Assembly: GCF_049701015.1 (NCBI RefSeq)
Contig: NZ_JBNATZ010000002.1
Location: forward strand, 1-44,039
DNA from: Desulfofundulus sp.
GTDB taxonomy: Bacteria; Bacillota; Desulfotomaculia; Desulfotomaculales; Desulfovirgulaceae
Direction: 5' to 3'
DNA length: 44,039 nucleotides
In this document: piece by piece, positions 1 through 44,039 of the stretch
Layout: each line of letters opens with the position of its first letter
How positions within the stretch are numbered: the stretch's first letter is position 1
Program-made: the position numbers and the translations under genes
Notes under the pieces: model-generated
Database searches by the model: none
Told to the model about the DNA's origin: nothing
Seen by the model: the letters and a program-made list of their open reading frames with translations, nothing else

Positions 1-2
1 TT

Positions 3-1433
3 ATTTACCGGTTCGGTACGGATAAAGACCGGAAGTTGTTCCTTAAAAATATGCTCAGCGGGAAATGGAGCGGCACCATGTGCCTGACCGAGCCTAACGC
101 AGGGTCGGATGTAGGTGACGCCACTACGAGGGCTTATCCCACCGGCGACCCCAGGATATATAAAATCAAAGGCACCAAGATGTTTATAACCGGTGGCGAA
201 GTGGATCTGGGCGAAAATATAATTCACATGGTGCTGGCCCGTCCGGAAGGTGGTGCGCCGGGTTCCAGCGGCTTGGGGCTGTACATAGTGCCCAAGATAT
301 GGGTGAACGATGACGGCAGCCTCGGGGAGCCCAATGATGTCACCTGCATCGCTATTGAAAAAAAGATGGGGCTCAAAGGATCCGCCACGGCCATGTTGAG
401 TTTCGGTGAAAATGATAATTGCCGTGGGATCCTGGTGGGGGACCCGCCGGACAGCGAAGGCAGGTCAAAAGGACTGGCCATGATGTTCCATATGATGAAC
501 GAATCGCGCATAGGGACGGGCCATAACGCCCTGGCTCAGATGGCCGCGGCTTATTACTTTGCTTCCCGCTATGCCACCGAGCGCATTCAAGGGCGTCCTT
601 TCACCAACCCCAAAGCGGGCCGGGTGCCGATTATCAAACATGAAGATATAAGAAGAATGCTCATGGAAATGAAGGCTCAGGTTGAAGCAATCAGGGCCAT
701 GATCTTCAGGGGTTTCTATTACCTGGATTTTGCCGAACACAGCACAGACAAGGAAAAGACGGCCCGCTACCGTGGATTTGCGGATATTTTAACCCCGCTC
801 ATTAAAACCTACGCCAGTGAAACCGCGTGGCAGATGGTCGCGCTGGCCATCCAGGTGCACGGCGGCGTTGGTTACACGGAAGAATATCCTGTTTCTCAGT
901 ATGCTCGCGACGTCAAGATACTTTCCATTTGGGAAGGGACGTCATTTATTCAGGCCATGGATCTGGTCGGCCGCAAGATGAGGATGAAGGACGGCCTGCC
1001 GTTTGCCGGCTGGCTGGAGGAGCGGAAAGAATTTATCGAGCGGAATAAAGATGCAGACGGCTTTGTCTCAGAAATGAGTAAATTGGAAAAAGCTTACCAA
1101 TGTATGGCCGATATTAAGGACCTGTACGCTTCTTACTATGCAAATATGGCTGAAAAGGGTGAGTTGATTCCGCTTTATGCACTCCGTGTCCTTACCTGCT
1201 GTGCTCAGTTGTTTGCCGCGGAATCATTAATGGATCAGGCGCTGGTGGCCAGACGTAAAATTCAAGAGTTGGGCGCCAATCACCATGATTATAACTACTA
1301 TGCGGGTAAGATAGCTGCCGCCAGATATTTTATCAATAACATTCTGCCCAATGTTTACATGCTGGCCAGCCAGATTAAAGAGGCGGATAAGTCTGCCCTG
1401 GAATGCCCGGAAGAAGCCCTGGTTATCAGTTGA
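3..1433 (+). CDS. Acyl-CoA dehydrogenase, long C-terminally extended type (5'-truncated by window)
   Basis: Motifs MCLTEPNAGSD, GTKMFITGG, KMGLKGS, IQVHGGVGY, IWEGT. The frame is open back to the window start (IYRFGTDKDRKLF...). Confidence 0.95.
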   Translation: MYRFGTDKDRKLFLKNMLSGKWSGTMCLTEPNAGSDVGDATTRAYPTGDPRIYKIKGTKMFITGGEVDLGENIIHMVLARPEGGAPGSSGLGLYIVPKIWVNDDGSLGEPNDVTCIAIEKKMGLKGSATAMLSFGENDNCRGILVGDPPDSEGRSKGLAMMFHMMNESRIGTGHNALAQMAAAYYFASRYATERIQGRPFTNPKAGRVPIIKHEDIRRMLMEMKAQVEAIRAMIFRGFYYLDFAEHSTDKEKTARYRGFADILTPLIKTYASETAWQMVALAIQVHGGVGYTEEYPVSQYARDVKILSIWEGTSFIQAMDLVGRKMRMKDGLPFAGWLEERKEFIERNKDADGFVSEMSKLEKAYQCMADIKDLYASYYANMAEKGELIPLYALRVLTCCAQLFAAESLMDQALVARRKIQELGANHHDYNYYAGKIAAARYFINNILPNVYMLASQIKEADKSALECPEEALVIS

Positions 1434-1478
1434 TTTGCTGAATACCTGTCACCCTAAAGAAAGGGGCTGTTGCAAAAG

Positions 1479-2663
1479 ATGAGAGAAGTGTACCTGGTGG
1501 AAGGAGTTCGCACGGCCATAGCCAAGGCTGGGAAAAAGTCCTGGTTTGCCAATATAAGGGCAGACGACCTGGCCGCTCTGGTGATCAATGGATTGCTTGA
1601 GCGGGCAGGTATAACCGGGAAAAAACGGGAACAGGTGGATGATGTTATTTTGGGTGGCACCACGCTGTTGAAGGAAATGGGCAGCAATATCGGACGCTAC
1701 GCAACCATTATGGCCGGAATGCCCTACAGTGTTCCCGGCTGTACGGTGGACCGCATGTGTGCCTCCGGGTTGCAGACCATATCCTTTGCTATTGCCACCA
1801 TAGCTATGGGGTGGGCTGATTTGATAATAGCCGGAGGCGTTCAGCATATGACTCACGTTCCCATGGGAACCTGTTCCGACCACAATCCCAGGCTGGGTGA
1901 ATTCTGCGACCCGAATATGATTTCAATGGGATACACGGCTGAAATGGTTGCCCGCAGGTTTAATATCAGCCGTGAGAAGCAGGACCAGTTTGCCTATGAA
2001 AGCCATATGAAGGCTCATAAGGCCACTGTTGAAGGCTTGTTTAAAGAAGAGATCCTGCCTGTGGAAACGGAGGTCCCTGCAGAGGACGGTGGCACCAGGA
2101 AAATGGTGGTTGACCGTGATCAGGGAATCAGACCGGATACTTCCCTGGAAGCACTGGCCAAATTAAAACCGGTCTTTCTGCAGGATGAAAAAGCTACGGT
2201 AACTGCCGGCAATTCCAGTCAGATCAGCGATGCGGCCGCCGCTGTTCTGGTAGCCAGCAAGGAAAAGATCAAGGAGCTGGGCCTCAAACCGAAAATGAAA
2301 CTCGTAGCCTATGCAGTTGTTGGTGTGGACCCCGCTATTATGGGCATCGGCCCGGCCGTGGCTATCCCTAAGGCCTTGCAGCAGGCTGGCATGACGCTGG
2401 ATCAGATAGACCTCTGGGAAATAAATGAGGCCTTCGCCTCACAGGCTGTGTACTGCACTGAAAAGCTGGGGATTAGAAACCACCCGTTACTCAACCCCCG
2501 GGGTAGCGGCATAGCTCTGGGGCACCCCCTGGGCTGTACAGGTGCCCGGATAGCCACCACACTGATGCACGAAATGCCGTACTATGGTGCCAGGTTCGCG
2601 GTGGAAAGCATGTGTGTGGGTCACGGGCAGGGGGCTGCGGCCATTTGGGAATGGGTTGGCTGA
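1479..2663 (+). CDS. Thiolase (acetyl-CoA acyltransferase, FadA-type)
   Basis: RMCASG catalytic Cys, EINEAF, GHPLGCTGAR, SMCVGHG. ATG 1479 follows AAGGGG. Confidence 0.95.
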   Translation: MREVYLVEGVRTAIAKAGKKSWFANIRADDLAALVINGLLERAGITGKKREQVDDVILGGTTLLKEMGSNIGRYATIMAGMPYSVPGCTVDRMCASGLQTISFAIATIAMGWADLIIAGGVQHMTHVPMGTCSDHNPRLGEFCDPNMISMGYTAEMVARRFNISREKQDQFAYESHMKAHKATVEGLFKEEILPVETEVPAEDGGTRKMVVDRDQGIRPDTSLEALAKLKPVFLQDEKATVTAGNSSQISDAAAAVLVASKEKIKELGLKPKMKLVAYAVVGVDPAIMGIGPAVAIPKALQQAGMTLDQIDLWEINEAFASQAVYCTEKLGIRNHPLLNPRGSGIALGHPLGCTGARIATTLMHEMPYYGARFAVESMCVGHGQGAAAIWEWVG

Positions 2664-2714
2664 ACATGGTTCACCCAACCGGAAGTGAGCGGCTAATTAA
2701 AAGGGGGTTAAAGC

Positions 2715-4070
2715 ATGAACGCCTATCAAGAAGAATACAAGCGCAAGCTTGTAACTGCCGACGAAGCCGTAAAGGCGGTGAAATCCGGCGATTGGGTGGC
2801 TTACAGCCATTTTGCCATGACCCCGCGGGTACTGGATGAGGCACTGGCCAGGCGGAAAAATGAATTGTTCAATGTCAAGGTAAGAGGGGTCTGTGCAGTA
2901 CATCCGGTACAGGTGGCGCTTGCTGATCCGGAGCAGGAACACTTTATTTACAACAACAGTTTCTTCAGCGGTGCTGACAGGAAGTTGCATAATGATGGGC
3001 TGGCTTATCACATCCCCGGTCTGTATTCCGAGGCGCCCGCTATTGTGCGGAGCGGGCAGGACGGGCCCGATGTGGCCATGATAGTTACCACCCCCATGGA
3101 CGAAAAAGGCTTCTTTAATTTCAGTGTTTCCTGCTCATATGAACGGGCGGTCTGTGAAAAGGCCAGGACGGTTATTGTAGAGGTAAACGAGAATGCTCCC
3201 CGCTGCCTGGGGGGTTTTCAAGAGGGTATTCACATCTCCGAAGTGGATTACATTGTCGAAGGCAATAATGAACCTCTATTTGAAGTGCCTACTATTCCTC
3301 CCACCGAGGTGGATAAAAAAATAGCAGCCCTGGTTGTGGAAGAAATTGAAGACGGGGCCTGTCTCCAGCTGGGTATAGGTGGTCTGCCCAATACCATAGG
3401 TAAAATGCTGGCGGATTCCGATTTAAAGGACCTGGGTGTACACAGTGAGATGCTGTGCAATTCCTTTCTCGATTTATACGAAGCAGGTAAGATAACCGGG
3501 GCCAGGAAAACGATAGACAGGTTTAAAATGGTTTACACCTTCGCACTTGGTGATGCCAGGCTCTACGAGTTCATTCACAATAATCCAGCATGTGCGATTT
3601 ACCCGGTGGATTATACCAACAATGTGGATGTGATCGCCAGGAACGACAAGCAAATTGCTATAAACAATGCTATAGAGATAGATCTGTATGGCCAGGTGTG
3701 TTCGGAATCCGTGGGGGCCCGGCATATTTCCGGGACCGGCGGACAGTTCGATTTTACTTATGGAGCATTTCGCTCAAAAGGCGGTAAAGCCTTTATCTGC
3801 CTGAGCTCGACTAAAAAAGTAAAAGACAGGAAGGTTTCCAGGATTGTGCCTATGATTGCACCTGCCGGGATAGTAACCGTACCCAGAACGGTGGTGCAAT
3901 ATGTGGTCACGGAATATGGCAAGGTCAACCTCAAGGGTAAATCCACCTGGCAGCGGGCGGAATTGTTGATCAGTATCGCCCACCCCGACTTTAGAGAAGA
4001 ATTAATCAAACAGGCTGAGAAATTAAAGATCTGGACCAGAACCAATAAAAGATTGAGTTTAGTTGGTTAA
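2715..4070 (+). CDS. Acyl-CoA:acetate CoA-transferase (acetyl-CoA hydrolase/transferase family; butyryl-/4-hydroxybutyryl-CoA type)
   Basis: [39 protein letters not shown] motifs. Confidence 0.92.
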
Positions 4071-4100
4071 ATACAATGTTTTGAAGGAGTGATTGAACAC

Positions 4101-4970
4101 ATGGGCATTGCTGATGTTAAGTCGATCTGCGTTGTCGGGGCGGGTAACATGGGGCATCAAATAGCGCTCTGTGCGGCTCTGGCCGGCTTTAAAGTGACGT
4201 GCACCGATATCAGCCAGGAAGTTTTGCAAAAGGCTGAACAGTTTGCCGACACTTATCTACCCGAACGGGTGGCCAAGGGGAAACTTTCAGAAGAAGATGC
4301 CAGGGCCGCCCGGGCCAGGCTTTCCTTCACCAGTGATCTGAACGAAGCCGCCAGGGATGCAGACCTGGTGATAGAGGCTGTAATCGAAAAGCTGGACCTC
4401 AAACGCCAGATATTTGCGCAGCTGGACAAGATCTGCCCGGCCCATACGATTCTGGCAACCAACAGTTCGTACATTGTCAGCTCTAAGATTGCCGACGCTA
4501 CCAGCCGTCCTGAAAAGGTGTGCAACATGCACTTCTTTAACCCGGCGCTGGTGATGAAACTGGTTGAAGTAGTGAAAGGACCGCATGTTTCTGAAGAAAC
4601 TGCTCAGACCGTTATGGAAGTTGCCAGGAAGATGGGGAAGACGCCCGTCCTTTTGAAAAAAGAGATCTATGGATTTTTAGTGAACCGCATAGTGTCCGCA
4701 ATTAAAAATGAAGCGCTTTATTTATACGATATGGGCATCGCATCTTATGAGGACATTGATACGGCAGTCGTTCTTGCTCTTGGTCACCCCCTGGGGCCGT
4801 TTAGACTCCTGGACCTCACCGGTATCGACCTGACATACTACATCAGCATGGAGCGTTACCAGGAGACCGGCGACCCCAGGTATAAACCATCACCGATAAT
4901 TGTGGAGAAGTTTTTGAAAAAAGAATGGGGACGCAAAACCGGTAAAGGCTTCTATGATTACAGCAAGTAA
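4101..4970 (+). CDS. hbd: 3-hydroxyacyl(butyryl)-CoA dehydrogenase
   Basis: VVGAGNMG Rossmann motif, IEAVIE, ATNSS, MHFFNP, GFLVNR, GRKTGKGFY. ATG 4101 follows AAGGAG. Confidence 0.93.
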   Translation: MGIADVKSICVVGAGNMGHQIALCAALAGFKVTCTDISQEVLQKAEQFADTYLPERVAKGKLSEEDARAARARLSFTSDLNEAARDADLVIEAVIEKLDLKRQIFAQLDKICPAHTILATNSSYIVSSKIADATSRPEKVCNMHFFNPALVMKLVEVVKGPHVSEETAQTVMEVARKMGKTPVLLKKEIYGFLVNRIVSAIKNEALYLYDMGIASYEDIDTAVVLALGHPLGPFRLLDLTGIDLTYYISMERYQETGDPRYKPSPIIVEKFLKKEWGRKTGKGFYDYSK

Positions 4971-5126
4971 ATACGCTCACTGTTCAACTTGATCAGGGGC
5001 CGGGGAGAAACGGCCGGGAACCGTTCTTCCCGGCGGGTTTTATGTGGACCTTTCCGCACGGGTTGCTGGCGGTGAGACAGGAACCACTGCTGTGGTGGTA
5101 TTGCAGTTCTTGGAGAGGTGGTTTTG

Positions 5127-5906
5127 ATGACATACAAGAACATTTTGCTGGAAAAAGAGGGTCATATCGCACTGCTTACCATTAACCGGCCGGAGGTGCG
5201 CAACGCCCTGGATCCTCAAACATGGGCTGAAATTCGGAGTGCCATCCGGGAATGCAAATTTGATAAAGACGTGCGTGTTGTGATCATAACCGGAGCGGGT
5301 GGCAAGGCTTTTGCTTCCGGGGCTGATATCAGGTCGCTTAGAGAACGTGAGACCCTGGAAGTTTTAAAGAGTGAGGCGCAGGAGTCATTAAATGATATTG
5401 AAAACCTGGATAAACCTGTGATTGCAGCTATAGATGGCTTTGCCCTGGGCGGCGGGTGCGAGCTGGCCATGGCCTGTGATATTAGAATTGCTACCAGCCG
5501 CTCAAAATTGGGCCAGCCCGAAGTCAACCTGGGTATCATACCCGGTGCCGGTGGAACACAGAGATTGCAGAGACTTGTAGGCATTGGCAAGGCTAAAGAG
5601 TTAATCTTTACGGGTGATATCATCAGCGCCCGGGAGGCCAGGGAGATCGGGCTGGTAAATAAGGTGGTCGATCAGCCGGAAGATTTGCTGCCGGCAGCTA
5701 AGGAAATGGCTCAAAAGATCATTGCCAGGGCACCGGTGGCCGTTGGACTGGCCAAGCTGGCCATTAATGTGGGTGCCAATACTGATATCAATTCGGGACT
5801 TCTCTTCGAAAAGCTGGCTCAAACCGTAGCTTTTTCCACTGAAGACCGCATAGAAGGGACCACGGCCTTTCTTGAAAAGCGTCAAGCGGTATTCAAGGGT
5901 AGATAA
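5127..5906 (+). CDS. Enoyl-CoA hydratase/crotonase
   Basis: NRPEVRNAL, AFASGADI, ALGGGCELAMACD, GQPEVNLGIIPGAGGTQRL. SD GGAGAGGTG before ATG 5127. Confidence 0.95.
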   Translation: MTYKNILLEKEGHIALLTINRPEVRNALDPQTWAEIRSAIRECKFDKDVRVVIITGAGGKAFASGADIRSLRERETLEVLKSEAQESLNDIENLDKPVIAAIDGFALGGGCELAMACDIRIATSRSKLGQPEVNLGIIPGAGGTQRLQRLVGIGKAKELIFTGDIISAREAREIGLVNKVVDQPEDLLPAAKEMAQKIIARAPVAVGLAKLAINVGANTDINSGLLFEKLAQTVAFSTEDRIEGTTAFLEKRQAVFKGR

Positions 5907-5940
5907 ACAGATCCCAAAAATAAAGAGTGGAGGACCGGTT

Positions 5941-7095
5941 ATGGATTTCAGTATTTCAGAAGAGATCAGGGATATGAAGCGTACATTGAGAAATTTTGTA
6001 GATAACGAAGTAGAAAAATACAGCCAGCAAATCGAAGAGGAAGATAAAATTCCACAGCACTTGATTGATAAAGCAAAGGAAATGGGCCTGTTTGGTATGA
6101 GCATCCCCGAGGAATACGGCGGCCTTGGCCTCAGTATGGTGGAAAGGTGCCTTCTCCTGGAAGAACTTGGCCGGGCCAATATGAGTTTTACCACTTATAT
6201 CGGGGCACATACGGGAATTGGCACCACCGGGATAGTCGAGCTGGGTAGTGAAGAAATAAAGCGGAAGTACCTGCCTGATATGGCCAGCGGCAAAAAACTG
6301 GGAGCCTTTGCCTTGACGGAACCCGACGCCGGGTCTGACGCTACCAACATAAAAACCACGGCCGTTTTGAAGGGCGACAGGTGGATTTTAAACGGCCGGA
6401 AACATTTCATTACCAATGCGCCCGAGGCAGATATTTTCACCGTTATTGCTGTAACGGACCGGGAAAAAGGGTCCCGGGGCGGATTTACCGCCTTTGTGGT
6501 GGAAAAGAATTTCCCCGGCTTCTCCATTGGCACCATTGAAAAGAAAATGGGCCTGAGGGGTTCCCACACGGCGGAAGTAATTTTTGAGGACTGCGAGGTT
6601 CCGGTGGAAAACGTACTGGGAGAAGTGGGCCGCGGCTACGCCAGTGCTTTAAAGATACTGACCAAAGGCCGGGTGGCCCTGGCTGCCCGTTGTGTAGGGG
6701 CCTGTGACAAGCTGGTGGAACTTTCCGCCAGGTATGCCCAGCAGAGGATCCAGTTTGGAAAGCCCATCGCCAGTTTCCAGGCCATTCAGTGGATGCTGGC
6801 GGAAATGGCTACGGATACCGAAGCTGCTCGTGCTTTAACCTACCGGGTGGCCTGGATGGTGGACCAGGGGATGTCTGTGGTCAAAGAGGGGCCGATGGTA
6901 AAATTATTTGCCTCTGAAGCTTTGGGCAGGGTGGCTGATAAAGCGGTTCAGATCCACGGTGGTATGGGATATATGAAGGATTTTCCGGTGGAACGGTTTT
7001 ACCGTGATGCCAGGATTACCCGTATATATGAGGGTACCAATGAAATTCAGCGGATGATTATTGCTCAGAGGCTCCTCAAGGAATTTGAGCTCTAA
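5941..7095 (+). CDS. Short-chain acyl-CoA dehydrogenase
   Basis: FALTEPDAGSD, NGRKHFITN, KMGLRGS, QIHGGMGY, IYEGTNEIQ. GGAGG SD before ATG 5941, so the upstream in-frame extension is unlikely. Confidence 0.95.
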   Translation: MDFSISEEIRDMKRTLRNFVDNEVEKYSQQIEEEDKIPQHLIDKAKEMGLFGMSIPEEYGGLGLSMVERCLLLEELGRANMSFTTYIGAHTGIGTTGIVELGSEEIKRKYLPDMASGKKLGAFALTEPDAGSDATNIKTTAVLKGDRWILNGRKHFITNAPEADIFTVIAVTDREKGSRGGFTAFVVEKNFPGFSIGTIEKKMGLRGSHTAEVIFEDCEVPVENVLGEVGRGYASALKILTKGRVALAARCVGACDKLVELSARYAQQRIQFGKPIASFQAIQWMLAEMATDTEAARALTYRVAWMVDQGMSVVKEGPMVKLFASEALGRVADKAVQIHGGMGYMKDFPVERFYRDARITRIYEGTNEIQRMIIAQRLLKEFEL

Positions 7096-7122
7096 GCTGT
7101 TGGAGAAAGAAGGTGTCGTCGA

Positions 7123-8301
7123 GTGGAAGGCGTAGCCATCATTGGTGCCGGGCAGACCCGTTATGGGGATTTCCCGACCAAGGGAGTTAAGGAACTCTTT
7201 GCCGAAGCATATCTGGAAATGTTGCAGAGCGTTGATCAGGGCCTGGACCCCCAGATGATTCAGGCCGCTTACATCGGCTGTCTCAGTGCCGGCAGCGGTT
7301 TTCAGCTGGGCCAGCTGGCTCCGTTACTCATGGGACATGTGGGTTTACCTCATGTGAACGCGGTTCGTATTGAAAATGCCTGTGCTTCTGGGGGATTTGC
7401 CCTGTATAATGCAGCCTGTGCGGTGGCCTCCGGCAAATTTGACCTGGTACTGGCCGCAGGTGTGGAGAAAATGCGGGATATTTCCTCCACTAAAGGCAGG
7501 TACTGGCTGGGAGTTTCCGGGGATACGGAATATGAACGCTTGGCCGGTTCCACCTTTGCCGGTATTTATGCCCTGATGGCAACCAGGTATATGCATGAGT
7601 ACGGCCTTAAGAGGGAGCACCTTTCCATGGTGGCCGTGAAAAACCACAGTAATGCCGTGGCCAATCCAAAAGCGCAGTTCCGTAAAGCAATAACCCTCGA
7701 GCAGGCCATGAACGGTGTCCCGGTTGCTCATCCCTTTAACGTCTGGGACTGCAGCCCAACTACTGATGGAGCCGCGGTTATCCTGCTCTGTAATGCCAGG
7801 ATAGCCAAGAGTTTCACCAGCAGGCCGGTTTACCTCAAGGGATTCGGCGCGGCCAGCGATTACCTGGCCATTCATGATAGAGGTTCTATTACCCGCCTGG
7901 CTGCCACGCGCAAAGCGGCTGCCGAGGCATACAGGCAGGCGGGTATCGGCCCCCGGGACATTGATTTTGCCGAGGTGCATGACTGCTTTACCATTGCGGA
8001 AATTCTCGCCTATGGCGACCTGGGCTTTTGTGAAGAAGGACGTGCACACTATCTGCTGGAAGAAGGGGTGACCCGGCTGGATGGGAAATTGCCGGTCAAT
8101 GCCAGCGGCGGTTTGAAAGCCAAAGGTCACCCCATTGGTGCCACCGGTTGCGGTATGGCCTATGAAATATTCAGGCAGTTGCGGGGTGAAGCTGCGGAAC
8201 CCAGCCGGCAGATCAAAAATGCCAGGTTTGCCCTGTCGCATAATGTGGGCGGGTCCGGTGGGACAGCTGCAGTTTTCATTTATCAGAGAGGGGACGAGTG
8301 A
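7123..8301 (+). CDS. Archaeal/SCP-x-type thiolase (PhlC/BbsB-like)
   Basis: ENACASG (nucleophilic Cys), EVHDCF, KAKGHPIGATG. C-terminal HNVGG replaces CxG. Confidence 0.9.
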   Translation: MEGVAIIGAGQTRYGDFPTKGVKELFAEAYLEMLQSVDQGLDPQMIQAAYIGCLSAGSGFQLGQLAPLLMGHVGLPHVNAVRIENACASGGFALYNAACAVASGKFDLVLAAGVEKMRDISSTKGRYWLGVSGDTEYERLAGSTFAGIYALMATRYMHEYGLKREHLSMVAVKNHSNAVANPKAQFRKAITLEQAMNGVPVAHPFNVWDCSPTTDGAAVILLCNARIAKSFTSRPVYLKGFGAASDYLAIHDRGSITRLAATRKAAAEAYRQAGIGPRDIDFAEVHDCFTIAEILAYGDLGFCEEGRAHYLLEEGVTRLDGKLPVNASGGLKAKGHPIGATGCGMAYEIFRQLRGEAAEPSRQIKNARFALSHNVGGSGGTAAVFIYQRGDE

Positions 8302-9308
8302 TGAGCGTAAGTATCATATCTTACGGAGCTTACCTGCCGTTCCTGCGGATTAAGAGGGACGAATATATAAATGCCCTGGGGAGCTGCAGTGCTGAAATTA
8401 AAGAAAAAGCTGTCATGGATGTTGATGAGGACACAATCACCATGGCCGTGGAAGCTGCCAGGGATGCCGTCGCTGATATAGATATTGGCAGGATCGGCGT
8501 GTTGACACTGGCCTCTTCCAATTTCCCTTACCAGGAAAAGGTTATGGCGGGCACCGTTGTTGAGGCCCTGGGTTTAAATAAAAACATTTTGACCGGAACG
8601 CACGGCAATTCCACCCTGGCGGGGACGGAAGCGCTCCTCTCCGCCCTGGGCCTGCTGGCACAGGTGGAACAAAAATATGCCCTGGTAGTTGTTTCCGACG
8701 CCCCGGCAGCGGCTGCTTCGACAGATATGGAGCATGGTTTTGGCGCGGCCGCCTGTGCCTTTGTCCTGACCAGGGATGAACAGGGCCTCGAATTTGAGGG
8801 AGTATATGCCCATACCGGCGAATCGCTGGGCCTGCGCTACCGGTTGTCCGGGGAAACGAATGTCAGGGATATCGGTGTCAAGGCCTATTCAACAATGGCC
8901 TATAACGAGACGGTAAAAGCTTCTGTAGGGGGGCTTTTAAATAAACTTGGCAGAAAACCCGCCGACTACCGCCATGTGGTATTGCACCAGAATGATGTTA
9001 AAACTACTGTGGCCCTGGCCAAGAAGATGGGTTTTAGTGAGGAGCAAATTAATGAAGGCCTTACTTATAGCCAGGTTGGGGACACGGGGGCATGTTCGGC
9101 CCTGCTGGGGCTCTGTCGGGTTCTGGATAAGGCGGCCGCCGGTGACAAAATACTGGTTGGTTCGTATGGTGCGGGGGCGGGGAGCCAGGCCTTGAGTTTT
9201 AAATTAAACTCCCAGCTACGGGCGAGAACCAGGTCATTCCAGGCGCTGCTCGGGGAGAAAAAGTATATCAGTTATATACATTACCTTAAGCTTAAAAAGA
9301 GTATCTGA
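8301..9308 (+). CDS. Archaeal-type HMG-CoA-synthase-like protein with catalytic Cys/Glu absent (PhlA-like)
   Basis: YGAYLP, EKAVxxxDEDTITMAVEAA, LHQ, SYGAGAGS and C-terminal YISY match the archaeal HMGCS fold. TGATG overlap with the thiolase stop. Confidence 0.88.
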   Translation: MSVSIISYGAYLPFLRIKRDEYINALGSCSAEIKEKAVMDVDEDTITMAVEAARDAVADIDIGRIGVLTLASSNFPYQEKVMAGTVVEALGLNKNILTGTHGNSTLAGTEALLSALGLLAQVEQKYALVVVSDAPAAAASTDMEHGFGAAACAFVLTRDEQGLEFEGVYAHTGESLGLRYRLSGETNVRDIGVKAYSTMAYNETVKASVGGLLNKLGRKPADYRHVVLHQNDVKTTVALAKKMGFSEEQINEGLTYSQVGDTGACSALLGLCRVLDKAAAGDKILVGSYGAGAGSQALSFKLNSQLRARTRSFQALLGEKKYISYIHYLKLKKSI

Positions 9309-9317
9309 GGTGATTAT

Positions 9318-9752
9318 ATGGGTGCGCACATATCCATTCCTATGTACCAGCGGTCGATTCCGCAGCGTTATCGGCTGGTCGGCCAGCGTTGTCTGAAGTG
9401 CGGCAGGGTGAATTTCCCTCCCAAGGCCGTCTGTAAATACTGCTTCACGGGTTCCGAGTTTGAAGAGGTGGCGCTGAGCGGCAGGGGTGTTGTTTATTCG
9501 TATACAATTATTGCCGGGGGTGGAGCACCGTCTGAGTTTTCGGAGCAGGCACATTGCCAGGGCAGTTACCCGGTGGTGCTGGTCGAACTCGAAGAAGGGC
9601 CCAGGGTTATAGCCCAGCTGGTAGATCCCCCGGAAAAAGGAATTTACATCGGTATGCCGGTCAAGGCTGTTTTCAGGAAGATTTACGAGGAAGAAGGCGT
9701 GGTCCGTTACGGGTTCAAATTCAGACCGCTCGAAAGGGTCGCACAGCAGTGA
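9318..9752 (+). CDS. DUF35 Zn-ribbon/OB-fold protein (acyl-CoA-binding scaffold, PhlB/BbsA-like)
   Basis: CLKC...FPPKAVCKYC Zn ribbon, G-V-V-YSYT, VELEEG, IGMPVKAVFR, YGFKFRP. Confidence 0.92.
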   Translation: MGAHISIPMYQRSIPQRYRLVGQRCLKCGRVNFPPKAVCKYCFTGSEFEEVALSGRGVVYSYTIIAGGGAPSEFSEQAHCQGSYPVVLVELEEGPRVIAQLVDPPEKGIYIGMPVKAVFRKIYEEEGVVRYGFKFRPLERVAQQ

Positions 9753-9784
9753 GGGTTCCCGTCGTCCATGAGGAACGGGAAAGC

Positions 9785-10666
9785 TTACGTCCGCCTTTGC
9801 AGGAAGACGCCAGCCAGGACGGCTGCTCCCCCGATCATCTGCCATGAGGTCAGGCTTTCTCCCAGGACCAGAAACCCCAGCACCGCTGTAGCCACCGGTT
9901 CAAAGGTGCTGATGATGGCTGCCCGGGAGGCCCCGATTTCCTTTACCCCCCGCATAAGGGCCGCCATGGCCAGGACGGTGGAGACGATGCCCAGCACCCC
10001 GATGGCCACCAGCGCTTGAGAGCTGAAGAAAAGGTTCAGCTGCCTGCTGGTGAGAGCAAGTCCCCCCACGGCGAGGGCCAGAATGGTGGAAACGCAGGCA
10101 TTGTATACCGGGGTTTCTATGGAGGCCAGCAGGCGTGTGGAACCTACCAGGAAAATTGCGTAGGTGAAAGCAGCGGTCAGGGACAGTATCACGCCCCGTG
10201 GATCCAGTGTTTTCACCGGCTGTCCCAGGATTACGGCACATCCTGCAAGGGTTAGCAAGAGGGCCAGCGCTTTCTGCCAGGTGAAAGGTTCTTTTAAAAA
10301 GAAAAAGGCCAGGATGGTGACCACCGTGGGGTAGAAGTAGAGAAATAAAATGGCCATTCCAGCCGGTATGTAGCGGAAAGCCTCGAAAAGAGCCAGTACG
10401 GTCGGCGTTTGAGTTCCCAGGGAAAGAGCCACTACGGCCAGCAGCTGGCGGCGGGGTAGCCTGAAGGGACAACCTCCCGCCAGGGTGAGCAGCCAGAAGG
10501 TTACGGCGGCCAGAAAGTAACGCAGGGTGAGAGTGGTCATGACGGTGGCACCACCCCGGTAGGCGACTTTGGCCGCGATAGGTTCAATACTAAAACAAAT
10601 AGTGGAAAACAATACAAATGCTACGCCCGGGCCCTGCCGCCCGGGTGTTTGTTTTTGTTTCTGCAT
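9785..10666 (-). CDS. EamA/DMT family transporter
   Basis: About 10 hydrophobic segments, LYFYP...FFLKE, IGASRA, FEPV...LGE. SD GAGGGG. Confidence 0.92.
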   Translation of the reverse strand: MQKQKQTPGRQGPGVAFVLFSTICFSIEPIAAKVAYRGGATVMTTLTLRYFLAAVTFWLLTLAGGCPFRLPRRQLLAVVALSLGTQTPTVLALFEAFRYIPAGMAILFLYFYPTVVTILAFFFLKEPFTWQKALALLLTLAGCAVILGQPVKTLDPRGVILSLTAAFTYAIFLVGSTRLLASIETPVYNACVSTILALAVGGLALTSRQLNLFFSSQALVAIGVLGIVSTVLAMAALMRGVKEIGASRAAIISTFEPVATAVLGFLVLGESLTSWQMIGGAAVLAGVFLQRRT

Positions 10667-10681
10667 TTTTATCCCCTCACC

Positions 10682-10690
10682 ATTATACCA
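10682..10690 (-). promoter_or_regulatory. Extended -10 (TGgTATAAT) for the EamA gene
   Basis: TGGTATAAT on the minus strand, just upstream of the SD. Confidence 0.5.
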
Positions 10691-10863
10691 TGCAGGACAT
10701 GATCTTTAACAACAAAACGCGAATTTCCCCGGGTTAAAATGTACTGAGGTAACTGCCTCCCGGCCTGCCCGCCGAGGGCGGGCCAGTACCATTACCCCAA
10801 TAGTTTATAGGACAATTGATTAAAATGGTTTTTTGATTTCCCACTGAAAAATTAATACAATTA

Positions 10864-10890
10864 AGAGGAATTTTGTCGGCGATGCCGAAA
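10864..10890 (+). promoter_or_regulatory. SigH-like promoter upstream of jetA
   Basis: AGAGGAATT-11 nt-GCCGAAA versus consensus RnAGGAwWW-11/12-RnnGAAT (1 mismatch). Confidence 0.5.
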
Positions 10891-10930
10891 ACAACTCCAG
10901 CTACAAAATTTCCCCGGGAGGGGTTTAGAA

Positions 10931-12355
10931 GTGAACCTCTTTGCCGTCATCCCGGAGCGGTTTTTTTCGGTCCTGGCCAGCCCCTTAAAGCAAGACTACG
11001 CGGCCATCCTGTTCCGCATTTACGACCAGTACCAGCTGACCACCTTCGGGATGGAACGGGAGGTGGTCATTGACCTGATTCTTGATTATATAGAACAAAA
11101 GGACGGCTTTTTTGAACAGGCCCTGGCTGATGAGGTCTGGGAGGAATCCTTTGATACACCGGCCGGGCCCCGGGAAAGGGCCGCTTTTATACTTCGCAAG
11201 CTGGAGGCCACGGGCTGGGTGGTCAGCGAGGTGTACAGCAATTACGTGCAGTACATCAGCCTGCCCGATTATGCCATAAAAATCCTGGATGTGCTGGACA
11301 AGGTCCGCCGCCACCGGCAGGTGGAATACCAGGGATATGTTTATGCCACCTACACTTTGCTCCATTCCGAGGAGGCCGACCGCCAGGGCAACCTGGCTCT
11401 GGAAAAAGCCTATGAGCAGACCGAGCAGCTGATCAACGGTTTGAAGTCCTTAAATCACAACATCAAGCGTTATATTGAACGGGTCCTGGCGGAAAAGGAG
11501 CCCCGGGAGATTTTAAAGATTCATTTTAAAGACTACATGGAGGAAATTATCGACCGCAGCTACCATCGCCTGAAAACTTCGGACAACGTTTCCCGCTACC
11601 GTCCGAAGATTGTTGCCCGTTTGAACCAGTGGTACAACGATGCGGCCTGGGTGGACCGGACGGCCGGTCTGGAAGTGCAGCGGGAGCGTTTTCCGGATCT
11701 GCCCACGGCGCGGCAGGAGATTTACCGCCGTATTGACTACATCCGCCAGGCCTACATCGGTCTGGACGATCTGCTGGATGAAATCGACCGGCGCAATGCC
11801 CGCTATGCCAACGCTTCCTTCCAGCAGTTGAAGTACATCCTGAACAGCAGTAAAGACGTGGAAGGCCAGTTGATGGAAATTTTGAAACTCCTGGCCGAGT
11901 TGCGCGTGCAGGAGGGCGTGCGCCCCGACGACTACCTTCCGGAAGAGCTGAACCACCTGTTCAGCCTCTTCACCCAGGGATTTCTGGACCGGGAGTCCCT
12001 CTATACCGGGAGGGAGGCGGCCAGGCAGCACCAGCCCCGGGAAGTGCAAGAGCTGGAGGAAATTGACCCGGAGCGCCGTAGAGAGCGGCTGCGCTCCTTC
12101 CGGCAGCAACTGGAAAGGCGCATGACCCGCGAGAAGATCAACGGCTGGGTGATGGAAAAACTGGCCGGGCGAAAGGAGATTTGCGCCCGGGAGTTGGGCA
12201 TCGAGGATGTGGAGGAATTTATCAAACTGATCTATGCTACGGCTTACGGGCGTTCGCGCCAGGTAGGTTACCGGGTGCACCGGGAAGGAAGGTCCCGGGT
12301 GTCCTGTGCCGGCGGCCGCTTTGAATTTAGAGATTTGCGTTTTGAAAGAAAATAA
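10931..12355 (+). CDS. jetA: Wadjet kleisin subunit JetA (MukF-like)
   Basis: N-terminus MNLFxVIPERFFSVLAS typical of Firmicute JetA, LxxLEATGW winged-helix motif, YHRLKTSDN. First gene of a 4-gene operon with an SMC ATPase and a Toprim protein. Confidence 0.85.
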   Translation: MNLFAVIPERFFSVLASPLKQDYAAILFRIYDQYQLTTFGMEREVVIDLILDYIEQKDGFFEQALADEVWEESFDTPAGPRERAAFILRKLEATGWVVSEVYSNYVQYISLPDYAIKILDVLDKVRRHRQVEYQGYVYATYTLLHSEEADRQGNLALEKAYEQTEQLINGLKSLNHNIKRYIERVLAEKEPREILKIHFKDYMEEIIDRSYHRLKTSDNVSRYRPKIVARLNQWYNDAAWVDRTAGLEVQRERFPDLPTARQEIYRRIDYIRQAYIGLDDLLDEIDRRNARYANASFQQLKYILNSSKDVEGQLMEILKLLAELRVQEGVRPDDYLPEELNHLFSLFTQGFLDRESLYTGREAARQHQPREVQELEEIDPERRRERLRSFRQQLERRMTREKINGWVMEKLAGRKEICARELGIEDVEEFIKLIYATAYGRSRQVGYRVHREGRSRVSCAGGRFEFRDLRFERK

Positions 12356-12370
12356 GGAAGGACGAGCCTG

Positions 12371-12997
12371 ATGGAACTGCTGGAACACTGGAACCACCTG
12401 CTTCCGTCGGAGCGGGAAGAATTTACCCGGGTGGTGAACAGGCTTCTCTCCTGCACATTCATCACCCGCAAAAACGAAGAAAACCGCCGGGATTACTATT
12501 TTATTGAACGGCACGAAGACCTCCTGCGGGCCTATTTGAAGCTGGGAGGCTGGAGCCTGGAAGGGGACCGGGCCTTTGGAGTCTACCGTGTCTTCAGCGA
12601 TTTCGCCTATAACCGGCTGCGCCTGAAACTGGAAGAGAGCATTATCATCCTCATCCTGCGCCTCTGTTACGAAGAAAAGCGCCGTCGAATCAACGTTACG
12701 GAGAACATAATGGTCACCGTGCAGGAGATCCAGGACAAGTATGCGGCCCTGAAAATACGCAACCGGCCCATTGACAAAAAGACTCTGCGGGAAACCATGG
12801 CCCTCCTCAAACGTTTCAACATCCTGCGGGTACTGGACGGTGAGGTCACCGACCCCGACTGCCGACTGGAAGTCTTTCCCACCATTCTCTTCGCCCTGCG
12901 GGTGGAGGACATCCGGCAGGTGTACGAGAAACTGGATACCTACCGCCGCGCCGGGGCGGAGGAAGAGCGGGAAGAGGAAAACGGAAATATGCAGTAG
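12371..12997 (+). CDS. jetB: Wadjet KITE subunit JetB (DUF4194/MukE-like)
   Basis: 208 aa, ESIIILILRLCYEEK and FPTI motifs, acidic tail. Lies between jetA and the SMC gene. Confidence 0.85.
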   Translation: MELLEHWNHLLPSEREEFTRVVNRLLSCTFITRKNEENRRDYYFIERHEDLLRAYLKLGGWSLEGDRAFGVYRVFSDFAYNRLRLKLEESIIILILRLCYEEKRRRINVTENIMVTVQEIQDKYAALKIRNRPIDKKTLRETMALLKRFNILRVLDGEVTDPDCRLEVFPTILFALRVEDIRQVYEKLDTYRRAGAEEEREEENGNMQ

Positions 12998-13204
12998 AAC
13001 CGTTGCAGGAAGGATGCGGTGTGCCTCTTATGTGAACACTGGAGTGTGAGCGGGGACCCGGTACCCACCGGGATACTGGCTCTTCTTAAAACCGGATGTT
13101 TCAATTAAGCCTGAAACACAGGAGGAGTCATATTTTGGTGAGTTGTTGGGCCGTATCCACCGGGTTAACTGAGTATTTAACAGGAAAAAGGCGCTGAGGA
13201 GCTG

Positions 13205-16200
13205 GTGCAATTGAAAGAATTAACCGGCATCAAGTTGATTAACTGGCACTATTTTACCAACGAAACCATACATATCCGGGGCAGTACCCTGATCACCGGG
13301 GATAACGGCAGCGGCAAATCCACCATTCTGGACGCCATCCAGTACGTGCTGGTGGCCGACCTGCGGCGGGTAAAATTTAACATTTCCGCCTTCGACGAGA
13401 CCAGGCGGGATTTGTTGGGTTACGTGCGCTGTAAGACCGGGCGGGACAGCGAGAGCGGCCGCAAGTACGAACGCCAGGGCGACGTCACTTCCTATGTGGT
13501 TCTGGAATTCTATGATACCTCCAGGCAAAACTACTTCCTCTTGGGTGCCGTGATTGATTCCTACGCCGATGACGTGACCTATGAAAGCCGTTTTTTCAAA
13601 ATCGAGGACTGCCGTCTCGATGACAGCCTTTTTTTAGCGGGCAAGCACCCCCGCAATATCCGGGAGTTCCGGGCCGCGGTTAGGGACCGCAGGGCCACCA
13701 TTTATCCCACGGTGGAAAAATACCAGGCTGATTTGCTCCACAAGCTGGGTTCCCTGGGGGACCGGTTCTTCACCCTTTTTGTAAAAGCCATCTCCTTCAA
13801 GCCGATTACGGATATACGCCAGTTTGTTTACTCCTACGTATTGGAAGAAAAGCAAATAAATATCGATATTATGCGGGAAAACCTTCAGCGATACAAAGAG
13901 TACAGCGACCTGGCGGCCCAGACCAGGGAGAAAATAGCCGCTCTGGAAAGTATTAGAGATAAATACCGGGAGATCCAGCGGGACCGGGAAAGGGCCCTGA
14001 TCCAGGATTATGTAATCCTGCGGGCCAACCGGGACGGGGTGGCGGCCAGCCTGCAGACCAATCTGGAACAGGCCCGGGCCCTGGAAGAAGAACTGGCCCG
14101 GTTGAGCCAGGCTCTGGACGGGGCCAGGGAGCGGTTGAAACGCTACCGGGAGGAGGAGCGGTCCTACCGGGACGCCCTGGCGGTCAATACCACCTGGCAG
14201 CTGGTGGAGCGTTTGAAAGGTGAGATCCGCACCCTCAAGGAACGGGTGAAGGAACTGTCCCGCGCTTGCAGCCTGGTAGCTAAAACCGCCCGGGAGGAAT
14301 GCCGGGTGCTGGTGCAACTCCTGGACGAGGCAGGGGAAGATTCGCTTTTACCGGCTGAGCGCAGTATGCTCGCGGAGCTGGTGGACGGGCTCCAGGGGCT
14401 GGCCGCGGCCGGTGACGGGCAGGTTGGGGAGGGGCAACCCCTGCCCCACGGTGACGGGGAATCTCTCGATGCCCTGGGCCGGTTGATTGACCGGGGCCGG
14501 GAAACACTGAGGAGGGTACGGGAAAGGGTGCAGGAACAGGCCTGGGAAATCCGGCGCAAGCTGAAGGAGCTGGATCAGGAGGAGCAGACCCTGCAGCAGG
14601 AACTGGCCAGCCTGCGCAACAAGAAGCATATTTACGACCGCAAGGTGACCGACCTGCGGGATCTGATCCGGGAAAAATTCCGCGCCGTGAAAGGCATTGA
14701 CGTGGAGCCCGGGGTGCTCTGCGAGCTTCTGGGAGTTCCCGACGAGAAGTGGCAGGACGCGGTGGAAGGCTGGCTCAACACCCGGCGCTTCGACCTGATT
14801 GTGGAGCCGGAACATTTTGATTATGCCCTTTCCGTCTATGAAAAACACAAAAAGGAACTGAGGATCTCAGGGGTGGGCCTGGTCAATACCGGCCGGGTAT
14901 TGAAATATTTGAACCGCATTGAACCCAACTCCCTGGCCTGCGAGGTACGCTCCCAGAACCGCTATGCTCTGGCCTACGTCCACCAGCTGATGGGCGACCT
15001 GATCAAGTGTGAGAATGAACAGGAACTGAAAAATTACCGTCGGGCCATTACCCCGACCTGCATGACCTACAGCAATCATACCGCCCGGCAGATTAAATTC
15101 GAAGTGTACGAAACCCCCTTTATCGGTGAACGGGCCTATGCCCGCCAGATTGCTCGCAAAGAAGCCCGTCTGCAGGAGATTGCTGCATTAAGGAATGAAT
15201 TGCTCTCCAGGTTGGAAAGACTGGAAAGGCTGAACCAGATGACAAGCAGCCGGGAGGAGTATTATATCTTCCTGAAAGAGCACCGGGGTACGTGGCGGGA
15301 GCTATCCGCGTTACAGCGGGAGCTTTCCGTCAGGGAACGGGAGCTGGCCGGGGTGGATACTTCAGGCATCGACGCTCTGCAACAAAAGCTGGATCAATTG
15401 GAACAGGAAATGGATGCCTTAAACAGCCGGATTGAGAAATATAACCAGCGGCAGGGAGAATTACTCACCACCCTGGAACAGAAAAAAACGGAGCGGGTGG
15501 CCCTGGAAGGCGAACATGCCCGGCTGGAGGAGGAGTTCCGGCTGTTTTGCTCCTTGAACTCCCATGTTGTGCCCGAGGGGGAAAGGCGTTACGCCCGGGA
15601 GATCCGTCGTCATTCACCCCAGGAGGTAGCGGCCAACTTCACCCTCAACCGAAAGAGCGTGGAAACGCTTATTTTTAACAAGGAAAAGGCCCTGGAACTT
15701 CTCAAGGCCGAATATAACAACAAGTACCAGTTCGGCGGGCGAATAGAAGCGGATGAGAATGACGAGTGGGTAGAGGAATATAAGAAACTGGTGGGAAGCG
15801 AGCTGCCCGACTATGAGGAGAAAATCAACGAGGCCAAAAGGGAAGCCGAGGAGGAATTCAAGGAACACTTCATCTACAAGCTGCGTGAGAACATTCAAAA
15901 TGCCCGCAATGAATTTGACTTCTTGAACGAAGCTTTAAAGGGTATTTCTTTTGGCGGAGATAAATACCGCTTTCTGGTATACCCTTCCGAAAAGCACCGC
16001 AAGTTCTACCAGATGCTCGAGGATACGGAAATGGTGGAGGGGGGTATCTCCCTTTTTGACAGTGTTTTTCAGCAGCGACACCGGGAGGCCCTGGACGAGT
16101 TGTTTGATAAAATAAGCAACCTGTCGCCCAGGTACCTGCCCGAAAGCATTGCGGAATACACCGATTACCGGAGTTTTCTGGATTATGATATCAAAATTAC

Positions 16201-16597
16201 CCATGCCAACGGTGAAACCTCTACCTTTAGCAAGGTCTGTCGGGAAAAATCGGGGGGTGAGACTCAGACCCCATATTACGTGGCCATTGTGGCATCCTTT
16301 GCCCAACTTTACCGGGCCAAGACCAACCGGGACAGCATCCGGTTGATGCTCTTTGACGAAGCCTTCAACCGGATGGATGTCGACCGCATGGAAAATTCCC
16401 TGCGCTTTATCAATGAGATGGGTATGCAGGCTATTATCGCAGCCCCTACCGACAAGTGCGAGTTTATCAGCCCCCATGTGACAACCACCCTCCTGGTGAT
16501 GCGCGATGGTAAAAACAGCTGGATAGAAGATTACAAGCAGTTTAAGGAAGCAGTTGGTGAAAGCCGGATTGAGGCTGTGGAAAGGGTGGCTGGTTAG
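13205..16597 (+). CDS. jetC: Wadjet SMC/MukB-like ATPase JetC
   Basis: LINWH, Walker A GDNGSGKST, long coiled coils, signature KSGGE, Walker B LMLFDEAF. The start could be TTG 13211. Confidence 0.93.
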   Translation: MQLKELTGIKLINWHYFTNETIHIRGSTLITGDNGSGKSTILDAIQYVLVADLRRVKFNISAFDETRRDLLGYVRCKTGRDSESGRKYERQGDVTSYVVLEFYDTSRQNYFLLGAVIDSYADDVTYESRFFKIEDCRLDDSLFLAGKHPRNIREFRAAVRDRRATIYPTVEKYQADLLHKLGSLGDRFFTLFVKAISFKPITDIRQFVYSYVLEEKQINIDIMRENLQRYKEYSDLAAQTREKIAALESIRDKYREIQRDRERALIQDYVILRANRDGVAASLQTNLEQARALEEELARLSQALDGARERLKRYREEERSYRDALAVNTTWQLVERLKGEIRTLKERVKELSRACSLVAKTAREECRVLVQLLDEAGEDSLLPAERSMLAELVDGLQGLAAAGDGQVGEGQPLPHGDGESLDALGRLIDRGRETLRRVRERVQEQAWEIRRKLKELDQEEQTLQQELASLRNKKHIYDRKVTDLRDLIREKFRAVKGIDVEPGVLCELLGVPDEKWQDAVEGWLNTRRFDLIVEPEHFDYALSVYEKHKKELRISGVGLVNTGRVLKYLNRIEPNSLACEVRSQNRYALAYVHQLMGDLIKCENEQELKNYRRAITPTCMTYSNHTARQIKFEVYETPFIGERAYARQIARKEARLQEIAALRNELLSRLERLERLNQMTSSREEYYIFLKEHRGTWRELSALQRELSVRERELAGVDTSGIDALQQKLDQLEQEMDALNSRIEKYNQRQGELLTTLEQKKTERVALEGEHARLEEEFRLFCSLNSHVVPEGERRYAREIRRHSPQEVAANFTLNRKSVETLIFNKEKALELLKAEYNNKYQFGGRIEADENDEWVEEYKKLVGSELPDYEEKINEAKREAEEEFKEHFIYKLRENIQNARNEFDFLNEALKGISFGGDKYRFLVYPSEKHRKFYQMLEDTEMVEGGISLFDSVFQQRHREALDELFDKISNLSPRYLPESIAEYTDYRSFLDYDIKITHANGETSTFSKVCREKSGGETQTPYYVAIVASFAQLYRAKTNRDSIRLMLFDEAFNRMDVDRMENSLRFINEMGMQAIIAAPTDKCEFISPHVTTTLLVMRDGKNSWIEDYKQFKEAVGESRIEAVERVAG

Positions 16598-16614
16598 ATT
16601 CTGTGGTTTTGGTG

Positions 16615-17901
16615 ATGACAATGGACTACGAACGTTATATTCTGGAGACTCTGGTGGACAAGTATGAGCGCAGCGCCCTGGCCAGGGGCAAAGGGAGCAG
16701 CCGGCGCATCTGGCTTCATTTCAACCCCCGGACCATACCCCGCTATTTTGACGATACCACCGCCCGGTATAAAGAAGAGATCAATGGGGCAGCCCTGGCT
16801 TTGGAGCTCCGGGGGTTGATTGAGATTCGCTGGGTCAAGTTTGAGGAAAACAATCTAATTGAGAAAGTGGCCTTGAATATTGATCGCCTGGGTGAGGTCT
16901 ACGCCCGGCTGAAACGGCGTTCGAGGGCGGAGCAGTTCAGGGAACTGGCCCGCCTGGCCAGAGACTATGCCCGGGGGGCGGCCCCTTGGGCGCAGGAATT
17001 CTTCCATACTGTTGCCCGGCGAATGGAAAAAGGGGAAAGTCAGCCCTACCTGGATCCTGCGGACCGGGGGCATGCGGAGCAGCTTTTCATGGTCATTCGT
17101 GAGCTGAGCCTTTTGCAGGAGGAGATACCCAGGCGGGTTTTCAGCCTCCGGGTGCTTGGCAATAGCAAGGCATTTAACAATCTGGCTCCAACTGTGGCGC
17201 GAATTGTCCGTGATTTTCACCCGGACTGGGGAAAAGACGGCGGGGGAAACAAAGCCACCCTTAGCGCCGCAGAGGTCAATCAGGCTCTGGCCGAACTGGG
17301 GGTTGTGGACAACCCCCAGCACATTTTCATCAGCGGTAACCTGGAATTTGCAGTTGAAGGCTGTACCCTGCGGGTGGGAGATTTTTCCCCGGACCTGGGG
17401 TTGCCGGCGGAAATGGTTGACCGGCTGACGGTTAAAAATGTTGCCGCCGATTACATTATCACTATTGAAAACCTGACCCCCTTTTACCAGTTCGTTAAGA
17501 CCTGCCGCGACCAATTTCTGGCCATATACCTGGGGGGTTATCATAATTCAGTTCGCCGGCGGTTTTTGAGTAAACTGCGGGAATATCTGGCCGGTACCGG
17601 TCGTGCGGTGCCGTTTTTCCACTGGGGCGACATTGACTACGGGGGCTTTTCCATTTTTGTCCACCTTGAGAAGCGCTGCCTGCCCGGGCTGAAGCCCCTG
17701 TACATGGATGTGTCCACCCTGGAACGATACCGCCGGTTTGCTTCGCCCTTTGCCACCTCGTACGGCCGGCGCCTCCGTGCTCTGCTGGGGGACCCGGATT
17801 ACCGCCTCTTCCACCCCGTGATTCAAAAAATGCTCGAGGAGGGCCTGCGTCTGGAACAGGAGTGTGTGGAGCCGCCGTCCTCTCTCTGTGAATCCGGGTA
17901 G
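16615..17901 (+). CDS. jetD: Wadjet Toprim nuclease JetD (DUF3322+DUF2220-like)
   Basis: RVFSLRVLGNSKAF, ITIENLT (Toprim Glu), YLGGY, HWGDIDYGGF (DxD), RLEQE. Confidence 0.9.
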   Translation: MTMDYERYILETLVDKYERSALARGKGSSRRIWLHFNPRTIPRYFDDTTARYKEEINGAALALELRGLIEIRWVKFEENNLIEKVALNIDRLGEVYARLKRRSRAEQFRELARLARDYARGAAPWAQEFFHTVARRMEKGESQPYLDPADRGHAEQLFMVIRELSLLQEEIPRRVFSLRVLGNSKAFNNLAPTVARIVRDFHPDWGKDGGGNKATLSAAEVNQALAELGVVDNPQHIFISGNLEFAVEGCTLRVGDFSPDLGLPAEMVDRLTVKNVAADYIITIENLTPFYQFVKTCRDQFLAIYLGGYHNSVRRRFLSKLREYLAGTGRAVPFFHWGDIDYGGFSIFVHLEKRCLPGLKPLYMDVSTLERYRRFASPFATSYGRRLRALLGDPDYRLFHPVIQKMLEEGLRLEQECVEPPSSLCESG

Positions 17902-17996
17902 CCAAAGGTATAAAATTATCCGGTGGGAAGGAAACTTTAGCTAAGGAGTCGAATAGATAAAGAGCTTAAGGTATAAATAATAAAGAGGTGAAAATT

Positions 17997-18338
17997 ATGG
18001 ACGTACAAAAAACACTGGAGAGCTTCAACCAGGGTGTGGGCAAGCTGGCCAGAGAGTTGCCCCGGGTGATGAAGGGATTCCGGGATTTGCACGAGGCCGT
18101 CATCAGTGACGGAGCCCTCAGCGCCAGGCAAAAGGAGTTGATTGCCATAGGCATTAGCGTGGCCATAAGGTGCCACTACTGCATCGCAGTCCATGTGGCA
18201 AAGGCCCTGGAGCTGGGCGCCACCCGGGAAGAAATAATGGAAGCCGTGGGTGTGGCCGTATTGATGGGCGGCGGCCCGGCGGCCGCTTACGCCACGGAAG
18301 CGCTGCAGGTACTGGACTCCCTGACGGGAAAAAGTTAG
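17997..18338 (+). CDS. Carboxymuconolactone decarboxylase/AhpD-family protein
   Basis: GALSARQKELIA, CHYC...H redox motif, GATREEI, MGGGP. SD GAGGTG. Confidence 0.92.
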   Translation: MDVQKTLESFNQGVGKLARELPRVMKGFRDLHEAVISDGALSARQKELIAIGISVAIRCHYCIAVHVAKALELGATREEIMEAVGVAVLMGGGPAAAYATEALQVLDSLTGKS

Positions 18339-18441
18339 GGATGTTCCCTGCCCTGTTTTCAGGCAAGCTTTGTGCTTAACAGTGTTTCTGTTTTGAAAGA
18401 AGTATAAACATGCATGATGCGGTTACTTGACCGGTATGGTT

Positions 18442-18476
18442 ACTGCCCGCCTTTCTATAAAGACGGCAGTTTTTTT
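18442..18476 (+). terminator. Probable intrinsic terminator after the AhpD-like gene
   Basis: ACTGCC...GGCAGT stem followed by a T run. Confidence 0.55.
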
Positions 18477-18646
18477 GTGTTCCTGAAAGCTCCCGAAAAC
18501 GGTAAAAAGAATTGAATATTAACATATTAACTTCATATTTGCTCTCTTTCTGGTATTGCCACAGCGTTGAAAAGAAGCGTAAGATTAACCTTAATGATGT
18601 TATCGTCAGGTTAAAGCTCTGCGAGGAGCCGGTGTTTGCAACATAA

Positions 18647-19954
18647 ATGGGGGTGGAATATTTGTCCGCATCAAAAATGGAAGCAACAAGCAGCACAATG
18701 CCTGCGGGAAAAGCGGCCAGACAGAAAAGGCCTGTGGCCGGTGTGCTCCTGCTGTTATCCTGGGGCCACCTGGTCACCGACATGGCCCAGGGTGCTTTAC
18801 CAGCTTTGCTCCCGGTATTAAAGCAGGTCTTTGCTCTTACTTATGCTCAGGCCAGTCTTTTAGTGCTTGTGTCCAACGTGGCTTCATCAGTTATCCAGCC
18901 TGTTTTCGGTTATTTTGCTGACCGGCGCCCGGCTCGCTGGCTTTTGCCGGCGGGCTGTCTGGTGGCCGGTGCAGGTCTGGCTTCTACCGGCCTTCTGCCC
19001 TGGTTCTCCGTTCTATTGCTGGCAGTGGCCATCTCCAGCCTGGGTGTGGCGGCCTACCACCCGGAAGGCTCCCGGGCGGCCAACCTGGTCAGCGGGAAGC
19101 GCAAGGGGAGCGGCATGGCAGTTTTTTCGGTGGGCGGCAACCTGGGTTTTGGCCTGGGTTCCCTGTTTATGGCCTGGCTTCTGACCCTTGGTGGAGCGAA
19201 GGCCACGGTTTATTTTATCCTGCCCGCTCTGTTTACCGCCGGCATCCTGCTGCTATACTGGCCACGCCTGAATTCCCTCCAGGAGGAAGGGGGGGCGGAG
19301 CGTCCTTTGGACCTTACAGGTGGAAAAGAAAGAAGCGGGACGGCCCTCCCGGGGGAAAACCGGACTGCCGTTGTGGAATGGGACAAAGGAACACTGGCTT
19401 CCTTCGCCCTGCTCCTCATTTTTATCATTTTTCGTTCCTGGCTGCACGCGGGGCTTTCCACCTACATACCCCTTTATTACACCGACTATTTGCACGGCAA
19501 TGCACACCTGGCCGGCTATTTTGTATCCGTCTTTCTGCTGGCCGGGGCTTTCGGTACCCTGTTGGGGGGCCCTCTAACCGACGTCCTGGGAGCACCCCGT
19601 GTGATGGCCGGTTCCATGGCGCTGCTCATTCCACTGATTTATCTATTCCTCCATGCCGGTGGCGGCCCGGCCGCCCTGGTGCTCCTGGCCTTTATAGGTG
19701 CGGCCCTGATCAGCACCTTTTCGACCACCATCGTCCTCGGGCAGCAGCTGATGCCCCACCGCAAGGGGCTGGCCAGCGGTTTCACCATTGGCTTTGGTGT
19801 GGGTATGGGGGGCGTGGGCGTAACCCTGCTGGGGGTACTGGCCGACCACCTGGGCGTGCCGGCCGTATTTCACGCCCTGAACCTCCTGGCGGTAGCGGGG
19901 CTCCTGCTGGCTTTGGTCCTGATCCTGCGTTTCCCGTGGAGCGCTGAAAGTTGA
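18647..19954 (+). CDS. MFS transporter (Fsr/fosmidomycin-resistance-like)
   Basis: About 12 TM segments, HxxxD, QPVFGYFADR, AAYHPEG, FSVGGNLGFG. The start could be TTG 18662. Confidence 0.9.
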   Translation: MGVEYLSASKMEATSSTMPAGKAARQKRPVAGVLLLLSWGHLVTDMAQGALPALLPVLKQVFALTYAQASLLVLVSNVASSVIQPVFGYFADRRPARWLLPAGCLVAGAGLASTGLLPWFSVLLLAVAISSLGVAAYHPEGSRAANLVSGKRKGSGMAVFSVGGNLGFGLGSLFMAWLLTLGGAKATVYFILPALFTAGILLLYWPRLNSLQEEGGAERPLDLTGGKERSGTALPGENRTAVVEWDKGTLASFALLLIFIIFRSWLHAGLSTYIPLYYTDYLHGNAHLAGYFVSVFLLAGAFGTLLGGPLTDVLGAPRVMAGSMALLIPLIYLFLHAGGGPAALVLLAFIGAALISTFSTTIVLGQQLMPHRKGLASGFTIGFGVGMGGVGVTLLGVLADHLGVPAVFHALNLLAVAGLLLALVLILRFPWSAES

Positions 19955-20000
19955 TGATCTTTGTAACCAGTACGGGGGGAATAATTATTTATCTTTAAAG

Positions 20001-20038
20001 ATTGTATTTTTATACAATCAATTGTATAATTATAAATC
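20001..20038 (+). promoter_or_regulatory. Tandem ARG boxes overlapping the SigA promoter of the arg operon
   Basis: ATTGTATTTTTATACAAT (palindrome, 20001-20018) plus ATTGTATAATTATAAATC (20021-20038). -35 TTGTAT 20002-7, 17-nt spacer, -10 TATAAT 20025-30. Confidence 0.85.
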
Positions 20039-20142
20039 ATCCCTTTATATTATATTTAAAAAACCATCCCTTTATAGAAAGGAGTCTCAAGAGGCGACCC
20101 GGGATTCCGGCGCCCGGCCGTCCGGGTCCGTGCCTGACGATT

Positions 20143-21186
20143 ATGGCTATTAAAGCAAGCATTATCGGGGCAACCGGTTATGCCGGTGCCGAACTGGTCA
20201 GGTTGTTGAGCGCCCACCCGCAGGTAGAACTGGTGGGGTTGACCACCCAGAGTTATGCCGGCAAGGCCTTCTGGGAGGTTTACCCGCACCTTTACGGGTA
20301 TGTGGACCTGGCTTGCGAAGAGCAGGACTTGCCGGCCCTGGTGGACAGAAGCGACGTTATCTTTACAGCCCTGCCCCACGGCCATGCCATGGCGGTGGCC
20401 CGGGAAGTTATTGGTGGGGGAAAGGCCCTGGTGGACCTGGGAGCGGACTTTCGCCTGCACGACCCCGTAGTTTACCGGGACTGGTATAAAGTCGAACACA
20501 TAGCTGCGGAGCTCTTGCCTCAAGCGGTGTACGGCTTGCCGGAGATCCACCGGGACGAAATCCGTACCGCCCGGCTGGTAGCCAATCCGGGTTGTTATCC
20601 CACCAGCGTGATTCTTGCTCTGGCCCCCCTGTTAAAAGAAGGCCTGGTGGATACCGGCTCCATCATCATCGATTCCAAATCCGGCGTTTCAGGGGCCGGG
20701 CGGGGATTGTCTCTGAACACCCATTACTGCGAGGTTAACGAGAGCATAAAGGCCTATGGGGTGGCTGTACACCGTCACACCCCTGAGATCGAGCAGGAAT
20801 TAAGCGCCCTGGCCGGCGAAAAGGTGCTGGTTTCCTTCACTCCCCACCTGACGCCCATGATCCGGGGTATTTTAAGCACCATCTACGCCCGGCTGACCCG
20901 GTTGAAGAGCACGGAGGAAGTTTTGGCCCTCTACCGGGAATTTTACAAGGAGGAGAAATTTGTCCGGGTGTTGCCCGCCGGCATGCTGCCAGCGACCAGG
21001 ATGGTGGCCGGCTCCAACCACTGTGACATTGGCCTGGTGGTGGACCGGCGCACCGGCAGGGTGGTAATCATTTCCGCCATCGATAACCTGATCAAAGGAG
21101 CCGCCGGCCAGGCGGTCCAGAATATGAATATAATGTTCGGGCTGGCGGAGGATACGGGGCTTTACGGACCGGGGGTATATCCGTAA
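20143..21186 (+). CDS. argC: N-acetyl-gamma-glutamyl-phosphate reductase
   Basis: IIGATGYAG, DLGADFR, YGLPE, ANPGCYPT, SGVSGAGR, HRHTPEI, DNLIKGAAGQA. Confidence 0.97.
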   Translation: MAIKASIIGATGYAGAELVRLLSAHPQVELVGLTTQSYAGKAFWEVYPHLYGYVDLACEEQDLPALVDRSDVIFTALPHGHAMAVAREVIGGGKALVDLGADFRLHDPVVYRDWYKVEHIAAELLPQAVYGLPEIHRDEIRTARLVANPGCYPTSVILALAPLLKEGLVDTGSIIIDSKSGVSGAGRGLSLNTHYCEVNESIKAYGVAVHRHTPEIEQELSALAGEKVLVSFTPHLTPMIRGILSTIYARLTRLKSTEEVLALYREFYKEEKFVRVLPAGMLPATRMVAGSNHCDIGLVVDRRTGRVVIISAIDNLIKGAAGQAVQNMNIMFGLAEDTGLYGPGVYP

Positions 21187-21399
21187 CAAAGGTAAAAATG
21201 ACTGCCGTTTGCACATGAGCGAGCGACATTGACCCGGCACTGACTGCAACCAGAGTTATTGGGTATGGCTGAATGCCAATTGTGTGCAGTTTCAATCCTT
21301 ACGCAGGTATCTGGATCCGGTGAGTGCTGGGGAACGAAGCGAGCGGGTGCAAACGGCAGGCAAGTGCTATCTTCAAGGTGGATAAGGAGGAATGCCGGC

Positions 21400-22614
21400 T
21401 TGGCCAGTACGTGGGAAGAGAAAAGCGGCGGTGTCACCGCCCCGCAGGGCTTTCTGGCCGCGGGAGTGGCCGCTGGAGTGAAATATAAAGGAAAACGGGA
21501 TATTGCCTTGATTTTTTCCGGGGTTCCGGCCCGGGCTGCAGGAGTCTTCACCACCAACCTGGTGAAAGGTGCACCAGTGCTGGTTACCATGGAGCGCATA
21601 GCCAGTGGTTCGGCCCGGGCGGTGGTGGTGAACAGCGGCAACGCCAATACCTGCAATGGCGAGCAGGGTATCAGGGATGCCCTGGCCATGACCCGGGAAA
21701 CGGCCCGTGTATTGAATATTCCCGAGGAGGATGTCCTGGTAGCTTCGACCGGGGTTATCGGCCAGCCCATGCCCATGGACCGTATCTTGCCGGGTATTGC
21801 CGCTGCGGCCCGCGAACTCTCTCCCCGGGGGGGCTCGGACGCTGCCGAAGCCATTATGACCACCGATACCGAGCCAAAGGAAACGGCTGTTTCTCTTACT
21901 CTGAGCGGGCACACGGTAACCGTCGGGGGGATGGCCAAGGGCTCCGGGATGATTCACCCTAACATGGCCACCATGCTCTGTTTTATCACCACCGATGCGG
22001 CCGTTTCCGCTCCCTGTCTCCAGGAAATGCTTCGTTATGCGGTGGACCGCAGCTTCAATATGATCAGCGTGGATGGTGATACCAGCACCAATGACATGGT
22101 CCTGGCCCTGGCCAACGGCCTGGCCGGAAACCCGGAAATTACCGCTGAAAATGAAGATTACCGCCTGTTGCGTGACGCTCTGACCGAAGTATGCACCCGT
22201 CTGGCCCGCGCGGTGGCCAGGGATGGTGAAGGGGCCACCAAGTTGCTGGAAGTGAAGGTGACCAATGCCGCCAGCGAGAGGGATGCCCGCCTGGCCGCCC
22301 GGGCGGTGGTAGCTTCCAACCTGGTTAAGACGGCCATATACGGCCAGGATGCCAACTGGGGGCGTATTATCTGCGCTGCGGGTTACTCGGGTGCGCACTT
22401 TGATCCCGACCGCGTGGATATATACCTGGGTGACATAATGGTGGCCAGAGATGGAGTGGCTTTGCCCTTTGATGAGGAAGCAGCTTCGTCTGTGCTGGCG
22501 GGCCGTGAGGTGCGGGTGCTGGTGGATTTAAAGGCGGGAGAATATGAAGCGACTGCCTGGGGCTGCGACCTGACCTGCGAGTATGTAAACATTAACGCCA
22601 GCTACCGGACATAA
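21400..22614 (+). CDS. argJ: Bifunctional ornithine acetyltransferase
   Basis: NSGNAN, STGVIG, IMTTDT, KGSGMIHPNMATML, DGDTSTND, DGEGATK. AAGGAGG SD before TTG 21400. Confidence 0.97.
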   Translation: MASTWEEKSGGVTAPQGFLAAGVAAGVKYKGKRDIALIFSGVPARAAGVFTTNLVKGAPVLVTMERIASGSARAVVVNSGNANTCNGEQGIRDALAMTRETARVLNIPEEDVLVASTGVIGQPMPMDRILPGIAAAARELSPRGGSDAAEAIMTTDTEPKETAVSLTLSGHTVTVGGMAKGSGMIHPNMATMLCFITTDAAVSAPCLQEMLRYAVDRSFNMISVDGDTSTNDMVLALANGLAGNPEITAENEDYRLLRDALTEVCTRLARAVARDGEGATKLLEVKVTNAASERDARLAARAVVASNLVKTAIYGQDANWGRIICAAGYSGAHFDPDRVDIYLGDIMVARDGVALPFDEEAASSVLAGREVRVLVDLKAGEYEATAWGCDLTCEYVNINASYRT

Positions 22615-22663
22615 CGCCTGTACCTGGCTTTTTTAAGGAAGGTTAAACCGGGGAGGTATCCGA

Positions 22664-23551
22664 TTGCTCAGCGCACAGGAAAAAGCGGCCATTCTTGTGG
22701 AGGCCCTGCCTTACATAAAGAAGTTTTACGGTAAGACCGTGGTTATCAAATACGGCGGGCATGCTATGGTGGACTGCGGGTTGAAAAAGGCCGTGCTTAC
22801 CGATGTTGTTTTAATGAAGTATGTGGGCATGCATCCGGTAATTGTCCATGGGGGGGGACCAGAAATTTCGGCCATGCTCCAGAAGCTGGGTATCGAGTCC
22901 CGCTTTGTGGGCGGCCTGCGGGTCACCGACGAAGAAACCATGGAAATAGTGGAAATGGTCCTGGCGGGCAAGTTGAACAAGGAAATCGTATCCCTGATCA
23001 ACCGCATCGGCGGCAAGGCGGTCGGCCTCTCGGGCAAGGATGCCTGCCTGCTCCAGGCCGTAAAGAAACCCGGCAGGGTGTACCAGCCCGACGGGACGGT
23101 GGAATTGGTGGACATCGGATGCGTGGGTCAGGTGAAAAAGGTTAACCCGGCTATCGTTCACACCTTAATCAATGAAGGCTATATTCCCGTGGTGGCCCCC
23201 GTGGCGGCGGGCCCCGAGGGGGAGAGTTACAATGTCAATGCCGATACCGCCGCCGGGGAACTGGCGGTGGCCCTGGGTGCCGACAAGCTGATTATCCTTA
23301 CCGACGTGGAAGGCATTCTGGAAGACAGGGAAAACAAAGACTCCCTGCTTTCGGTGATCCGGGCGGACGATGTACCTGATTTGATCGCCAGAGGCATTAT
23401 CGGTGGCGGCATGATCCCCAAGGTTGAGTGCTGTACCCGTGCCCTTTACGGCGGTGTGAACACCACGCACATTCTGGATGGGCGGGTACCACACTCCATT
23501 TTGCTCGAAGTGTTTACGGATAAAGGCATCGGTACCATGGTGGTCCGGTGA
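22664..23551 (+). CDS. argB: Acetylglutamate kinase
   Basis: [35 protein letters not shown]. Confidence 0.97.
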
Positions 23552-23568
23552 GCAGGGAGGAATGAGAT

Positions 23569-24765
23569 GTGGCCGGTGCGGAAATTATCGAGCTTACCGA
23601 TAAATACGTCATGCGGACCTACGGGCGCTTCCCCCTGGCCCTGGTGAGCGGACAGGGGGCGCGGGTTTGGGACGCCGAAGGGAAGGAGTACCTTGACTTT
23701 GTGGCCGGGTTGGCTGTCTGCTCCCTGGGCCACTGCCACCCGGCAGTGGTTGAGGCTATAACTTCCCAGGCCCGGAAATTGATGCATGTATCCAACCTTT
23801 ACTATATAGAACCCCAGGCGAAGCTGGCCCGGTTGCTGGTGGAAAATTCCTGCGGGGACCGGGTGTTTTTCTGCAACAGTGGTGCCGAGGCCAACGAGGC
23901 GGCCATCAAGCTCGCACGCAAGTACGGTAAAATTCACGGCGGTCAGGAAAAATATGAAATCATCACGGCCCTGAAATCTTTCCACGGGCGTACCCTGGCG
24001 GCCATCACCGCCACGGCTCAGCCGAAGTACCAGAAGGGTTTTGAACCACTTCCGGCGGGGTTTAAGTACGTTCCCTTCAATGATGTGGAGGCCCTTTCCC
24101 GGGCCGTGAACTCCGGCACCTGTGCGGTGCTGCTTGAACCGGTCCAGGGCGAGGGCGGGGTGAACGTGGCCACGCCTGAATTCTTAAAGGCGGCCCGGGA
24201 GCTCTGTGACCGTTACGATGCCCTGCTGATCTTTGACGAAGTGCAGTGCGGTCTGGGCCGTACGGGTAAGTTCCTGGCCTACCAGCATTACGGAGTGGAG
24301 CCGGATATTTTTACGCTGGCCAAGGCCCTGGGCGGAGGGTTCCCCATCGGAGCCATGGTGGCCAGGGAGAGGGTGGCGTCGGCTTTCAGTCCCGGCGACC
24401 ACGCTTCCACCTTCGGGGGCAACCCCCTCGCCTGTGCGGCCGGGCTGGCCGCCGTGGAATACCTGCTCCATGAGGGTGTGATTGAGAATGCCGCCCGGGT
24501 GGGGGCGTATTTTAAGGGGCGCCTTTCGGAACTGGCAGGCCGTTTCCCCTTTATCCGGGAAGTGCGCGGCCTGGGGCTGATGTTGGGTATGGAACTGGCT
24601 GTCGAGGGCAGGGAGATCGTTGGCAAATGCCAGGATAGGGGTTTGTTAATTAACTGTGTGGACAATCACATCCTGCGCTTTATTCCTCCCTTGATTATCA
24701 CAAAGGCCGAGGTGGATGAGGCGGTGGAAATCCTGGCCGGCGTCCTGGCCGAGATGAAACGGTAA
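23569..24765 (+). CDS. argD: Acetylornithine aminotransferase
   Basis: [45 protein letters not shown]. Confidence 0.96.
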
Positions 24766-24787
24766 CTTTGGCAGCAGGAGGATAGCC

Positions 24788-27700
24788 ATGCCCAGACGTC
24801 AAGACATCAACAAGGTACTGGTTATTGGCTCCGGCCCGATTATTATAGGGCAGGCCGCGGAGTTCGACTATGCCGGTACCCAGGCCTGCCGGGCCCTCAA
24901 AGAGGAAGGGGTTCAGGTGGTGCTGGTGAATTCCAACCCGGCCACCATCATGACCGACAGCCACATGGCCGATCAGATCTATATCGAGCCCCTTACCTGG
25001 CAGACCGTGGCCCGCATAATCGAACGTGAGAGGCCCCAGGGGCTGTTGCCCACCCTGGGAGGTCAAACCGGGCTGAACCTGGCCGTGGAACTGGCCCGCC
25101 AGGGGGTGCTGGAAAAATATGGTGTGGAACTGCTGGGCACTTCCCTGGACAGCATCCGCCGGGCGGAGGACAGGGAACTGTTCAAGGAGACCATGCTGGC
25201 CATAGGTGAGCCGGTACCTCCAAGTACCACGGTCACCAGCGTGGAACAGGCCCTGGAGTTTGCCCGGGCAATCGGTTACCCCCTGATCGTCCGGCCGGCT
25301 TACACCCTGGGCGGTACCGGGGGTGGCATGGCTACGTGTCCGCAGGAACTGGAGGCCATCGTCCACCGGGGGCTGGTGATGAGCCCCATCGGCCAGGTGC
25401 TGCTGGAAAAGAGCGTGGCCGGCTGGAAGGAAATAGAGTACGAAGTGATGCGGGATGGAGCCGACAACTGTATCACCATCTGCAACATGGAAAACATCGA
25501 CCCTATCGGTATCCATACCGGGGACAGTATCGTGGTCGCGCCGTCCCAGACCCTGGCCGATAAGGAATACCAGCTGTTGCGCTCCGCCGCCCTTAAGATC
25601 ATCCGGGCCTTGAAGGTGGAGGGGGGCTGCAATGTTCAGTTCGCCCTGGACCCGGAGAGCTTCCGCTATTACGTGATTGAGGTCAACCCCCGGGTCAGCC
25701 GTTCCAGCGCCCTGGCTTCCAAGGCCACCGGTTATCCCATTGCCCGTACCGCGGCGAAGATAGCTATCGGCTTGAGGCTGGACGAGATCATCAATCCAGT
25801 GACGGGGAAAACCTGTGCCTGCTTCGAGCCGGCCCTGGACTATGTGGTTGTGAAAATACCCCGCTGGCCCTTTGACAAGTTCAGCAGCGCGGACCGCACC
25901 CTGGGTACCCAGATGAAGGCTACCGGCGAGGTCATGGCTATTGACCGCACGTTTGAGGGGGCCCTGCTCAAGGCGGTGCGCTCCCTGGAAATCGGGGTGG
26001 ACAGCCTGCAGTGGAAGGGTTCGGGCAGCTGGAGCGAAATGGAACTGCAGCAACTGCTTTCCCGCCCCAACGACCTGCGCCTGTTTGCCATTGCCGAAGC
26101 TTTCCGCCGGGCCTGGGCCATGCGGGAAATATTTCAACTTACGGCCATAGACTATTTCTTCCTGGAGAAAATAAAAAACATCGTGGTTCTGGAAGGAGAG
26201 CTGCGGGCGGCCGGGCGCACCCTCCCTCCCGAGTTACTCCGGCGGGCCAAGGCGTATGGTTTTGCCGACAGCCATATTGCCCGGCTGACCGGTTTGGATT
26301 TCGACCGGGTGCGTGCGCTTCGGAAACAGTACGGCATTGTCCCGGCTTACAAGATGGTGGACACCTGTGCTGCGGAATTTGAGGCCGCCACCCCATATTA
26401 CTATTCAACCTACGATGCCGTGGATGAGGTAATGGTGTCTTCCCGGCCTAAAGTGATCGTTCTGGGTTCGGGTCCGATCCGGATCGGCCAGGGCATTGAG
26501 TTTGATTATTGTTCGGTACATTCGGTCTGGGGGTTGCAGGCCGAAGGGGTCGAGGCCATCATCATCAACAACAACCCGGAAACGGTGAGTACCGATTTTG
26601 ACACCGCCGACCGGCTTTATTTTGAACCTCTCACCCTGGAGGATGTCCTCAACGTGGTGGAAAAGGAAAAACCCATGGGTGTGATCGTCCAGTTCGGGGG
26701 CCAGACCGCCATCAACCTGGCCGGGGAGCTGGCCGCCCGCGGGGTGAAGGTGCTGGGTACGCCCGTGGAATCCATTGACGCCGCCGAGGACCGGGAAAAA
26801 TTCAGCGCCCTTTTATCCCGCCTGGGCATTCCCCAGACAGAGGGAGGTACCGCCTTTACCGTGGAACAGGCCCGGCAAATTGCCGAGAGCCTGGGGTACC
26901 CGGTGCTGGTGCGGCCTTCCTACGTCCTGGGGGGGCGGGCCATGGAGATTGTCCACAACACTCCGGAGTTGCTAAAATATATGGAAACGGCGGTGCAGGT
27001 TTCACCCCGTCACCCGGTGCTGGTCGACAAATACATCCGGGGCCGGGAAGTGGAAATCGACGGCATAGGGGACGGCAGGGATATTTTCATTCCCGGCATT
27101 ATGGAGCACATCGAGCGGGCGGGGGTGCATTCGGGGGACAGCATGGCCGTATACCCGCCCCAGAACCTCACCCCGGCCCAGATAGAGCAGGTGGTGGACT
27201 ACACCCTGCAGATTGGCCGGGCGCTAAAAGTGTGCGGGCTCCTGAACATCCAGTACGTGGTGGCCAGAGACGGCATCTATGTCCTGGAAGTGAATCCCCG
27301 CGCTTCCCGGACTGTGCCCATTTTAAGCAAGGTGACGGCTGTGCCCATGGTACAGGTGGGTACCCGGGCCATGCTGGGCAAAAAGCTGTCCGATCAGGGT
27401 TACGGGTCGGGTCTGGGCAGGGTTTCGGATTACGTTACCGTGAAGGCACCGGTTTTCTCCTTTGAAAAGCTGGGTGAGGTGGAAATTTCCCTGGGACCGG
27501 AAATGAAGTCCACCGGGGAGGTCATGGGAGTCGACCGTACTTTCCCCGGGGCACTTTATAAGGCCATGGTGGCCAGCGGTTTAAGTCCGTCCCCGGTCGT
27601 GAACGGTACTAAATCGTCCGGTGGTTCTGCTCCTGGTGCACCGAAAGCGGTGCTGGTTTCCCTGGCCGACAGGGATAAAATCGAAGCACTGCCCGTGATC

Positions 27701-28054
27701 CGCCAGTATGCGGCCCTGGGTTACACTCTTTACGCCACCGGTGGAACGGCGAGGGCCATTGCTGCTGCCGGCATACCCGTGCAGGAAGTGGAGGATGTGA
27801 CAGCCCTGTTGCGTTCAGGTGGGGTCAGCCTGGTCATCAACACCCCCACCCGGGGCAAGCACCCCGCCCGGCCCGGCTTCCGCCTGCGCCGTACCGCTGC
27901 CGAGTACCGGGTACCCTGCCTGACGTCCCTGGATACTGCCCGGGTGCTGGCAACGGTGCTGCAGTGTCTGGAGCACGGGGGGGAGCCCCGGCCCGTAAGC
28001 GTGCGGGAATTTACCGCCGGAATGCTGGTGCGGGAGCGTGAGGCCTTACCGTGA
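24788..28054 (+). CDS. carB: Carbamoyl-phosphate synthase large subunit
   Basis: [17 protein letters not shown], two ATP-grasp halves, [10 protein letters not shown] and [10 protein letters not shown]-terminal MGS-like domain. Confidence 0.97.
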
Positions 28055-28178
28055 TATCCCGGTTCTCCTCAGGTTCAAAATGTTCAGTGCTGGAGAGCAT
28101 ATGGGTGAGGGGGACGACGCCGTACCTGAAGCGGGTTGCCTCATCTTGAAGTTCTAATTTTAAGGAAGGGATTAACCA

Positions 28179-29114
28179 GTGAAGGAAAACTTTAAAGGTC
28201 GGGATCTCCTTTCCCTTCATGATTTCACCCCCGAAGAGATTGTGACCATCCTGGATCTCGCCGACGAGTTGAAGTCCAAACAAAAAAAAGGTATTCCCCA
28301 CCCTTACCTGGCCGGGAAGACCCTGGGCATGATCTTTCAGAAATCTTCCACCCGCACCCGGGTTTCCTTTGAAGTGGCCATGTACCAGCTGGGAGGCTAT
28401 GCCCTGTACCTCAATGCCGGCGACCTGCAGCTGGGCCGGGGTGAGACAATTGCCGATACAGCCCGCGTGCTTTCCCGTTACCTGGACGGGATCATGATCC
28501 GCACCTATGCCCAGTCGGATGTGGAGGAACTGGCTCGCTACGCCGATATCCCGGTGATCAACGGCCTGACCGACCTTCTGCACCCCTGCCAGGTCCTGGC
28601 CGATCTGCAGACCATCCGGGAACGCAAAGGCAGGCTGGCCGGCTTGAAGCTGGCATATGTCGGGGACGGCAACAACGTCTGTCATTCCCTGCTTATCGGC
28701 TGTGCCAAAACAGGCATGCACATCAGCGTGGCGTCACCCCCCGGTTACCAGCCCAGAGAGGAAATTGTAGAGACAGCCAGGTCCGACGCGTTGTCAACAG
28801 GGAGCCGCATTGAAATCCTGACCGACCCGGTGGCGGCGGTTGCAGGGGCGGATGTGGTGGTCACCGATGTCTGGGCCAGTATGGGACAAGAACAGGAAGC
28901 TGAACAACGGCAGAGGGTTTTTGTCCCCTACCAGGTGAACGAAGAACTGGTGCGCCACGCCAAACCCGACTTTATCTTTTTGCACTGCCTGCCCGCCCAC
29001 CGTGGTGAAGAGGTAACGCCGGAAATTATCGATGGGCCCCACTCGGCTGTCTGGGACGAGGCGGAAAACCGCCTGCATGCCCATAAGGCCGTACTGGCTC
29101 TCCTCCTGGCGTGA
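28179..29114 (+). CDS. argF: Ornithine carbamoyltransferase
   Basis: [26 protein letters not shown]. Confidence 0.97.
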
Positions 29115-29129
29115 TACGTTCCGGGTTAC

Positions 29130-29157
29130 AAAAAATATTTCCGAAAAAATATTTCCG
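29130..29157 (+). repeat. 14-bp tandem direct repeat AAAAAATATTTCCG x2
   Basis: Read directly, just upstream of the argG SD. Confidence 0.8.
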
Positions 29158-29172
29158 AAGGAGTTAACCATT

Positions 29173-30381
29173 ATGAAAAAGGTAGTTCTTGCTTACTCAG
29201 GAGGACTGGACACTTCCATCATCATCCCCTGGCTCAAAGAAAACTACGGCTACGAAGTCATTGCCATGGTAGCCGACCTGGGGCAGGGTGAAGAACTGGC
29301 CCCTCTGGAGGAAAAGGCTATAAAAAGCGGTGCCAGCAAAATATACATTGAGGACGTAAAACGGGAATTTGTAGAAGAGTACATCTTTCCCACCTTGCGG
29401 GCGGGGGCCATTTATGAAGGCAAATACCTTTTGGGTACCTCCATGGCACGCCCTTTAATTGCTAAAAAGCTGGTTGAAGTGGCCGAAAGGGAAGGGGCGG
29501 AAGCCGTGGCCCACGGCGCAACCGGCAAGGGGAACGACCAGGTGCGCTTTGAGCTTTCAGTGAAGGCGCTGAATCCCGACCTCAGGATTATCGCTCCCTG
29601 GCGCGAGTGGGAAATCCGTTCCCGGGAGGATGCCATTGATTACGCCCAGGCCCGGGGGATTCCTGTTCCCGTTACCAGGGAACGACCTTACAGTATGGAC
29701 CGCAACATCTGGCACCTCAGCCACGAAGGTGGAGACCTGGAGGACCCCGCCAAAGAACCGCCCGGGGACGTACTCCTGCTGACCACGCCTCCGGAAAAGG
29801 CTCCTGACCAACCCACTTACGTAGAAATCTATTTTGAGAAGGGTATTCCCAGACAGGTCAATGGCGAATCACTGGATCCGGTGACGCTGCTGGAGAAGTT
29901 GAATGTCTTCGGAGGGGCCAACGGTGTGGGGATTGTAGACATGGTGGAAAACCGCCTGGTGGGGATGAAGTCCCGGGGTGTATACGAGACTCCCGGCGGT
30001 ACCATCCTCTACCTGGCCCACCGCGAGCTGGAAAGTATATGCCTTGACCGGATGACCATGCATTTCAAAGAACTGGTAGCCGCCCGTTATGCCGAACTGG
30101 TTTATGACGGCGTATGGTTCTCTCCTTTACGGGAGGCTCTGGACGCCTTTGTTGAGGTGACCCAGCGTACGGTGACCGGTACGGTGCGCATGAAGCTTTA
30201 CAAAGGCAACTGCACCCCGGCCGGTGTCAGTTCGCCTTATTCTCTTTACAACCCGGAACTGGCCACCTTCAGCCGGGATGAAATATACAACCAGGCTGAT
30301 GCTGCCGGTTTTATAAACCTTTTCGGTTTACCTTTGAAGGTGCGGGCACTGATGGAGAAAAAAGCGGGGTTAAGACTGTAG
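29173..30381 (+). CDS. argG: Argininosuccinate synthase
   Basis: [47 protein letters not shown]. Confidence 0.97.
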
Positions 30382-30397
30382 CAGGTGTCAAAACTGG

Positions 30398-30427
30398 AAG
30401 GTGGGCTTAAAATAAGCCCACCTTTTT
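30398..30427 (+). terminator. Intrinsic terminator of the arg operon
   Basis: AAGGTGGGCTTA/TAAGCCCACCTT 12-bp stem plus T tract, between convergent genes. Confidence 0.88.
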
Positions 30428-30453
30428 AAAGGCTGAAAAGCCGTGACAAGCTT

Positions 30454-30702
30454 TCACGGCTTTTTGGTACTGAATAATTTCTGGTACCGTTCCGGATGAT
30501 TGCGGGGGAGGTTTTGTTCACGGAGCAGCCTGATGATGTTTTCCGTACTTTCCCCGGAGTTCAGGAGGTTGAAGAAGGCCCTCTCATTCACATAAACGCT
30601 GCTGCCGTCCTGGAATTCAATAAAGTACTTGTTTGTGCCCGGTATGGGGGTAGCTTTGATTCCACATTCGGTGAGAAATTTAAAGTTTTGCGCAGGTTTC
30701 AC
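30454..30702 (-). CDS. Hypothetical protein (~82 aa)
   Basis: GGGAGGTG SD before GTG 30702. Protein-like composition; converges on the arg terminator. Confidence 0.65.
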   Translation of the reverse strand: MKPAQNFKFLTECGIKATPIPGTNKYFIEFQDGSSVYVNERAFFNLLNSGESTENIIRLLREQNLPRNHPERYQKLFSTKKP

Positions 30703-31036
30703 GGTCCCACCTCCCACGGGGTGCCTGTGGACTTATCATACGTGCTTTTTTTACTAAAATAAATTTTCTTTCGTTCAATGGATGAATCTGGCCTCTTTCC
30801 GGTGATTGTGAATCGTTAGCCTTTTTGCATGTACTCGCCCCCCGCCTTGAATATAATTTTAACATATAATTGTTATAAGGCAAATTAATTCGTGAATTAA
30901 ATCCCAATTTTCCCGTGTCTCAAAAATACTAAACTTAAAATCCCTTGCCCAAACCTTACAAATGATAAAGGGGTTTTCATGGTTCATGGAGAATATGAAT
31001 AAGGTTACTTTCTGGTAATAACTATGAGGTGGGGAA

Positions 31037-31732
31037 ATGAAACTTCACGTTGCCAGGTTGACCCATCCGGTGACTGCTGCCTCCCGTTATCTGTTATCCA
31101 TAAACCTTCCCTTACAGGTTCTGGGAGCCAGTGATACCCATGTTTTTTGCAATGAACAGGGACGCGTGATTCTTTATAACGACGGCTACAGGGACTGTGC
31201 CCGGTTAATCAACCGGTTTTCCGACCAGCTCGATGCCGGGGTCACCTGGGCGGACCGGGGTCTGCGCAGCACCACCCATCATTTTGATCCCCTCCGGGGG
31301 ACAGGGGTATGGGCGTGGGCGAATGCGGCTCAAAAATGCAGGCAGTATTTTGAGAAAGCGCTCTTGTTCTGGCGGCAGGGAAACTATCGCAAGTCTTTAT
31401 TTATGCTCGGTGCATCCGTGCACCTGGTACAGGATGCCTGTGTTCCGCATCACGCCTGCTGCCAGCTCTTCGACGGGCATCTGGATTATGAGAAATGGGT
31501 AAAGGAGCGAAAGCATTATTACCGCGTGCGTTCGGGAGGTCTGTACCACCTGGGCCAGACTCCCGAAGAGTGGGTGGCGGCCAATGCATGGGAGGCCAGG
31601 GAATATTACCACCTGGTTCGGGCTTCTTCCGGTGCGGAGAAATATCACCAGGCGACGAGCATCCTCCTGCCCCGGGCCCAGCGTTCCACGGCCGGGTTTT
31701 TACTCTTTTTTTACCGGCATATCCAGCGGTAG
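31037..31732 (+). CDS. Zinc-dependent phospholipase C/P1 nuclease-fold protein
   Basis: TH, WAD, HHF, HLVQDACVPHH, HLDYE Zn-ligand pattern. SD GAGGTG. Confidence 0.85.
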   Translation: MKLHVARLTHPVTAASRYLLSINLPLQVLGASDTHVFCNEQGRVILYNDGYRDCARLINRFSDQLDAGVTWADRGLRSTTHHFDPLRGTGVWAWANAAQKCRQYFEKALLFWRQGNYRKSLFMLGASVHLVQDACVPHHACCQLFDGHLDYEKWVKERKHYYRVRSGGLYHLGQTPEEWVAANAWEAREYYHLVRASSGAEKYHQATSILLPRAQRSTAGFLLFFYRHIQR

Positions 31733-31755
31733 CAATTGCAACACAGGCTGTACTT

Positions 31756-31785
31756 GCATGATCTTGCGGCCCGGCGGTCATAATA
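31756..31785 (+). promoter_or_regulatory. Forespore SigG/SigF-type promoter
   Basis: GCATG-18 nt-CATAATA matches GNATR-18-CATnnTA. Confidence 0.65.
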
Positions 31786-31812
31786 ACAGGAAAGAAGTCG
31801 GGAGTGATGGTG

Positions 31813-32208
31813 ATGCAGCTTAATTCGGGAGAGCGTTCCATCCTGGCCTACTTTCCTTCGAGCACTAAAGCCCGGCGGGCCATAGAAGAATTGAAAGCTG
31901 CTGGTTATGAGACTATCAGCCTGGACAGGGTTTCCCGCTTCGGAGTGGAGGACAATGCGGAGGTCAATTATGCCATCGCAGGCCGGGCGGAAACCATTAC
32001 TGGTTTGACCCTTTTTTCCGCCGGTACCGACAGCCTGTCCAACAGTGAGTCCCGTGTCCTCAAGGCTGCAGACCCTTCGGTTAGCGGCATGGCCGCACAC
32101 GATTACGGTACGGCGGGAGGGCGGGCGTTTCTCGTAACGGTTGTTACCAGTGAAGACAGGGTCCGGGGCGCCGTGGACATACTGGAAAAACACGGGGCGC
32201 AGGTTTGA
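31813..32208 (+). CDS. Hypothetical protein, possibly forespore-expressed
   Basis: GGGAGTG SD. Split alpha/beta pattern (ILAYF...A..A.EELKAAG / FLVTV...AVDILEKHGA). SigG-like promoter upstream. Confidence 0.75.
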   Translation: MQLNSGERSILAYFPSSTKARRAIEELKAAGYETISLDRVSRFGVEDNAEVNYAIAGRAETITGLTLFSAGTDSLSNSESRVLKAADPSVSGMAAHDYGTAGGRAFLVTVVTSEDRVRGAVDILEKHGAQV

Positions 32209-32223
32209 AGTGGGGGTGAGGGT

Positions 32224-32442
32224 GTGGACCGGCGGAAAAAAGACGGTCTTGGGCCACCGCAAAGTTTCGATGAGGCGGTGGAACGCATTCGGGAAAAGGT
32301 GGAAGCTCCTGTACTGTCACCGGCACAGGTGGCTCTGTGGCGTTCCGGTTACGTGGAGGGGGCCGATGAGGCCCTGGCCCTGCTGGAACAGGCCAGGCAG
32401 GACAAGAAAATGGTCGTGCCCGGGATCAGTGATGAAATGTAG
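32224..32442 (+). CDS. Hypothetical protein (72 aa)
   Basis: SD GGGGGTG/GAGGG. Follows the previous gene and is followed by a hairpin terminator. Confidence 0.65.
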   Translation: MDRRKKDGLGPPQSFDEAVERIREKVEAPVLSPAQVALWRSGYVEGADEALALLEQARQDKKMVVPGISDEM

Positions 32443-32473
32443 CGGGAGGTTTTCCCTCCCGTTCTTGTTTCTT
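32443..32473 (+). terminator. Probable intrinsic terminator
   Basis: CGGGAGG/CCTCCCG stem followed by TTCTTGTTTCTT. Confidence 0.6.
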
Positions 32474-32506
32474 CCGAGAAAAATTTTTTTCTTTTGTTCG
32501 AAATGG

Positions 32507-32534
32507 GGAGGAATAAACGGTAGTCACATCGAAT
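32507..32534 (+). promoter_or_regulatory. SigH-type promoter upstream of the Enzyme I homologue
   Basis: GGAGGAATA-12 nt-ATCGAAT, a full consensus match. Confidence 0.65.
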
Positions 32535-32641
32535 TCAAAATAAAATATATTAGAAGTAGCAGCTCTTATCGTACCAGCCGTGCCAGCAACTGCTGGCCAT
32601 TTTTGTTCTTTGAAAAATAAGGGTTCAAGGGGGGTAGCGAA

Positions 32642-34369
32642 ATGTTGAGAGGAATTGCCGGGGCACCGGGGATTGCAATTGGCAGGGTTTTTATCTTTCG
32701 TCCGGAACAACTGGAGTTTGAGCGGAAGACCATTTTGCCCCAGGAGGTTGACCAGGAGCTCGTCCGCCTGCAGCACGCCCTCCGGCAGGCTCACCAGGAA
32801 CTGGCCGGTATTTACGTGCGGGCGATGTCTGATCTCGGCCGGGACCGGGCGGGTACCTTCCATGCCCAGTTAATGATTTTGGAGGATGCCGCTTTTGAAT
32901 CCGAAGTTATAAATCTTATCCGGTCCGGTATCAATGTAGAAGGTGCCGTGGGTGAAGTGGTAACCAACTACGTTCAGATGTTCGAGGATTCGGGCGACGA
33001 GTACCTTCGTGAGCGGGCAGCCGATTACAGGGACGTGGGGTGCCGTTTGTTGCGCATTCTGCTCGGCCAGTCCTGGACGCCGGTACCGCGTCTGAAGGAA
33101 GATTCCATTGTGGTGGCCCGGGATTTGACTGCCCCCGACAGCATGCAGCTGGACCGTTCCCGCATTCTCGGCCTGGCCATTGAGAGGGGGGGCCGGACCT
33201 GTACGGCCTGCATTCTGGCCCGGTCTCTGGAAATTCCGGCCGTAGTGGGGCTGGGACGTTTTGTACACCGGGTACAGAACGGGGACCTCATCATCGTGGA
33301 TGGCAGCAAAGGTATGGTCATTCTCAACCCCGATCCTGCCACGGTGGCCGAGTACCAGCACCGCCGGGAGACCTACCTGGCCTGTAAAAAAGAAATGCAG
33401 ATGCTTTCCGACCTCCCGGCTGAAACCAGGGACGGGTACCGTGTTCAACTGTTCGCTAACCTAGATCATCCCGGGGAAGTGGATAGTGCCCTGGCTCAGG
33501 GGGCGGAAGGAATTGGTCTCTTCCGTACCGAGCACCTCTTCCTGGGACGGGATACCATGCCGGGTGAGGACGAACAGTTCGAATTTTACTTGCAGGTAGT
33601 GCAAAAGATGCGGGGAAGGCCGGTGGTTATCCGCACGCTCGATTATGCAGGGCCTTCCAGTCCCTTCTTTCAGCCTACGCATTATGAACCCAATCCCTTT
33701 TTGGGCTGCCGGGGAATAAGGTTGAATTTGAACTTCGAGGAAATCTTGACCACCCAGATCAGGGCGATCCTGCGGGCAAGTGCTTTCGGCAGGGTAAAAG
33801 TGATGTTCCCTCTCATTTCCCGGGTTGAAGACCTGCGCCGGGTCAAGGCCATGCTCCGCCAGGCACAGGAAGAACTGGACCGGGCCGGCCAAAAGTTCGA
33901 CCCCCGGATCGAAGTGGGCCTGCTGGTGGAGGTGCCATCTGCGGCCCTGACCGCAGAACTTTTTGCCTCCGAAGTCGACTTTTACAGCATCGGAACCAAC
34001 GACCTGGTACAGTATACCCTGGCGGTGGACCGGGCTACGGCAGGGATAAATCCTCTGCATCAGGTCCTGCACCCCGCCATCCTGCGCCTGGTTAAGAACG
34101 TCATTGATGTGGCCCGTAACAACCGCAAGAAGGTGGCCATGTGCGGGGAAATGGCGGGGGAGCCCCTGGCCACCATGCTTCTTCTGGGTTTGGGTCTGGA
34201 TCAATTCAGTGCGGCCGCGGGTTCGCTGCCGGAAATTAAGAAAGTAATCAGGGCGGTCACTTTAAAAGAAGCCCGGGAAGTGGCCCTGCAAGCCCTGCAG
34301 CTCTCGGCACCGGAAGAGGTCCGCCGATTTTTGGAGCAAGAGATGAAAAGCCGGCGCTTGTATTTTTAG
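32642..34369 (+). CDS. PTS Enzyme I (PtsI)-like protein lacking the phosphoacceptor histidine
   Basis: GIAGAPGIAIG, EYLRERAAD, GIGLFRTE, NPFLGCRGIR, SIGTNDL and MCGEMAG are conserved, but GGRTSH reads GGRTCT. Confidence 0.92.
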   Translation: MLRGIAGAPGIAIGRVFIFRPEQLEFERKTILPQEVDQELVRLQHALRQAHQELAGIYVRAMSDLGRDRAGTFHAQLMILEDAAFESEVINLIRSGINVEGAVGEVVTNYVQMFEDSGDEYLRERAADYRDVGCRLLRILLGQSWTPVPRLKEDSIVVARDLTAPDSMQLDRSRILGLAIERGGRTCTACILARSLEIPAVVGLGRFVHRVQNGDLIIVDGSKGMVILNPDPATVAEYQHRRETYLACKKEMQMLSDLPAETRDGYRVQLFANLDHPGEVDSALAQGAEGIGLFRTEHLFLGRDTMPGEDEQFEFYLQVVQKMRGRPVVIRTLDYAGPSSPFFQPTHYEPNPFLGCRGIRLNLNFEEILTTQIRAILRASAFGRVKVMFPLISRVEDLRRVKAMLRQAQEELDRAGQKFDPRIEVGLLVEVPSAALTAELFASEVDFYSIGTNDLVQYTLAVDRATAGINPLHQVLHPAILRLVKNVIDVARNNRKKVAMCGEMAGEPLATMLLLGLGLDQFSAAAGSLPEIKKVIRAVTLKEAREVALQALQLSAPEEVRRFLEQEMKSRRLYF

Positions 34370-34386
34370 CTCTATTTGGTTACAAT
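34358..34386 (+). promoter_or_regulatory. SigA promoter for the downstream 3-gene operon
   Basis: TTGTAT-17 nt-TACAAT. Confidence 0.65.
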
Positions 34387-34425
34387 GGTTAAGGATCAGT
34401 GTGTTTGGGAAATGGAGGTCTTTCG

Positions 34426-35337
34426 TTGAAACGAGTGGTGAGTGTCAGCCTGGGTTCATCCCGGCGGGATCACCGGGTGGAAGTGGAGCTTCTGGGGGAA
34501 CGCTTCGAGATCAGCCGCCGGGGTACCGACGGGGATTTTGAACGGGCCATCCAGTTGCTTGAAGAACTGGACGGTAAAGTGGATGCCATCGGGTTGGGTG
34601 GTATTGATGTCTACCTGTACGCCGGAAGGACCCGTTATGTGGTCCGGGATGGCAAAAAGCTTATGGATGCCGTCCGGAAGACTCCGGTTGTGGACGGCAG
34701 TGGCTTGAAAAACACCCTGGAGAGGGAAGCTGTTTATTATCTTCGGGAGCATACGGATTTGCTCCCCCCCGGCACCAGGGTGCTGATGGTGAGTGCGGTG
34801 GATCGCTTCGGGATGGCCGAGGCTTTTGACGAGCTGGGTTGCGATCTTACCTTTGGGGATCTTATTTTCGCGGCCGGTATTCCCTATCCCATTCGCACGG
34901 TCAAGGAGCTGGAAGAACTGGCTGCCAGGCTGCTGCCTGAAATGTCGAAGTTACCCTTTCATATGCTCTATCCCACCGGGAAAAAACAGGAAACCCAGGA
35001 TGAAGAAAAAGTCAGGAAGTTTGGGCATTATTACCGGGAAGCACAGGTAATTGCCGGGGATTTTCACCTGGTACGCCGTTACATGCCGCAGCTTGATGGG
35101 CAGACTATTATTACCAACACCACCACTGCTGATGACGTGGCCTTTTTAAAAGAAAAAGGAGCGGGCTGTCTGGTTACCACCACGCCCGAGTTTCAGGGGC
35201 GTTCTTTTGGGACCAATGTCATGGAAGCGGTTCTGGTGGCCCTGTTGCAAAAGCGTTGGGAGGAAATTACGCCCGGGGATTACCTGGACCTTTTACGGCG
35301 CCTTGATTTTAAGCCCCGGGTGCTATATCTGCGCTAG
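34426..35337 (+). CDS. Conserved uncharacterised protein (resembles proteins I recall labelled 'quinate 5-dehydrogenase'; function unverified)
   Basis: GGAGG SD before TTG 34426. VSVSLGSSRRD, DAIGLGGID, DGSGLKNTLE and GRSFGTNVMEA blocks. Confidence 0.7.
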   Translation: MKRVVSVSLGSSRRDHRVEVELLGERFEISRRGTDGDFERAIQLLEELDGKVDAIGLGGIDVYLYAGRTRYVVRDGKKLMDAVRKTPVVDGSGLKNTLEREAVYYLREHTDLLPPGTRVLMVSAVDRFGMAEAFDELGCDLTFGDLIFAAGIPYPIRTVKELEELAARLLPEMSKLPFHMLYPTGKKQETQDEEKVRKFGHYYREAQVIAGDFHLVRRYMPQLDGQTIITNTTTADDVAFLKEKGAGCLVTTTPEFQGRSFGTNVMEAVLVALLQKRWEEITPGDYLDLLRRLDFKPRVLYLR

Positions 35338-35369
35338 AATCTGCACTATCTGTTTGGAGGTAGGCACCA

Positions 35370-35723
35370 TTGGCCAGTCACGAAGAAATTACTGCCAGCC
35401 TCCTGGCCTTCCAGGAGGGGTACAACAAAAACGAGCGGCTGAAAATAATGAACCGGGATTGGGACCGGATAGTCCTGGTGCAGGCAAGCGACATTCCTTC
35501 CCAGCATACCCTGGAGTTGCGGAATGGGGAGTTATCAGTTAAAGAAGGTGCACCCTCCCGGGCCGACCTGACGGTAATCGCCGACAGCGAGACCCTGGCG
35601 GACCTTTTTTACGGCGACATTACCCCTACAGAACCCTATATGAACGGTACGCTGAAAATCATCGGTTCAGAGGATGATATTGTGCGGCTGGATTTTATCT
35701 CCCTGATGATCTGGGGTGAGTAG
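35370..35723 (+). CDS. SCP2 sterol/lipid-binding domain protein
   Basis: ADLTV...LADLFYGDITPTEPYMNGTLKIIG resembles the SCP2 C-terminal motif. GGAGG SD. Confidence 0.8.
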   Translation: MASHEEITASLLAFQEGYNKNERLKIMNRDWDRIVLVQASDIPSQHTLELRNGELSVKEGAPSRADLTVIADSETLADLFYGDITPTEPYMNGTLKIIGSEDDIVRLDFISLMIWGE

Positions 35724-35724
35724 A

Positions 35725-37086
35725 ATGGGTTTAAAAAGGGTACTCACCCTGCGTACCGTAGTGGCAACCAGTGCTGGCCTCACTCTGGCCAGTTCCTCTT
35801 TTGTGGCCGCCGTGCAGGTGGCCGGTTTCCTGGCCGGGGACAGTGCCTGGCTGGCCATTCTCACGGGCGGCTTGTTGTGCGCGGGGGCCGCGTTGTGTTT
35901 TTCCGAACTCAATGCCCGCCTCCCTTCCGCTGCCGGCATCCGGCTTTATTTCTCCCGGGCTTTCAACGACCGGCTCGCTCTGACCGTTTCTCTGCTGTAT
36001 ATGGCGGTGGTGATGGGGGTTGTGGGAGCCGAGAGCTATGTGCTGGCGTGCGCCCTTAATGCTGCGTTGCCTGCAGTACCGCCCCTCGCCTGGATTATGG
36101 GCATGTTCCTGCTGGTTACCGGCCTGAATATCCGGGGGGTTAAAATCGCCGGTACCTTCCAGGACCTCATCACCTACGGACTTATGGGTTCCCTCCTGGT
36201 CCTGGCCTTTATCGCCCTGAGCAAAGTAGGCTTCAGGCTCACCGCACCCCTGGCTCCGGGCGGTGCCCTGGCTTTCATCAATGCTGTGGCGGTTGGGGTT
36301 TTCCTCTTTGTTGGATTCGAGTGGGTGACACCCCTGGCCGAGGAGGTCACCCACAGCCGCCTTGTATCCCGGGGGATGCTGCTTGCCATTGGGGTTTTGA
36401 GCGTGGTTTACGCTCTTTTTACCGTGGCCATGACTGCTTCTACCCCCCGTGAGATGCTGCTGGGGTCACCCGCCCCCCAGATGGTTTTTGCACGCCATGT
36501 TCTCGGGCCGTCAGGGTTGTTCTGGATGCTGGTCCTGAGTCTTGCCGCTTCGATTACTACATTTAATGCGGGCTTAATCAGCGTTTCACGTTTTATTTAC
36601 GCTTCCGCCCGGGAGTATGTCCTGCCTCCCGTTTTTTCCCGCCTGAGTATGCGCTTTTTTACACCCTGGGTGGCCATCCTCACCGTCTTTATCACCGGTG
36701 TTACCATCTCTGTGGTAGTTCTGGTAACTCACCATTACCTGGTACTGGTTAACCTGGCGGCTGCCATGGAGTCGGTGGTATATGCCCTGGCGGGCCTGGC
36801 GGTGATCCGGTTGAGACAGAAAACACCGGAGGCTGAGTGTTCCTACCGGGTAAAAGGGGGCGTGGTTATCCCCGCCCTCACCTCGCTGGTCTTTGCCGGG
36901 CTGGCCGTGGCGGTGATGTGCACGGACTTGTATGTAAGCCTTTACCTTCTGGCCGGTTTTATCGTCCTCTGGTGGTACGTCCACCAGGTGGTTCCGGCTT
37001 TGAAGAACAAGTACCAGCCCCGCCGGCCGGCACGTCGCCGCCGCCCGGCGGTGGAACCGGCCGATGCCGGTTGCGAAAAAACTTAG
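35725..37086 (+). CDS. APC-family amino acid/polyamine permease
   Basis: FSEL...PSAAG, NIRGVK, FLFVGFE, LAEE, SRFIYASARE...LP, TPWVAI. About 12 TM segments. Confidence 0.92.
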   Translation: MGLKRVLTLRTVVATSAGLTLASSSFVAAVQVAGFLAGDSAWLAILTGGLLCAGAALCFSELNARLPSAAGIRLYFSRAFNDRLALTVSLLYMAVVMGVVGAESYVLACALNAALPAVPPLAWIMGMFLLVTGLNIRGVKIAGTFQDLITYGLMGSLLVLAFIALSKVGFRLTAPLAPGGALAFINAVAVGVFLFVGFEWVTPLAEEVTHSRLVSRGMLLAIGVLSVVYALFTVAMTASTPREMLLGSPAPQMVFARHVLGPSGLFWMLVLSLAASITTFNAGLISVSRFIYASAREYVLPPVFSRLSMRFFTPWVAILTVFITGVTISVVVLVTHHYLVLVNLAAAMESVVYALAGLAVIRLRQKTPEAECSYRVKGGVVIPALTSLVFAGLAVAVMCTDLYVSLYLLAGFIVLWWYVHQVVPALKNKYQPRRPARRRRPAVEPADAGCEKT

Positions 37087-37092
37087 CCCCCT

Positions 37093-38037
37093 TTAAAACC
37101 CCATTGCCCGGTAGGCCGGTTTATCTATCACATTGTCCCGGGAGAGGCCGTGCATGGCACGGAAACGGTAAACGCTTTCTTCCATGTCCCAGCGCCAGGT
37201 GCCGTCGATCTTGCCTTTGAACAACCCCAGCCGGGCCAATGTCCGCTGGACCTCCATGACGTCGGAACCGCAGAAGTCCCGGCGCAGGTCCCGAAAAGGA
37301 GGTTCCCGGTAGGTAAAGGGGTTGCCGATAATAACCACCTGCGCCCCCACGGGAACCCGGGGATAAAGTTCCTCCACGTCCCGGTTGTGCATGCGGATGC
37401 ATCCGTGACTGGCATAGCTTCCGATAGACCAGGGTTTGTTGGTCCCGTGGATGCCATAGAGACCCCACGGTACGTTAAGCTCCAGCCAGCGCGAGCCGAA
37501 GCCCGTTCCCCAGTTCATGGCCTTGCGTACCACCCGGAAGTTGCCCAGGGGTGTCGGTGTTTCGTACTTGCCGACCGCTACGGGGTACTGCCGGTAGGGC
37601 CGGCCGCCCGCTAAAACCGTCAGGGTACGACGCGTGGTATCGATGAGGATGCTTACCTCCTCTGACGGTGGGCTCTCCTGCCGGCTGGTGGCTGGCGTGG
37701 TGACAATTTTGCCGATGGCGTTCCAGGTGGCCGGCCCCACTATTCCATCAGGTGTGAGATTGCGGTTTTTTTGAAAGTCCTCCACGGCCCGGGCCGTGGC
37801 CGGGCCAAAGATGCCGTCTACCGGTCCGTGATAATACCCCAGCCGGTTCAGCAACCTTTGCAGGTGGGCCACATCGGAGGATGCTGTTTTGGAGCCTGTC
37901 ATGTGGAGGACCTCTTCCTGCTCACAGCAACAGCTTTCCATAGACAGTGTTTTCCCGCTGGCCGGCGAGGCTGCGTTTAACAGGAATACAAGTGAAGCCA
38001 ACAAGAAACACCACTTCTTCTTCCCCGTCGTACCCAC
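37093..38037 (-). CDS. L,D-transpeptidase (YkuD) with peptidoglycan-binding domains
   Basis: Signal peptide, PG_binding repeats (DGIFGPAT, DGIVGPATW), YPVAVGK, YGIHGTN, SHGCIRM. Confidence 0.93.
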   Translation of the reverse strand: MGTTGKKKWCFLLASLVFLLNAASPASGKTLSMESCCCEQEEVLHMTGSKTASSDVAHLQRLLNRLGYYHGPVDGIFGPATARAVEDFQKNRNLTPDGIVGPATWNAIGKIVTTPATSRQESPPSEEVSILIDTTRRTLTVLAGGRPYRQYPVAVGKYETPTPLGNFRVVRKAMNWGTGFGSRWLELNVPWGLYGIHGTNKPWSIGSYASHGCIRMHNRDVEELYPRVPVGAQVVIIGNPFTYREPPFRDLRRDFCGSDVMEVQRTLARLGLFKGKIDGTWRWDMEESVYRFRAMHGLSRDNVIDKPAYRAMGF

Positions 38038-38219
38038 CCCCCTTTCTCTTAGTTATTTGCCTCCTGCTGTTTTTTATGCGGGACGTATTCATAATAAAGG
38101 CAGCGCTGGAACATCGTCCCATCATTCAATGCCCCCACCCGGTTCCCCAGCGGCGGGCCGTCTCGATAGCAGCCGGCCCCTGGAACGGGATGACACAGAC
38201 TGAAAGATATCCAGAAAAT

Positions 38220-38248
38220 GACCAGTTAAGGCAGCTGGTCCTTTTTTT
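38220..38248 (+). terminator. Intrinsic terminator in a divergent intergenic region
   Basis: GACCAGTT/AGCTGGTC stem plus T7. Confidence 0.65.
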
Positions 38249-38260
38249 GATTTTTTTCTG

Positions 38261-38287
38261 GCAGGATTTCCAGGATTAATGGAGAAT
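38261..38287 (+). promoter_or_regulatory. SigH-type promoter for the amidase
   Basis: GCAGGATTT-11 nt-GGAGAAT, a full consensus match. Confidence 0.65.
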
Positions 38288-38338
38288 TCTTTACCCAGCA
38301 GTGTCAGATTATGACGAACATTTGCTGGGGTTGGGAGA

Positions 38339-40180
38339 ATGAAGATTGGGATCACGAAAAAGAGAAAACTTTATCGTTCTTTAGGCCGCGGGATGTTTGC
38401 CTGTCTGACCGCAGGCTTGTTGTTGTTATCCTGGCCGGGTACTTCCCCGGCCGGTGGAACGCAGGAAGTAGTTTTTAAAGTGGGGGAAAAGAACTATTTC
38501 GTAAGTGAACAAAGTTTTGCCATGGATGCCTCGCCCTTCATTGCCGGGGGACGCACCTACGTGCCTTTACGTTACCTGGCCCTGGCCCTAAATGTGGCTG
38601 AGAAGGATATCCATTGGGATAAAAATACCGGCACTGTTTTGCTGATAAAGGGCAATCTTACCGTAAAGCTTACAGTGGGCAGCAGGACCATGACAGTGAA
38701 CGGACAGGCTAAGGAAATGGATGTGGCACCGCTTCTCAAGGACGGGCGCAGCTACCTGCCGGTACGCTATGTGGCCGAGGTGCTGGGTTACCGCGTCGAA
38801 TGGGACCAGCAAAGCCTTGCCGTCCGGGTGGAACCGGTGGCTCCGCCGGGGGGCGGGCAGTCCGACTCCGGTATTGCGGGGCAGGTGGTTGTACAGGGCA
38901 ATAGAGTTAATGTACGCAGCGGCCCGGGCTTGCAGAACCCGGTGGTGACCCAGGTGAACCGCGGTGAGCGCCTGGCTGTTTTAGGAAAGGTTCCCGACTG
39001 GTATCAGGTGCAGCTGCCCGGTGGGGGAACGGGCTGGATTGTAGCCTGGTATGTTCAGGAGGAAGGCCGGAGTACCGGTTCTGGCAGCACTCCGGTTCCC
39101 GCGCCGCCCGTGCAGGGGGAGGAAAGCTCCCGGAGTTTGCCCGGCGGACGTCCCCAGACCGGCGACACTGGCGGTCAGTCCCGGGATGCGGGCAGTTCAC
39201 CCGGGCAGCAGCCTCAAGGCTCCCAGCCGCAGGCCGGCCCGGGTGAACAGAGCCAGAGTCCGGCTGTGACCGGGCTTGATGTTGCTGCGGCGGGTAAGGT
39301 CACAAGGGTGACGGTGACGGCCGGAGGGGCCATGACTTACAATATTTTCAGGCTGGCTTCTCCCGACCGTCTCGTGGTGGATTTAACAGGTGTTTGTCCT
39401 GGTAACTTGCCGAAGGAAATGCCCGTGAACACTGATGCGGTTGATAGGTTGCGGGTGGGCTGGTTCAGCCAGTCCCCGGATGTTACCCGCCTGGTCTTTG
39501 ACGTGAAGGGGCCGGTGCAGTACCGGGCCAGCCTGTCGGCAGACGGTAAAACACTGGAAATGCAGATTTATATTCCGGACCCCGGCGATGTCCTGCGGGA
39601 TGTGATTATAGCCGTCGATCCGGGACACGGAGGGCCAGACCCGGGTGCTATAGCAAACGGTTTGCAGGAAAAGGATATTACGTTGAAGATCTCCCAGCGG
39701 GTGGCTGAGTTGCTTTCAGCCCGCGGAGCCAGGCCCTTACTTACCAGAAGCGGCGATTATGATGTGGGACTGTACGAGCGAACGGACATGGCCAACCGGG
39801 CGGGGGCTGAAATTTTCGTGAGCATCCATATCAACGCCAACGTAAACCCTGATGTCCAGGGGACGGCTACCTATATCCTGAGTCCTGCCGGCGGCGGAGA
39901 CCCCAACCGCCGGGAGGAGAGCCGCAGGCTGGCCGGGCGCATCCAGGCTCAGCTGGTGCAAAGGCTTGGGTTGGAAGATGACGGAGTCCTGGAGGCTAAT
40001 TTTGCCGTTCTGCGCACTTCGGCGATGCCGGCGGTGCTGGTGGAAGTTGCCTACATCACCAACCCCCGCGAGTCCGCCCTGTTGACTCAGGACTGGTTTG
40101 TGGAGCAGACTGCACAGGGCATAGTCCAGGGCATTGTGGATTACCTGGGTGAGCGTATGGGCCAGGGAACCGGCGGCTAG
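38339..40180 (+). CDS. N-acetylmuramoyl-L-alanine amidase (stalk/Cu-amine-oxidase-N, SH3b, S/G/P/Q linker, AMIN, Amidase_3)
   Basis: Signal peptide, RTYVPLR, VNVRSGPG, DRLVVD, DPGHGG, EK, SIHIN, AVLVEVAYITN. Confidence 0.93.
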   Translation: MKIGITKKRKLYRSLGRGMFACLTAGLLLLSWPGTSPAGGTQEVVFKVGEKNYFVSEQSFAMDASPFIAGGRTYVPLRYLALALNVAEKDIHWDKNTGTVLLIKGNLTVKLTVGSRTMTVNGQAKEMDVAPLLKDGRSYLPVRYVAEVLGYRVEWDQQSLAVRVEPVAPPGGGQSDSGIAGQVVVQGNRVNVRSGPGLQNPVVTQVNRGERLAVLGKVPDWYQVQLPGGGTGWIVAWYVQEEGRSTGSGSTPVPAPPVQGEESSRSLPGGRPQTGDTGGQSRDAGSSPGQQPQGSQPQAGPGEQSQSPAVTGLDVAAAGKVTRVTVTAGGAMTYNIFRLASPDRLVVDLTGVCPGNLPKEMPVNTDAVDRLRVGWFSQSPDVTRLVFDVKGPVQYRASLSADGKTLEMQIYIPDPGDVLRDVIIAVDPGHGGPDPGAIANGLQEKDITLKISQRVAELLSARGARPLLTRSGDYDVGLYERTDMANRAGAEIFVSIHINANVNPDVQGTATYILSPAGGGDPNRREESRRLAGRIQAQLVQRLGLEDDGVLEANFAVLRTSAMPAVLVEVAYITNPRESALLTQDWFVEQTAQGIVQGIVDYLGERMGQGTGG

Positions 40181-40216
40181 TTACTTTCCAGAAGAAAAAA
40201 TCTGTGTTATGATGGT

Positions 40217-40245
40217 ACAGGTCCTTGCACGGGCCTGTCTTTTTT
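40217..40245 (+). terminator. Intrinsic terminator after the amidase
   Basis: ACAGGTCC/GGGCCTGT stem plus T6. Confidence 0.7.
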
Positions 40246-40344
40246 GAACCGGGTAAGCCCTTGAACTAAGATGACGCCTGCTTGAATAAATATAAGTTGT
40301 ATTTTCCTGAGCATAATTTAAAAGGATAAGGAGAGAGCCTAAAA

Positions 40345-41148
40345 TTGAGCGATCCCAGGCCCATTGGTCTTTTTGATTCGGGAGTAGGGGGACTCACGGT
40401 TTCACGGCAGGTCTTTCGCCTGATGCCCGGGGAATCTACCGTCTATTTTGGAGACAACGCACACGTACCCTACGGACCCCGCAGTCCTGAAGAATTAATC
40501 GGGTTTGCCGGTAGCATCCTCACCTTCCTGGTGTCCTGCGGAGTCAAATACGTCATTTTTGCCTGCAACACCAACTCTTCCATTTCCCTGCCCGTGGTAA
40601 GGGAACTTTATGCGGTGCCCATGATCGGTCTGATCGAGCCGGGGGTGAGGGAAGCGGTGCGGGTGAGTACCGGGGGACGTATCGGGGTTATTGCCACTGA
40701 GGCTACCATCAAAAGCGGGGCCTACCAGCGGGCCTTGAAAGAGTTGAATCCTGAGCTGGCAGTTTTCAGTCAGGCTGCTCCCCGCCTGGTACCACTGGTA
40801 GAGGCGGGCAGGGCCGGTACCAGGGAGGCTCTGGAGGCGGTTGCCGGGTATGTGCGGCCGTTGAAAAAGGCCGGCATTGATACACTGATTTTGGGCTGTA
40901 CTCATTACCCTTTTCTGGAAACTGAATTCCGGGAAGCGCTCGGCCCGGAGGTGAAGCTGGTGGACCCGGCTGAAGCCACTACCATGGCCGCCCGGGATGA
41001 GATGCTTCGCCTGGGGTTGTTAAATAATCCCGGTGGTCCGGCCAGACACCGTTATTTTGTCAGCGGAGACCCCCGGGCATTTAAAGAAACAGCCCGCCTA
41101 TTCCTGGGTGAGGAGCTTCCGGAAGTCCGGCAGGTAAAACTTGACTGA
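40345..41148 (+). CDS. murI: Glutamate racemase
   Basis: FDSGVGGLTV, PYGPR, ACNT, LGCTHYP. Confidence 0.97.
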   Translation: MSDPRPIGLFDSGVGGLTVSRQVFRLMPGESTVYFGDNAHVPYGPRSPEELIGFAGSILTFLVSCGVKYVIFACNTNSSISLPVVRELYAVPMIGLIEPGVREAVRVSTGGRIGVIATEATIKSGAYQRALKELNPELAVFSQAAPRLVPLVEAGRAGTREALEAVAGYVRPLKKAGIDTLILGCTHYPFLETEFREALGPEVKLVDPAEATTMAARDEMLRLGLLNNPGGPARHRYFVSGDPRAFKETARLFLGEELPEVRQVKLD

Positions 41149-41204
41149 AGTCGAATTTATGGGGTATTGCTAAAAAGTACGTTAATTTACCAGGAGACAT
41201 TATT

Positions 41205-42221
41205 ATGGGTGACAGGAGCACTCAAGAAACTTTGCAGTTTAAGTCCCGGCGGGTGGGTATTACTACCACTGTGCCTGTGGAGGTCATATACGCCGCGGGA
41301 TGCATCCCGGTTGATTTAAACAATGTCTTCATAACCAGTCCCAATCCCGGGGAACTGGTGGAGGAAGCGGAACTTGCGGGTTATCCGCGGAATGTCTGTG
41401 CCTGGATCAAAGGGATTTACAGCACTGTCCTGCGGCACCGGGATATCCGCACCCTGGTGGCGGTCACCCAGGGTGACTGCAGCAACACCCATGCCCTGAT
41501 GGAGACCCTGGAGTTGATTGGTGTGGAAGTAATCCCCTTTGCCTATCCCTTTGACCGCGACCGGGACCTCCTGGCCCTGCAAATCGAAAAACTTATGGAC
41601 CGCTTTGGCGTGGACGGGACTGCGGTCAACCGCGCCCGGGAGCGCCTGGATCAAATCCGCCGCAAGGTATGGGAGATAGACAGGCTGACCTGGCAGGAAA
41701 ACCTGGTTGGAGGGTGGGACAACCACCTGTACCAGGTCAACTGCAGCGACTTTAAAGGAAATCCGGACGTATTTGAACAGGAAGTGGATGACTTTCTGGC
41801 CCGGCTGAAGGAAGCGCAGCCCCGGCAGGAAAGAATTCGCCTGGCTTACATCGGCGTACCTCCAATTATGGACGATCTTTACGATTATCTGGAGGAGCGG
41901 GGTGCCCGGGTGGTTTATAACGAAACCCAGCGTCAGTTTACCCTGCCCTTTGAGACCGCGGATCTGGTGGAACGTTATCGTTTGTACAGTTACCCGTACG
42001 GTATCTTTTACCGCCTGGAAGATATCTCCCGGGAACTGGAAAAACGCCGGGTGCACGGTGTCATCCACTACGCCCAGAGTTTTTGCTTCCGCCAAATTGA
42101 AGATTTGATAGTACGACAGAGGCTCAAGCTCCCCGTTCTCACCCTCGAGGGGGACAGGCCCAACCGCCTGGATGCCCGCACACGCATGCGCCTGGATGCT
42201 TTTATTGAAATGTTGCAGTAA
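41205..42221 (+). CDS. 2-hydroxyacyl-CoA dehydratase (HGD-D) family Fe-S protein, single subunit
   Basis: PVEVIYAAG, NVCAWIK, GDCS, GVIHY..SFC, LEGD, RLDAFIEM. Confidence 0.82.
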   Translation: MGDRSTQETLQFKSRRVGITTTVPVEVIYAAGCIPVDLNNVFITSPNPGELVEEAELAGYPRNVCAWIKGIYSTVLRHRDIRTLVAVTQGDCSNTHALMETLELIGVEVIPFAYPFDRDRDLLALQIEKLMDRFGVDGTAVNRARERLDQIRRKVWEIDRLTWQENLVGGWDNHLYQVNCSDFKGNPDVFEQEVDDFLARLKEAQPRQERIRLAYIGVPPIMDDLYDYLEERGARVVYNETQRQFTLPFETADLVERYRLYSYPYGIFYRLEDISRELEKRRVHGVIHYAQSFCFRQIEDLIVRQRLKLPVLTLEGDRPNRLDARTRMRLDAFIEMLQ

Positions 42222-42235
42222 CGGGGTGTATTCTT

Positions 42236-43009
42236 TTGTATTGTGGTATTGACCTGGGCAGCAGGAATGTGAAAATCGCCCTGATGGATGAAGAAGGCCG
42301 CCTGGAATTCTTAAAATACGATACCATCGCTTTTTACCGGGAGCACGGCCGGCTGGAAGAGGGTCAGCTGGCGGTGGATTTAGGAGCCCTCCTGCCCGCT
42401 GGAACCAGGCCACGGGCGGTGGTCAGCACCGGTTATGGACGCCAGACCGTGGCTCTGAAAGGAGCCAGGGTGATTCCGGAGATCAAGGCCCACGTGCTGG
42501 GTGCGATTCACCTTACCGGGCTGTCCGATTTCACCCTCCTGGACCTGGGCGGGCAGGACAGCAAGGTGGCCCTGGTGCGGGGCGGGCGGCTCGTGGATTT
42601 CCTGACCAACGATAAATGCGCCGCCAGTACCGGGCGTTACCTGGAAAATATGGCGGCCGTATTGAACATCAGCCTGGACGAGCTCAGCCGCCATCACCGG
42701 AACCCCGTGGATCTCAATTCCACCTGCGCCATTTTTGGGGAAACGGAGCTGATCGGCAAAGTTCTTGAAGGTCACTCTACCGGTTCCCTGGCCGCCGGGG
42801 TGAATTACACCATTTTTAAACGTATCCGGCCCATGCTGATGCGCCTTTTCAGCGACACACTGGTTTTTACGGGCGGTGTCGCCCGGAATGAAGCTTTAAG
42901 GAAAATCCTGTCTGAAGAGCTGGGGGTGCTGGTGGTGGTGCCGGAGAATCCCCAGTATACCGGGGCGGTGGGGTGTTGTGTAGAAGCCAGGTTGGGAAGT
43001 GAGAAGTGA
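42236..43009 (+). CDS. Acyl-CoA dehydratase activase (HgdC/BadF-type ASKHA ATPase, archerase)
   Basis: GIDLGS, TGYGR, DLGGQDSK, NDKCAA, STCAIF, TGGVA. Confidence 0.92.
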   Translation: MYCGIDLGSRNVKIALMDEEGRLEFLKYDTIAFYREHGRLEEGQLAVDLGALLPAGTRPRAVVSTGYGRQTVALKGARVIPEIKAHVLGAIHLTGLSDFTLLDLGGQDSKVALVRGGRLVDFLTNDKCAASTGRYLENMAAVLNISLDELSRHHRNPVDLNSTCAIFGETELIGKVLEGHSTGSLAAGVNYTIFKRIRPMLMRLFSDTLVFTGGVARNEALRKILSEELGVLVVVPENPQYTGAVGCCVEARLGSEK

Positions 43010-43047
43010 AAAGTCCGAAGTCGGAAGAAAAGTGGGAAATGGGAGGT
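42994..43047 (+). repeat. Degenerate heptamer tandem repeat (NNGAAGT)n
   Basis: GGGAAGT GAGAAGT GAAAAGT CCGAAGT CGGAAGA AAAGT GGGAAAT GGGAGGT. Confidence 0.75.
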
Positions 43048-43053
43048 GTGTAA

Positions 43054-43827
43054 ATGCGGATCACCGTTCTGGGCTGCTGGGCTCCCTACCCGGCTGCAGG
43101 TGGGGCCTGTTCAGGTTATCTCCTTCAGGACGGCGGGGGTAATATCTTGCTGGATGCCGGTCACGGTACTTTCAGCCGTCTCGTACAGTTTATCCACCAC
43201 TGCGACCTGCGGGCTGCGGTGATAACCCACCTGCATCCCGATCACTATGTGGACCTGCACTGCTTGCGTCATGCCACCGCCGCGGGGCTGCGGGAGAAGC
43301 ACCGTTGGCGTAAAGTGCAGCTTTTTTTGCCTTCGGAACCGGCACATATTTTTGAGGAGTTCTCCGCCTGTACCGATGCTTTTGATGTGGTACCCATCGA
43401 ATGCCTGCCGGAAGAGGAAGTCCCGCCCGGCATAAAGGTACGGTGCGGGTCCGTTGGTCCCGTACGGCTTTTCTTCCTGCCGGCGCGCCATTCTCTGCCC
43501 GCCTATTCGGTAGGGGTGGAAGGGTCAGGTTATTTTGTTTACTCCGGCGACAGCGCACCCACCGAAGAACTGGCTGCCCTGGCCGGGGAAGCGGGTATCT
43601 TCCTGTGTGAAGCCTCGGGTCTGGATAAGGATGCCGGTTTCCTGGCAGGCCGGCACATGACTGCCCGGGAGGCGGGAATCCTGGCCCGGCAGGCCCGGGT
43701 GAAGGAACTTATCATCACGCATTTCTATCCTGAATACGATCTCGCGGTTTTAAAGGCCGAAGCCGAGGCGGGTTTTGGTGGTACGGTGGAGCTGGCTGCT
43801 GAGGGGGATACATATTTCCTGTATTAA
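43054..43827 (+). CDS. MBL-fold metallo-hydrolase (RNase Z/YhfI-like)
   Basis: ACSGYL, LLDAG, THLHPDH, YSGDS, CEA, HMT, ITHF. Confidence 0.9.
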   Translation: MRITVLGCWAPYPAAGGACSGYLLQDGGGNILLDAGHGTFSRLVQFIHHCDLRAAVITHLHPDHYVDLHCLRHATAAGLREKHRWRKVQLFLPSEPAHIFEEFSACTDAFDVVPIECLPEEEVPPGIKVRCGSVGPVRLFFLPARHSLPAYSVGVEGSGYFVYSGDSAPTEELAALAGEAGIFLCEASGLDKDAGFLAGRHMTAREAGILARQARVKELIITHFYPEYDLAVLKAEAEAGFGGTVELAAEGDTYFLY

Positions 43828-43847
43828 TACGGTTGATGGATATACTA

Positions 43848-43877
43848 TAATGGAACCTTGAGTAATGGAACATTGAG
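43848..43877 (+). repeat. 15-bp tandem repeat TAATGGAACMTTGAG x2
   Basis: Read directly upstream of rph, 1 mismatch. Confidence 0.75.
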
Positions 43878-43893
43878 AGACAGGGGGAGAATT

Positions 43894-44039
43894 ATGGAGA
43901 GGGTGGACGGCAGGAAACCGGGTCAGATCAGGCCGGTGAAGATCACCAGGAATTTTAACAAGTATGCCGAAGGATCAGTGTTGGTGGAAGTGGGAGATAC
44001 GCGGGTCATCTGTACGGCTACGGTTGAGGACAGGGTCCC
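43894..44039 (+). CDS. rph: Ribonuclease PH (3'-truncated by window; absent from the ORF track)
   Basis: Hand translation gives [58 protein letters not shown]. The murI...rph neighbourhood fits. Confidence 0.93.

Follow-up and report, generated by a model that had tools for sequence, protein, structure and literature searches.

A conserved clade of Enzyme I homologues lacking the active-site histidine in Desulfofundulus and related sulfate-reducing spore-formers

Desulfofundulus sp. encodes, in the window studied here (the whole 44,039-nt stretch of DNA that was analysed), a full-length Enzyme I homologue, EI*, in which Thr188 stands in place of the phospho-histidine. EI* belongs to a His-less clade found in sulfate-reducing spore-formers and their relatives, where it is retained under strong selection, usually without partner proteins. 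The explanation that we favor, with about even confidence, is that EI* may work as a PEP-gated open/closed switch, acting through a remodelled helical domain on a putative partner.

An intact Enzyme I homologue without the phospho-histidine

The EI* reading frame (protein P0001) has neither stop nor frameshift inside it, and its product exceeds the cut-offs of PF05524, PF00391 and PF02896, placing helical, His and PEP-binding domains on a single chain; the TIGR01417 score is 586, against a cut-off of 341.7. The AF2 model (pLDDT 79.7) has 2hwg as its top PDB match, and His189 of this E. coli structure pairs in the alignment with T188 of EI*, where the codons TGT ACG GCC TGC read C187, T188, A189 and C190. 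These data confirm the initial annotation, which had described a full-length Enzyme I with Thr188 replacing the His, and all four motifs that it had named (GLFRTE, RGIR, GTNDL and MCGE) are present. The named database records of the family that we encountered are all labelled phosphoenolpyruvate-protein phosphotransferase. Coordinates of the gene and its surroundings are collected in Table 1.

Table 1. Features of the EI* locus (positions in the window)
Feature	Position	Strand	Basis or remark
Terminator-like hairpin ending upstream genes	32441..32463	+	Consensus match only
SigH-like site (AGGA-N18-GAAT), predicted	32507..32534	+	GGAGGAATA-N12-ATCGAAT
Overlapping sigma-70/SigA-like site	32523..32551	+	GTCACA-17-TATATT; present 9/12
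Leader hairpin GCCAGC-AACT-GCTGGC and T run	32582..32607	+	Kept in family f1
EI* (His-less Enzyme I homologue), 575 aa	32642..34369	+	Profiles, alignment, AF2 model
Helical (HPr-binding-type) domain	32702..33064	+	Alignment
C187-T-A-C190	33200..33211	+	CxxC confined to genus g1, 7/12 carrier genomes
Thr188 codon, His189 site	33203..33205	+	Thr 15/16, Ser 1/16 clade sequences
Linker helix	33332..33418	+	Alignment; beyond canonical EI in conservation (T244, Y245; C248 12/16)
PEP-binding TIM barrel	33419..34351	+	Alignment, 16 clade sequences
Degenerate beta3-alpha3 loop	33644..33658	+	Alignment; YAGPS for IGGDK
C-terminal RRLYF tail	34352..34366	+	Common, RxLYF-like, to His-retaining sister clade
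'Quinate 5-dehydrogenase'-like gene, 303 aa	34426..35337	+	Downstream of EI*
SCP2-domain protein and APC permease	35370..37086	+	Likely one transcription unit with EI*/303-aa gene

The phosphorylatable His189 of PtsI occurs in 0 of 16 clade sequences. By comparison, every canonical 50% representative (142 of 142), every next-best homologue (96 of 96) and all seven sequences of a sister clade retain it; by cluster, the clade has Thr at this site in 16 of 17 and Ser in one, at identities of 57-100%. The loss far exceeds chance. A change from His to Thr takes two bases, the codons of Gln, Asn and Arg lie one base from His, and across 12 genomes Thr188 is written with all four Thr codons. In a quick tree, a branch with support 100 sets the His-less sequences apart, with the His-retaining clade as their sister. 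At least two clade loci were present among the 80 genome-contig matches listed, which canonical EIs dominate, and a metagenome scan with a degenerate pattern returned two loci, both of the His-less type and neither of the sister clade. Our literature search, beyond whose reach most subscription papers lay, returned no description of a His-less EI family; nothing relevant to EI* came up in PMC10907483 (supplements) or PMC13541210 (main text).

EI* is carried by 12 of 162 genomes of the class, and this patchy presence would fit a decaying pseudogene, a reading that, like sequencing error, has a practically negligible probability. The 575-aa frame is intact in all 12, and overall dN/dS is 0.04-0.11, low in each domain and far from the value near 1 that would mean decay: it is 0.040-0.092 between this genome's EI* and seven relatives, 0.083-0.107 within g49, and 0.01-0.10 for residues 155-205 of the His-less domain, with 0.050-0.068 for the neighboring gene as a comparison. 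The orthologue of Desulfofundulus kuznetsovii, Desku_0361 (P0273), which has CTAC, was detected by MS/MS in each of the 21 samples of a published proteome, with 19 unique peptides, 39.5% coverage and a log LFQ of 7.50-8.06 (PMC5770442, supplement 4), an abundance similar to that of the PPDK regulator (7.5-8.1) and below that of PPDK (8.8-9.4). Its level is flat over substrates and does not follow that of the downstream protein (rho -0.39, p 0.08), and thus offers no hint of a target. The earlier proposal of neofunctionalisation rather than decay is supported by this conserved clade (dN/dS about 0.05) and expressed orthologue, and the absence of His from the entire clade excludes sequencing error and strain-specific loss. 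EI* combines the marks of a pseudoenzyme: a lost catalytic residue, a kept ligand site, purifying selection and, for the D. kuznetsovii orthologue, expression.

PEP-binding barrel, helical domain and gene context

Throughout the clade (16 of 16 sequences), the barrel residues R295, E297, R331, D334, R357, E430, G451, T452, N453, D454, R464, C501, G502 and E503 are invariant, as are all Mg/PEP ligands and the Cys502 of PtsI. Likewise retained in 16 of 16 are R126, G356, E431, D455 and C502, which are reported to be important for EI (PMC13598208). The PEP-binding motifs are kept, as the initial annotation had stated, but the site is not wholly canonical: the loop that is GGDK in PtsI reads AGPS in this protein, K340 remains in 6 of 16 clade sequences versus 139 of 142 canonical ones (lost in 10 of 16), M429 is replaced by Leu and N467 is lost. 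G338, a residue reported to matter close to the EIN/EIC interface (PMC13598208), is missing from 6 of 16; together with the K340, M429 and N467 changes, this suggests that EI* may differ in its affinity for PEP, in closure or in the ligand that it binds. Residues around the missing His have drifted as well, with T168, the partner of the active-site His in EI (PMC8295985), kept in 3 of 16 clade sequences and P165 in none.

The helical domain retains R126, D129, M78 and D82 and carries a clade-specific invariant patch (Q49, H51, Y58, R67, R69, G71, E86, C134 and I139), while the HPr-facing columns of the clade are less acidic (-1.9 vs -3.4). Its identity is 0.54-0.68 in 15 of 15 lineage pairs versus 0.42 +/- 0.07 for canonical pairs with comparable identity in the barrel (261 pairs), a relative increase of which quicker drift of the barrel loops would yield part; for the linker, the corresponding values are 0.48-0.76 and 0.34. 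None of the 142 canonical sequences ends in L[YF][FY].

Upstream of the gene, the predicted SigH-type site fits the SigH consensus, with a chance expectation in this genome of 0.004 per 260 nt, and a looser form precedes 11 of 12 EI* orthologues; this consensus match agrees with the initial annotation, which had given the gene a SigH-like promoter of its own, here a candidate. The overlapping SigA-like site alone is not above chance (1 found vs 2.6 expected in shuffles). The leader was considered as a regulatory RNA and set aside, with no Rfam match at gathering score, a fold z-score of -0.46 and no demonstrated recurrence as a regulon motif. In all 12 carriers the 303-aa gene comes next after EI*, but it occurs in 152 of the 162 class genomes and directly adjoins the upstream gene where EI* is absent; its product is a two-domain Rossmann-like protein with a distant AAR/TAD likeness. 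It was rejected as an obligate partner on account of this wide distribution, a level that does not track EI* and the lack of a PTS-like fold. The SCP2-domain and APC permease genes are its ancestral neighbors.

A putative PEP-gated switch and the alternatives

The mechanism that we propose starts from an intact protein under purifying selection, its D. kuznetsovii orthologue made at a steady level, that can form no phospho-His189 and that, by genome searches, would in 11 of 12 carriers meet no HPr for a relay. Since the barrel retains all Mg/PEP ligands and G356, EI* is predicted to dimerise and to bind PEP or a close 2-oxo-acid analogue, and E. coli H189A does bind PEP and dimerise (PMC5537066). 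Val, Ala or Gly at position 189 of E. coli EI traps the PEP-bound closed state, which reaches a population of 65-76% with Val or Ala and never accumulates in the wild type; with Gln, Asn or Arg it reaches only 10-23% (PMC13598208). Thr and Ser, which lie outside the published series, may be likened to Val and Ala; with such a residue and an accumulating closed state, the PEP level would set the open/closed ratio of EI*. With the K340 loop lost, futile hydrolysis of PEP would be slower, and the signal would travel along the constrained linker to the helical domain; there, the invariant patch would bind a putative target other than HPr, depending on the conformation of EI*. PEP sensing, one of the options in the initial annotation, is probably the leading one on this analysis. 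Against the switch, the invariant proton donor C502 fits retained chemistry equally, and K340 (0 of 7) and M429 are missing from the sister clade as well; these changes therefore predate the loss of His and need not serve sensing. Only tentatively do we extend the idea to a stand-alone PEP sensor without a phosphorelay, whose SigH-type promoter might tie carbon status to stationary-phase or sporulation decisions. On this extended reading, His189 would have been swapped for a small residue that traps the closed state, the rest of the PTS discarded and the helical domain retargeted.

EI* could instead still be an enzyme, its barrel handing the PEP phosphoryl straight to a different acceptor (a His domain in trans, as in the C-terminal domain of pyruvate kinase or PPDK, a small molecule, or water) with the N-terminal half as a docking arm. 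Every catalytic barrel residue including C502 is invariant, other proteins with intact TSH His domains occur in 5 of 5 carriers examined, and isolated EIC moves the PEP phosphoryl to water (PMC9704738); that reaction, however, needs compaction of the K340 loop (PMC9704738), whose Lys is missing from 10 of 16 clade sequences. The conserved His-less domain of EI* itself would be expected to cover the site, and no dedicated acceptor gene lies near EI*, the downstream protein lacking a PTS-like fold, all of which makes continued catalysis unlikely. PEP-dependent O-phosphorylation of Thr/Ser188, leaving a stable phospho-Thr mark, would explain why only hydroxyl residues, in four Thr codons, occupy the site and why the site-facing loops are altered; we consider it less likely, since Thr, being much shorter than His, would by structural reasoning not reach the phosphoryl group and small residues at the helix start are equally predicted by the closed-state model. 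Napper et al. in 2001 reportedly found E. coli H189S/T/Y/C unlabelled by PEP, which also counts against it. That the same switch reads pyruvate, 2-oxoglutarate or another 2-oxo acid is improbable: the pocket is altered clade-wide (M429L, loss of K340 and N467, F299 to H/Y, W357C) and 2-oxoglutarate is a known EI ligand according to titles cited in PMC9856155, but the pocket-capping arginines that hold the phosphoryl group (R296, R332, R358 and R465) are all invariant.

The cysteines and the PTS partners bear on two further readings from the initial annotation, which had made CxxC the key new feature. Its two Cys occur together in one cluster of the 17 and in seven of the 12 genomes; one differs by a single base from Ser (TGT vs AGT in G009), and the other occupies E. 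coli position 191, where a Ser/Ala exchange leaves activity unchanged (PMC8295985). All 15 members listed for the 90% cluster have CTAC, but with 503 of 575 columns invariant among the seven CxxC genomes its retention there says little; loss of His holds clade-wide, CTAC in genus g1 only, and CxxC is thereby rejected as the central feature. A thiol or metal switch could also draw on the clade-enriched C134 (16 of 16 vs 1 of 142 canonical), C248 (12 of 16 vs 1 of 142) and C356 (16 of 16 vs 16 of 142), and in the AF2 model C187 caps the helix beginning at 188, a geometry similar to the Cys-capped helix of thioredoxin; given the narrow distribution of CxxC and the tolerance at 191, we hold such a switch to be highly improbable. 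Sequestration of HPr, or dominant-negative action on a canonical EI, draws on this genome's own ptsI and ptsH and on the kept R126, D129, M78 and D82. HPr (PF00381) and EIIA (PF00359) occur here solely on contig C72, in line with the annotated absence of HPr and EII genes near EI*, and HPr lies in a fructose operon beside a canonical ptsI distinct from EI*; EIIA-Man was not found in this genome, and an eight-HPr profile recovered no distant HPr beyond the C72 copy (next match E 1.1). The 11 other carriers, of which most reach 99-100% completeness and one is a single contig, yielded no HPr, whereas it was found in all seven of the remaining genomes that have a full match to the EI helical domain; 10 of 12 carriers have no second EI match, and in G002 the second EI is only a broken remnant. 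Searches of four other carriers for EIIA and EIIA-Man were negative in each, and the examined part of the D. kuznetsovii proteome table has no HPr or PTS entry. Because HPr and a second EI are so widely missing, and with the HPr-facing columns less acidic, both roles are rejected as conserved functions and retain an exceedingly small probability. PRD, EIIA and EIIA-Man were dropped as partners, since among carriers tested none was found outside C72 and, for PRD, two tiny G009 contigs; the PPDK regulatory protein, present in 156 of 162 genomes of the class, does not discriminate EI* carriers.

Relation to known Enzyme I systems

EI* has the three-domain build of PtsI (TIGR01417; E. coli 2hwg, Staphylococcus carnosus 2hro and Thermoanaerobacter EIC 2xz7), with 41-55% identity in structure matches and the Mg/PEP ligands, C502, G356 and R126 in common. 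It differs from PtsI in the missing phospho-His, the drift of T168, P165 and S166, the altered K340 loop, M429 and N467, the new invariant patch and RRLYF tail, and the absence of a detected HPr from 11 of 12 carriers. The sister clade (P0018-P0024, uncultured and labelled Peptococcaceae), which joins EI* in one clade with support 99-100 and was not found among 401 phylum genomes searched, shares the RxLYF-like tail and the loss of K340 and M429, whereas it retains His189, P165 and mostly T168; it offers an intermediate for tracing a path from enzyme to sensor. Known PTS signalling runs through phospho-His relays. EI-Ntr (PtsP) is an EI that serves signalling and not the uptake of sugars; it carries a GAF domain at the N terminus and, with its His retained, relays phosphate via NPr and EIIA-Ntr. 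EI* has no GAF or other extra domain and no relay, and its PRK11061 (PtsP) score of 372.8, from a match that begins at profile position 171, lies below the cut-off of 583.

The closest likeness is to the engineered E. coli H189A/V/G variants, which also have a small nonphosphorylatable residue at 189 of a full-length EI, bind PEP and accumulate the closed state (PMC13598208, PMC5537066). Those variants are laboratory tools with canonical loops, whereas the EI* family occurs in nature, is under selection and has a remodelled helical domain; as their natural counterpart, it could make closure-as-signal addressable in a cultured thermophile with published proteomes. A ptsI annotation in such genomes is no proof of a PTS, and a selected, expressed EI without His or HPr would represent a relay-free second use of the fold, hidden by annotation.

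A His-less clade of Enzyme I homologues

EI* (P0001), the Enzyme I homologue of the window, contains all three Enzyme I domains, passes TIGR01417 (score 586; cut-off 341.7) and, in the alignment to E. coli EI (2hwg), places Thr188 at the His189 site between Cys187 and Cys190, which bears out the initial annotation of a His-to-Thr replacement within a CxxC in an intact 575-aa Enzyme I. Structure matches to its AlphaFold model (pLDDT 79.7, built on 15 sequences) are EI, the best being closed 2hwg (TM 0.70, vs 0.50 for open 2kx9), a weak indication given the rmsd of >11 Å for both.

Features of the EI* locus and of the canonical PTS locus in the same genome
Feature	Position	Strand	Remarks
Small conserved ORF, 87 aa	30454-30717	-	no Pfam match; in several f1 family loci
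General-stress-17M/YflT-like gene, 134 aa	31804-32208		ancestral upstream neighbour of 303-aa gene in many class genomes
Small conserved ORF, 72 aa	32224-32442	+	no Pfam match; in several f1 family loci
Terminator-like hairpin	32441-32463		precedes EI*
SigH-like site	32507-32534		upstream of EI*
EI*	32642-34369	+	intact ORF, 575 aa
Thr188 codon ACG	33203-33205	+	aligned to His189 of E. coli EI (2hwg)
"Quinate 5-dehydrogenase"-like gene, 303 aa	34426-35337		downstream of EI*; no Pfam family
Fructose-type PTS operon DeoR-PfkB-EIIBC-EIIA with canonical ptsI, ptsH	G000:C72:5085-10815		L002, L005; gene labels read from sequence

The 90% cluster of EI* consists of Desulfofundulus records. Among the best 120 homologues listed for EI*, the top 17 (57-100% identity) have Thr (16) or Ser (1) in place of the His, while the next 7 (50-56%) and the remaining 96 carry His, as do 142/142 further representatives at 50% identity, all <620 aa (7 longer ones of the 149 were left out of this count). 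In trees, the sequences without His all fall on one side of a single branch (support 1.0 in FastTree, 88 rows; 100 in an IQ-TREE quick tree, 41 rows), with the seven His-retaining proteins of the 50-56% group (P0018-P0024) as sister; two of these (P0018, P0022), whose accession numbers lie close together, may be paralogues within one assembly. The EI* gene occurs in 12/162 class genomes ("carriers") spread over three families; every carrier ORF is 575 aa, and Thr at the His site uses all four codons. Values of dN/dS, which would approach 1 under decay, are 0.040-0.092 between the source genome (G000) and seven relatives and 0.083-0.107 within genus g49; no domain departs from these low values, which lie close to those of the neighbour gene (0.050-0.068). 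The single clade, uniform ORFs and low dN/dS favor neofunctionalization, as first proposed, over decay, whose probability we regard as practically negligible; strain-specific loss or sequencing error does not fit Thr or Ser in all top 17 homologues. Judging by alignments and trees, His loss is a clade feature, not an accident. In carrier G019, the usual neighbours just upstream of EI* are replaced by a phage-type integrase and an HTH_17 gene (L034:7104-8472).

Lack of expression, which would also have spoken against function, is not what the proteome of D. kuznetsovii DSM 6115 indicates for the orthologue (as distinct from the G000 protein). Desku_0361 (NCBI name; P0273), with the same CTAC loop, was identified by MS/MS in 21/21 samples (19 unique peptides, 39.5% coverage), at log LFQ 7.50-8.06 across ethanol, lactate and methanol, a level near that of the PPDK regulator and far under PPDK (PMC5770442 supplement 4); cells had consumed 70-80% of the substrate by the time of harvest (PMC5770442). 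The word "phosphotransferase" is absent from that paper's main text, and a literature search, with subscription journals mostly outside its reach, found no paper on the His-less EI* family. EI* is real and selected; its mechanism is what we infer below.

Cysteines and remodelled residues

Of the pattern whose conservation was to be checked, CTAC without His, the missing His is conserved and CTAC itself is not: C187 and C190 occur together in 1/17 clusters and 7/12 genomes, exclusively in genus g1, so the CxxC is not a new conserved feature. Elsewhere the loop reads STAC (G009), STAT (G019), STVS (three g49 genomes) or CTAV (P0006), and a single base separates the C187 codon from the Ser of G009. 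Retention of CTAC within g1 is expected because 503/575 columns are invariant across its seven genomes. C190 corresponds to residue 191 of E. coli EI, at which swapping Ser and Ala leaves activity unaffected (PMC8295985). From these comparisons, the CxxC is incidental, and a thiol or metal switch appears very unlikely; other cysteines are enriched in the clade relative to canonical sequences, namely C134 (16/16 vs 1/142), C356 (16/16 vs 16/142) and C248 (12/16 vs 1/142).

Residues were compared among 16 His-less, 7 sister and 142 canonical sequences; the clade set had near-duplicates P0003-P0005 and P0013 removed and P0284, P0285 and P0288 added. All 16 keep the equivalents (E. coli numbering) of R126, T187, R296, E298, R332, D335, G356, R358, E431, G452-D455, R465, C502, G503 and E504. 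Besides His189, the clade has lost P165 (0/16) and mostly T168 (3/16), which hydrogen-bonds His189 in E. coli EI (PMC8295985). The GGDK loop is lost or drifting (K340 in 6/16; G338 lost in 6/16), as is N467, and M429 has become L or H. Gained residues (EI* numbering) are Q49, H51, Y58, R67, R69, G71, E86, C134, I139, W145, P147, T244, C356 and a C-terminal RRLYF. When pairs are matched for identity in the barrel, helical-domain identity is 0.54-0.68 in 15/15 clade pairs (six lineages) vs 0.42 ± 0.07 in canonical sequences, and linker identity 0.48-0.76 vs 0.34 (canonical reference, 261 pairs from 32 non-redundant sequences), a difference that may be partly due to faster barrel-loop drift. The sister clade keeps His, yet K340 is present in 0/7, M429 is already gone and an RxLYF-like tail is shared with EI*; remodelling therefore began before His loss.

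Promoter, leader and gene neighbourhood

The upstream SigH-like site matches the strict form in G000 alone (chance 0.004 per 260 nt); a more permissive pattern, defined post hoc from the sequences, lies upstream of 11/12 orthologues (chance 0.02), and an overlapping SigA-like site was not above chance. A similar site is visible by eye at L157, where the upstream neighbour is instead a divergent Spo0E-like gene. In the leader (32552-32607), an upstream AGCAG could alternatively pair with CTGCT inside the 3' arm of a hairpin that shows a compensatory change in G003; AGCAG...CTGCT lies beside the ribosome-binding site in G088/G089. The leader is a possible attenuator; its fold is no better than that of shuffles.

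The 303-aa gene follows EI* in 12/12 genomes and at L156, with an SCP2 gene next in 11/12. Since this highly conserved gene is present in 152/162 class genomes and adjoins the 134-aa gene where EI* is absent, the locus is ancestral and EI* an accessory member of it. The 303-aa model (pLDDT 92) has a two-domain Rossmann-like fold distantly resembling acyl-ACP reductase (TM 0.47; AAR/TAD-like), and a structure search with it gave no PTS-like match; the protein's level does not track EI* in the D. kuznetsovii proteome (rho -0.39, p 0.08). At L204-L206, a second paralogue precedes genes of the mraZ-rsmH type (labels read from sequence).

PTS partners and candidate mechanisms

HPr was found in 15/162 class genomes and in 1/12 carriers, whose completeness is 90-100% (G001 consists of a single contig); sequestration of HPr or dominant-negative action on canonical EI, as suggested earlier, therefore cannot be the conserved role. 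HPr-directed roles as a whole are highly improbable. The one carrier is G000, where the second ptsI and the ptsH that were to be looked for were both found, the latter adjoining canonical ptsI (KTSHTS) on contig C72. The HPr search gave no match in the other six g1 genomes, and G002 has a decayed copy of the fructose operon with only a broken ptsI remnant (L020, L036). HPr is present in 7/7 non-carrier genomes with a full EI-helical-domain match, His being read in 5. Searches of G001, G009, G019 and G085 found no EIIA or EIIA-Man, and PRD matches solely on two G009 contigs, each <800 bases. EI* is homologous to Enzyme I, but because it lacks the family-defining His and, in 11/12 carriers, a detected HPr, it ought not to be classified as PtsI. 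In family f13, HPr-like proteins with weak scores (E 1e-17 to 1e-22; L026, L027, L029, L030) and canonical copies together occur in 10/12 genomes, 7 without an EI match; the L030 copy, reading LDPQP vs LHARP of HPr, lacks His15 (Crh-like). After EI*, this is the second PTS relic without its His in the class, and it lies outside the EI* carriers.

We consider it about an even chance that EI* is a dimeric sensor in which PEP would set the open/closed ratio and the remodelled helical domain would bind a new target, by analogy with E. coli EI. C502 invariance, G338 loss and the absence of Thr from the published residue-189 series count against this. Direct phosphoryl transfer from EI* to a new acceptor is unlikely; O-phosphorylation of Thr188 is improbable, as E. 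coli H189S/T reportedly gave a negative result for phosphorylation, and another 2-oxo acid as ligand is a rather poor prospect.

For the PEP-sensor reading, residue 189 is the point of comparison. Thr is shaped like Val, and Ser is close to Ala; from His, Thr requires two base changes and Gln, Asn or Arg one. PEP hydrolysis by the EI barrel needs the K340 loop (PMC9704738), and its loss would limit wasteful hydrolysis in EI*. E. coli H189A retains PEP binding and dimerization (PMC5537066). In PMC13598208, wild-type E. coli EI shows no closed-state accumulation, closure requires PEP, and the linker acts as a hub; in non-phosphorylatable EI, residue 189 sets accumulation of the PEP-bound closed state (E ~0, R 10, Q 16, N 23, V 65, G 68, A 76%). 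With Val and Ala high in that series, the EI* family would therefore hold the residue class that makes EI a PEP-dependent switch.
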